This document shows, one piece after another, positions 1-64,000 of a DNA stretch of 64,000 nt; position 1 is the first letter of the stretch; the number at the start of each line of letters is the position of its first letter. The notes under the pieces are model-generated. The model was given only the letters and a program-made list of their open reading frames with translations, was not told the origin of the DNA and searched no databases. Source of the stretch: Eledone cirrhosa (Eukaryota); the NCBI GenBank assembly GCA_964016885.1, contig OZ024757.1, forward strand, positions 35,092,001-35,156,000, read 5' to 3'. Made by a program: the position numbers and the translations under genes.

Positions 1-3000
1 ATGAAACGACAGAGAGAGAGACAGATGAAACGAGGGAGATAGAGATGAAACGAGAGAGGAAGAGAGAGATGGAACGAGAGAGAGGAAGAGAGAGATGAAA
101 CGAGAGAGAGGAAGACAGAGATGAATAGAGAGAGAGAGAGCGAGATGAAACGAGAGAGAGGAAGAGAGAGCGCGAGATGAAACGAGAGAGAGAGAGCGCG
201 AGATGAAACTCTGTCATGTAATGTTATGGACATATCTGCCCTTGGGGCTAATAATTGTCATGTAATGTTATGGACGTCTCTGCACCTGTGGCTAATAATT
301 CTGTCATGTAACGTTATGGACAACTCTGCCCCTGTGGCTAATAATTATGTCATGTAATGTTATGGACATCTCCGCCCCTGTGGCTAATAATTCTGACATG
401 TAATGTTATGGACATCTCTGCCCCTCTGGCTAATAATTCTGACATGTAATGTTATGGACATCTCTGCCCCTGTGGCTAATAAATCAGAATTATTAGCCAC
501 AGGGGCAGAGATGTCCATAACATTACATGTCAGAATTATTAGCCACAGGGGCAGAGATGTCCATAACATTACATGACAGATTTATTAGCCACAGGGGCAG
601 AGATGTTCATAACACTACATGTCAGAATTATTAGCCACAGGGGCAGAGATGTCCATAACATTACATTACATAATTATTAGCCACAGGGGCAGAGATGTCC
701 ATAACATTACATGACAGAATTATTAGCCACAGGGGCAGAGATGTCCATAACATTACATGACAATTATTAGCCCCAAGGGCAGATATGTCCATAACATTAC
801 TTGACAGACTTTCATCTCGCGCTCTCTCTCTCGTTTCATCTCGCACTCTCTCTCTTCCTCTCTCTCGTTTCATCTCGCTCTCTCTCTCTGGTTTCATCTC
901 GCGTTAACTCTCTTCCTCTCTCTCGTTTCATCTCTCTCTCTCGTTTCATCTCTATCTCCCTCGTTTCATCTGTCTCTCTCTCTGTCGTTTCATCTCCCTC
1001 TAACTCTCTCTCGCTCTCTCGTTTCATCTCTCTCTCCCTCTCGTTTCATCTCGCTCTCTCTCTCCTGTTTCATCTCGCTCTCTCTCTCCTGTTTCATCTC
1101 GCTCTCTCTCTCCTGTTTCATCTCGCTCTCTACTCTCGTTTCCTCTCTCTCATATCCTCTCTCTCGTTTCCTCTCTCTCTCGTTTCCTCTCTCTCTCGTT
1201 TCCTCTAGCTCTCACTCTCTCGTTTCATCTCGCTCTCTCTCTCTCATTTCATCTCGCTCTCTCTCTCTCGTTTCATCTCGCTCTCTCTGTCTCGTTTCAT
1301 TTCGCTCTCTCTCTCTCTCATTTCATCTCGCTATCTCTATCTCGTTTCATCCCGCTCTCTCTGTCTCGTTTCATCTCGCTCTCTCTCTCTCATTTCATCT
1401 CGCTCTCTCTCTCTCATTTCATCTCGCTCTCTCTCTCTCTCGTTTCATCTCGCTCTCACTCTCTCATTTCATCTCGCTCTCTCTCTCTCGTTTGATCTCG
1501 CTCTCACTCTATCTTCCTCTCTCTCTCTTGTTTCAACACTCTAATCCCTCACTTGTTTCATCTCTCTCAGATTTATTAGCCACAGGGGCAGAGATGTCCA
1601 TAACATTACTTGACGAATTTATTAGCCACAGGGGCAGAGATGTCCATAACATTACATGACAGAATTATTAGCCACAGGGGCAGAGATGTCCATAACATTA
1701 CATGACATAATTATTAGCCACAGGGGCAGAGATGTCCATAACATTACATGACAGAATTATTAGCCACAGGGGCAGAGATGTACATAACATTACATGACAA
1801 TTATTAGCCCCAAGGGCAGATATGTCCATAACATTACATGACAATCATTAGTCCCAAGGGCAGATATGTCCATAACATTACATGACAGACTTTAATCTCG
1901 CGCTCTCTCTCTCTCGTTTCATCTCGCCCTCTCTCTCTTCCTCTCTCTCGTTTCATCTCGCTCTCTCTCTCTCTCGTTTCATCTCGCGCTCTCTCTCTTC
2001 CTCTCTCTCTTCCTCTCTCTCGTTTCATATCGCTCTCTCTCTCTCTCGTTTCATCTTTGTCTTCCTCTCTCTCGTTCCATCTCTCTCTTCCTCTCTCTCT
2101 CTTTCCATCTCTCTCTCGTTTCATCTAGCTCTCACTCTCTCGTTTCATCTCGCTCTCTCTGTCTCGTTCCATCTCGCTCTCACTCTCTCGTTTCATCTCG
2201 CTCTCTCGTTTCATCTCTATCTCCCTCGTTTCATCTGTCTCTCTCTCTGTCGTTTCATCTCCCTCTATCTCTCTCTCGCTCTCTCGTTTCATCTCACCCT
2301 CCCTCTCGTTTCATCTAGCTCACACTCTCTCGTTTCATCTTGCTCTCTCTGTTTCGTTCCATCTCGCTCTCACTCTCTCGTTTCATCTCGCTCTCTCTGT
2401 CTCTCATTTCATCTCGATCTCTCTGTCTCGTTTCATCCCGCTCTCTCTGTCTCGTTTCATCTCGCTCTCTCTCTCTCATTTCATCTCGCTCTCTCTCTCA
2501 TTTCATCTCGCTCTCTCTCTCTCTCTCGTTTCATCTCACTCTCACTCTCTCATTTCATCTCGCTCTCTCTCTCTCGTTTCATCACGCGCTCTCTCTCTTC
2601 CTCTCTCTCGTTCCATCTCTCTCTTCCTCTCTCTCGTTCCATCTCTCTCTTCCTCTCTCTTGTTTCATCTCTCTCTCTCGTTTCATCTCTATCTCCCTCG
2701 TTTCATCTGTCTCTCTCTCTGTCGTTTCATCTCCCTCTATCTCTCTCTCGCTCTCTCGTTTCATCTCTCTCTCCCTCTCATTTCATCTCGCTCTCTCTCT
2801 CCTGTTTCATCTCGCACTCTCTCTCTCCTGTTTCATCTCGCTCTCTACTCTCGTTTCCTCACTCTCGTTTCCTCTCTCTCTCTCGTTTCCTCTCTCTCTC
2901 GTTTCATGTAGCTCTCACTCTCTCGTTTCATCTCGCTCTCTCTCTCGCATTTCATCTCGCTCTCTCTCTCTCGTTTCATCTCGCTCTCTCTGTCTCGTTT

Positions 3001-6000
3001 CATCTCGCTCTCTCTGTCTCTCATTTCATCTCGCTCTCTCTGTCTCGTTTCATCCCACTCTCTCTGTCTCGTTTCATCTCGCTCTCTCTCTCTCATTTCA
3101 TCTCGCTCTCTCTCTCTCATTTCATCTCGCTCTCTCTCTCTCGTTTCATCTCGCTCTCACTCTCTCATTTCATCTCGCTCTCTCTCTCTCATTTCATCTC
3201 GCTCTCTCTCTCTCGTTTGAACTCGCTCTCACTCTCTCTTCCTCTCTCTCTCTTGTTTCAACACTTTAATCCCTCACTTGTTTCATCTCTCTCTAATCCC
3301 TCAATTATTTCATCTCTCTCAGAATTATTAGCCACAGGGGCAGAGATGTCCATAACGTTACATGTCAGAATTATTAGCCACAGGGGCAGAGATGTCCATA
3401 ACATTACATGTCAGAATTATTAGCCACAGGGGCAGAGATGTCCATAACATTACATGACGAATTTATTAGCCACAGGGGCAGAGATGTCCATAACATTACA
3501 TGACAGAATTATTAGCCACAGAGGCAGAGATGTCCATAACATTACATGACAGAATTATTAGCCACAGGGGCAGAGATGGCCATAACATTACATGACAGAA
3601 TTATTAGCCACAGGGGCAGAGATGTCCATAACATTACATGACAATTATTAGCCCCCAGGGCAGATATGTCCATAACATTACATGACAGACTTTCATCTCG
3701 CGCTCTCTCGTTTCATCTCGCGCTCTCTCTCTTCCTCTCTCTCGTTTTATCTCACTCTCTCTCTCTCTCTCTTTTCATCTCGCACTCTCTCACTTCCTCT
3801 CTCTCGTTTTATCTTGCTCTCTCTCTCTCGTTTCATCTCTGTCTTCCTCTCTCTCGTTCCATCTCTCTCTTGTTTCATCTCTCTCTCTCGTTTCATCTCT
3901 ATCTCCCTCGTTTCATCTGTCTCTCTCTCTGTCGTTTCATCTCCCTCTATCTCTCTCTCGCTCTCTCGTTTCATCTCTCTCTCCCTCTCGTTTCATCTCG
4001 CTCTCTCTCTCTCATTTCATCTCGCTCTCTCTCTCTCATTTCATCTCGCTCTCTCTGTCTCGTTTCATCCCGCTCTCTCTGTCTCGTTTCATCTCGCTCT
4101 CTCTCTCTCATTTCATCTCGCTCCCTCTCTCTCATTTAATCTCGCTCTCTCTCTCTCGTTTCATCTCGCTCTCTCTGTCTCGTTTCATCTCGCTCTCTCT
4201 CTCTCTCATTTCATCTCGCTCTCTCTGTCTCGTTTCATCCCGCTCTCTCTGTCTCGTTTCATCTCACTCTCTCTCTCTCATTTCATCTCGCTCTCTCTCT
4301 CTCATTTCATCTCGCTCTCTCTCTCTCGTTTCATCTCGCTCACACTCTCTCATTTCATCTCGCTCTCTCTCTCTCGTTTGATCTCGCTCTCACTCTCTCT
4401 TCCTCTCTCTCTCTTGTTTCAACACTTTAATCCCTCACTTGTTTCATCTCTCTCTAATCCCTCACTTGTTTCATCTCTCTTAGAATTATTAGCCACAGGG
4501 GCAGAGATGTCCATAACATTACATGACAGATTTATTAGCCACAGGGGCAGAGATGTCCATAACATTACATGACGAATTTATTAGCCACAGGGGCAGAGAT
4601 GTCCATAACATTACATGACAGAATTATTAGCCACAGGGGCAGAGATGGCCATAACATTACATGTCAGAATTATTAGCCACAGGGGCAGAGATGTCCATAA
4701 CATTACATGACAATTATTAGCCCCTAGGGCAGATATGTCCATAACATTACATGACAGACTTTCATCTCGCGCTCTCTCTCGTTTCATCTCGCGCTCTCTC
4801 TTCCTCTCTCTCGTTTCATCTAACTCTCTCTCTCGTTTCATCTCGCACTCTCTCTCTTCCTCTCTCTCGTTTCATCTTGCTCTCTCTCTCTCTCGTTTCA
4901 TCTCTGTCTTCCTCTCTCTCGTTCCATCTCTCTCTTCCTCTCTCTCGTTCCATCTCTCTCTTCCTCTCTCTCATTTCATCTCTCTCTCTCGTTTCATCTC
5001 TATGTCCCTCGTTTCATCTGTCTCTCTCTCTGTCGTTTCATCTCCCTCTATCTCTCTCTCGCTCTCTCGTTTCATCTCTCTCTCCCTCTCGTTTCATCTC
5101 GCTCTCTCTCTCTCCTGTTTCATCTCGCTCTCTCTCTCCTGTTTCATCTCGCTCTCTACTCTCGTTTCCTCTCTCTCGTTTCCTCTCTCTCTCGTTTCCT
5201 TTCTCTCTCGTTTCATCTAGCTCTCAATCTCTCGTTTCATCTCGCCCTCTCTGTCTCGTTCCATCTCGCTCTCACTCTCTCCTTTCATCTCGCTCTCTCT
5301 CTCTCTCATTTCATCTCGCTCTCTCTCTCTCATTTCATCTCGCTCTCTCTCTCTCGTTTCATCTCGTTCTCTCTGTCTCGTTTCATCTCGCTCTCGCTCT
5401 CTCTGTCTCGTTTCATCCCGCTCTCTCTGTCTCGTTTCATCTCGCTCTCTCTCTCTCATTTCATCTCGCTCTCTCTCTCTCGCTTGATCTCGCTCTCACT
5501 CTCTCTTCCTCTCTCTTGTTTCAACACTCTAATCCCTCACTTGTTTCATCTCTCTCTAATCCCTCACTTGTTTCATTTCTCTCAGAATTATTAACCACAG
5601 GGGCAGAGATGTCCATAACATTACAGGTCAGAATTATTAGCCACAGGGGCAGAGATGTCCATAACATTACATGACAGAATTATTAGCCACAGGGGCAGAG
5701 ATGTCCATAACATTACATGACAGAATTATTAGCCACAGGGGCAGAGATGTCCATAACATTACATGACAATTATTAGCCCCAGGGGCAGATATGTCCATGA
5801 CGGAGTTTCATCTCGCGCTCTCTCTCTTCCTCTCTCTTATTTCATCTCGATCTCTCTGTCTCGTTTCATCCCGCTCTCTCTGTCTCGTTTCATCTCGCTC
5901 TCTCTCTCTCTCATTTCATCTCTCTCGCACTCTAACTCTTCCTCTCTCTCGTTTCATCTCGCGCTCTCTCTCTTCCTCTCTCTCGTTTCATCTCGCTCTC

Positions 6001-9000
6001 GGTCTCTCTCTCTCTCTCGTTTCATCTCGCGCTCTCTCTCTTCCTCTCTCTCGTTTCATCTCTCTCTCTGTCTCTCGTTTCATCTCTGTCTTCCTCTCTC
6101 TCGTTCCATCTCTCTCTTCCCCTCTCTCGTTCCATCTCTCTCTTCCTCTCTCTCGTTTCATCTCTCTCTCTCGTTTCATCTCTATCTCCCTCGTTTCATC
6201 TGTCTCTCTCTCTGTCATTTCATCTCCCTCTATCTCTCTCTCGCTCTCTCGTTTCATCTCTCTCTCCCTCTCGTTTCATCTCGCTCTCTCTCTCTCCTGT
6301 TTCATCTCGCTCTCTACTCTCGTTTCCTCTCTCTCGTTTCCTCTCTCTCGTTTCCTCTCTCTCTCTCGTTTCCTCTCTCTCTCATTTCATCTAGCTCTCA
6401 CACTCTCGTTTCATCTCGCTCTCTCTCTCTCTCTTTTCATCTCGCTCTCTCTCTCTCGTTTCATCTCGCTCTGTCTGTCTCGTTTCATCTCGCTCTCTCT
6501 CTCTCTCATTTCATCTCGCTCTCTCTGTCTCGTTTCATCCCGCTCTCTCTGTCTCGTTTTATCTATCTCGCTCTCTCTCTCTCATTTCATCTCGCTCTCT
6601 CTCTCTCATTTCATCTCGCTCTCTCTCTCTCTCGTTTCATCTCGCTCTCACTCTCTCATTTCATCTCGCTCTCACTCTCTCTTCCTCTCTCTCTCTTGTT
6701 TCAACACTCTAATCCCTCACTTGTTTCATCTCTCTCTAATCCCTCACTTGTTTCATCTCTCTCAGAATTATTAGCCACAGGGGCAGAGATGTCCATAACG
6801 TTACATGTCAGATTTATTAGCCACAGGGGCAGAGATGTCCATAACATTACATGTCAGAATTATTAGCCACAGGGGCAGAGTTGTCCATAACATTACATGA
6901 CAGATTTATTAGCCACAGGGGCAGAGATGTCCATAACATTACATGACAATTATTAGCCCCAAGGGCAGATATGTCTATAACATTACATGACAGACTTTCA
7001 TCTCGCGCTCTCTCTCTCTCGTTTCATCTCGCGCTCTCTCTTTTCCACTCTCTCGTTTCATCTCGCTCTCTCTCTCTCTCGTTTCATCTCGCGCTCTCTC
7101 TCTTCCTCTCTCTCATTTCATCTCGCTCTCTCTCTCTCTCGTTTCATCTCTGTCTTCCTCTCTCTAGTTCCATCTCTCTCTTCCTCCCTCTCGTTCCATC
7201 TCTCTCTTCCTCTCTCTCGTTTCATCTCGCTCTCACTCTCTCGTTTCATCTCGCTCTCTCTCTCTCATTTCATCTCGCTCTCTCTCTCTCGTTACATCTC
7301 GCTCTCTCTGTCTCGTTTCATCTCGCTCTCTCTCTCTCTCTCTCATTTCATCTCGCTCTCTCTGTCTCGTTTCATCCCGCTCTCTCTGTCTCGTTTCATC
7401 TCGCTCTCTCTCTCTCATTTCATCTCGCTCTCTCTCTTTCATTTCATCTCGCTCTCTCTCTCTCGTTTCATCTCGCTCTCACTCTCTCATTTCATCTCGC
7501 TCTCTCTCTCTCGTTTAATCTCGCTCTCACTCTCTCTTCCTCTCTCTTGTTTCAACCCTCTAATCCCTCACTTGTTTCATCTCTCTCAGAATTATTAGCC
7601 ACAGGGGCAGAGATCTCCATAACATTACATGTCAGAATTATTAGCCACAGGGGCAGAGATGTCCATAACATTACATGTCAGAATTATTAGCCACAGGGGC
7701 AGAGATGTCCATAACATTACATGACAGATTTATTAGCCACAGGGGCAGAGATGTCCATAACATTACATGACGAATTTATTAGCCACAGGGGCAGAGATGT
7801 CCATAACATTACATGTCAGAATTATTAGCTACAGGGGCAGAGATGTCCATAACATTACATGTCAGAATTATTAGCCACAGGGGCAGAGATGTCCATAACA
7901 TTACATGACAGAATTATTAGCCACAGGGGCAGAGATGTCCATAACATTACATGACAATTATTAGCCCCAGGGGCAGATATGTCCATGACAGAGTTTCATC
8001 TCGCGCTCTCTCTCTTCCTCTCTCTCGTTTCATCTCGCTCTCTCTCTCGTTTCATCTCGCTCTCTCGCTTCATCTCTCTCTCGTTTCATCTCGCTCTCTC
8101 TCTCTCTCTCTTTTCACCTCTGTCTTCCTCTCTCTAGTTTCATCTCTCTCTTCCTCTCTCTCATTCTATCTCTCTCTTCCTCTCTCTCGTTTCATCTCTA
8201 TCTCCCTCGTTTCAGCTGTCTCTCTCTCTGTCGTTTCATCTCCCTCTATCTCTCTCTCGCTCTCTCGTTTCATCTCTCTCTCCGTCTTGTTTCATCTCGC
8301 TCTCTCTCTCCTGTTTCATCTCGCTCTCTCTCTCCTGTTTCATCTCGCTCTCTACTCTCGTTTCCTCTCTCTCGTTTCCTCTCTCTCTCGTTTCATCTCT
8401 CTCTCGTTTCATCATTCTATGTCTCATTTCATCTCGCTCTCTCTCTCTCTCATTTCATCTCGTACTCTCTCTCTCTCTCTCATTTCATCTCGCTCTCACT
8501 CTCTTGTTTCATCTCGCTCTCTCACTCTCGTTTCATCTCGCTCTCTCTCTCTCGTTTCATCTCGCTCTCTCTCTCTCTCGTTTCATCCCGCTCTCTCTGT
8601 CTCGTTTCATCTCGCTCTCTCTCTCTCATTTCATCTCATCTCTCTCTCTCATTTCATCTCGCTCCCTCTCGTTTCATCTCGCTCTCAGTCTCTCGTTTCA
8701 TCTCTCTCTCACTCTCTCGTTTCATCTCGCTCTCCCTGTCTCGTTTCATCTCGCTCTCTCTCTCTCATTTCATCTCACTCTCTCTCTCTCATTTCATCTC
8801 GCTCTCTCTCTCTCTTCCTCTCTCTCTCTTGTTTCAACACTCTAATCCCTCACTTGTTTCATCTCTCTCTAATCCCTCACTTGTTTCATCTCTCACTTGT
8901 TTCAATTCTTTCTCTCTCTCTCTCTCTCGCTTTCTCTCCCCTCTCTCTTTCTCTCCCCTCTCTCTCTTGTTTCATCCCTCACCCTCTTGTTTCATCCCCC

Positions 9001-9316
9001 TCTCTCTTGTTTCATCCCCCTCTCTCCCTCTCTCTCTCTTCCCCTCTCTTCCTCTCTCTTCCTCTCTCTCTCTCTCTTCCTCTCTCTCTCTCTTTCACAC
9101 TATCTCCAACTCGTTTCATCACTCTCTCCCCTCTCTCCCCTCACCCTCTTGTTTCAACTCTCTCCTCGTTTCAACTCTCTCTCTCTCCTCTCTTGTTTCA
9201 ACTCTCTCACCTCTCGTTTCAACTCTCTCTCTCTCTCGTTCCAACTCTCTCTCTCTCACCTCTCGTTACAACTCTCTCTCTCTCACCTCTCGTTACAACT
9301 CTCTCTCTCTGTGTCT
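1..9316. repeat. Composite satellite: blocks of a 46-bp minisatellite alternating with CT-rich (TTTCATCTCGCTCTCTCTCTC-type) blocks, repeated as a ~0.8-1.75 kb higher-order unit
   Basis: 46-bp unit ATGTCCATAACATTACATG(T/A)CAGAATTATTAGCCACAGGGGCAGAG in blocks at ~485-808, 1568-1890, 3320-3690, 4483-4759, 5584-5800, 6764-6995 and 7588-7990, each followed by a polypyrimidine block usually ending in ...AATCCCTCACTTGTTTCATCTCTCTC. Positions 1-482 are the same sequence in reverse-complement orientation. Confidence 0.97.
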
Positions 9317-9517
9317 CCAATGTGTAATAAACCGTGACTCATATATATATACAGAAGAATGTACATAAACACACATACATACACGCATGTGTATATATAT
9401 ATACATACATGTGTCTCTCTCTCTCCCTATATATATGTACATATGTGTAAATATGTACATACATATTAGTGTATATATATTGCTATCTATATGCATATTT
9501 GTATAATTATACTGTAT

Positions 9518-9688
9518 GGTGAATTGGCAGTATCGGTAGAGGGTCTGACGCCATGCTTTCCAGCATAGTTACGTCCCTTTACGATCCGAGGTCAACTTTG
9601 CCTTTCATCCTTACGGGGTCGATAAAATACAGTACCAGTAATGTACTGGTTAATTACTGACCTTGTGCCTAAAATAGAAACAATTATT
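9518..9688 (+). mobile_element. tRNA-derived SINE, degenerate (Octopus-type); copies at ~22121-22291 and ~51948-52118
   Basis: A-box-like head GGTGAATTGGCAGTATCGGTAGAG, central GAGGTCAACTTTGCCTTTCATCCTTACGGGGTCGATAAAATACAGTACCAGT and tail CCTTGTGCCTAAAATAGAAACAATTATT. It is homologous to the SINE at 10356. The family assignment is from memory of octopus SINE consensus. Confidence 0.75.
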
Positions 9689-10251
9689 AGTTCAAAGAGA
9701 AACCACCATCATAGAGAAACCACCATCCTACCTGAAATATTATGTTCTCATATTAAATATTTCTTATACTGTCATGTTTTTTCTTTAAAACGATTGCATC
9801 TCAATAAAGTGAAGAAAACTATTATATACTGTTGTTATATCATTATACTTTAGTTTTAACTTATTATTTCTATGTGTATAAATATAATGTATGTAAGTGT
9901 GTTTGAAAATATATAATAATAATATGCATGTTTGAAGCAGGGTTCAACTGAAATATCTACACCGGTAACTTAATTAGTGTTACACCTTAGGCATAAACTA
10001 TTTGGCATTCTTTGAAGGAGGTACTAGGTTTGTCGCTGTCTTAAATGGAGTATACACGCGCACACGATGCATATATATAACTTGTTTTTCTCTGTACAAA
10101 GAGATTGACATCATTTCTTAAATCATTATTTAGGGTTTTACAACAAAACATATTGTATGTGTAATTATACAAATTGAATTTAAGTATTTATTTTAAAATT
10201 TTACATACACTTTAGTAGTATATATATATATATATATATATTCATTTGTGA

Positions 10252-10990
10252 TGCCATGCATTGTATTGTACACTTCGACATATGGATTACATTCATGCAA
10301 CACCTCTCTTATCATAGCCATTTTTTGTGGTGAGCAGTCATTATTTGTTGGTACTAGGGCGGTGGATTGGCAGTATCGGTAGAGCGCCAGACACCATGCT
10401 TTACAGCATAGGGTTATGGCCCTTTACGTTCTGGGTTCAAATCCCTCCAAGGTTGACTTTGTTTTCATCCTTATGAGGTCGATAGAATAAAGTACCAGTA
10501 ATTGCTGGCCTTGTGCCAGAAACAATTATTTGGTTGTACTTCCAATCTGTGCTACATACCTTCGTTCCCATCAATAATATATAACTGGCCATATTGTGGT
10601 GTATTTTCTGCAGGTTACAGAGATGGGGGTGTAGTGATATGTTTGACCCTGAATATGAAAGCTATACGGGCCTCTGCCGGGTGGTAACACCAAATGAAGT
10701 GAAATAAATGTAGTTTTAATTGCAGATGTTTCTGTGAAATCAACTGCTTCCTGGCCTCTTTCAAAGAGATTTCTCAGTCTCTCAGGGTATATTTGCAATG
10801 GTGGCAACACAACCTTTCCTTTATTACAACAGTTACAATTTTCATTTCTAAATTTCAAAGCTCCACAGTGATCACACGAAACATTCATATCACTAATATG
10901 AAATTCTTCTACATTTCCATTAATATTAATTGTTGGCCAATTTCTCTTACGACGCTCATTATCCATTCTTCTCTGTCTGAATGTTTTCCA
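10252..10990 (-). pseudogene. Helitron RepHel N-terminal remnant (copy A; the rest of the gene would lie left of the satellite insertion, outside the window)
   Basis: ORF 10571..10966 has CDHCGALKFRNE..CCNKGKVVLPPL..YPE.L..LF and PPGRGPYSFHIQGQTYH, the Cys-rich and following motifs typical of the Helitron RepHel N-terminus. It is frameshifted and interrupted by a SINE. Confidence 0.85.
10356..10524 (+). mobile_element. tRNA-derived SINE inserted in the Helitron ORF, with a decayed 16-bp target-site duplication; copies at ~22946-23114, 38053-38221 and 52756-52924
   Basis: A-box-like GGTGGATTGGCAGTATCGGTAGAGCG and B-box GGGTTCAAATCCC, then GGTTGACTTTGTTTTCATCCTTATGAGGTCGATAGAATAAAGTACCAGT. Flanks are ATTATTTGTTGGTACT (10340-10355) and ATTATTTGGTTGTACT (10525-10540), 14/16 identical. 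Confidence 0.8.
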
Positions 10991-11334
10991 TTCTGTTGTT
11001 TATTATGTAATTAAATAGCTCTGTACAATACATAGAGCACTCTTCTTTTCTTTACCTTTTCTATGGAAATACAAGAAAAAACATATAAATATATATATAT
11101 ATGTATATACATAAACAAGACTGTTATTGCTCCAACCAGTCTATTTACCTTCGATAACTAAATATAAATACACCTATACCATACATACATATACGATATT
11201 TGTTTTTGATGCCGTAGTATTGCAGAGATAAGCAAGAAGAGAAAAGAAAATGAAAAGGAGAAAAAAAAAAGAAGAAGTCGGGGGAGGGACAGACACTTCA
11301 CCCCAGTCTAAGTGGTCCCTCAGCCGCAACTCGT

Positions 11335-11530
11335 GGAAGAAACGTAAAAGCGTTACCTCGGAGCAAGGCCAGAGACACCTGCTACAATAGTCGCCCCTCC
11401 TCACGAGGCTCCTGCCGTCTTTCCTACCGACTTTATGGAGGAAATCAGCACTACGGGGACCAAGTATGGCAGAGGTCTCAATGGAGTGGAAGAGGTGAGT
11501 CAGGCCTCGGTACTATCTTACTCTCCTCTG
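11335..11530 (-). mobile_element. CRE-like non-LTR retrotransposon 3' fragment 1 (C-terminus of restriction-like endonuclease); copies near 23975, 26745, 29425, 39040, 41825, 53785, 56285, 58980 and 61675
   Basis: Minus-strand translation across a frameshift (39 kb copy): RYYQGLTHLFHSIETSAILGPCTADFLHKVGRK ... EEGRLL*QVSLALLRGNAFTF. This matches the KY..L...F.P.A.ET.G..G ... QR.SLA..RGNA C-terminal pattern of CRE-type RLE elements. A probable 3' UTR runs to the (TA)n tract near 11090-11110. Confidence 0.7.
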
Positions 11531-11668
11531 CGTTGCGGGGTGTGGGGCCTAGGTTTGTGGCTGTAGCTATATTTGAACTTTTATATGAAATTTCAGTTTT
11601 ATATTTTTCACATCTTAAAACTTAATCTTAGTCTTTTGCAGCTCATCTTGTTTCATCTCGCAGCACAC

Positions 11669-11691
11669 GATTTGGGAACCACTGCTCTAGA
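11669..11691 (+). mobile_element. Probable hAT/Charlie-type transposon right end with target-like flank (repeated in most 2.7-kb units)
   Basis: GATTTGGGAACCACTG followed by CTCTAGAG. This resembles a Charlie-type TIR (reverse complement CAGTGGTTCCCAAA) and the NTCTAGAN target preference. The partner end was not located. Confidence 0.45.
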
Positions 11692-12360
11692 GATAGAAAA
11701 AGTATATTTTATGCAGGGCTTCCCTGAGACATAAAAACTATTTCAAGAGATCGACATGGGTAGAAAGGTTGAAAAATGCTGCACAATGTTCTTTGGTTTT
11801 TGTTCACCTTTAAATAATCATGTATAAAATATCGGGTGTGCAAGATTTCATGAAAAGGTATAACATTATTTATGCTGATCTTGCAGGGACTAGCTCCAAT
11901 TGAGAGTTGTACCAATTCCCACTAAACTCGAAACTCCTGGACAATATATACATATCTTTATAAGTTCGCTGTATAATGAAACATAAATATATACCATGCA
12001 TGTCAGTCAGATTTGAACTCACTATAATTGGCGTTTTATAGATATAATTTGTTTGTTAAAATAATTGATTAAATAATAACTAAATAAAATTAATTCTACA
12101 ATCCTGGATAGGGAATGAACTTATAACTTCATAATAGAAACCATCTATTCGAGCAGTATTGCCACCAGGTTACTTACAGAACTTCATTCAAATATAAAGT
12201 ATAAAATATATGCCAGACATAGTGAGTTGGAATCTGACTGATTAGTTGGTCATTGTCCCAGCCAACAGTTTAAATTGCCAACCGGTAGGTGATATCGACT
12301 AGGTTGGGAAAACTTGGTTAAGTAGCTCCAGTTATTGCTACGTTAGACATATTCAAGACT

Positions 12361-12466
12361 TATCGACACCGAATGGAAGAAAGGTAAAGTTGAACTCAGA
12401 GTAAAGAACTGGAAAAATACTGCAAAGAATTCTATCGGATGTTCTAACAATTCTACCAAATTACCT
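12361..12466 (-). mobile_element. Highly diverged SINE remnant of the same family as 9518 and 10356 (present in every 2.7-kb unit)
   Basis: Reverse complement reads GGTAATTTGGTAGAATTGTTAGAACATCCG...CTTTACTCTGAGTTCAACTTTACCTTTCTTCCATTCGGTGTCGATA, which is colinear with the other SINE copies. Confidence 0.6.
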
Positions 12467-12550
12467 TATGTATATATATTTATATCTAGAGATAAGAAGA
12501 AAACTGAAAGAAAGAAAAAAAGAAAAAAAAAAATGAGACCTTATATGTAA

Positions 12551-12621
12551 CCCATGACCAGGATTGAAACCAAAACCAGGACTACCACCATCTCTGGTAT
12601 CACCCACCAGACCACCATGAA
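12551..12621 (-). pseudogene. tRNA-like relic (tRNA pseudogene or SINE head); copies near 30388-30458, 43058-43128 and 62904-62974
   Basis: 71 nt on the minus strand: TTCATGG-TGGTCTGGTGG (A-box-like) ... GGTTTCAATCCTGG (B-box-like)-TCATGGG. The 7-nt ends pair with G-U wobbles. The anticodon arm is not recognisable. Confidence 0.4.
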
Positions 12622-13017
12622 AGATACAAAAATCTGCTTTTTTAATATTTATAAGCCTACTTTCAATATTAAAGTAATTAACATGTAGTGTTGTTCATGC
12701 CTTTCTCTATGTTATTGGTACAAAATAAAGTATTTAAACCTCAAATTTTGTTATTCAAATATGCTTGCTTATGTAATTATAAATGTCGCAGAATACACAC
12801 ACATATATAGATGTGAAAATATTCAGGACCCCAACGGCTGTGCTACTGCCGTTTCGACATCTATATATATATCTTTTAGTCCTAGGCTTTTTCAGCGCAG
12901 GAAGAATTCTCCAATGATCACAACCAGCTAATGGTGCCCAGTGGAAGCACTTTAGTCTAATTATAACCCCAACGATCACGATTAGCGGCGGCTTTTTCGA
13001 GTCTGAGGTTGACTGCC

Positions 13018-13067
<50 letters not shown>

Positions 13068-13175
13068 TGTTATACTTGGCTAGAATCCCGGAAAACAGCA
13101 GAAAGATGCTGAGTTCAGAGTTTAAAAAACATGTCCCACCTTTAATATAAAAACAATCCGAGTCTTGTAAAAGTG

Positions 13176-13903
13176 TTATTACTGTAATATAAAGTAGAAA
13201 CCCTTCATTTAAACAAAGCTGCGATGCAGCGATCATCAAAGCAAACCCCAAAATGCAAACAAACTTCTCGCAGGTGCTGGCAGATACACGATAACATGTG
13301 TATACGAAGTGTAACAGGGAGTTGGGTCGTATTATATGACTTTCAAATTGACCCCTATTATATTCAAATTATCCCCTGTGGGGCGTGCACCCCACGTTGA
13401 GAATCCCTCATAAATAAATATATGTGAGTGTGTTGCTATGACTGCTATTTCTAGCAGGTTTACTGCAGTCTTGTAGACGCACAACAAAAACCGGAAGTGG
13501 CAGCCATTAAAAAACTTTGGCTTAAAATCAGGCAAAAGTTTTTTAACAATTTGCCAAGAAAGATAACTCTTGTCTTACTTAATCGCAAAAATCAAGGCAA
13601 AAATTTTGCGGGTGTGCAGTTTGTTTGGTGTATTTGACTGCTATTTCTAGCATGTATGGACACTTTAGAAATAGCAGCGAAGCATAAGAAAGAAGGACAC
13701 ACAAGTATATATATATATGTATATATATATATATAATTATGTATCTGTATATATATATATACATATATATATGCACAGATATATACATTTAAATATATAT
13801 ATTTATATATATATACACGCGCGCACACACACCTATACGTAGATATGGGTGTGTGTATAGCTGGTATATATATATATATATATGTATGGGTGAGTGTATA
13901 GCT

Positions 13904-13942
<39 letters not shown>

Positions 13943-14804
13943 AAAAAGAGATGAAATCGAAAATGCAACTGAAGTCTTATTTTTTTTTTAAATATATATA
14001 TTTATTTGGTTCCTTTACCGGTTTTGCAGTTCTTCTGCTTTTCAAAAGGTGAGTTGAGATGGAGGGTCTGTGGTTTTTCTCAGATGTGAGAAAAACCACA
14101 GACCCTCCATCTCAACTCGCCTTTTGAAAAGCAGAAGAACTGCGAAACCGGTAAAGGAACCAAATAAATATATATATTTTTTTAAAAAATAAGACTTCAG
14201 TTGCATTTTCGATTTCATCTCTTTTTCTTTATACTTCCACTCGTGTAGGACACCTCGGTTATTTTTCACTTTGTAAAAAAAACCTCACTTTCTAATATAT
14301 ATAGGTGTGTGTCCTTCTTTCTGCTGTTTTCCGTTTTTCGCTGCTATTTCTAAAGTGTCCATACATGCTAGAAATAGCAGTCAAATACACCAAACAAACT
14401 GCACACCCGCAAAATTTTTGCCTCGATTTTTGCGATTAAGTAAGTCAAGAGTTATCTTTCTTGGCAAATTGTTAAAAAAACTTTTGCCTGATTTTAAGCC
14501 AAAGTTTTTTAATGGCTGCCACTTCCGGTTTTTGTTGTGCGTCTACAGGACTGCAGTAAACCTGCTAGAAATAGCAGTCATAGCAACACACTCACATATA
14601 TTTATTTATGAGGGATTCTCAACGTGGGGTGCACGCCCCACAGGGGATAATTTGAATATAATAGGGGTCAATTTGAAAGTCATATAATACGACCAAGCTT
14701 CCAGATACACTTCGTATACACATATTATTTGAAGTTTGTTTTGATCATCGCTGCATCGCAGCTTTGTTTAAATAAAGGGTTTCTACTTTATATTACAGTA
14801 ATAA
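13176..14804. repeat. Long inverted repeat (arms ~13176-13702 and ~14307-14804) containing hAT-like MITE sequence
   Basis: The same translated string PDFKPKFFNG...GVNLKVI occurs on - (13332..13535) and + (ending 14687). Outer ends are TTATTACTGTAATATAAAGTAGAAACCC and GGGTTTCTACTTTATATTACAGTAATAA. Confidence 0.9.
13936..14233. repeat. Near-perfect palindrome (~147-bp arms, 4-nt loop GATG at 14083-14086), part of a ~355-bp insertion in a (TA)n tract
   Basis: AAAGAAAAAGAGATGAAATCGAAAATGCAACTGAAG...GGTTTTTCTCA GATG TGAGAAAAACC...CTTCAGTTGCATTTTCGATTTCATCTCTTTTTCTTT. It is absent at the homologous sites ~33445-33470 and ~44180-44205. Confidence 0.93.
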
Positions 14805-14938
14805 AAGTTTTACTTCGTCTACACATGTTATCGTGTATCCGGCTGCACCTATGGGCTGTTTGTTTATACTTTGGTGTTTATTTTGATCATCGCCTCATCG
14901 CAGGTTTGTTTAATTAAAGGTTGCGAGGGGGATCACTG

Positions 14939-14987
<49 letters not shown>

Positions 14988-15086
14988 ATGAAATATATGA
15001 AATATGAAATATTTAGGGTGTGTGTAAAATACTTACAACCGCTTAAGGTTTTGTGTTTACATAACCATAAATAGTATAACTAATAC

Positions 15087-15137
<51 letters not shown>

Positions 15138-15364
15138 AAGACACACACATATATATACATACACGCAGACATACACCTGTGTGTATGTGTATGTGCGTGT
15201 GTGCGTGTCTTTGGCTGCTCTCTCTATCTCTCTCTCTCTCTTTCTCTCTGTGTATATATATACAGACACACACTGTTGTTTCTTGATTTTTAGCTGCTGT
15301 TTCTAAAGTGTCTATTAATATATGCTAGAAATAGCAGTCAAGGGAACATTTACGTATATATATG

Positions 15365-15751
15365 TAAGGACAGTGACACCTACTGCAACAGGCATCCAAC
15401 CTCGTGGGACTCCATCCTCAGACGGGCCACAGACACTGCGATGTTGCGGAGGAGCTCGGCTGTAATGGGTCCAAGTTGGCCCGGGGTCTCGACGGCGGCT
15501 GGTGCTTAGAAGAGGCTCCAGGACAAACACCGGAATTTGTTTATTTTATGTTCATCTGCGAGACGGGCAGCGATGCTGGGGTTTGTGGATCTACCTCCTT
15601 CGAATGGGAAGAGGGTGATTCCCTCGGGGTGCTTGCCATCTCCGCGGCCTAGGCCTGCTGGCTCCAGTTGAGATGGAAATTCAGCTGCGTCCAGGCTTCT
15701 TCTCACTATGTCGTTGAGAGCATTTATGTGGCTCACACACGCGGAGGCCAA
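15365..15751 (-). mobile_element. CRE-like non-LTR retrotransposon fragment 2 (RLE endonuclease core), degenerate
   Basis: ORF 15506..15751: HINALNDIVRRSLDAAEFPSQLEPAGLGRGDGKHPEGITLFPFEGGRS, matching the RH..LND...RAL....PS.LEP.GL.R.DGKRPDG.T..P pattern. It continues in another frame as APAAVETPGQLGPITAELLRNI. Confidence 0.8.
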
Positions 15752-16254
15752 GGCGTTGGGCTACTCCGATGCGAGTTCACTCATCATCAAGAATTTATTT
15801 GAATTGAAAGGTCACGAAACTAATATAGGAGTGTCATTTAAAAATAAGGTAAACAGAAATAGTTACACCGGTAACATAATTACTGTTACACCGGTAGTTC
15901 ACTAACAAATCATTTCACGTTCGTCTCTAACAGGTAATGTTTTAATTTGCTCTCCATGTTGGGGAGTAACTGTAGTTTGGCTTGCTAGGGGTCATACATC
16001 TTCATACACACACACACATACTATATATATATATACAAAGGAAAGGAAGATAAACAAATATCAGAGGATTTGACCGGCTTCTTCCTCTTGGCACCTGTAG
16101 CCACCATGACGTATAAGTATAAATATATATATATATATACATATCTATCTATCGATATATATATCATCATTTTCATTTTGCGTCTGCTTTTCACTGTTTG
16201 CAAGGGTGGGACATATATATATATATCATCATCATTATAGATCCACTTTTCCCC

Positions 16255-16440
16255 GCTTGGCAGCACCTACGAGAAGTTTGTTTTGATCATCGCTGCATCG
16301 TAGCTTTGTTTAAATAAAGGGTTTCTACTTTATATTACAGTAATAATACTTTCAGAATACTCGGATTGTTTTTATATTAAAGGGGAACATAAACATATTT
16401 TAGAGGAGGGGTGTGGAACAGAAAAGTTTGGGGACCACTG
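16255..16440 (+). mobile_element. 3' half of the hAT-like MITE (copy at ~46015-46200)
   Basis: Homologous to 32548-32755 and ends AAAAGTTTGGGGACCACTG, a Charlie-type TIR. Confidence 0.6.
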
Positions 16441-17149
16441 ATACACACACACATTTATTTACTATATATATAATATATACATATATATATGTCTGTGTGT
16501 GTATACTATATATATATATATGTACAGGGAGGTCGAAGCATTTCAGAATTTTTCTAGGCGGGGCGGGGCGGGGTGGTGGTGGTGCAAATCCCCCTCTCTA
16601 TATCTACTACACGGCACTCTCTTCCAATACCCCTCTCTATATGAAGTAACACCAAACTTCTCCCCCTCTCTATATATTAAGCACTAAGTCAGGAATTTTT
16701 TTCTTCTTTCGTGCAGAGAGAGTAAAGTTGATTAAATCTACTGCAGTGAATTACTGGTATTTTATTTAATAAAAATTAAAATTTACTATTTGTCTTCGTT
16801 TAATTTTCGTTTTTCTTTACATAGTTTCGTTTCGTTAAATGTCTCCAGAATTTGTTTTTACTTTTACCGGATATTGAAGGTGTAAACTTGGTGTTGTCTA
16901 GAAACGTGTTAGAAATATTTTTCTTTTAATTGTGAAGAATTTAACCGCAAAGTAAGTTTTTTTTACTGTTTATTTGTGGCTGGGACAACGTATGGTATGT
17001 GTTAATGTAAATGGTGAAGGTTTAAAGATTCTTTTTACAACTGAAAATCAGTTTGTTGTTGCTGCTAATTACTTAACGCATGGAATAGATTAAAAAAATA
17101 CAGGATTGTTTCTCGGAAGAGAGAAAGAAGAAACAAAACAAATCACAGA

Positions 17150-17332
17150 AGCGGGTAGCACACACATTTGGGACCACATACAACACAAAAACAGGTAATC
17201 CACACATCTGGGACCACATACAACACACCAGCAGGTAATACATACATCTAGGACCACATAAGCAGGTAATACACACATCTAGGACCACATACAACACACA
17301 AGCAGGTAATACACACATCTAGGACGACATAC
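17150..17332. repeat. 40-bp minisatellite (~4.5 degenerate units), probably within the 3' UTR of CRE-like fragment 3; copies at ~34405-34590 and ~46910-47078
   Basis: Unit GGACCACATACAACACACAAGCAGGTAATACACACATCTA with internal deletions. The 47-kb copy has about half a unit less. Confidence 0.85.
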
Positions 17333-17433
17333 AACCAAAGGCAGGCGAAAGGGGTGGACAAACGAGCTGCTACTAGAGCAAAAGATAACAGTATCGTGAG
17401 GAGCACTGGGAAACCTCTCTAATGATTTTTTAG

Positions 17434-17634
17434 GCAAGCCAGCACGTCTGCAGCGTTACCTCGGGCGATGGCGAGGCTGAGGAGCTGGAACAACCAAGTG
17501 CCCTCACGAGCTTCACCAGTCACCTTCGTCAGGCTAGCCGCCAGTGAAGATAGGAATCTCGCAGTCAGTATCCCGACTCCCCCAAACGCTACAGGCTGGA
17601 AAATGTAGTTGGCCGACAGATCACAGTATTACTT
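17434..17634 (-). mobile_element. CRE-like non-LTR retrotransposon 3' fragment 3 (RLE C-terminus); copies at 34690-34890 and 47178-47378
   Basis: Not in the ORF track. Manual minus-strand translation: K*YCDLSANYIFQPVAFGGVGILTARFLSSLAASLTKVTGEAREGTWLFQLLSLAIARGNAADVLAC. Confidence 0.8.
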
Positions 17635-17660
17635 AACAGTGATAGATATTCTGTCTAAAG

Positions 17661-17726
17661 GAGGGGCGTGCAACAGGCGGCCCGCGGGCCACAATCGAGC
17701 CAACCTGACCAGTCAGAGTGGCCCGC
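17661..17726 (+). mobile_element. hAT/Charlie-type transposon left-end fragment (copies at ~34917-34982 and ~47405-47470)
   Basis: GTCTAAAG flank, then GAGGGGCGTGCAACAGGCGGCCCGCGGGCCACA...GTGGCCCGC, resembling the CAGGGGTG.CCAAC..GCGGCCCGCGGGCCA ends of Charlie-type MITEs. Confidence 0.55.
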
Positions 17727-17780
17727 AATGACTGTTGTAGGCTTATTTAGAATTTTTTCCATACCCGTAATACTTCTGTT

Positions 17781-18052
17781 AGTTGACCTATACTAAAGGA
17801 CTTCACTGATAGGGTTATATGTGTTATAGTTTCCCAGTTGACCTATACTAAAGGACTTCACTGATAGGGTTATATGTGTTATAGTTTCCCAGTTGACCTA
17901 TACTAAAGGACTTCACTGATAGGGTTATATGTGTTATAGTTTCCCAGTTGACCTATACTAAAGGACTTCACTGATAGGGTTATATGTGTTATAGTTTCCT
18001 AGTTGACCTATACTAAAGGGCTTCACTGATAGAGTTATATGTGTTATAGTTT
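17781..18052. repeat. 55-bp minisatellite, 5 units
   Basis: Unit AGTTGACCTATACTAAAGGACTTCACTGATAGGGTTATATGTGTTATAGTTTCCC at 17781, 17836, 17891, 17946 and 18001. Confidence 0.97.
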
Positions 18053-18624
18053 GAAACAAACTACCTGCATCAGTTATTATACTTTTATAACACCGCTATA
18101 TTACCTACATGAAAGAGGTAAATATTTATTTCTCTTGTCTTCTTAAATGTATAGAACATTTTTCTTATATATATTCTTAACATAGCTAGGACCGTTTATT
18201 ATTTACTAGTCTCTACTCCTAGGACTTTGCTGGTCTCATGTCCCCTCCATCAACACACACTCGGTAGAAAGCTGGTCGTCGGATGTAAAGTGGCCCTGAT
18301 TACAGGTCTAGTATTGAAGCCTTTCGGCTTGAGCCTTGCTGATGCCGACAGAGTTCCTGTGGTAGTTTTGGTAGCACAGGTGACATTTTATTGTGTTTAG
18401 GTACCGGCTAGTGCGGACACAGAGAGCACAACCAGGTGGTGAGCTGGCAACGACCAAGTGTAGAGGGCCAGCTTTGAAATTCGAGCGACGGAGTGAACTA
18501 GTAAAAGAGGCAGGGTAAGCAGCATTGGTTCTAACGGTGGGACTAGAACGGAGGTTGGGTGGTGCTGGGGGTGGGCTAACAGCTAACAGTTGTAGGAGTG
18601 GTGGGGGTTTGCTAGGTTTAATTT

Positions 18625-21600
18625 TTACATCTGTCTGTGAACTCTTGAAAAAGCAACATACAATTGTCCAGGGTTAAATACTTGCTCAGGGAGGAACAGA
18701 CCCACTTTATCATGTATTTGACCATGGTTCTTGTTGATTGTCATGGCATATGACAGTCTTAATGGAAACTGGGGTCTTTCCAAAGTAAAAGGGATGTTGG
18801 CACCACTGGGGGATAACTTCAGTCTTGGGGTCAAAACACACCTGCCCATCAAAGGACCATAGATATGAGAAGCTTTGATAAAATGTTTATGCAGTTCTAC
18901 TACTTCTAATCTTGTGCCATTACATAATCTGTTCTGGATTGAAATATTCCATAGAAGCGTTATTATTGATCCTGCTTTTAATTGGAGTTTGTGAGGCGGC
19001 ATCCCAGAAGGTGTAAGCAAGTTCATTTAGCTTGAACCAGGCAGCAAGGGTCCCTGCATTTCTACCACAACCTGAGCATTGCCTCTTTGAAAGTAAACTC
19101 TGTTTGTTCTCCAGGTGTGTGGCTAGGCTGTATACTGTATGTGATGTACCATGAAGCTTAAATTCCGAGAGACACGACACTGCTTCTGGCTGAGACACAT
19201 ACCTGCAACAAAGATAGGTTCTTATTTCATCATGGTTGTGTTGGTTCTGAGCCTCATTAGGTAATGCATTATTCGTTACTTCTATAGATGTACAATCATG
19301 CCCCATGTAACATATTTAAAGAGGTACTTGACACTTTTTACAGAAGCGCAAACTTCAACATTAATATGTGCACAATATTTCTTAAGCAAAAAGGCATTAA
19401 ATGGCACAACATTCCTGTTATCTACTGAATGTCATCCAATTTACACTGCAGTTCCTGTCTTGCACCTCCTGTACTCTGGGTATCCATTTAGGTTCAATAA
19501 TGTTTCCCTTCTGTAGGTTTTTGGATAGTTCTTTTGGAAAAATCCATTTTGTATAAATGGGGGAAAAGGGTTTCCAGAACCACATGGCCTGTGGATCATA
19601 AACTTTTAAACCTGCTCATGTAGTACTGGATCATCTTCCAATGCAGGTATTTCTGCTGACACGATTCTGTTAATGTCTTCTCTGTTTCTTATTTTGTCTT
19701 CATTTTTTAAGGCTCAGTGTTATCATCTGTTTAGATAATTCATTAAACCATTATACTCATCCACTCACAATTGGGCTTGATTGTTCCTCAAATATTGAAG
19801 CCTGCATCCCTCTACTTTCATATAGGCATCCACTAAATACTGCTAAAATAATTTACCTGCCCTATATATCGCACTAAATCCTCCTCTATATGCTATACAG
19901 TATATGTAATACTCCTGCATTGTCAGTCTATTGCAAACACAGGTCCTGCATTCCTCTCCATGGCACTATGCCACCAAAATTCACCATTATGGGTCGGTCA
20001 TGAGGTCCAAGTGGCATGAATTATGTGGTATTTTCTGAGGAGGATGGACTTTAGGAAAGATGATAATATCTCTTTGTACAGGTGGTGTACCCTCAATCCC
20101 CCACAAAACAACAGCTATCATTACTAGTTGGTACATTAGAGCAGCTCATATCTGATCCTCTTCTAAATCTTAATTCACAGTTCTGTACACGACAATTTTC
20201 TCTTCTTGCACTTTGCTGTTTGAGATGAAACAAGATAGCAATGTCCATAACATTACATGTCAGAATTATTAGCCACAGGGGCAGAGATGTCCATAACATT
20301 ACATGTCAGAATTATTAGCCACAGGGGCAGAGATGTCCATAACATTACATGACAGAATTATTAGCCACAGGGGCAGAGATGTCCATAACATTACATGTCA
20401 GAATTATTAGCCACAGGGGCAGAGATGTCCATAACATTACATGACAGAATTATTAGCCACAGGGGCAGAGATGACCATAACATTACATGACATAATTATT
20501 AGCCACAGGGGCAGAGATGACCATAACATTACATGACAGATTTATTAGCCACAGGTGCAGAGATGACCATAACATTACATGACAGAATTATTAACCACAG
20601 GGGCAGAGATGACCATAACATTACATGACAATTATTAGCCCCAGGGGCAGATATGTCCATAACATTACATGACAGAGTTTCATCTCGCGCGCTCTCTCTC
20701 TCGTTTCATCTCGCGCGCTCTCTCTCTCGTTTCATCTCTGTCTTCCTCTCTCTCATTTCATCTCTGTCTTCCTCTCTCTTGTTCCATCTCTCTCTTCCTC
20801 TCTCTCGTTCCATCTCTCTCTTCCTCTCTCTCGTTTCATCACTCTCTCTCGTTTCATCTCTATTTCTCTCTCTCGTTTCATCTCTATCTCTCTCGTTTCA
20901 TCTGTCTCTCTCTCTGTCGTTTCATCTCCCTCTATCTCTCTCTCGCTCTCTCATTTCATCTCTCTCTCCCTCTCGTTTCATCTCGCTCTCTCTCTCCTGT
21001 TTCATCTCGCTCTCTCTCCTGTTTCATCTCGCTCTCTCTCTCCTGTTTCATCTCACTCTCTAGTCTCGTTTCCTCTCTCTCTCATTTCATCTCGCTCTCA
21101 CTCTCTCTCATTTCATCTCGCTCTCACTCTCTCTCATTTCATCTCGCTCTCTCTCTCTCATTTCATCTCGCTCGCACTCTCTCATTTCATCTCGCTCTCT
21201 CTCTCTCTCTCGTTTCATCTCGCTCTCTCTCTCGCTCTCTCTCTCTCATTTCATCTCACTCTGTCTCTCTCTCTCGTTTCATCTCGCTCTCACTCTCTCG
21301 TTTCATCTCGCTCTCACTCTCTCATTTCATCTCGCTCTCTCTCTCTCGTTCCATCTTGCTCTCTCTCTCTCTTGTTTCAACACTCTAATCCCTCACTTGT
21401 TTCATCTCTCTCTAATCCCTCACTTGTTTCATCTCTCTCTTGTTTCAATTCTTTCTCTCTCTCTCTTTCTCTCCCCTCTCTCTCTTGTTTCATCCCTCAC
21501 CCTCTTGTTTCATCCCCCCTCTCCCTCTTCCTCTCTCTCTCTTCCTCTCTCTCTCTTCCTCTCTCTCTCTTCCTTTCTCTCTCTTCCTCTCTCTCTCTTC

Positions 21601-23598
21601 CTCTCTCTCTCTTCCTCTCTCTCTCTTCCTCTCTCTCTCTCTTCCTCTCTCTCTCTCTTCCTCTCTCTCTCTTTCACACTCTATCTCCGACTCGTTTCAT
21701 CACTCTCTCTCCTCTCTCCCCTCACCCTCTTGTTTCAACTCTCTCCTCGTTTCAACTCTCTCTCCTCTCGTTTCAACTCTCTCTCTCTCTCTCTCTCCTC
21801 TCGTTACAACTCTCTCTCTCTCTCCTCTCGTTTCAACTCTCTCTCTCTTTTCTCGTTTCAACTATCTCCTCTCTTGTTTCAACTCTCTCACCTCTCGTTT
21901 CAACTCTTTCTCTCTGTGTCTCCAATGTGTAATAAACCGTGACTCATATATATATACCGAAGAATGTACATAAACACATACATACACGCATGTGTATATA
22001 TATATACATACATGTGTCTCTCTCTCTCCCTATATATATGTATATATGTGTAAATATGTACATACATATTAGTGTATATATATTGCTATCTATATGCATA
22101 TTTGTATAATTATACTGTATGGTGAATTGGCAGTATCGGTAGAGGGTCTGACGCCATGCTTTCCAGCATAGTTACGTCCCTTTACGATCCGAGGTCAACT
22201 TTGCCTTTCATCCTTACGGGGTCGATAAAATAAAGTACCAGTAATGTACTGGTTAATTACTGACCTTGTGCCTAAAATAGAAACAATTATTAGTTCAAAG
22301 AGAAACCACCATCATAGAGAAACCACCATCCTACCTGAAATATTATGTTATCATATTAAATATTTCTTATACTGTCATGTTTTTTCTTTAAAACGATTGC
22401 ATCTCAATAAAGTGAAGAAAACTATTATATACTGTTGTTATATCATTATACTTTAGTTTTAACATTTCTATGTGTATAAATATAATGTATGTAAGTGTGT
22501 TTGAAAATATATAATAATAATATGCATGTTTGAAGCAGGGTTCAACTGAAATATCTATACCAGTAACTTAATTAGTGTTACACCTTAGGCATAAACTATT
22601 TGGCATTCTTTGAAGGAGGTACTAGGTTTTTCGCTGTCTTAAATGGAGTATACACGCGCACACGATGCATATATATAAATTGTTTTTCTCTGTACAAAGA
22701 GATTGACATCATTTCTTAAATCATTATTTAGGGTTTTACAACAAAACATATTGTATGTGTAATTATACAAATTGAATTTAAGTATTTATTTTAAAATTTT
22801 ACATACACTTTAGTAGTATATATATATATATTCATTTGTGATGCCATGCATTGTATTGTACACTTCGACATATGGATTATATTCATGCAACACCTCTCTT
22901 ATCATAGCCATTTTTTGTGGTGAGCAGTCATTATTTGTTGGGATTAGGGCAGTGGATTGGCAGTATCGGTAGAGCGTCAGACACCATGCTTTGCAGCATA
23001 GGGTTATGGCCCTTTACGTTCTGGGTTCAAATCCCTCTAAGGTTGATTTTGTTTTCATCCTTATGAGGTCGATAGAATAAAGTACCAGTAATTGCTGGCC
23101 TTGTGCCAGAAACAATTATTTGGTTGTACTTCCAATCTGTGCTACACACCTTCGTTCCCATCAATAATATATAACTGGCCATATTGTGGTGTATTTTCTG
23201 CAGGTTACAGAGATGGGGGTGTATTGATATGTTTGACCCTGAATATGAAATCTATACGGGCCTCTGCCGGGTGGTAACACCAAATGAAGTGAAATAAATG
23301 TAGTTTTAATTGCAGATGTTTCTGTGAAATCAACTGCTTCCTGGCCTCTTTCAAAGAGATTTCTCAGTCTCTCAGGGTATATTTGCAATGGTGGCAACAC
23401 TACCTTTCCTTTATTACAACAGTTACAATTTTCATTTCTAAATTTCAAAGCTCCACAGTGATCACACGAAACATTCATATCACTAATATGAAATTCTTCT
23501 ACATTTCCATTAATATTAATTGTTGGCCAATTTCTCTTACGACGCTCATTATCCATTCTTCTCTGTCTGAATGTTTTCCATTCTAAGTCTATTTGCAT
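18625..23598 (-). pseudogene. Helitron RepHel pseudogene, copy B: internally deleted, interrupted by a 2.6-kb satellite insertion (20224-22841) and a SINE
   Basis: In minus-strand order: N-terminal CxxC..CC motif (23161..23598); DINRIVSAEIP, MIHRPCG, GYPEYRR, DNRNVVPFN, AHINVEVC, SVKYLFKY (~19300-19700); DEIRTYL..RYVSQPEA (18920..19306); Pif1-family helicase C-terminus PSGMPPHKLQLK..LCNGTRL..QFPLRLSYAMTINK.HGQ..GQLYVAFSRV (18625..19026). Many stops and frameshifts. Confidence 0.93.
20224..22841. mobile_element. 2.6-kb insertion in the Helitron ORF: one 46-bp block (~20241-20675), one CT-rich block (~20676-21920), a SINE and AT-rich DNA
   Basis: Filled site ...TTGCTGTTTGA|GATGAAACAAG...TTCATTTGTGA|TGCCATGC versus the empty site TTGCTGTTTGATGCCATGC at 37941-37959. 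Confidence 0.85.
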
Positions 23599-23702
23599 GG
23601 AATAATTATATTCTGTTGTTTATTATGTAATTAAATAGCTCTGTACAATACATAGAGCATTCTTCTTTTCTTTACCTTTTCTATGGAAATACAAGAACAA
23701 AC

Positions 23703-23736
<34 letters not shown>

Positions 23737-25210
23737 ACATACATAAACAAGACTGTTATTGCTCCAACCAGTCTATTTACCTTTGATAACTATCCTAAAT
23801 ATAAATACACCTATAACATACATACATATATCATATATGTTTTTGATGCCGTGGTATAGCAGAGATAAGCAAGAAGAGAAAAGAAAATGAAAATGAGAAA
23901 AAAAAAGAAGTAAGAAGTCGGGGGAGGGACAGACACTTCACCCCAGTCTAAGTGGTCCCTCAGCCGCAACCTGTGGAAGAAACGTAAAAGCGTTACCTCA
24001 GAGCAAGGCCAGAGACACCTGCTACAATAGTCGCCCCTCCTCATGAGGCTCCTGTCGTCTTTCCTCCCGACTTTATGGAGGAAATCAGCAGTACAGGGAC
24101 CAAGTATGGCAGAGGTCTCAATGGAGTGGAAGAGGTGAGTTAGGCCTTGGTACTATCTTACTATCCTCTGCATTGCGGGGTGTGGAGCCTAGGTTTGTAG
24201 CTGTAGCTATATTTGAACTTTTATATGAAATTTCAGTTTTATATTTTTCACATCTTAAAACTGAATCTTAGTCTTTTGCAGCTCATCTTGTTTCATCTCG
24301 CAGCACACGATTTGGGAACCACTGCTCTAGAGATAGAAAAAGTATATTTTATGCAGGGCTTCCCTGAGACATAAAAACTATTTCAAGAGATCGACATGGG
24401 TAGAAAGGTTGAGAAATGCTGCACAATGTTCTTTGGTTTTTGTTCACCTTTAAATAATCATGTATAAAATATCGGGTGTGCAAGATTTCATGAAAAGGTA
24501 TAACATTATTTATGCTGATCTTGCAGGGACTAGCTCCAATTGAGAGTTGTACCAATTCCCACTAAACTCGAAACTCCTGGACAATATATACATATCTTTA
24601 TAAGTTCCTGTGTATTGTGTCGCTGTATAATGAAACATAAATATATACCATGCATGTCAGTCAGATTTGAACTCACTATATTTGGTGTTTTATAAATATA
24701 ATTTGTTTGTTAAAACAATTGATTAAATAATAACTAAATAAAATTAATTCTACAATCCTGGATAGGGAATGAACTTATAACTGCATAATAGAAGCCATCT
24801 ATTCGAGCAGTATTGCCATCTAAGCCACCAGGTTACTTACAGAACTTCATTCAAATATAAAATATAAAATATATGCCAGACATAGTGAGTTGGAATCTGA
24901 CTGATTAGTTGGTCATTGTCCCAGCCAACAGTTTAAATCGCCAACCAGTAGGTGACATCGACTAGGTTGGGAAAACTTGGTTAAGTAGCTCCAGTTATTG
25001 CTACGTTAGACATATTCAAGACTTATCGACACTGAATGGAAGAAAAGTAAAGTTGAACTCAGAGTAAAGAACTGGAAAAATACTGCAAAGAATTCTATCT
25101 GATGTTCTAACAATTCTACCAAGTTACCTTATGTATATATATTTATATCTAGAGATAAGAAGAAAACTGAAAGAAAGAAAAGAAAAAAAATGAGACCTTA
25201 TATGTAACCC

Positions 25211-26100
25211 ATGTTACAACTCAATATATATATATTTGGGTTGTAACATATTCCCGCCGGTGAAATAAAAATTTTAATAGAAAAACGGCGGGAATATATG
25301 TTACAACCCAATCTATATATATTTGAGTTGTAACATATATTCCCGCCGTTGAAATAAAAATTTTAATAGAAAAACGGCGGGAATATATGTTACAATCCAA
25401 TCTACATATATTTGGGTTGTAACATATATTCCCGCCGTTGAAATAAAAATTTTAATAGAAAAACGTCGGGAATATATGTTACAACGCAATCTATATATAT
25501 TTGGGTTGTAACATATATTCCCGCCGTTGAAATAAAATTTTAATAGAAAAACGGCGGGAATATATGTTACAACCCAACCTATATATGTTTGGGTTGTAAT
25601 ATATATTCCCGCCGTTTTTCTGTTAAAATTTTTATTTCAACGGCGGGAATATATGTTACAACCCAAATATATGTAGATTGGGTTGTAACATATATTCCCG
25701 CCGTTTTTCTATTAAAATTTTTATTTCGACGGCGGGAATATATGTTACAACCCAAATATATATAGATAGGGTTGTAACATATATTCCCGCCGTTTTTCTA
25801 TTAAAATTTTTATTTCAACGGCGGGAATATATGTTACAACCCAAATATATGTAGATTGGGTTGCAACATATATTCCCGCCGTTTTTCTATTAAAATGTTT
25901 ATTTCAACGGTGAGAATATATGTTACAACCCAAATATATATAGATTGGGCTGTAACATATATTCCCGCCGTTTTTCTATTAAAATTTTTATTTCAACGGT
26001 GGGAATATATGTTACAACCCAAATATATATAGATTGGGTTGTAACATATATTCCCGCCGTTTTTCTATTAAAATTTTTATTTCAACGGCGGGAATATATA
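25211..26100. repeat. Array of 89-bp doubly palindromic units (mini-MITE-like), 4 in orientation A then 6 in orientation B
   Basis: Unit = TTGGGTTGTAACATATATTCCCGCCGTT (28) + TTTCTATTAAAATTTTTATTTC (22) + AACGGCGGGAATATATGTTACAACCCAA (28) + ATATATATAGA (11). Confidence 0.95.
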
Positions 26101-26476
26101 CCCTGAGAGACTGAGAAATCTCTTTCAAAGAGATTTCTCAGTCTCTCAGGGTATATTTGCAATGGTGGCAACACTACCTTTCCTTTATTACAACAGTTAC
26201 AATTTTCATTTCTAAATTTCAAAGCTCCACAGTGATCACACGAAACATTCATATCACTAATATGAAATTCTTCTACATTTCCATTAATATTAATTGTTGG
26301 CCAATTTCTCTTACGACGCTCATTATCCATTCTTCTCTGTCTGAATGTTTTCCATTCTAAGTCTATTTGCATGGAATAATTATATTCTGTTGTTTATTAT
26401 GTAATTAAATAGCTCTGTACAATACATAGAGCATTCTTCTTTTCTTTACCTTTTCTATGGAAATACAAGAACAAAC

Positions 26477-26508
<32 letters not shown>

Positions 26509-27981
26509 ACATACATAAACAAGACTGTTATTGCTCCAACCAGTCTATTTACCTTTGATAACTATCCTAAATATAAATACACCTATACCATACATACATA
26601 TATCATATATGTTTTTGATGCCGTGGTATAGCAGAGATAAGCAAGAAGAGAAAAGAAAATGAAAATGAGAAAAAAAAAGAAGTAAGAAGTCGGCGGAGGG
26701 ACAGACACTTCACCCCAGTCTAAGTGGTCCCTCAGCCGCAACCTGTGGAAGAAACGTAAAAGCGTTACCTCAGAGCAAGGCCAGAGACACCTGCTACAAT
26801 AGTCGCCCCTCCTCATGAGGCTCCTGTCGTCTTTCCTCCCGACTTTATGGAGGAAATCAGCAGTACAGGGACCAAGTATGGCAGAGGTCTCAATGGAGTG
26901 GAAGAGGTGAGTCAGGCCTTGGTACTATCTTACTCTCCTCTGCATTGCGGGGTGTGGAGCCTAGGTTTGTGGCTGTAGCTATATTTGAACTTTTATATGA
27001 AATTTCAGTTTTATATTTTTCACATCATAAACTTAATCTTAGTCTTTTGCAGCTCATCTTGTTTCATCTCGCAGCACACGATTCGGGAACCACTGCTCTA
27101 GAGATAGAAAAAGTATATTTTATGCAGGGCTTCCCTGAGACATAAAAACTATTTCAAGAGATCGACATGGGTAGAAAGGTTGAGAAATGCTGCACAATGT
27201 TCTTTGGTTTTTGTTCACCTTTAAATAATCATGTATAAAATATCGGGTGTGCAAGATTTCATGAAAAGGTATAACATTATTTATGCTGATCTTGCAGGGA
27301 CTAGCTCCAATTGAGAGTTGTACCAATTCCCACTAAACTCGAAACTCCTGGACAATATATACATATCTTTATAAGTTCCTGTGTATTGTGTCGCTGCATA
27401 ATGAAACATAAATATATACCATGCATGTCAGTCAGATTTCAACTCACTATATTTGGCGTTTTATAGATATAATTTGTTTGTTAAAACAATTGATTAAATA
27501 ATAACTAAATAAAATTAATTCTACAATCCTGGATAGGGAATGAACTTATAACTGCATAATAGAAGCCATCTATTCGAGCAGTATTGCCATCTAAGCCACC
27601 AGATTACTTACAGAACTTCATTCAAATATAAAATATAAAATATATGCCAGACATAGTGAGTTGGAATCTGACTGATTAGTTGGTCATTGTCCCAGCCAAC
27701 AGTTTAAATCGCCAACCAGTAGGTGACATCGACTAGGTTGGGAAAACTTGGTTAAGTAGCTCCAGTTATTGCTACGTTAGACATATTCAAGACTTATCGA
27801 CACTGAATGGAAGAAAAGTAAAGTTGAACTCAGAGTAAAGAACTGGAAAAATACTGCAAAGAATTCTATCTGATGTTCTAACAATTCTACCAAGTTACCT
27901 TATGTATATATATTTATATCTAGAGATAAGAAGAAAACTGAAAGAAAGAAAAGAAAAAAAATGAGACCTTATATGTAACCC

Positions 27982-28782
27982 ATGTTACAACTCAATATAT
28001 ATATATTTGGGTTGTAACATATTCCCGCCGGTGAAATAAAAATTTTAATAGAAAAACGGCGGGAATATATGTTACAACCCAATCTATATATATTTGAGTT
28101 GTAACATATATTCCCGCCGTTGAAATAAAAATTTTAATAGAAAAACGGCGGGAATATATGTTACAATCCAATCTACATATATTTGGGTTGTAACATATAT
28201 TCCCGCCGTTGAAATAAAAATTTTAATAGAAAAACGTCGGGAATATATGTTACAACGCAATCTATATATATTTGGGTTGTAACATATATTCCCGCTGTTG
28301 AAATAAAATTTTAATAGAAAAACGGCGGGAATATATGTTACAACCCAACCTATATATGTTTGGGTTGTAATATATATTCCCGCCGTTTTTCTGTTAAAAT
28401 TTTTATTTCAACGGCGGGAATATATGTTACAACCCAAATATATGTAGATAGGGTTGTAACATATATTCCCGCCGTTTTTCTATTAAAATTTTTATTTCAA
28501 CGGCGGGAATATATGTTACAACCCAAATATATGTAGATTGGGTTGCAACATATATTCCCGCCGTTTTTCTATTAAAATGTTTATTTCAACGGTGAGAATA
28601 TATGTTACAACCCAAATATATATAGATTGGGCTGTAACATATATTCCCGCCGTTTTTCTATTAAAATTTTTATTTCAACGGCGGGAATATATGTTACAAC
28701 CCAAATATATATAGATTGGGTTGTAACATATATTCCCGCCGTTTTTCTATTAAAATTTTTATTTCAACGGCGGGAATATATA
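27982..28782. repeat. 89-bp palindromic-unit array (4 A + 5 B)
   Basis: Same unit and same junction sequences as 25211-26100. Confidence 0.95.
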
Positions 28783-30954
28783 CCCTGAGAGACTGAGAAA
28801 TCTCTTTCAAAGAGATTTCTCAGTCTCTCAGGGTATATTTGCAATGGTGGCAACACTACCTTTCCTTTATTACAACAGTTACAATTTTCATTTCTAAATT
28901 TCAAAGCTCCACAGTGATCACACGAAACATTCATATCACTAATATGAAATTCTTCTACATTTCCATTAATATTAATTGTTGGCCAATTTCTCTTACGACG
29001 CTCATTATCCATTCTTCTCTGTCTGAATGTTTTCCATTCTAAGTCTATTTGCATGGAATAATTAGATTCTGTTGTTTATTATGTAATTAAATAGCTCTGT
29101 ACAATACATAGAGCATTCTTCTTTTCTTTACCATTTCTATGGAAATACAAGAACAAACATATATATATATATATATGTGTGTATATACATAAACAAAACT
29201 GTTATTGCTCCAACCAGTCTATTTACCTTTGATAACTATCCTAAATATAAATACACCTATACCATACATACACATATCATATATGTTTTTGATGCCGTGG
29301 TATAGCAGAGATAAGCAAGAAGAGAAAAGAAAATGAAAATGAGAAAAAAAAAGAAGTAAGAAGTCGGGGGGAGGGACAGACACTTCACCCCAGTCTAAGT
29401 GGTCCCTCAGCCGCAACCTGTGGAAGAAACGTAAAAGCGTTACCTCGGAGCAAGGCCAGAGACACCTGCTACAATAGTCGCCCCTCCTCATGAGGCTCCT
29501 GTCGTCTTTCCTCCCGACTTTATGGAGGAAATCAACAGTACAGGGACCAAGTATGGCAGAGGTCTCAATGGAGTGGAAGAGGCGAGTCAGGCCTTGGTAC
29601 TATCTTACTATCTTTGGTTTTTGTTCACCTTTAAATAATCATGTATAAAATATCGGGTGTGCAAGATTTCATGAAAAGGTATAACATTATTTATGCTGAT
29701 CTTGCAGGGACTAGCTCCAATTGAGAGTTGTACCAATTCCCACTAAACTCGAAACTCCTGGACAATATATACATATCTTTATAAGTTCCTGTGTATTGTG
29801 TCGTTGTATAATGAAACATAAATATATACCATGCATGTCAGTCAGATTTGAACTCACTATATTTGGCGTTTTATAGATATAATTTGTTTGTTAAAACAAT
29901 TGATTAAATAATAACTAAATAAAATTAATTCTACAATCCTGGATAGGGAATGAACTTATAACTTCATAATAGAAGCCATCTATTCGAGCAGTATTGCCAT
30001 CTAAGCCACCAGGTTACTTACAGAACTTCATTCAAATATAAAATATAAAATATATGCCAGACATAGTGAGTTGGAATCTGACTGATTAGTTGGTCATTGT
30101 CCCAGCCAACAGTTTAAATCGCCAACCAGTAGGTGACATCGACTAGGTTGGGAAAACTTGGTTAAGTAGCTCCAGTTATTGCTACGTTAGACATATTCAA
30201 GACTTATCGACACCGAATGGAAGAAAGGTAAAGTTGAACTCAGAGTAAAGAACTGGAAAAATACTGCAAAGAATTCTATCTGATGTTCTAACAATTCTAC
30301 CAAATTACCTTATGTATATATATTTATATCTAGAGATAAGAAGAAAACTGAAAGAAAGAAAAAAAAAAAATGAGACCTTATATGTAACCCATGACCAGGA
30401 TTGAAACCGAAACCAGGACTACTACCATCTCTGGTATCACCCACCAGACCACCATGAAAGATACAAAAATCTGCATTTTTAATATTTATAAGCCTACTTT
30501 CAATATTAAAGTAATTAACATATGGTGTTGTTCATGCCTTTCTCTATGTTATTGGTAAAAAATAAAGTATTTAAACCTCAAATTTTGTTATTCAAATATG
30601 CTTGCTTATGTAATTATAAATGTCGCAGAGTACACACACATATATAGATGTGAAAATATTCAGGACCCCAACGGCTGTGCTACTGCCGTTTCGACATCTA
30701 TATATATATCTTTTAGTCCTAGGCTCTTTCAGCGCAGAAAGAATTCTCCAATGATCACAACCAGCTAATGGTGCCCAGTGGAAGCACTTTAGTCTAATTA
30801 TAACCCCAACGATCACGATTAGCGGCGGCTTTTTCGAGTCTGAGGTTGACTGCCAGATATCTATATATATCTATATATATATATATATTTTTATACTTTG
30901 CTAGAATCCCGGAGAACAACAGAAAGATGCTGAGTTCAGAGTTTAAAAAACATG

Positions 30955-31652
30955 TCCCCTTTAATATAAAAACAATCCGAGTCTTGTAAAAGTGTTATTA
31001 CTGTAATATAAAGTAGAAACCCTTTATTTAAACAAAGCTGCGATGCAGCGATCATCAAAGCAAACCCCAAAATGTAAACACACTTCTCGCAGGTGCTGCC
31101 GGATACACGATAACATGTGTATACGAAGTGTAACAGGGAGTTGGGTCGTATTATATGACTTTCAAATTGACCCCTATTATATTCAAATTATCCCCTGTGG
31201 GGCGTGCACCCCACGTTGAGAATCCCTCATAAATAAATATATGTGAGTGTGTTGCTATGACTGCTATTTCTAGCAGGTTTACTGCAGTCCTGTAGACGCA
31301 CAACAAAAACCGGAAGTGGCAGCCATTAAAAAACTTTGGCTTAAAATCAGCCAAAAGATTTTCAATAATAGTAAAATTTTATTTTTGACAAGGACGATAA
31401 CTTTTGTCTTACTTAATCGCAAAAATCGAGGCAAAAATTTTGAGGGTGTGCAGTTTACACGCTAAAAATAAACCTGCTAGAAATAGCAGTCATAGCAACT
31501 CACTTACATATATTTATATATCATATATATATATATATGATATATATATGGACACTTTAGAAATAGCAGCGAATAACAGAAAGGACACACACACACACAC
31601 ATATATATATATACACACACACACATATATATATATGCCCCAGCACACACAC

Positions 31653-31683
<31 letters not shown>

Positions 31684-32697
31684 TATATATATATGCCCCA
31701 GCATACACACACACACATATATATACATATATATATATATGCCCCAGCATGGTCTTGGACGATCGTCTAACTAAGGCCAATAATAAAATACTTCAAAATA
31801 AATTAAACACCCCTAAATCCGGGGTTAGAACTTGGATTACTTAAAAGTCAGTAAAGCTGTAAAGATTCTATATTGTAAATAGGTGGTCGCATGTTCGAAT
31901 CCGGGCAAATCCCGAGAAAAATAACGAAAAGAAGGACAATGTAAAAATAGCAGCCATAGACGAGGGGAGGACACACACACAAACACACACACATATACAC
32001 ACACATGTGTATATATATATATGTGTGTCTGTGTATGTGTTTGGCTGCTATATATATATATAGCGGTCAACACACACACACGTACATATATAAGTGTGTG
32101 TGTTTGGCTGATATATATATATATATATATATGATATATAAATATATGTGAGTTGCTATGACTGCTATTTCTAGCAGGTTTATTTTAGCGTGTAAACTGC
32201 ACACCCGCAAAATTTTTGCCTCGATTTTTGCGATTAAGTAAGACAAAAGTTATCGTCCTTGTCAAAAATAAAATTTTACTATTATTGAAAATCTTTTGGC
32301 TGATTTTAAGCCAAAGTTTTTTAATGGCTGCCACTTCCGGTTTTTGTTGTGCGTCTACAGGACAGCCAGAAACCTACTAGAAATAGCAGTCATAACAACA
32401 CACTTATGTATATTTATATATCAGGGATTCTCAACGAAGGGTACACGCCCCACAGGGGGCAATTTGAATTTAATAGGGGCCAATTAGAAAGTGATATAAT
32501 ACGACCAAACTTCCAGTTACACTTTGTTCACATGTTATCGTGAATCTGGCAGCAGCTACGAGAAGTTTGTTTATACTTTGAAGTTTGTTTTGATCATCGC
32601 GGCATCGTAGCTTTGTTTAATTAAAGCATTTCTACTTTATATTACAGTAGTAACACTTTTACAAGACTCGGTTTATTTCTATATTAAAGGGGAACAT
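30955..32697. repeat. Long inverted repeat, variant 2 (arms ~30955-31535 and ~32120-32697)
   Basis: ADFKPKFFNG.. occurs on - (31151..31354) and + (32296..32487). The inner arm ends AAACCTGCTAGAAATAGCAGTCATAGCAACTCAC and GTGAGTTGCTATGACTGCTATTTCTAGCAGGTTT are reverse complements. Confidence 0.9.
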
Positions 32698-32755
32698 AAA
32701 CCTAATTTTTAAACGTTGAGGTGGGGCATGGAGCATAAAAGGTTTGGAACTACTG
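32422..32755 (+). mobile_element. Non-autonomous hAT/Charlie-like MITE (~335 bp), most complete copy
   Basis: Starts CAGGGATTCTCAACG and ends AAAAGGTTTGGAACTACTG (reverse complement CAGTAGTTCCAAAC). These imperfect TIRs are of the CAG(T/G)GGTTC(T/C)CAA type. No clear 8-bp TSD. Confidence 0.6.
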
Positions 32756-32784
32756 AAGACAACGAATCATCGTTTTTATTATGT

Positions 32785-33267
32785 AAACAAACTTCTCGCA
32801 GGTGCTGCCAGATACACGATAACATGTCTATACGAAGTGTAACAGGGAGTTGGGTCGTATTATATGACTTTCAAATTGACCCCTATTATATTCAAATTAT
32901 CCCCTGTGGGGCGTGCACCCCACGTTGAGAATCCCTCATAAATAAATATATGTGAGTGTGTTGCTATGACTGCTATTTCTAGCAGGTTTACTGCAGTCCT
33001 GTAGACGCACAACAAAAACCGGAAGTGGCAGCCATTAAAAAACTTTGGCTTAAAATCAGGCAAAAGTTTTTTTAACAATTTGCCAAGAAAGATAACTCTT
33101 GTCTTACTTAATCGCAAAAATCGAGGCAAAAATTTTGCGGGTGTGCAGTTTGTTTGGTGTATTTGACTGCTATTTCTAGCATATATGGACACTTTAGAAA
33201 TAGCAGCGAAACACGGGAAACATAAGAAAGAAGGTCACACACGTATATATATATATATAATTATGTA

Positions 33268-33307
<40 letters not shown>

Positions 33308-33820
33308 TACATATATATATATGCACAGATATATACATTTAAATATATATATTTATATATATATACACGCGCGCACACACACCTATACGTAGATATGGGT
33401 GTGTGTATAGCTGGTATATATATGTATGGGTGAGTGTATAGCTGGTATATATATATATATATATAGGTGTGTGTCCTTCTTTCTGCTGTTTTCCGTTTTT
33501 CGCTACTATTTCTAAAGTGTCCATACATGCTAGAAATAGCAGTCAAATACACCAAACAAACTGCACACCCGCAAAATTTTTGCCTCGATTTTTGCGATTA
33601 AGTAAGACAAGAGTTATCTTTCTTGGCAAATTGTTAAAAAACTTTTGCCTGATTTTAAGCCAAAGTTTTTTAATGGCTGCCACTTCCGGTTTTTGTTGTG
33701 CGTCTACAGGACTGCAGTAAACCTGCTAGAAATAGCAGTCATAGAAACACACTCACATATATTTATTTATGAGGGATTCTCAACGTGGGGTGCACGCCCC
33801 ACAGGGGATAATTTGAATAT
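32785..33820. repeat. Long inverted repeat, variant 1 (arms ~32785-33240 and ~33468-33820), right arm truncated by a deletion
   Basis: ORFs 32860..33192 (-) and 33469..33720/33645..33911 (+) share the same strings. At ~33820 the sequence jumps to the homologue of ~16590. Confidence 0.88.
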
Positions 33821-35036
33821 CCCCCTCTTTATATCAATTAGCACTAACTCTCTCCCTCTCTATATCTACTACACGGCACTCTCTTCCAATACCCCTCTCT
33901 ATATGAAGTAACACCAAACTCTCCCCCTCTCTATATATTAAGCACTAAGTCAGGAATTTTTTTCTTCTTTCGTGCAGAGAGAGTAAAGTTGATTAAATCT
34001 ACTGCAGTGAATTACTGGTATTTTATTTAATAAAAATTAAAATTTACTATTTGTCTTCGTTTAATTTTCGTTTTTCTTTACATAGTTTCGTTTCGTTAAA
34101 TGTCTCCAGAATTTGTTTTTACTTTTACCGGATATTGAAGGTGTAAACTTGGTGTTGTCTAGAAACGTGTTAGAAATATTTTTCTTTTAATTGTGAAGAA
34201 TTTAACCGCAAAGTAAGTTTTTTTTACTGTTTATTTGTGGCTGGGACAACGTATGGTATGTGTTAATGTAAATGGTGAAGGTTTAAAGATTCTTTTTACA
34301 ACTGAAAATCAGTTTGTTGTTGCTGCTAATTACTTAACGCATGGAATAGATTTAAAAAATACACGATTGTTTCTCGGAAGAGAGGAAGAAAAAACAAATC
34401 ACAGAAGCGGGTAGCACACACATTTGGGACCACATACAACACAAAAACAGGTAATCCACACATCTGGGACCACATACAACACACCAGCAGGTAATACATA
34501 CATCTAGGACCACATAAGCAGGTAATACACACATCTAGGACCACATACAACACACAAGCAGGTAATACACACATCTAGGACGACATACAACCAAAGGCAG
34601 GCGAAAGGGGTGGACAAACGAGCTGCTACTAGATCAAAAGATAACAGTATCGCGAGGAGCACTGGGAAACCTCTCTAATGATTTTTTAGGCAAGCCAGCA
34701 CGTCTGCAGCGTTACCTCGGGCGATGGCGAGGCTGAGGAGCTGGAACAACCAAGTGCCCTCACGAGCTTCACCAGTCACCTTCGTCAGGCTAGCCGCCAG
34801 TGAAGATAGGAATCTCGCAGTCAGTATCCTGACTCCCCCAAACGCCACAGGCTGGAAAATGTAGTTGGCCGACAGATCACATTATTACTTAACAGTGATA
34901 GATATTCTGTCTAAAGGAGGGGCGTACAACAGGCGGCCCGCGGGCCACAATCGAGCCCACCTGACCAGTCAGAGTGGCCCGCAATGACTCTTGTAGGCTT
35001 ATTTAGAATTTTTTCCATACCCGTAATACTTCTGTT

Positions 35037-35788
35037 AGTTGACCTATACTAAAGGACTCACTGATAGGGTTATATGTGTTATAGTTTCCCAGTTGACCTA
35101 TACTAAAGGACTTCACTGATAGGGTTATATGTGTTATAGTTTCCCAGTTGACCTATACTAAAGGACTTCACTGATAGGGTTATATGTGTTATAGTTTCCC
35201 AGTTGACCTATACTAAAGAGCTTCACTGATAGAGTTATATGTGTTATAGTTTCCCAGAGGGCTTCACTGATAGGGTTATATGTGTTATAGTTTCCCAGTT
35301 GACCTATACTAAAGGACTTCACTGATAGGGTTATATGTGTTATAGTTTCCCAGTTGACCTATACTAAAGGACTTCACTGATAGGGTTATATGTGTTATAG
35401 TTTCCCAGTTGACCTATACTAAAGGACTTCACTGATAGGGTTATATGTGTTATAGTTTCCCAGTTGACCTATACTAAAGGACTTCACTGATAGGGTTATA
35501 TGTGTTATAGTTTCCCAGTTGACCTATACTAAAGGACTTCACTGATAGGGTTATATGTGTTATAGTTTCCCAGTTGACCTATACTAAAGGACTTCACTGA
35601 TAGGGTTATATGTGTTATAGTTTCCCAGTTGACCTATACTAAAGGACTTCACTGATAGGGTTATATGTGTTATAGTTTCCCAGTTGACCTATACTAAAGG
35701 ACTTCACTGATAGGGTTATATGTGTTATAGTTTCCCAGTTGACCTATACTAAAGGGCTTCACTGATAGAGTTATATGTGTTATAGTTT
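35037..35788. repeat. 55-bp minisatellite, ~14 units
   Basis: Same unit as 17781. Four units, one partial unit (35256-35296), then nine units. Confidence 0.97.
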
Positions 35789-36352
35789 GAAACAAACTAC
35801 CCGCATCAGTTATTATACTTTTATAACACCGCTATATTACCTACATGAAAGAGGTAAATATTTATTTCTCTTGTCTTCTTAAATGTATAGAACATTTTTC
35901 TTATATATATTCTTAACATAGCTAGGACCGTTTATTATTTACTAGTCTCTACTCCTAGGACTTTGCTGGTCTCATGTCCCCTCCATCAACACACACTCGG
36001 TAGAAAGCTGGTCGTCGGAGGTAAAGTGGCCCTGATTACAGGTCTAGTATTGAAGCCTTTCGGCTTGAGCCTTGCTGATGCCGACAGAGTTCCTGTGGTA
36101 GTTTTGGTAGCACAGGTGTCATTTTATTGTGTTTAGGTACCGGCTAGTGCGGACACAGAGAGCACAACCAGGTGGTGAGCTGGCAACGACCAAGTGTAGA
36201 GGGCCAGCTTTGAAATTCGAGCGACGGAGTGAACTAGTAAAAGAGGCAGGGTAAGCAGCATTGGTTCTAACGGTGGGACTAGAACGGAGGTTGGGTGGTG
36301 CTGGGGGTGGGCTAACAGTTGTAGGAGTGGTGGGGGTTGGTAGGATTAATTT

Positions 36353-38690
36353 TTACATCTGTCTGTGAACTCTTGAAAAAGCAACATACAATTGTCCAGG
36401 GTTAAATACTTGCTCAGGGAGGAACAGACCCACTTTATCATGTATTTGACCATGGTTCTTGTTGATTGTCATGGCATATGACAGTCTTAATGGAAACTGG
36501 GGTCTTTCCAAAGTAAAAAGGATGTTGGCACCACTGGGGGCTAACTTCAGTCTTGGGATCAAAACACACCTGCCCATCAAAGGACCATAGATATGAGAAG
36601 CTTTGATAAAATGTTTATGCAGTTCTACTACTTCTAATCTTGTGCCATTACATAATCTGTTCTGGATTGAAATATTCCATAGAAGCATTATTATTGATCC
36701 TGCTTTTAATTGGAGTTTGTGAGGCGGCATCCCAGAAGGTGTAAGCAAGTTCATTTAGCTTGAACCAGGCAGCAAGGGTCCCTGCATTTCTACCACAACC
36801 TGAGCATTGCCTCTTTGAAAGTAAACTCTGTTTGTTCTCCAGGTGTGTGGCTAGGCTGTATACTGTATGTGATGTACCATGAAGCTTAAATTCCGAGAGA
36901 CACGACACTGCTTCTGGCTGAGACACATACCTGCAACAAAGATAGGTTCTTATTTCATCATGGTTGTGTCGGTTCTGAGCCTCATTAGGTAATGCATTAT
37001 TCGTTACTTCTATAGATGTACAATCATGCCCCATGTAACATATTTAAAGAGGTACTTGACACTTTTTACAGAAGCGTAAACTTCAACATTAATATGTGCA
37101 CAATATTTCTTAAGCAAAAAGGCATTAAATGGCACAACATTCCTGTTATCTACTGAATGTCATCCAATTTACACTGCAGTTCCTGTCTTGCACCTCCTGT
37201 ACTCTGGGTATCCATTTAGGTTCAATAATGTTTCCCTTCTGTAGGTGTTTGGATAGTTCTTTTGGAAAAATCCATTTTGTATAAATGGGGGAAAAGGGTT
37301 TCCAGAACCACATGGCCCGTGGATCATAAACTTTTAAACCTGCTCATGTAGTACTTGATCATCTTCCAATGCAGGTATTTCTGCTGACACGATTCTGTCA
37401 ATGTCTTCTCTGTTTCTTATCTTGTCTTCATTTCTTAAGGCTCAGTGTTATCATCTGTTTAGATAATTCATTAAACCATTATACTCATCCACTCACAATT
37501 GGGCTTGATTGTTCCTCAAATATTGAAGCCTGCATCCCTCTACTTTCATATAGGCTTCCACTAAATACTGCTAAAATAATTTACCTGCCCTATATATCGC
37601 ACTAAATCCTCCTCTATATGCTATACTTTATATGTAATACTCCTGCATTGTCAGTCTATTGCAAACACAGGTCCTGCATTCCTCTCCATGTCACTATGCC
37701 ACCAAAATTCACCATTATGGGTCGGTCATGAGGTCCAAGTGGCATGAATTATGTGATATTTTCTGAGGAGGATGGTCTTTAGGAAAGATGATAATATCTC
37801 TTTGTACAGGTGGTCTGCCCTCAATCCCCCACAAAACAACAGCTATCATTACTAGTTGGTAAATTATAGCAGCTCATATCTGATCCTCTTCTAAATCTTA
37901 ATTCACAGTTCTGTACACGACAATTTTCTCTTCTTGCACTTTGCTGTTTGATGCCATGCATTGTATTGTACAATTCAACATATGGATTACATTCATGCAA
38001 CACCTCTCTTATAGCCATTTTTTGTGGTGAGCACTCATTATTTGTTGGTACTAGGGCGGTGGATTGGCAGTATCGGTAGAGCGTCAGACACCATGCTTTG
38101 CAGCATAGGGTTATGGCCCTTTACGTGCTGGGTTCAAATCCCTCCAAGGTTGACTTTGTTTTCATCCTTATGAGGTCGATAGAATAAAGTACCAGTAATT
38201 GCTGGCCTTGTGCCAGAAACAATTATTTGGTCGTACTTCCAATCTGTGCTACACACCTTCGTTCCCATCAATAATATATAACTGGCCATATTGTGGTGTA
38301 TTTTCTGCAGGTTACAGAGGTGGGGGTGTAGTGATATGTTTGACCCTGAATATGAAAGCTATACGGGCCTCTGCCGGGTGGTAACACCAAATGAAGTGAA
38401 ATAAATGTAGTTTTAATTGCAGACGTTTCTGTGAAATCAACTGCTTCCTGGCCTCTTTCAAAGAGATTTCTCAGTCTCTCGGGGTATATTTGCAATGGAG
38501 GCAACACAACCTTTCCTTTATTACAACAGTTACAATTTTCATTTCTAAATTTCAAAGCTCCACAGTGATCACACGAAACATTCATATCACTAATATGAAA
38601 TTCTTCTACATTTCCATTAATATTAATTGTTGGCCAATTTCTCTTACAACGCTCATTATCCATTCTTCTCTGTCTGAATGTTTTCCATTC
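36353..38690 (-). pseudogene. Helitron RepHel pseudogene, copy C: internally deleted, no satellite insertion
   Basis: ORFs 38268..38663 (N-terminal Cys motif), 37821..38018 (LHECNPYVELY..YNLPTSND, contiguous only in this copy), 36648..37034 (post-Rep motifs) and 36353..36754 (Pif1-family helicase C-terminus). Confidence 0.93.
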
Positions 38691-40275
38691 TGTTGTTTAT
38701 TATGTAATTAAATAGCTCTGTACAATACATAGAGCACTCTTCTTTTCTTTACCTTTTCTATGGAAATACAAGAACAAACATATAAATATATATATATATG
38801 TATATACATAAACAAGACTGTTATTGCTCCAACCAGTCTATTTACCTTTGATAACTATCCTAAATATAAATACACCTATACCATACATACATATATCATA
38901 TATGTTTTTGATGCCATGGTATAGCAGAGATAAGCAAGAAGAGAAAACAAAATGAAAAGGAGAAAAAAAAAGAAGTAAGAAGTCGGGAGAGGGACAGACA
39001 CTTCACCCCAGTCTAAGTGGTCCCTCAGCCGCAACCTGTGGAAGAAACGTAAAAGCGTTACCTCGGAGCAAGGCCAGAGACACCTGCTACAATAGTCGCC
39101 CCTCCTCATGAGGCTCCTGTCATCTTTCCTCCCGACTTTATGGAGGAAATCAGCAGTACAGGGACCAAGTATGGCAGAGGTCTCAATGGAGTGGAAGAGG
39201 TGAGTCAGGCCTTGGTAGTATCTTACTATCCTCTGCATTGCGGGGTGTGGAGCCTAGGTTTGTGGCTGTAGCTATATTTGAACTTTTATATGAAATTTCA
39301 GTTTTATATTTTTCACATCATAAAACTTAATCTTAGTCTTTTGCAGCTCATCTTGTTTCATCTCGCAGCACACGATTCGGGAACCACTGCTCTAGAGATA
39401 GAAAAAGTATATTTTATGCAGGGCTTCCCTGAGACATAAAAACTATTTCAAGAGATCGACATGGGTAGAAAGGTTGAGAAATGCTGCACAATGTTCTTTG
39501 GTTTTTGTTCACCTTTAAATAATCATGTATAAAATATCGGGTGTGCAAGATTTCATGAAAAGGTATAACATTATTTATGCTGATCTTGCAGGGACTAGCT
39601 CCAATTGAGAGTTGTACCAATTCCCACTAAACTCGAAACTCCTGGACAATATATACATATCTTTATAAGTTCCTGTGTATTGTGTCGTTGTATAATGAAA
39701 CATAAATATATACCATGCATGTCAGTCAGATTTGAACTCACTATATTTGGCGTTTTATAGATATAATTTGTTTGTTAAAACAATTGATTAAATAATAACT
39801 AAATAAAATTAATTCTACAATGCTGGATAGGGAATGAACTTATAACTTCCTAATAGAAGCCATCTATTCGAGCAGTATTGCCATCTAAGCCACCAGGTTA
39901 CTTACAGAACTTCATTCAAATATAAAATATAAAATATATGCCAGACATAGTGAGTTCGAATCTGACTGATTAGTTGGTCATTGTCCCAGCCAACAGTTTA
40001 AATCGCCAACCAGTAGGTGACATCGACTAGGTTGGGAAAACTTGGTTAAGTAGCTCCAGTTATTGCTACGTTAGACATATTCAAGACTTATCGACACCGA
40101 ATGGAAGAAAGGTAAAGTTGAACTCAGAGTAAAGAACTGGAAAAATACTGCAAAGAATTCTATCTGATGTTCTAACAATTCTACCAAATTACCTTATGTA
40201 TATATATTTATATCTAGAGATAAGAAGAAAACTGAAAGAAAGAAAAGAAAAAAAATGAGACCTTATATGCAACCC

Positions 40276-41167
40276 ATGTTACAACTCAATATATATATAT
40301 ATTTGGGTTGTAACATATTCCCGCCGGTGAAATAAAAATTTTAATAGAAAAACGGCGGGAATATATGTTACAACCCAATCTATATATATTTGGGTTGTAA
40401 CATATATTCCCGCCGTTGAAATAAAAATTTTAATAGAAAAACGGTGGGAATATATGTTACAACCCAATCTATATATGTTTGGGTTGTAACATATATTCCC
40501 GCCGATTTTCTATTAAAATTTTTATTTCAACGGCGGGAATATATGTTACAACCCAAATATATGTAGATTGGGTTGTAACATATATTCCCGCCGTTTTTCT
40601 ATTAAAATTTTTATTTCGACGGCGGGAATATATGTTACAACCCAAATATATATAGATAGGGTTGTAACATATATTCCCGCCGTTTTTCTATTAAAATTTT
40701 TATTTCAACGGCGGGAATATATGTTACAACCCAAATATATATAGTTTGGTTGTAACATATATTCCCGCCGTTTTTCTATTAAAATTTTTATTTCAACGGC
40801 AGGAATATATGTTACAACCCAAATATATATAGATTGGGTTGTAACATATATTCCCGCCGTTTTTCTATTAAAATTTTTATTTCAACGGCGGGAATATATG
40901 TTACAACCCAAATATATGTAGTTTGGGTTGTAACATATATTCCCGCCGTTTTTCTATTAAAATTTTTATTTCAACGGCGGGAATGTATGTTACAACTCAA
41001 ATATATATAGGTAGGGTTGTAACATATATTCCCGCCGTTTTTCTATTAACATTTTTATTTCAACGGCGGGAATATATGTTACAACCCAAATATATATAGA
41101 TTGGGTTGTAACATATATTGCCGCCGTTTTTCTATTAAAATTTTTATTTCAACGGCGGGAATATATA
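40276..41167. repeat. 89-bp palindromic-unit array (2 A + 8 B) at the junction of two 2.7-kb sub-units (~38453-43063)
   Basis: Same unit and junctions as 25211-26100. Confidence 0.95.
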
Positions 41168-41540
41168 CCCTGAGAGACTTAGAAATCTCTTTCAAAGAGA
41201 TTTCTCAGTCTCTCAGGGTATATTTGCAATGGTGGCAACACAACCTTTCCTTTATTACAACAGTTACAATTTTCATTTCTAAATTTCAAAGCTCCACAGT
41301 GATCACACGAAACATTCATATCACTAATATGAAATTCTTCTACATTTCCATTAATATTAATTGTTGGCCAATTTCTCTTACGACGCTCATTATCCATTCT
41401 TCTCAGTCTGAATGTTTTCCATTCTAAGTCTATTTGCATGGAATAATTATATTCTGTTGTTTATTATGTAATTAAATAGCTCTGTACAATACATAGAGCA
41501 TTCTTCTTTTCTTTACCTTTTCTATGGAAATACAAGAACA

Positions 41541-41585
<45 letters not shown>

Positions 41586-43653
41586 ATATACATAAACAAG
41601 ACTGTTATTGCTCCAACCAGTCTATTTACCTTTGATAACTATCCTAAATATAAATACATCTATACCATACATACATATATCATATATGTTTTTGATGCCG
41701 TGGTATAGCAGAGATAAGCAAGAAGAGAAAACAAAATGAAAAGGAGAAAAAAAAAGAAGTAAGAAGTCGGGGGAGGGACAGACACTTCACCCCAGTCTAA
41801 GTGGTCCCTCAGCCGCAACCTGTGGAAGAAACGTAAAAGCGTTACCTCGGAGCAAGGCCAGAGACACCTGCTACAATAGTCGCCCCTCCTCATGAGGCTC
41901 CTGTCGTCTTTCCTCCCAACTTTATGGAGGAAATCAGCAGTACAGGGACCAAGTATGGCAGAGGTCTCAATGGAGTGGAAGAGGTGAGTCAGGCCTTGGT
42001 ACTATCTTACTATCCTCTGCATTGCGGGGTGTGGAGCCTAGGTTTGTGGCTGTAGCTATATTTGAACTTTTATATGAAATTTCAGTTTTATTTTTTTCAC
42101 ATCATAAAACTTAATCTTAGTCTTTTGCAGCTCATCTAGTTTTTTCTCGCCGCACACGATTTGGGAACCACTGCTCTAGAGATAGAAAAAGTATATTTTA
42201 TGTAGGGCTTCCCTGAGACATAAAAACTATTTCAAGAGATCGACATGGGTAGAAAGCTTGAGAAATGCTGCACAATGTTCTTTGGTTTTTGTTCACCTTT
42301 AAATAATCATGTATAAAATATCGGGTGTGCAAGATTTCATGAAAAGGTATAACATTATTTATGCTGATCTTGCAGGGACTAGCTCCAATTGAGAGTTGTA
42401 CCAATTCCCACTAAACTCGAAACTCCTGGACAATATATACATATCTTTATAAGTTCCTGTGTATTGTGTCGTTGTATAATGAAACATAAATATATACCAT
42501 GCATGTCAGTCAGATTTGAACTCACTATATTTGGCGTTTTATAGATATAATTTGTTTGTTAAAACAATTGATTAAATAATAACTAAATAAAATTAATTCT
42601 ACAATGCTGGATAGGGAATGAACTTATAACTTCCTAATAGAAGCCATCTATTCGAGCAGTATTGCCATCTAAGCCACCAGGTTACTTACAGAACTTCATT
42701 CAAATATAAAATATAAAATATATGCCAGACATAGTGAGTTCGAATCTGACTGATTAGTTGGTCATTGTCCCAGCCAACAGTTTAAATCGCCAACCAGTAG
42801 GTGACATCGACTAGGTTGGGAAAACTTGGTTAAGTAGCTCCAGTTATTGCTACGTTAGACATATTCAAGACTTATCGACACCGAATGGAAGAAAGGTAAA
42901 GTTGAACTCAGAGTAAAGAACTGGAAAAATACTGCAAAGAATTCTATCTGATGTTCTAACAATTCTACCAAATTACCTTATGTATATATATTTATATCTA
43001 GAGATAAGAAGAAAACTGAAAGAAAGAAAAGAAAGAAAAATGAGACCTTATATGTAACCCATGACCAGGATTGAAACCGAAACCATAACTACCACCATCT
43101 CTGGTATCACCCACCAGACCACCATGAAAGATACAAAAATCTGCCTTTTTAATATTTATAAGCCTACTTTCAATATTAAAGTAATTAACATGTGGTGTTG
43201 TTCATGCCTTTCTCTATGTTATTGGTAAAAAATAAAGTATTTAAACCTCAAATTTTGTTATTCAAATATGCTTGCTTATGTAATTATAAATGTCGCAGAA
43301 TACACACACATATATAGATGTGAAAATATTCAGGACCCCAACGGCTGTGCTACTGCCGTTTCGACATCTATATATATATATTTTAGTCCTAGGCTCTTTC
43401 AGCGCAGAAAGAATTCTCCAATGATCACAACCAGCTAATGGTGCCCAGTGGAAGCACTTTAGTCTAATTATAACCCCAACGATCACGATTAGCGGCGGCT
43501 TTTTCGAGTCTGAGGTTGACTGCCAGATATATATATATATATATATTTTTATACTTTGCTAGAATCCCGGAGAACAACAGAAAGATGCTGAGTTCAGAGT
43601 TTAAAAAACATGTCCCCCTTTAATATAAAAACAATCCGAGTCTTGTAAAAGTG

Positions 43654-44700
43654 TTATTACTGTAATATAAAGTAGAAACCCTTTATTTAAACAAAGCTGA
43701 GATGCAGCGATCATCAAAGCAAACCCCAAAATGTAAACAAACTTCTCGCAGGTGCTGCCAGATACACGATAACATGTGTATACGAAGTGTAACAGGGAGT
43801 TGGGTCGTATTATATGACTTTCAAATTGACCCCTATTATATTCAAATTATCCCCTGTGGGGCGTGCACCCCACGTTGAGAATCCCTCATAAATAAATATA
43901 TGTGAGTGTGTTGCTATGACTGCTATTTCTAGCAGGTTTACTGCAGTCCTGTAGACGCACAACAAAAACCGGAAGTGGCAGCCATTAAAAAACTTTGGCT
44001 TAAAATCAGGCAAAAGTTTTTTAACAATTTGCCAGAAAGATAACTCTTGTCTTACTTAATCGCAAAAATCGAGGCAAAAATTTTGCGGGTGTGCAGTTTG
44101 TTTGGTGTATTTGACTATACGTAGATATGGGTGTGTGTATAGCTGGTATATATATATATGTATGGGTGAGTGTATAGCTGGTATATATATATATATATAT
44201 AGGTGTGTGTCCTTCTTTCTGCTGTTTTCCGTTTTTCGCTGCTATTTCTAAAGTGTCCATACATGCTAGAAATAGCAGTCAAATACACCAAACAAACTGC
44301 ACACCCGCAAAATTTTTGCCTCGATTTTTGCGATTAAGTAAGACAAGAGTTATCTTTCTTGGCAAATTGTTAAAAAACTTTTGCCTGATTTTAAGCCAAA
44401 GTTTTTTAATGGCTGCCACTTCCGGTTTTTGTTGTGCGTCTACAGGACTGCAGTAAACCTGCTAGAAATAGCAGTCATAGCAACACACTCACATATATTT
44501 ATTTATGAGGGATTCTCAACGTGGGGTGCACGCCCCACAGGGGATAATTTGAATATAATAGGGGTCAATTTGAAAGTCATATAATACGACCAAGCTTCCA
44601 GATACACTTCGTATACACATGTTATTTGAAGTTTGTTTTGATCATCGCTGCATCGCAGCTTTGTTTAAATAAAGGGTTTCTACTTTATATTACAGTAATA
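43654..44700. repeat. Long inverted repeat, variant 1 (arms ~43654-44115 and ~44203-44700), spacer shortened by a deletion
   Basis: Identical 67-aa strings at 43810..44013 (-) and 44381..44584 (+). Confidence 0.9.
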
Positions 44701-44835
44701 AAAGTTCTACTTCCTCTACACATGTTATCGTGTATCCGGCTGCACCTATGGGCTGTTTGTTTATACTTTGGTGTTTATTTTGATCATCGCCTCATCGCAG
44801 GTTTGTTTAATTAAAGGTTGCGAGGGGGATCACTG

Positions 44836-44892
<57 letters not shown>

Positions 44893-45124
44893 ACGAAAAG
44901 ACACACACATATATATACATACACGCAGACATACACCTGTGTGTATGTGTATGTGCGTGTGTGCGTGTCTTTGGCTGCTCTCTCTATCTCTCTCTCTCTC
45001 TTTCTCTCTGTGTATATATATACAGACACACACTGTTGTTTCTTGATTTTTAGCTGCTGTTTCTAAAGTGTCTATTAATATGTGCTAGAAATAGCAGTCA
45101 AGGGAACATTTACGTATATATATG

Positions 45125-45511
45125 TAAGGACAGTGACACCTGCTGCAACAGGCATCCAACCTCGTGGAACTCCATCCTCGGGTAGGCCACAGACACTGCG
45201 ATGTTGCGGAGGAGCTCGGCTGTAATGGGTCCAAGTTGGCCCGGGGTCTCGACGGCGGCTGGTGCTTAGAAGAGGCTCCAGGACAAATACCGGAATTTGT
45301 TTATTTTATGTTCATCTGCGAGACGGGCAGCGATGCTGGGGTTTGTGGATCTACCTCCTTCGAATGGGAAGAGGGTGATTCCCTCGGGGTGCTTGCCATC
45401 TCCGCGGTCTAGGCCTGCTGGCTCCAGTTGAGATGGAAATTCAGCTGCGTCCAGGCTTCTTCTCACTATGTCGTTGAGAGCATTTATGTGGCTCACACAC
45501 GCGGAGGCCAA
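45125..45511 (-). mobile_element. CRE-like RLE fragment 2, second copy
   Basis: ORF 45266..45511 LNDIVRRSLDAAEFPSQLEPAGLDRGDGKHPEGITLFPF, homologous to 15365-15751. Confidence 0.8.
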
Positions 45512-47524
45512 GGCGTTGGGCTACTCCGATGCGAGTTCACTCATCATCAAGAATTTATTTGAATTGAAAGGTCACGAAACTAATATAGGAGTGTCATTTA
45601 AAAATAAGGTAAACAGAAATAGTTACACCGGTAACATAATTACTGTTACACCGGTAGTTCACTAACAAATCATTTCACGTTCGTCTCTAACAGGTAATGT
45701 TTTAATTTGCTCTCCATGTTGGGGAGTAACTGTAGTTTGGCTTGCTAGGGGTCATACATCTTCATACACACACACACATACTATATATATATATACAAAG
45801 GAAAGGAAGATAAACAAATATCAGAGGATTTGACCGGCTTCTTCCTCTTGGCACCTGTAGCCACCATGACGTATAAGTATAAATATATATATATATATAC
45901 ATATCTATCTATCGATATATATATCATCATTTTCATTTTGCGTCTGCTTTTCACTGTTTGCAAGGGTGGGACATATATATATATATCATCATCATTATAG
46001 ATCCACTTTTCCCCGCTTGGCAGCACCTACGAGAAGTTTGTTTTGATCATCGCTGCATCGTAGCTTTGTTTAAATAAAGGGTTTCTACTTTATATTACAG
46101 TAATAATACTTTCAGAATACTCGGATTGTTTTTATATTAAAGGGGAACATAAACATATTTTAGAGGAGGGGTGTGGAACAGAAAAGTTTGGGGACCACTG
46201 ATACACACACACATTTATTTACTATATATATAATATATACATATATATATGTCTGTGTGTGTATACTATATATATATATATGTACAGGGAGGTCGAAGCA
46301 TTTCAGAATTTTTCTAGGCGGGGCGGGGCGGGGGGGGTGGTGGTGCAAATCCCCCTCTCTATATCTACTACACGGCACTCTCTTCCAATACCCCTCTCTA
46401 TATGAAGTAACACCAAACTTCTCCCCCTCTCTATATATTAAGCACTAAGTCAGGAATTTTTTTCTTCTTTCGTGCAGAGAGAGTAAAGTTGATTAAATCT
46501 ACTGCAGTGAATTACTGGTATTTTATTTAATAAAAATTAAAATTTACTATTTGTCTTCGTTTAATTTTCGTTTTTCTTTACATAGTTTCGTTTCGTTAAA
46601 TGTCTCCAGAATTTGTTTTTACTTTTACCGGATATTGAAGGTGTAAACTTGGTGTTGTCTAGAAACGTGTTAGAAATATTTTTCTTTTAATTGTGAAGAA
46701 TTTAACCGCAAAGTAAGTTTTTTTTACTGTTTATTTGTGGCTGGGACAACGTATGGTATGTGTTAATGTAAATGGTGAAGGTTTAAAGATTCTTTTTACA
46801 ACTGAAAATCAGTTTGTTGTTGCTGCTAATTACTTAACGCATGGAATAGATTAAAAAAATACAGGATTGTTTCTCGGAAGAGAGAAAGAAGAAACAAAAC
46901 AAATCACAGAAGCGGGTAGCACACACATTTGGGACCACATACAACACAAAAACAGGTAATCCACACATCTGGGAACACATACAACACACCAGCAGGTAAT
47001 ACATACATCTAGGACCACATAAGCAGGTAATACACACATCTAGGACCACATACAACACACATCTAGGACGACATACAACCAAAGGCAGGCGAAAGGGGTG
47101 GACAAACGAGCTGCTACTAGAGCAAAAGATAACAGTATCGTGAGGTGCACTGGGAAACCTCTCTAATGATTTTTTAGGCAAGCCAGCACGTCTGCAGCGT
47201 TACCTCGGGCGATGGCGAGGCTGAGGAGCTGGAACAACCAAGTGCCCTCACGAGCTTCACCAGTCACCTTCGTCAGGCTAGCCGCCAGTGAAGATAGGAA
47301 TCTCGCAGTCAGTATTCCGACTCCCCCAAACGCCACAGGCTGGAAAATGTAGTTGGCCGACAGATCACAGTATTACTTAACAGTGATAGATATTCTGTCT
47401 AAAGGAGGGGCGTACAACAGGCGGCCCGCGGGCCACAATCGAGCCAACCTGACCAGTCAGAGTGGCCCGCAATGACTGTTGTAGGCTTATTTAGAATTTT
47501 TTCCATACCCGTAATACTTCTGTT

Positions 47525-47796
47525 AGTTGACCTATACTAAAGGACTTCACTGATAGGGTTATATGTGTTATAGTTTCCCAGTTGACCTATACTAAAGGAC
47601 TTCACTGATAGGGTTATATGTGTTATAGTTTCCCAGTTGACCTATACTAAAGGACTTCACTGATAGGGTTATATGTGTTATAGTTTCCCAGTTGACCTAT
47701 ACTAAAGGACTTCACTGATAGGGTTATATGTGTTATAGTTTCCCAGTTGACCTATACTAAAGGGCTTCACTGATAGAGTTATATGTGTTATAGTTT
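47525..47796. repeat. 55-bp minisatellite, 5 units
   Basis: Same unit as 17781. Confidence 0.97.
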
Positions 47797-48368
47797 GAAA
47801 CAAACTACCTGCATCAGTTATTATACTTTTATAACACCGCTATATTACCTACATGAAAGAGGTAAATATTTATTTCTCTTGTCTTCTTAAATGTATAGAA
47901 CATTTTTCTTATATATATTCTTAACATAGCTAGGACCGTTTATTATTTACTAGTCTCTACTCCTAGGACTTTGCTGGTCTCATGTCCCCTCCATCAACAC
48001 ACACTCGGTAGAAAGCTGGTCGTCGGATGTAAAGTGGCCCTGATTACAGGTCTAGTATTGAAGCCTTTCGGCTTGAGCCTTGCTGATGCCGACAGAGTTC
48101 CTGTGGTAGTTTTGGTAGCACAGGTGACATTTTATTGTGTTTAGGTACCGGCTAGTGCGGACACAGAGAGCACAACCAGGTGGTGAGCTGGCAACGACCA
48201 AGTGTAGAGGGCCAGCTTTGAAATTCGAGCGACGGAGTGAACTAGTAAAAGAGGCAGGGTAAGCAGCATTGGTTCTAACGGTGGGACTAGAACGGAGGTT
48301 GGGTGGTGCTGGGGGTGGGCTAACAGCTAACAGTTGTAGGAGTGGTGGGGGTTTGCTAGGATTAATTT

Positions 48369-51300
48369 TTACATCTGTCTGTGAACTCTTGAAAAAGCAA
48401 CATACAATTGTCCAGGGTTAAATACTTGCTCAGGGAGGAACAGACCCACTTTATCATGTATTTGACCATGGTTCTTGTTGATTGTCATGGCATATGACAG
48501 TCTTAATGGAAACTGGGGTCTTTCCAAAGTAAAAGGGATGTTGGCACCACTGGGGGATAACTTCAGTATTGGGGTCAAAACACACCTGCCCATCAAAGGA
48601 CCATAGATATGAGAAGCTTTGATAAAATGTTTATGCAGTTCTACTACTTCTAATCTTGTGCCATTACATAATCTGTTCTGGATTGAAATATTCCATAGAA
48701 GCATTATTATTGATCCTGCTTATAATTGGAGTTTGTGAGGCGGCATCCCAGAAGGTGTAAGCAAGTTCATTTAGCTTGAACCAGGCAGCAAGGGTCCCTG
48801 CATTTCTACCACAACCTGAGCATTGCCTCTTTGAAAGTAAACTCTGTTTGTTCTCCAGGTGTGTGGCTAGGCTGTATACTGTATGTGATGTACCATGAAG
48901 CTTAAATTCGGAGAGACACGACACTGCTTCTGGCTAAGACAGATACCTGCAACAAAGATAGGTTCTTATTTCATCATGGTTGTGTTGGTTCTGAGCCTCA
49001 TTAGGTAATGCATTATTCGTTACTTCTATAGATGTACAATCATGCCCCATGTAACATATTTAAAGAGGTACTTGACACTTTTTACAGAAGCGCAAACTTC
49101 AACATTAATATGTGCACAATATTTCTTAAGCAAAAAGGCATTAAATGGCACAACATTCCTGTTATCTACTGAATGTCATCCAATTTACACTGCAGTTCCT
49201 GTCTTGCACCTCCTGTACTCTGGGTATCCATTTAGGTTCAATAATGTTTCCCTTCTGTAGGTTTTTGGATAGTTCTTTTGGAAAAATCCATTTTGTATAA
49301 ATGGGGGAAAAGGGTTTCCAGAACCACATGGCCTGTGGATCATAAACTTTTAAACCTGCTCATGTAGTACTGGATCATCTTCCAATGCAGGTATTTCTGC
49401 TGACACGATTCTGTTAATGTCTTCTCTGTTTCTTATTTTGTCTTCATTTTTTAAGGCTCAGTGTTATCATCTGTTTAGATAATTCATTAAACCATTATAC
49501 TCATCCACTCACAATTGGGCTTGATTGTTCCTCAAATATTGAAGCCTGCATCCCTCTACTTTCATATAGGCATCCACTAAATACTGCTAAAATAATTTAC
49601 CTGCCCTATATATCGCACTAAATCCTCCTCTATATGCTATACAGTATATGTAATACTCCTGCATTGTCAGTCTATTGCAAACACAGGTCCTGCATTCCTC
49701 TCCATGGCACTATGCCACCAAAATTCACCATTATCGGTCGGTCATGAGGTCCAAGTGGCATGAATTATGTGGTATTTTCTGAGGAGGATGGACTTTAGGA
49801 AAGATGATAATATCTCTTTGTACAGGTGGTGTACCCTCAATCCCCCACAAAACAACAGCTATCATTACTAGTTGGTACATTAGAGCAGCTCATATCTGAT
49901 CCTCTTCTAAATCTTAATTCACAGTTCTGTACACAACAATTTTCTCTTCTTGCACTTTGCTGTTTGAGATGAAACAAGATAGCAATGTCCATAACATTAC
50001 ATGTCAGAATTATTAGCCACAGGGGCAGAGATGTCCATAACATTACATGTCAGAATTATTAGCCACAGGGGCAGAGATGTCCATAACATTACATGACAGA
50101 ATTATTAGCCACAGGGGCAGAGATGTCCATAACATTACATGTCAGAATTATTAGCCACAGGGGCAGAGATGTCCATAACATTACATGACAGAATTATTAG
50201 CCACAGGGGCAGAGATGTCCATAACATTACATGACAGCTTTATTAGCCACAGGGGCAGAGATGTCCATAACATTACATGTCAGAATTATTAGCCACAGGG
50301 GCAGAGATGACCATAACATTACATGACATAATTATTAGCCACAGGGGCAGAGATGACCATAACATTACATGACAGATTTATTAGCCACAGGTGCAGAGAT
50401 GACCATAACATTACATGACAGAATTATTAACCACAGGGGCAGAGATGACCATAGCATTACATGACAATTATTAGCCCCAGGGGCAGATATGTCCATAACA
50501 TTACATGACAGAGTTTCATCTCGCGCGCTCTCTCTCTCGTTTCATCTCGCTCTCTCTCTCTCTCGTTTCATCTCTGTCTTCCTCTCTCTCATTTCATCTC
50601 TGTCTTCCTCTCTCTCGTTCCATCTCTCTCTTCCTCTCTCTCGTTCCATCTCTCTCTTCCTCTCTCTCGTTTCATCACTCTCTCTCGTTTCATCTCTATT
50701 TCTCTCTCTCGTTTCATCTCTATCTCTCTCGTTTCATCTGTCTCTCTCTCTGTCGTTTCATCTCCCTCTATCTCTCTCTCGCTCTCTCATTTCATCTCTC
50801 TCTCCCTCTCGTTTCATCTCGCTCTCTCTCTCCTGTTTCATCTCGCTCTCTCTCCTGTTTCATCTCGCTCTCTCTCTCCTGTTTCATCTCACTCTCTAGT
50901 CTCGTTTCCTCTCTCTCTCATTTCATCTCGCTCTCACTCTCTCTCATTTCATCTCGCTCTCACTCTCTCTCATTTCATCTCGCTCTCTCTCTCTCATTTC
51001 ATCTCGCTCGCACTCTCTCATTTCATCTCGCTCTCTCTCTCTCTCTCGTTTCATCTCGCTCTCTCTCTCTCATTTCATCTCACTCTCTCTCTTTCTCTCG
51101 TTTCATCTCGCTCTCACTCTCTCGTTTCATCTCGCTCTCACTCTCTCATTTCATCTCGCTCTCTCTCTCTCGTTCCATCTTGCTCTCTCTCTCTCTTGTT
51201 TCAACACTCTAATCCCTCACTTGTTTCATCTCTCTCTAATCCCTCACTTGTTTCATCTCTCTCTTGTTTCAATTCTTTCTCTCTCTCTCTCTCTCTTTCT

Positions 51301-53408
51301 CTCCCCTCTCTCTTTCTCTCCCCTCTCTCTCTTGTTTCATCCCTCACCCTCTTGTTTCATCCCCCCTCTCCCTCTTCCTCTCTCTCTTCCTCTCTCTCTC
51401 TTCTTCTCTCTCTCTTCCTTTCTCTCTCTTCCTCTCTCTCTCTTCCTCTCTCTCTCTTCCTCTCTCTCTCTTCCCCTCTCTCTCTCTCTTCCTCTCTCTC
51501 TCTTTCACACTCTATCTCCGACTCGTTTCATCACTCTCTCCCCTCTCTCCCCTCACCCTCTTGTTTCAACTCTCTCCTCGTTTCAACTCTCTCTCCTCTC
51601 GTTTCAACTCTCTCTCTCTCTCTCCTCTCGTTACAACTCTCTCTCTCTCTCCTCTCGTTTCAACTCTCTCTCTCTTTTCTCGTTTCAACTATCTCCTCTC
51701 TTGTTTCAACTCTCTCACCTCTCGTTTCAACTCTTTCTCTCTGTGTCTCCAATGTGTAATAAACCGTGACTCATATATATATACCGAAGAATGTACATAA
51801 ACACATACATACACGCATGTGTATATATATATACATACATGTGTCTCTCTCTCTCCCTATATATATGTATATATGTGTAAATATGTACATACATATTAGT
51901 GTATATATATTGCTATCTATATGCATATTTGTATAATTATACTGTATGGTGAATTGGCAGTATCGGTAGAGGGTCTGACGCCATGCTTTCCAGCATAGTT
52001 ACGTCCCTTTACGATCCGAGGTCAACTTTGCCTTTCATCCTTACGGGGTCGATAAAATAAAGTACCAGTAATGTACTGGTTAATTACTGACCTTGTGCCT
52101 AAAATAGAAACAATTATTAGTTCAAAGAGAAACCACCATCCTACCTGAAATATTATGTTATCATATTAAATATTTCTTATACTGTCATGTTTTTTCTTTA
52201 AAACAATTGCATCTCAATAAAGTGAAGAAAACTATTATATACTGTTGTTATATCATTATACTTTAGTTTTAACATTTCTATGTGTATAAATATAATGTAT
52301 GTAAGTGTGTTTGAAAATATATAATAATAATATGCATGTTTGAAGCAGGGTTCAACTGAAATATCTATACCAGTAACTTAATTAGTGTTACACCTTAGGC
52401 ATAAACTATTTGGCATTCTTTGAAGGAGGTACTAGGTTTTTCGCTGTCTTAAATGGAGTATACACGCGCACACGATGCATATATATAAATTGTTTTTCTC
52501 TGTACAAAGAGATTGACATCATTTCTTAAATCATTATTTAGGGTTTTACAACAAAACATATTGTATGTGTAATTATACAAATTGAATTTAAGTATTTATT
52601 TTAAAATTTTACATACACTTTAGTAGTATATATATATATATTCATTTGTGATGCCATGCATTGTATTGTACACTTCGACATATGGATTATATTCATGCAA
52701 CACCTCTCTTATCATAGCCATTTTTTGTGGTGAGCAGTCATTATTTGTTGGGATTAGGGCAGTGGATTGGCAGTATCGGTAGAGCGTCAGACACCATGCT
52801 TTGAAGCATAGGGTTATGGCCCTTTACGTTCTGGGTTCAAATCCCTCTAAGGTTGATTTTGTTTTCATCCTTATGAGGTCGATAGAATAAAGTACCAGTA
52901 ATTGCTGGCCTTGTGCCAGAAACAATTATTTGGTTGTACTTCCAATCTGTGCTACACACCTTCATTCCCATCAATAATATATAACTGGCCATATTGTGGT
53001 GTATTTTCTGCAGGTTACAGAGATGGGGGTGTATTGATATGTTTGACCCTGAATATGAAATCTATACGGGCCTCTGCCGGGTGGTAACACCAAATGAAGT
53101 GAAATAAATGTAGTTTTAATTGCAGATGTTTCTGTGAAATCAACTGCTTCCTGGCCTCTTTCAAAGAGATTTCTCAGTCTCTCAGGGTATATTTGCAATG
53201 GTGGCAACACTACCTTTCCTTTATTACAACAGTTACAATTTTCATTTCTAAATTTCAAAGCTCCACAGTGATCACACGAAACATTCATATCACTAATATG
53301 AAATTCTTCTACATTTCCATTAATATTAATTGTTGGCCAATTTCACTTACGACGCTCATTATCCATTCTTCTCTGTCTGAATGTTTTCCATTCTAAGTCT
53401 ATTTGCAT
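48369..53408 (-). pseudogene. Helitron RepHel pseudogene, copy D, interrupted by the satellite insertion (49968-52651) and a SINE
   Basis: ORFs 48369..48704, 48664..48924 and 52971..53288 are homologous to copy B, with the same insertion junctions. Confidence 0.93.
49968..52651. mobile_element. 2.7-kb satellite-bearing insertion in the Helitron ORF (46-bp block ~49985-50511, CT block, SINE)
   Basis: Same junctions as 20224-22841, with two more 46-bp units. Confidence 0.85.
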
Positions 53409-53512
53409 GGAATAATTATATTCTGTTGTTTATTATGTAATTAAATAGCTCTGTACAATACATAGAGCATTCTTCTTTTCTTTACCTTTTCTATGGAAAT
53501 ACAAGAACAAAC

Positions 53513-53546
<34 letters not shown>

Positions 53547-55020
53547 ACATACATAAACAAGACTGTTATTGCTCCAACCAGTCTATTTACCTTTGATAAC
53601 TATCCTAAATATAAATACACCTATACCATACATACATATATCATATATGTTTTTGATGCCGTGGTATTGCAGAGATAAGCAAGAAGAGAAAAGAAAATGA
53701 AAATGAGAAAAAAAAAGAAGTAAGAAGTCGGGGGAGGGACAGACACTTCACCCCAGTCTAAGTGGTCCCTCAGCCGCAACCTGTGGAAGAAACGTAAAAG
53801 CGTTACCTCAGAGCAAGGCCAGAGACACCTGCTACAATAGTCGCCCCTCCTCATGAGGCTCCTGTCGTCTTTCCTCCCGACTTTATGGAGGAAATCAGCA
53901 GTACAGGGACCAAGTATGGCAGAGGTCTCAATGGAGTGGAAGAGGTGAGTCAGGCCTTGGTACTATCTTACTCTCCTCTGCATTGCGGGGTGTGGAGCCT
54001 AGGTTTGTGGCTGTAGCTATATTTGAACTTTTATATGAAATTTCAGTTTTATATTTTTCACATCATAAAACTTAATCTTAGTCTTTTGCAGCTCATCTTG
54101 TTTCATCTCGCAGCACACGATTCGGGAACCACTGCTCTAGAGATAGAAAAAGTATATTTTATGCAGGGCTTCCCTGAGACATAAAAACTATTTCAAGAGA
54201 TCGACATGGGTAGAAAGGTTGAGAAATGCTGCACAATGTTCTTTGGTTTTTGTTCACCTTTAAATAATCATGTATAAAATATCGGGTGTGCAAGATTTCA
54301 TGAAAAGGTATAACATTATTTATGCTGATCTTGCAGGGACTAGCTCCAATTGAGAGTTGTACCAATTCCCACTAAACTCGAAACTCCTGGACAATATATA
54401 CATATCTTTATAAGTTCCTGTGTATTGTGTCGCTGTATAATGAAACATAAATATATACCATGCATGTCAGTCAGATTTGAACTCACTATATTTGGCGTTT
54501 TATAAATATAATTTGTTTGTTAAAACAATTGATTAAATAATAACTAAATAAAATTAATTCTACAATCCTGGATAGGGAATGAACTTATAACTGCATAATA
54601 GAAGCCATCTATTCGAGCAGTATTGCCATCTAAGCCACCAGGTTACTTACAGAACTTCATTCAAATATAAAATATAAAATATATGCCAGACATAGTGAGT
54701 TGGAATCTGACTGATTAGTTGGTCATTGTCCCAGCCAACAGTTTAAATCGCCAACCAGTAGGTGACATCGACTAGGTTGGGAAAACTTGGTTAAGTAGCT
54801 CCAGTTATTGCTACGTTAGACATATTCAAGACTTATCGACACTGAATGGAAGAAAGGTAAAGTTGAACTCAGAGTAAAGAACTGGAAAAATACTGCAAAG
54901 AATTCTATCTGATGTTCTAACAATTCTACCAAGTTACCTTATGTATATATATTTATATCTAGAGATAAGAAGAAAACTGAAAGAAAGAAAAGAAAAAAAA
55001 TGAGACCTTATATGTAACCC

Positions 55021-55644
55021 ATGTTACAACTCAATATATATATATTTGGGTTGTAACATATTTCCGCCGGTGAAATAAAAATTTTAATAGAAAAACGGCG
55101 GGAATATATGTTACAACCCAATCTATATATATTTGAGTTGTAACATATATTCCCGCCGTTGAAATAAAAATTTTAATAGAAAAACGGCGGGAATATATGT
55201 TACGACCCAACCTATATATGTTTGGGTTGTAACATATATTCCCGCCGTTTTTCTATTAAAATTTTTATTTCAACGGCGGGAATATATGTTACAACCCAAA
55301 TATATATAGATTCGGCTGTAACATATGTTCCCGCCGTTTTTCTATTAAAATGTTTATTTCAACGGCGGGAATATATGTTACAGCCCAAATATATATAGAT
55401 TGGGCTGTAACATATATTCCCGCCGTTTTTCTATTAAAATTTTTATTTCAACGGCGGGAATATATGTTACAACCCAAATATATATAGATTGGGCTGTAAC
55501 ATATATTCCCGCCGTTTTTCTATTAAAATTTTTATTTCAACGGCGGGAATATATGTTACAACCCAAATATATATAGATTGGGTTGTAACATATATTCCCG
55601 CCGTTTTTCTATTAAAATTTTTGTTTCAACGGCGGGAATATATA
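55021..55644. repeat. 89-bp palindromic-unit array (2 A + 5 B)
   Basis: Same unit and junctions. Confidence 0.95.
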
Positions 55645-57520
55645 CCCTGAGAGACTGAGAAATCTCTTTCAAAGAGATTTCTCAGTCTCTCAGGGTATAT
55701 TTGCAATGGTGGCAACACAACCTTTCCTTTATTACAACAGTTACAATTTTCATTTCTAAATTTCAAAGCTCCACAGTGATCACACGAAACATTCATATCA
55801 CTGATATGAAATCCTTCTACATTTCCATTAATATTAATTGTTGGCCAATTTCTCTTACGACGCTCATTATCCATTCTTCTCTGTCTGAATGTTTTCCAGT
55901 CTAAGTCTATTTGCATGGAATAATTATATTCTGTTGTTTATTATGTAATTAAATAGCTCTGTACAATACATAGAGCATTCTTCTTTTCTTTACCTTTTCT
56001 ATGGAAATACAAGAACAAACATATATATATATATATATATGTGTGTATATACATAAACAAGACTGTTATTGCTCCAACCAGTCTATTTACCTTTGATAAC
56101 TATCCTAAATATAAATACACCTATACCATACATACACATATCATATATGTTTTTGATGCCGTGGTATAGCAGAGATAAGCAAGAAGAGAAAAGAAAATGA
56201 AAATGAGAAAAAAGAAGAAGTAAGAAGTCGGGGGAGGGACAGACACTTCACCCCAGTCTAAGTGGTCCCTCAGCCGCAACCTGTGGAAGAAACGTAAGAG
56301 TGTTACCTCGGAGCAAGGCCAGAGACACCTGCTACAATAGTCGCCCCTCCTCATGAGGCTCCTGTCGTCTTTCCTCCCGACTTTATGGAGGAAATCAACA
56401 GTACAGGGACCAAGTATGGCAGAGGTCTCAATGGAGTGGAAGAGGTGAGTCAGGCCTTGGTACTATCTTACTATCCTCTGCATTGCGGGGTGTGGAGCCT
56501 AGGTTTGTGGCTGTAGCTATATTTGAACTTTTATATGAAATTTCAGTTTTATATTTTTCACATCTTAAAACTTAATCTTAGTCTTTTGCAGCTCATCTTG
56601 TTTCATCTCGCAGCACACGATTTGGGAACCACTGCTCTAGAGATAGAAAAAGTATATTTTATGCAGGGATTCCCTGAGACATAAAAACTATTTCAAGAGA
56701 TCGACATGGGTAGAAAGGTTGAGAAATGCTGCACAATGTTCTTTGGTTTTTGTTCACCTTTAAATAATCATGTATAAAATATCGGGTGTGCAAGATTTCA
56801 TGAAAAGGTATAACATTATTTATGCTGATCTTGCAGGGACTAGCTCCAATTGAGAGTTGTACCAATTCCCACTAAACTCGAAACTCCTGGACAATATATA
56901 CATATCTTTATAAGTTCCTGTGTATTGTGTCGTTGTATAATGAAACATAAATATATACCATGCATGTCAGTCAGATTTGAACTCACTATATTTGGCGTTT
57001 TATAGATATAATTTGTTTGTTAAAACAATTGATTAAATAATAACTAAATAAAATTAATTCTACAATCCTGGATAGGGAATGAACTTATAACTTCATAATA
57101 GAAGCCATCTATTCGAGCAGTATTGCCATCTAAGCCACCAGGTTACTTACAGAACTTCATTCAAATATAAAATATAAAATATATGCCAGACATAGTGAGT
57201 TCGAATCTGACTAATTAGTTGGTCATTGTCCCAGCCAACAGTTTAAATCGCCAACCAGTAGGTGACATCGACTAGGTTGGGAAAACTTGGTTAAGTAGCT
57301 CCAGTTATTGCTACGTTAGACATATTCAAGACTTATCGACACTGAATGGAAGAAAGGTAAAGTTGAACTCAGAGTAAAGAACTGGAAAAATACTGCAAAG
57401 AATTCTATCTGATGTTCTAACAATTCTACCAAGTTACCTTATGTATATATATTTATATCTAGAGATAAGAAGAAAACTGAAAGAAAGAAAAGAAAAAAAA
57501 TGAGACCTTATATGTAACCC

Positions 57521-58339
57521 GTGTTACAACTCAATATATATATATTTGGGTTGTAACATATTCCCGCCGGTGAAATAAAAATTTTAATAGAAAAACGGCG
57601 GGAATATATGTTACAACCCAATCTATATATATTTGAGTTGTAACATATATTCCCGCCGTTGAAATAAAAATTTTAATAGAAAAACGGCGGGAATATATGT
57701 TACAATCCAATCTACATATATTTGGGTTGTAACATATATTCCCGCCGTTGAAATAAAAATTTTAATAGAAAAACGTCGGGAATATATGTTACAACGCAAC
57801 CTATATATGTTTGGGTTGTAACATATATTCCCGCCGTTGAAATAAAATTTTAATAGAAAAACGGCGGGAATATATGTTACAACCCAACCTATATATGTTT
57901 GGGTTGTAATATATATTCCCGCCGTTTTTCTGTTAAAATTTTTATTTCAACGGCGGGAATATATGTTACAACCCAAATATATGTTACAACCCAAATATAT
58001 GTAGATTGGGTTGTAACATATATTCCCGCCGTTTTTCTATTAAAATTTTTATTTCGACGGCGGGAATATATGTTACAACCCAAATATATATAGATAGGGT
58101 TGTAACATATATTCCCGCCGTTTTTCTATTAAAATTTTTATTTCAACGGCGGGAATATATGTTACAACCCAAATATATGTAGATTGGGTTGCAACATATA
58201 TTCCCGCCGTTTTTCTATTAAAATGTTTATTTCAACGGCGGGAATATATGTTACAACCCAAATATATATAGATTGGGCTGTAACATATATTCCCGCCATT
58301 TTTCTATTAAAATTTTTATTTCAACGGCGGGAATATATA
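57521..58339. repeat. 89-bp palindromic-unit array (4 A + 5 B, with an 18-bp internal duplication)
   Basis: Same unit. ATGTTACAACCCAAATAT is doubled near 57963-57998. Confidence 0.95.
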
Positions 58340-60214
58340 CACTGAGAGACTGAGAAATCTCTTTCAAAGAGATTTCTCAGTCTCTCAGGGTATATTTGCA
58401 ATGGTGGCAACACAACCTTTCCTTTATTACAACAGTTACAATTTTCATTTCTAAATTTCAAAGCTCCACAGTGATCACACGAAACATTCATATCACTAAT
58501 ATGAAATCCTTCTACATTCCCATTAATATTAATTGTTGGCCGATTTCTCTTACGACGCTCATTATCCATTCTTCTCTGTCTGAATGTTTTCCAGTCTAAG
58601 TCTATTTGCATGGAATAATTATATTCTGTTGTTTATTATGTAATTAAATAGCTCTGTACAATACATAGAGCATTCTTCTTTTCTTTACCTTTTCTATGGA
58701 AATACAAGAACAAACATATATATATATATATATGTGTGTATATACATAAACAAGACTGTTATTGCTCCAACCAGTCTATTTACCTTTGATAACTATCCTA
58801 AATATAAATACACCTATACCATACATACACATATCATATATGTTTTTGATGCCGTGGTATAGCAGAGATAAGCAAGAAGAGAAAAGAAAATGAAAATGAG
58901 AAAAAAAAAGAAGTAAGAAGTCGGGGGGAGGGACAGACACTTCACCCCAGTCTAAGTGGTCCCTCAGCCGCAACCTGTGGAAGAAACGTAAAAGCGTTAC
59001 CTCGGAGCAAGGCCAGAGACACCTGCTACAATAGTCGCCCCTCCTCATGAGGCTCCTGTCGTCTTTCCTCCCGACTTTATGGAGGAAATCAACAGTACAG
59101 GGACCAAGTATGGCAGAGGTCTCAATGGAGTGGAAGAGGTGAGTCAGGCCTTGGTACTATCTTACTATCCTCTGCATTGCGGGGTGTGGAGCCTAGGTTT
59201 GTGGCTGTAGCTATATTTGAACTTTTATATGAAATTTCAGTTTTATATTTTTCACATCTTAAAACTTAATCTTAGTCTTTTGCAGCTCATCTTGTTTCAT
59301 CTCGCAGCACACGATTTGGGAACCACTGCTCTAGAGATAGAAAAAGTATATTTTATGCAGGGATTCCCTGAGACATAAAAACTATTTCAAGAGATCGACA
59401 TGGGTAGAAAGGTTGAGAAATGCTGCACAATGTTCTTTGGTTTTTGTTCACCTTTAAATAATCATGTATAAAATATCGGGTGTGCAAGATTTCATGAAAA
59501 GGTATAACATTATTTATGCTGATCTTGCAGGGACTAGCTCCAATTGAGAGTTGTACCAATTCCCACTAAACTCGAAACTCCTGGACAATATATACATATC
59601 TTTATAAGTTCCTGTGTATTGTGTCGTTGTATAATGAAACATAAATATATACCATGCATGTCAGTCAGATTTGAACTCACTATATTTGGCGTTTTATAGA
59701 TATAATTTGTTTGTTAAAACAATTGATTAAATAATAACTAAATAAAATTAATTCTACAATCCTGGATAGGGAATGAACTTATAACTTCATAATAGAAGCC
59801 ATCTATTCGAGCAGTATTGCCATCTAAGCCACCAGGTTACTTACAGAACTTCATTCAAATATAAAATATAAAATATATGCCAGACATAGTGAGTTCGAAT
59901 CTGACTAATTAGTTGGTCATTGTCCCAGCCAACAGTTTAAATCGCCAACCAGTAGGTGACATCGACTAGGTTGGGAAAACTTGGTTAAGTAGCTCCAGTT
60001 ATTGCTACGTTAGACATATTCAAGACTTATCGACACTGAATGGAAGAAAGGTAAAGTTGAACTCAGAGTAAAGAACTGGAAAAATACTGCAAAGAATTCT
60101 ATCTGATGTTCTAACAATTCTACCAAGTTACCTTATGTATATATATTTATATCTAGAGATAAGAAGAAAACTGAAAGAAAGAAAAGAAAAAAAATGAGAC
60201 CTTATATGTAACCC

Positions 60215-61033
60215 GTGTTACAACTCAATATATATATATTTGGGTTGTAACATATTCCCGCCGGTGAAATAAAAATTTTAATAGAAAAACGGCGGGAATA
60301 TATGTTACAACCCAATCTATATATATTTGAGTTGTAACATATATTCCCGCCGTTGAAATAAAAATTTTAATAGAAAAACGGCGGGAATATATGTTACAAT
60401 CCAATCTACATATATTTGGGTTGTAACATATATTCCCGCCGTTGAAATAAAAATTTTAATAGAAAAACGTCGGGAATATATGTTACAACGCAACCTATAT
60501 ATGTTTGGGTTGTAACATATATTCCCGCCGTTGAAATAAAATTTTAATAGAAAAACGGCGGGAATATATGTTACAACCCAACCTATATATGTTTGGGTTG
60601 TAATATATATTCCCGCCGTTTTTCTGTTAAAATTTTTATTTCAACGGCGGGAATATATGTTACAACCCAAATATATGTTACAACCCAAATATATGTAGAT
60701 TGGGTTGTAACATATATTCCCGCCGTTTTTCTATTAAAATTTTTATTTCGACGGCGGGAATATATGTTACAACCCAAATATATATAGATAGGGTTGTAAC
60801 ATATATTCCCGCCGTTTTTCTATTAAAATTTTTATTTCAACGGCGGGAATATATGTTACAACCCAAATATATGTAGATTGGGTTGCAACATATATTCCCG
60901 CCGTTTTTCTATTAAAATGTTTATTTCAACGGCGGGAATATATGTTACAACCCAAATATATATAGATTGGGCTGTAACATATATTCCCGCCATTTTTCTA
61001 TTAAAATTTTTATTTCAACGGCGGGAATATATA
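60215..61033. repeat. 89-bp palindromic-unit array (4 A + 5 B), apparently identical to 57521-58339
   Basis: Shares the private variants of the previous array. Confidence 0.95.
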
Positions 61034-63474
61034 CACTGAGAGACTGAGAAATCTCTTTCAAAGAGATTTCTCAGTCTCTCAGGGTATATTTGCAATGGTG
61101 GCAACACAACCTTTCCTTTATTACAACAGTTACAATTTTCATTTCTAAATTTCAAAGCTCCACAGTGATCACACGAAACATTCATATCACTAATATGAAA
61201 TCCTTCTACATTCCCATTAATATTAATTGTTGGCCGATTTCTCTTACGACGCTCATTATCCATTCTTCTCTGTCTGAATGTTTTCCAGTCTAAGTCTATT
61301 TGCATGGAATAATTATATTCTGTTGTTTATTATGTAATTAAATAGCTCTGTACAATACATAGAGCATTCTTCTTTTCTTTACCTTTTCTATGGAAATACA
61401 AGAACAAACATATATATATATATATATGTGTGTATATACATAAACAAGACTGTTATTGCTCCAACCAGTCTATTTACCTTTGATAACTATCCTAAATATA
61501 AATACACCTATACCATACATACACATATCATATATGTTTTTGATGCCGTGGTATAGCAGAGATAAGCAAGAAGAGAAAAGAAAATGAAAATGAGAAAAAA
61601 AAAGAAGTAAGAAGTCGGGGGGAGGGACAGACACTTCACCCCAGTCTAAGTGGTCCCTCAGCCGCAACCTGTGGAAGAAACGTAAAAGCGTTACCTCGGA
61701 GCAAGGCCAGAGACACCTGCTACAATAGTCGCCCCTCCTCATGAGGCTCCTGTCGTCTTTCCTCCCGACTTTATGGAGGAAATCAACAGTACAGGGACCA
61801 AGTATGGCAGAGGTCTCAATGGAGTGGAAGAGGTGAGTCAGGCCTTGGTACTATCTTACTATCCTCTGCATTGCGGGGTGTGGAGCCTAGGTTTGTGGCT
61901 GTAGCTATATTTGAACTTTTATATGAAATTTCAGTTTTATATTTTTCACATCTTAAAACTTCATCTTAGTCTTTTGCAGCTCATCTTGTTTCATCTCGCA
62001 GCACACGATTTGGGAACCACTGCTCTAGAGATAGAAAAAGTATATTTTATGCAGGGATTCCCTGAGACATAAAAACTATTTCAAGAGATCGACATGGGTA
62101 GAAAGGTTGAGAAATGCTGCACAATGTTCTTTGGTTTTTGTTCACCTTTAAATAATCATGTATAAAATATCGGGTGTGCAAGATTTCATGAAAAGGTATA
62201 ACATTATTTATGCTGATCTTGCAGGGACTAGCTCCAATTGAGAGTTGTACCAATTCCCACTAAACTCGAAACTCCTGGACAATATATACATATCTTTATA
62301 AGTTCCTGTGTATTGTGTCGTTGTATAATGAAACATAAATATATACCATGCATGTCAGTCAGATTTGAACTCACTATATTTGGCGTTTTATAGATATAAT
62401 TTGTTTGTTAAAACAATTGATTAAATAATAACTAAATAAAATTAATTCTACAATCCTGGATAGGGAATGAACTTATAACTTCATAATAGAAGCCATCTAT
62501 TCGAGCAGTATTGCCATCTAAGCCACCAGGTTACTTACAGAACTTCATTCAAATATAAAATATAAAATATATGCCAGACATAGTGAGTTCGAATCTGACT
62601 GATTAGTTGGTCATTGTCCCAGCCAACAGTTTAAATCGCCAACCAGTAGGTGACATCGACTAGGTTGGGAAAACTTGGTTAAGTAGCTCCAGTTATTGCT
62701 ACGTTAGACATATTCAAGACTTATCGACACCGAATGGAAGAAAGGTAAAGTTGAACTCAGAGTAAAGAACTGGAAAAATACTGCAAAGAATTCTATCTGA
62801 TGTTCTAACAATTCTACCAAATTACCTTATGTATATATATTTATATCTAGAGATAAGAAGAAAACTGAAAGAAAGAAAAAAAAAAAATGAGACCTTATAT
62901 GTAACCCATGACCAGGATTCAAACCGAAACCAGGACTACCACCATCTCTGGTATCACCCACCAGACCACCATGAAAGATACAAAAATCTGCATTTTTAAT
63001 ATTTATAAGCCTACTTTCAATATTAAAGTAATTAACATGTGGTGTTGTTCATGCCTTTCTCTATGTTATTGGTAAAAAATAAAGTATTTAAACCTCAAAT
63101 TTTGTTATTCAAATATGGTTGCTTATGTAATTATAAATGTCGCAGAGTACACACACATATATAGATGTGAAAATATTCAGGACCCCAACGGCTGTGCTAC
63201 TGCCGTTTCGACATCTATATATATATATTTTAGTCCTAGGCTCTTTCAGCGCAGAAAGAATTCTCCACTGATCACAACCAGCTAATGGTGCCCAGTGGAA
63301 GCACTTTAGTCTAATTATAACCCCAACGATCACGATTAGCGGCGGCTTTTTCGAGTCTGAGGTTGACTGCCAGATATCTATATATATCTATATATATATA
63401 TATATTTTTATACTTTGCTAGAATCCCGGAGAACAACAGAAAGATGCTGAGTTCAGAGTTTAAAAAACATGTCC

Positions 63475-64000
63475 CCTTTAATATAAAAACAATCCGAGTC
63501 TTGTAAAAGTGTTATTACTGTAATATAAAGTAGAAACCCTTTATTTAAACAAAGCTGCGATGCAGCGATCATCAAAGCAAACCCCAAAATGTAAACACAC
63601 TTCTCACAGGTGCTGCCAGATACACGATAACATGTGTATACGAAGTGTAACAGGGAGTTGGGTCGTATTATATGACTTTCAAATTGACCCCTATTATATT
63701 CAAATTATCCCCTGTGGGGCGTGCACCCCACGTTGAGAATCCCTCATAAATAAATATATGTGAGTGTGTTGCTATGACTGCTATTTCTAGCAGGTTTACT
63801 GCAGTCCTGTAGACGCACAACAAAAACCGGAAGTGGCAGCCATTAAAAAACTTTGGCTTAAAATCAGCCAAAAGATTTTCAATAATAGTAAAATTTTATT
63901 TTTGACAAGGACGATAACTTTTGTCTTACTTAATCGCAAAAATCGAGGCAAAAATTTTGAGGGTGTGCAGTTTACACGCTAAAAATAAACCTGCTAGAAA
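63475..64000 (-). repeat. Left arm of long inverted repeat variant 2 (runs off the window)
   Basis: ORF 63668..63871 is identical to 31151..31354, and the flanks are colinear with 30955-31483. Confidence 0.88.

What the first reader, a model, noticed from the sequence alone, without database searches (positions are those of the whole stretch)
25211..26100. Concatemers of an 89-bp dumbbell / mini-mariner-like unit with a single orientation flip, found only at duplication junctions
Seen: six arrays (25211, 27982, 40276, 55021, 57521, 60215) of arm(28)-loop(22)-inverted arm(28)-loop(11). Every arm can pair with both neighbours. Each array runs in orientation A and then flips once to B (4+6, 4+5, 2+8, 2+5, 4+5, 4+5), so the whole array is also one large foldback. 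The arrays occur only between tandem 2.7-kb sub-units and never at the unduplicated sites (12556, 30393, 43063, 62910). Knowledge, from memory: the arm TTGGGTTGTAACATATATTCCCGCCGTT resembles mariner TIRs, and a ~78-bp TIR-spacer-TIR unit in TA-rich DNA parallels the 80-bp Hsmar1-derived MADE1 MITE. Inference: this is what rolling-circle or rolling-hairpin copying of an 89-nt dumbbell template with one strand switch would leave. It may be a MITE turned into a satellite and amplified inside a Helitron-derived array. This is the best candidate for an undescribed system in the window.
Basis: partly seen in the sequence, partly recalled or inferred. Interest (0 to 1): 0.75.

Follow-up and report, generated by a model that had tools for sequence, protein, structure and literature searches.

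The report
Mini-transposon palindrome captured in repair scar
The repeat is a head-to-tail string of a tiny dead jumping gene that folds back on itself once; it was likely pasted in a single DNA-repair accident and then copied along with its surroundings to dozens of places, so it is a well-preserved fossil of how satellite DNA starts rather than a new self-copying system.

Summary
Observation confirmed: six arrays, 28-22-28-11 unit, one flip each. The unit is a MADE1-like miniature of a resident mariner: 44 dispersed solos (39 with TA on both sides) and broken 1.3-1.6 kb parents with the same 28-bp ends were found. But the six arrays are not six events. All 87 arrays parsed on three chromosomes share the same two breakpoints, both with microhomology, and a 24-nt snap-back copy of host DNA, at the joint of one 1.87-kb tandem duplication in a broken Helitron-derived macro-repeat. 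'Only at junctions' follows from that. An unflipped sister array lies 89 kb from array-free macro-repeat copies; its left flank, read backwards, spells the 11-bp spacer. Best reading: a one-off template-switching repair copied a local MITE array with one hairpin U-turn; unequal exchange then multiplied it. One later centre inversion was inherited by 22 arrays. A captured inverted-dimer circle or a rolling 89-nt circle is not excluded but not needed. No earlier scan note on this repeat was found. New variant of known transposon-derived tandem arrays (Bari1, Angel fold-back model).

The parts
25211..25235 (+). Lead: last 14 nt of a right arm (unit positions 65-78) plus an 11-nt TA spacer; first 3 nt (ATG) are microhomology with the host
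   Evidence: same lead in 87 of 87 arrays (80 identical, 7 with 1-2 nt changed)
25236..25577 (+). Four MITE units in orientation A with 11-bp spacers
25578..25588 (+). Centre spacer at the single A-to-B flip; found reverse-complemented in 24 of 87 arrays
25589..26099 (-). Six MITE units in orientation B; the last stops at unit position 66, with 4 nt (ATAT) of microhomology to the next piece
26096..26156 (.). Snap-back scar: 24 nt inverted copy of the host sequence that follows, extending a natural 6-bp inverted repeat into a perfect 30-bp palindrome with a 1-nt loop
   Evidence: absent at the original edges 10756, 23346, 53156
23346..25213 (+). 1.87-kb host segment that is tandemly duplicated (next copies 26120-27984 and 28802-30393)
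23164..23619 (-). Fragment of a Helitron Rep-helicase N-terminal region (CxxC motifs); the duplication breakpoint cuts it, leaving the truncated copy at 26082-26393
   Evidence: atlas lead to Helitron_like_N and STPR clusters; no Pfam hit
18628..19026 (-). Pif1 helicase 2B fragment of the same broken Helitron-like element
   Evidence: PF21530 E 3.5e-12
27982..28781 (.). Array copy 2 (4A+5B)
40276..41166 (.). Array copy 3 (2A+8B)
55021..55643 (.). Array copy 4 (2A+5B)
57521..58338 (.). Array copy 5 (4A+5B, with an 18-bp internal duplication)
60215..61032 (.). Array copy 6 (4A+5B, with the same 18-bp duplication)
12549..12570 (+). Empty (pre-insertion) site in an unduplicated unit; same empty sequence at 30393, 43063, 62910

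Best explanation
The array is a string of a 78-bp mariner-derived MITE with one orientation flip, sitting at the joint of a 1.87-kb tandem duplication, and it likely arose once, by template-switching break repair that copied a nearby MITE array with a hairpin U-turn, and was then likely multiplied passively with its Helitron-derived macro-repeat. Steps: (1, shown) a resident mariner gave about 80-bp deletion derivatives that spread into TA sites. (2, inferred) at one locus on C25 a copy folded on itself during synthesis, which made both arms identical and copied the left flank to the right side, giving the 11-bp spacer; slippage or unequal exchange then made a head-to-tail array. (3, breakpoints shown, process inferred) a broken end in a neighbouring macro-repeat primed on that array through 3 nt of microhomology and copied several units; a second run of units was laid down in the opposite orientation, either by the new strand folding back on itself or by the other broken end (which had first snapped back and copied 24 nt of itself) copying the same strand, the two runs being joinable because every arm is complementary to every inverted arm. 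(4, shown as pattern) unequal exchange varied the number of 2.7-kb sub-units and of units on each side, and the macro-repeat spread to C18, C20 and C25. (5, shown once) a crossover between the A and B runs inverted the centre. The flip persists because neither unit loss nor A-B crossover removes it. No function for the host is implied.
For: One event: same left and right breakpoints in 87 of 87 arrays; ascertained both ways (40 arrays first found by the left junction all had the right one; the rest found by the right junction, all had the left one). Window layout is always original edge-[segment-array-snapback]n-segment-empty site, n = 0, 2, 1, 3. Repair signatures: 3-nt and 4-nt microhomology and a 24-nt snap-back, as described for polymerase-theta joins (PMC5068794, PMC7368036; passages). 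Mirror markers: variant 27g in first A of 83 and last B of 35 of 87 arrays; variant 4a in second A of 74 and third-last B of 36, on all three chromosomes. Local source: unflipped sister array shares the derived arm change and spacer type and lies 89 kb from array-free macro-units (chance about 0.002, post hoc). Its left flank read backwards matches spacer plus the 4a variant, score 14, reached by 0 of 88 solo flanks (best 12). An independent solo (L045) shows the same kind of arm-mediated U-turn with 60 nt of mirrored flank. Flanks differ from an array-free copy by 1.6%, parents from each other by 6-11%, so the mariner was probably already dead. Centre inversion: marker unit 67a is first B in 40 arrays and last A with reversed centre in 22, the latter one clade on the flank tree, support 0.98.
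Against: The present sister array is not the direct template: its loop differs at three sites that none or almost none of the 755 units carry and its spacers are heterogeneous, so a lost or earlier uniform array, or repeated copying of one monomer, must be assumed. The two ends of the insert are in the same phase (start 65, end 66), which a cut circle explains better than two free choices (chance 0.09 uniform, about 2 in 7 given the microhomology used; one search counts). About 0.8 kb is far longer than the flank inserts described for polymerase theta in the passages read (PMC5068794). Mirror markers are in inconsistent registers and could come from later arm-to-arm conversion. The flank tree had only one outgroup and left out 12 of 87 arrays with short flanks.
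Confidence: 0.68

Rival explanations
1. Captured inverted-dimer circle. Template switches at two units of a donor array released a hairpin-capped 'dog-bone', which replicated into a circle with an A run, a B run and two flips; it was cut once inside an arm and ligated into the break.
For: Insert ends close seamlessly into such a circle: start at unit position 65 (microhomology 65-67), end at 66 (63-66) (87 of 87). One tip would be a top-strand spacer and the other a bottom-strand loop, as the ODIRA dog-bone predicts (PMC10766183, passages; geometry is my inference). 4a sits third from the end in 36 arrays, the register predicted for B = A+1.
Against: That register also predicts 27g in the second-last B (0 of 87) and 75t in the last B (0 of 87). 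Phase match has chance 0.09-0.29. A 0.8-kb circle has no evident origin; the yeast test of circle integration found none (PMC10766183, passage).
Confidence: 0.15
2. Rolling copy of one 89-nt circle (DNA dumbbell or circular RNA) from both broken ends, as the first reader proposed and as earlier scan notes propose for retrozyme arrays in this genome (Penelope-type copying).
For: All 755 units share founder changes absent from solos (1218 arms with the derived base, 0 with the solo base) and differ from the modal unit by 2.1% per site, as one template would give. Both ends read the same strand of the unit. Bari1 arrays with partial end units and a 500-nt flanking duplication were explained by rolling circles (PMC5932611, passage).
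Against: It happened at most twice in a 3-Gb genome: 0 dimers of the common solo type, no other arrays on C1-C17. The insertion is not in a TA microsatellite, unlike the retrozyme cases noted. No ribozyme or other Rfam family in 22500-30500. Uniformity is also expected from homogenisation in a short array.
Confidence: 0.11
3. An unflipped array was inserted first and the flip arose afterwards by a separate fold-back or inversion-plus-deletion, before the macro-repeat amplified.
For: Unflipped arrays of this lineage exist; centres are re-formed by deletion in a few arrays.
Against: No unflipped array at this junction among 87; a plain inversion gives two flips; the snap-back at the B end ties the B run to the junction event.
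Confidence: 0.05
4. Assembly or read-chimera artefact.
For: Fold-back chimeras are a known long-read error (recalled); no long reads could be laid here.
Against: Flanks are not mirrored; 87 copies carry heritable variants that follow the flank tree. Short reads of other individuals cover the right junction (X10 depth 17+1) and, by depth arithmetic, both loops around the flip (about 30 or more reads in X10).
Confidence: 0.01

Closest known systems
MADE1 (human Hsmar1-derived 80-nt MITE; PMC3495686, PMC3814204, passages) and Gnome/Elf/Goblin of Aedes
   Same: About 80 bp, two mariner ends around a short remnant, TA duplication, born by internal deletion at microhomology, several derivatives from one parent.
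   Different: Different mariner family; one lineage here forms whole-element head-to-tail arrays. Searches found no paper on MADE1 arrays (2 papers, neither on this).
Bari1, hobo and P tandem arrays of Drosophila (PMC5932611, passages; Marsano 2003 seen only as cited there)
   Same: Concatemer of a whole Tc1/mariner-type element, partial units at the edges, and for the small Bari1 array a large flanking duplication (about 500 nt; here 1868 nt).
   Different: Here the unit is a MITE, arms are intact, the spacer is not a plain target duplication, and the array is palindromic with one flip.
Angel fold-back amplification model (Izsvak 1999, read only through PMC12628747 section 6) and Xstir / miDNA4 satellites
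   Same: Nascent strand folds at the MITE's inverted repeats and recopies itself; MITEs seed satellites.
   Different: Xstir and miDNA4 monomers are internal parts of the MITE; here the whole MITE plus a mirrored flank is the monomer, and the fold-back acts on an array.
Polymerase-theta / MMBIR templated insertion at tandem-duplication junctions (PMC7368036, PMC5068794, passages); ODIRA (PMC10766183, passages)
   Same: Kilobase tandem duplication, microhomology at both joints, reverse-complement flank insert, strand switch at close inverted repeats.
   Different: Insert is about 0.8 kb of ectopic repeat, far longer than the flank inserts described in those passages; the enzymes are not identifiable from sequence.
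Tandem arrays of decayed Helitrons carrying internal repeats in varied directions (PMC12628747, passages on Xiong 2016 and Crassostrea gigas)
   Same: Macro-repeat with Rep-helicase fragments and internal satellites.
   Different: Breakpoints lie inside the coding remnant, not at element ends; Helitron termini were not determined here.

Membership tests
mariner-derived MITE (MADE1-like) | Dispersed solo copies with terminal inverted repeats and TA on both sides | tested here: met
   44 distinct solos from 63 loci inspected; TA both sides 39 of 44, one side 5; 74-88 bp, 30 of 44 are 79-80 bp; 79+34+11 exact end matches against 0 in controls
mariner-derived MITE (MADE1-like) | A transposase-coding mariner with the same ends | tested here: met
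   L121/L170 (1483 bp), L171 (1272 bp), L172 (1572 bp) carry both ends (3 of 10 loci examined); HTH_48 E 1.9e-12, Transposase_1; Mos1 E 2e-21; WVPHEL and YSPDLAP in the translation
mariner-derived MITE (MADE1-like) | Interior derives from the parent's two ends by deletion | tested here: met
   Solo loop = first 7 nt after the parent's 5' end + last about 18 nt before its 3' end, overlapping at ATAA
mariner-derived MITE (MADE1-like) | Array units themselves end in TA target duplications and are mobile | tested here: not met
   Units are followed by TC and preceded by AT; arrays occur only inside the macro-repeat
Double-insertion transposon tandems | A single target duplication between units, independent copies | tested here: not met
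   11-bp spacer, not TA; units share founder changes; 0 dimers of the common type
Templated insertion at a tandem-duplication junction | Microhomology at joints and flank-templated insert | tested here: met
   3 and 4 nt; 24-nt snap-back
Templated insertion at a tandem-duplication junction | Dependence on polymerase theta or BIR machinery | not testable with these tools
   Needs genetics
ODIRA inverted-dimer circle | Two flips at interrupted inverted repeats and exact mirror register | tested here: inconclusive
   Ends close in phase; markers 4a fit, 27g and 75t do not
Rolling-circle or rolling-hairpin replicon | Free circular or hairpin-ended template and recurrent independent insertions | tested here: not met
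   One flipped insertion and one unflipped array only; free circles themselves not testable
Foldback (FB/Galileo-type) transposon | Long modular inverted arms that move as a unit with their own target duplication at many sites | tested here: not met
   One site of origin, same flanks in 87 of 87; definition recalled
Helitron (host macro-repeat) | Rep-helicase remnants | tested here: met
   Pif1_2B E 3.5e-12; atlas lead to Helitron_like_N, 25% of members; 52 of 53 other frames had no Pfam hit and one a weak unrelated hit
Helitron (host macro-repeat) | 5' TC and 3' hairpin-CTRR termini | not tested
   Termini not located

The most novel reading that the evidence does not exclude
The array is the fossil of an extrachromosomal inverted-dimer circle (or a rolling 89-nt circle) shed by a MITE array through hairpin capping, cut once in an arm and captured at a distant break: a natural germ-line case of circle capture that yeast tests failed to catch, and a route by which 80-bp MITEs seed self-inverting palindromic satellites.
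Probability: 0.25. Interest if true: 0.6.

Novelty: new variant of a known kind. Interest (0 to 1): 0.36.

Why it matters
One genome holds the whole series: parent mariner, 80-bp solos, a solo with a mirrored flank, an unflipped array whose spacer mirrors its own flank, the flipped array in a dated repair scar, and 87 descendants. That gives rare direct support to the old fold-back model for MITE-to-satellite conversion and a natural experiment on how 0.4-1.3 kb near-perfect palindromes survive, convert and invert in an animal germ line. It is not a new mobile system.

Tried and rejected
Top 30 of 150 scored Transposase_1 loci: 0 carry this end (at least 11 of 30 mismatches); the parent was found through end patterns instead. 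A candidate 1.47-kb pair on C2 was two separate solos. Dimers of the common solo type within 30 nt: 0 (exact pattern). Other arrays of the derived type: none on C1-C17 besides one unrelated palindrome on C2; the list stopped inside C18, so C19-C30 and unplaced contigs were not seen by this search; loop-specific pattern hit only the sister array (7 of 7). The idea that plus/minus pairs on C25 mark a giant element with terminal repeats was dropped: they are centre isomers in one flank orientation. Rfam: 0 hits. Sequencing runs: no RNA holder listed. Run X6 laid nothing, X2 lacked the right junction at 11x; neither shows absence. Literature: searches found no description of this unit or of a single-flip whole-MITE array; Dfam and Repbase were not available, and no supplements (including the Octopus vulgaris repeat library of PMC13282606) were read, so the family may already be catalogued. 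Earlier scan notes: nothing by sequence or words.

Full report
Setting. The window is G000:C18:35,092,001-35,156,000 of a 3.0-Gb animal genome. Earlier scan notes call it probably an octopus; I did not test that.

Observation. All 104 arm matches in the window lie in the arrays. The first array folds into one long hairpin, far beyond 20 shuffles.

The unit is a mariner MITE. Patterns demanding TA directly before the arm gave 79, 34 and 11 exact matches across the chromosomes, 0 in the reversed controls. Of 63 loci inspected, 44 distinct solos were recovered, 39 with TA on both sides, mostly 79-80 bp. One end pair 1.48 kb apart on C10 encloses a broken mariner transposase gene. Searching with it gave 23 matches, five near full length at 89-100%; three of ten examined keep both ends, with longest open stretches of 127, 213 and 262 aa. 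The solos fall into three deletion types, all about 80 bp; the array unit comes from the type joined at an ATAA overlap. This parallels MADE1, an 80-nt Hsmar1 deletion derivative (PMC3495686, PMC3814204; passages). Array units differ from solos by a base changed in both arms alike (1218 arms against 0 of the solo type in the arrays) and by a shortened loop.

One event, many copies. The right junction matches exactly 86 times, only on C18, C20 and C25. I fetched these and parsed 87 arrays, 755 units. Every one has exactly one flip, the same lead and the same stop point. The first 40 were found by the left junction and the rest by the right, so both identities are independent of ascertainment in part of the set. 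In the window the order is always original edge, n times [1.87-kb segment, array, snap-back], segment, empty site, with n = 0, 2, 1, 3. So the arrays lie only between sub-units because the array is the duplication joint itself.

The joint is a repair scar. Left: 3 nt shared between host and arm. Right: the last unit stops in its arm with 4 nt shared with a 24-nt reverse-complement copy of the host sequence that follows, grown from a natural 6-bp inverted repeat. Tandem duplications with microhomology and templated inserts, and snap-back inserts in reverse complement, are described for polymerase-theta joining (PMC7368036, PMC5068794; passages). The breakpoint cuts a Helitron-like coding remnant; it is not at an element end as far as determined.

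Where the template came from. A 12-unit unflipped array on C25 at 14.5867 Mb shares the derived arm base and spacer type. It lies 89 kb from about 3.5 array-free copies of the same macro-repeat; close relatives of the macro-repeat occupy essentially four clusters (top 150 of 1523 candidates), so such proximity has a chance near 0.002 (post hoc). Its left flank read backwards spells the 11-bp spacer plus a variant start found in the second unit of 74 of 87 arrays; none of 88 solo flanks matches as well (post hoc). That is what hairpin-primed copying would leave, the Angel model (through PMC12628747 section 6, part 1 of 2). A solo on C2 (L045) shows an independent arm-mediated U-turn with 60 nt of mirrored flank. 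Against a direct donor role: the sister's loop differs at three sites and its spacers vary, so it is a sister of the template, not the template as it stands. Tandem formation is rare: no dimer of the common type, no other array on C1-C17.

How the flip arose. Both ends of the insert read the same strand of the unit. A fold-back of the new strand, or two broken ends copying the same strand and annealing through the arms, gives this; they cannot be told apart here. Markers near the two outer ends mirror each other (27g: first A in 83, last B in 35; 4a: second A in 74, third-last B in 36), which fits copying of the same stretch twice or later arm-to-arm conversion. The ends are also in phase (65 and 66), so the insert could be a circle with two flips cut once, as in the ODIRA dog-bone model (PMC10766183, passages); the chance of this match is 0.09 to about 0.29 and the marker register fits only in part.

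Later history. Unit numbers range 2-5 A and 2-12 B. In 22 arrays the centre block is inverted relative to 40 others carrying the same marker unit; on a flank tree of 75 arrays and one array-free outgroup they form one clade (support 0.98), so this is one inversion inherited, not 22. No array has three flips. Flanks differ from the outgroup by 1.6%.

Artefact check. Short reads and contigs of other samples cover the right junction (X10, X1). In three raw-read runs, depth on both loops beside the centre implies reads across the flip (X10: 39 at the B loop against only 9 more at the centre than at the A loop); this is arithmetic on depth tables, not read-by-read. No long reads were available.

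Comparison and verdict. Whole-element tandem arrays (Bari1 with partial ends and a 500-nt flanking duplication; PMC5932611, passages), MITE-seeded satellites (PMC9659126, passages) and differently oriented arrays inside Helitrons (PMC12628747) are known. Nine literature searches found no single-flip whole-MITE array; an octopus repeat paper read in passages does not mention one and filtered annotations under 100 bp (PMC13282606); its library and Dfam/Repbase were not seen. It works like fold-back templated insertion followed by satellite turnover; it is a member of the MADE1-like MITE class by origin, not of any rolling-circle replicon or Foldback family. New variant of a known kind; interest 0.36.

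Noticed in passing
window 1-810, centre near 483: The 46-bp satellite and the flanking GA/CT microsatellite both reverse orientation here, a second large fold-back in the same macro-repeat family.
   Followed up: no
L045 1495-1745 (G000:C2:193,426,586): Solo MITE with a small inverted-triplication-like rearrangement: half a MITE, 60 nt of mirrored flank, then a full inverted MITE.
   Followed up: partly
L102 1580-2170 (G000:C2:107.226 Mb): A near-perfect fold-back of roughly 270-bp arms starts right after the TA run that follows a solo MITE.
   Followed up: no
L021-L023, L032-L061, L099-L128: Three independent deletion types of the same mariner all converge on 79-80 bp, the length of MADE1, suggesting a size optimum for mariner mobilisation.
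   Followed up: partly
G000:C25:26.46-28.0 Mb (minus) and 28.63-29.09 Mb (plus): The macro-repeat cluster is itself arranged as megabase inverted blocks.
   Followed up: no
L170 and L172, 3' end of the mariner: Two parent copies carry what looks like the same about 200-bp interspersed repeat just before the 3' end; SINE identity is my guess.
   Followed up: no
window 25211-25270: Four changes fixed in nearly all arrays cluster in the first 60 nt after the left joint, more than the flank divergence predicts; error-prone priming or an edge effect.
   Followed up: partly
run X2 (organism B): A run labelled as another organism holds tandem units and the left-junction sequence, so the insertion may predate a split or the label may differ for the same species.
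   Followed up: no
L167 1500-1536 (G000:C2:349,219,532): Unrelated short palindrome with mirrored AT-rich flanks that matches 13 nt of the arm.
   Followed up: partly
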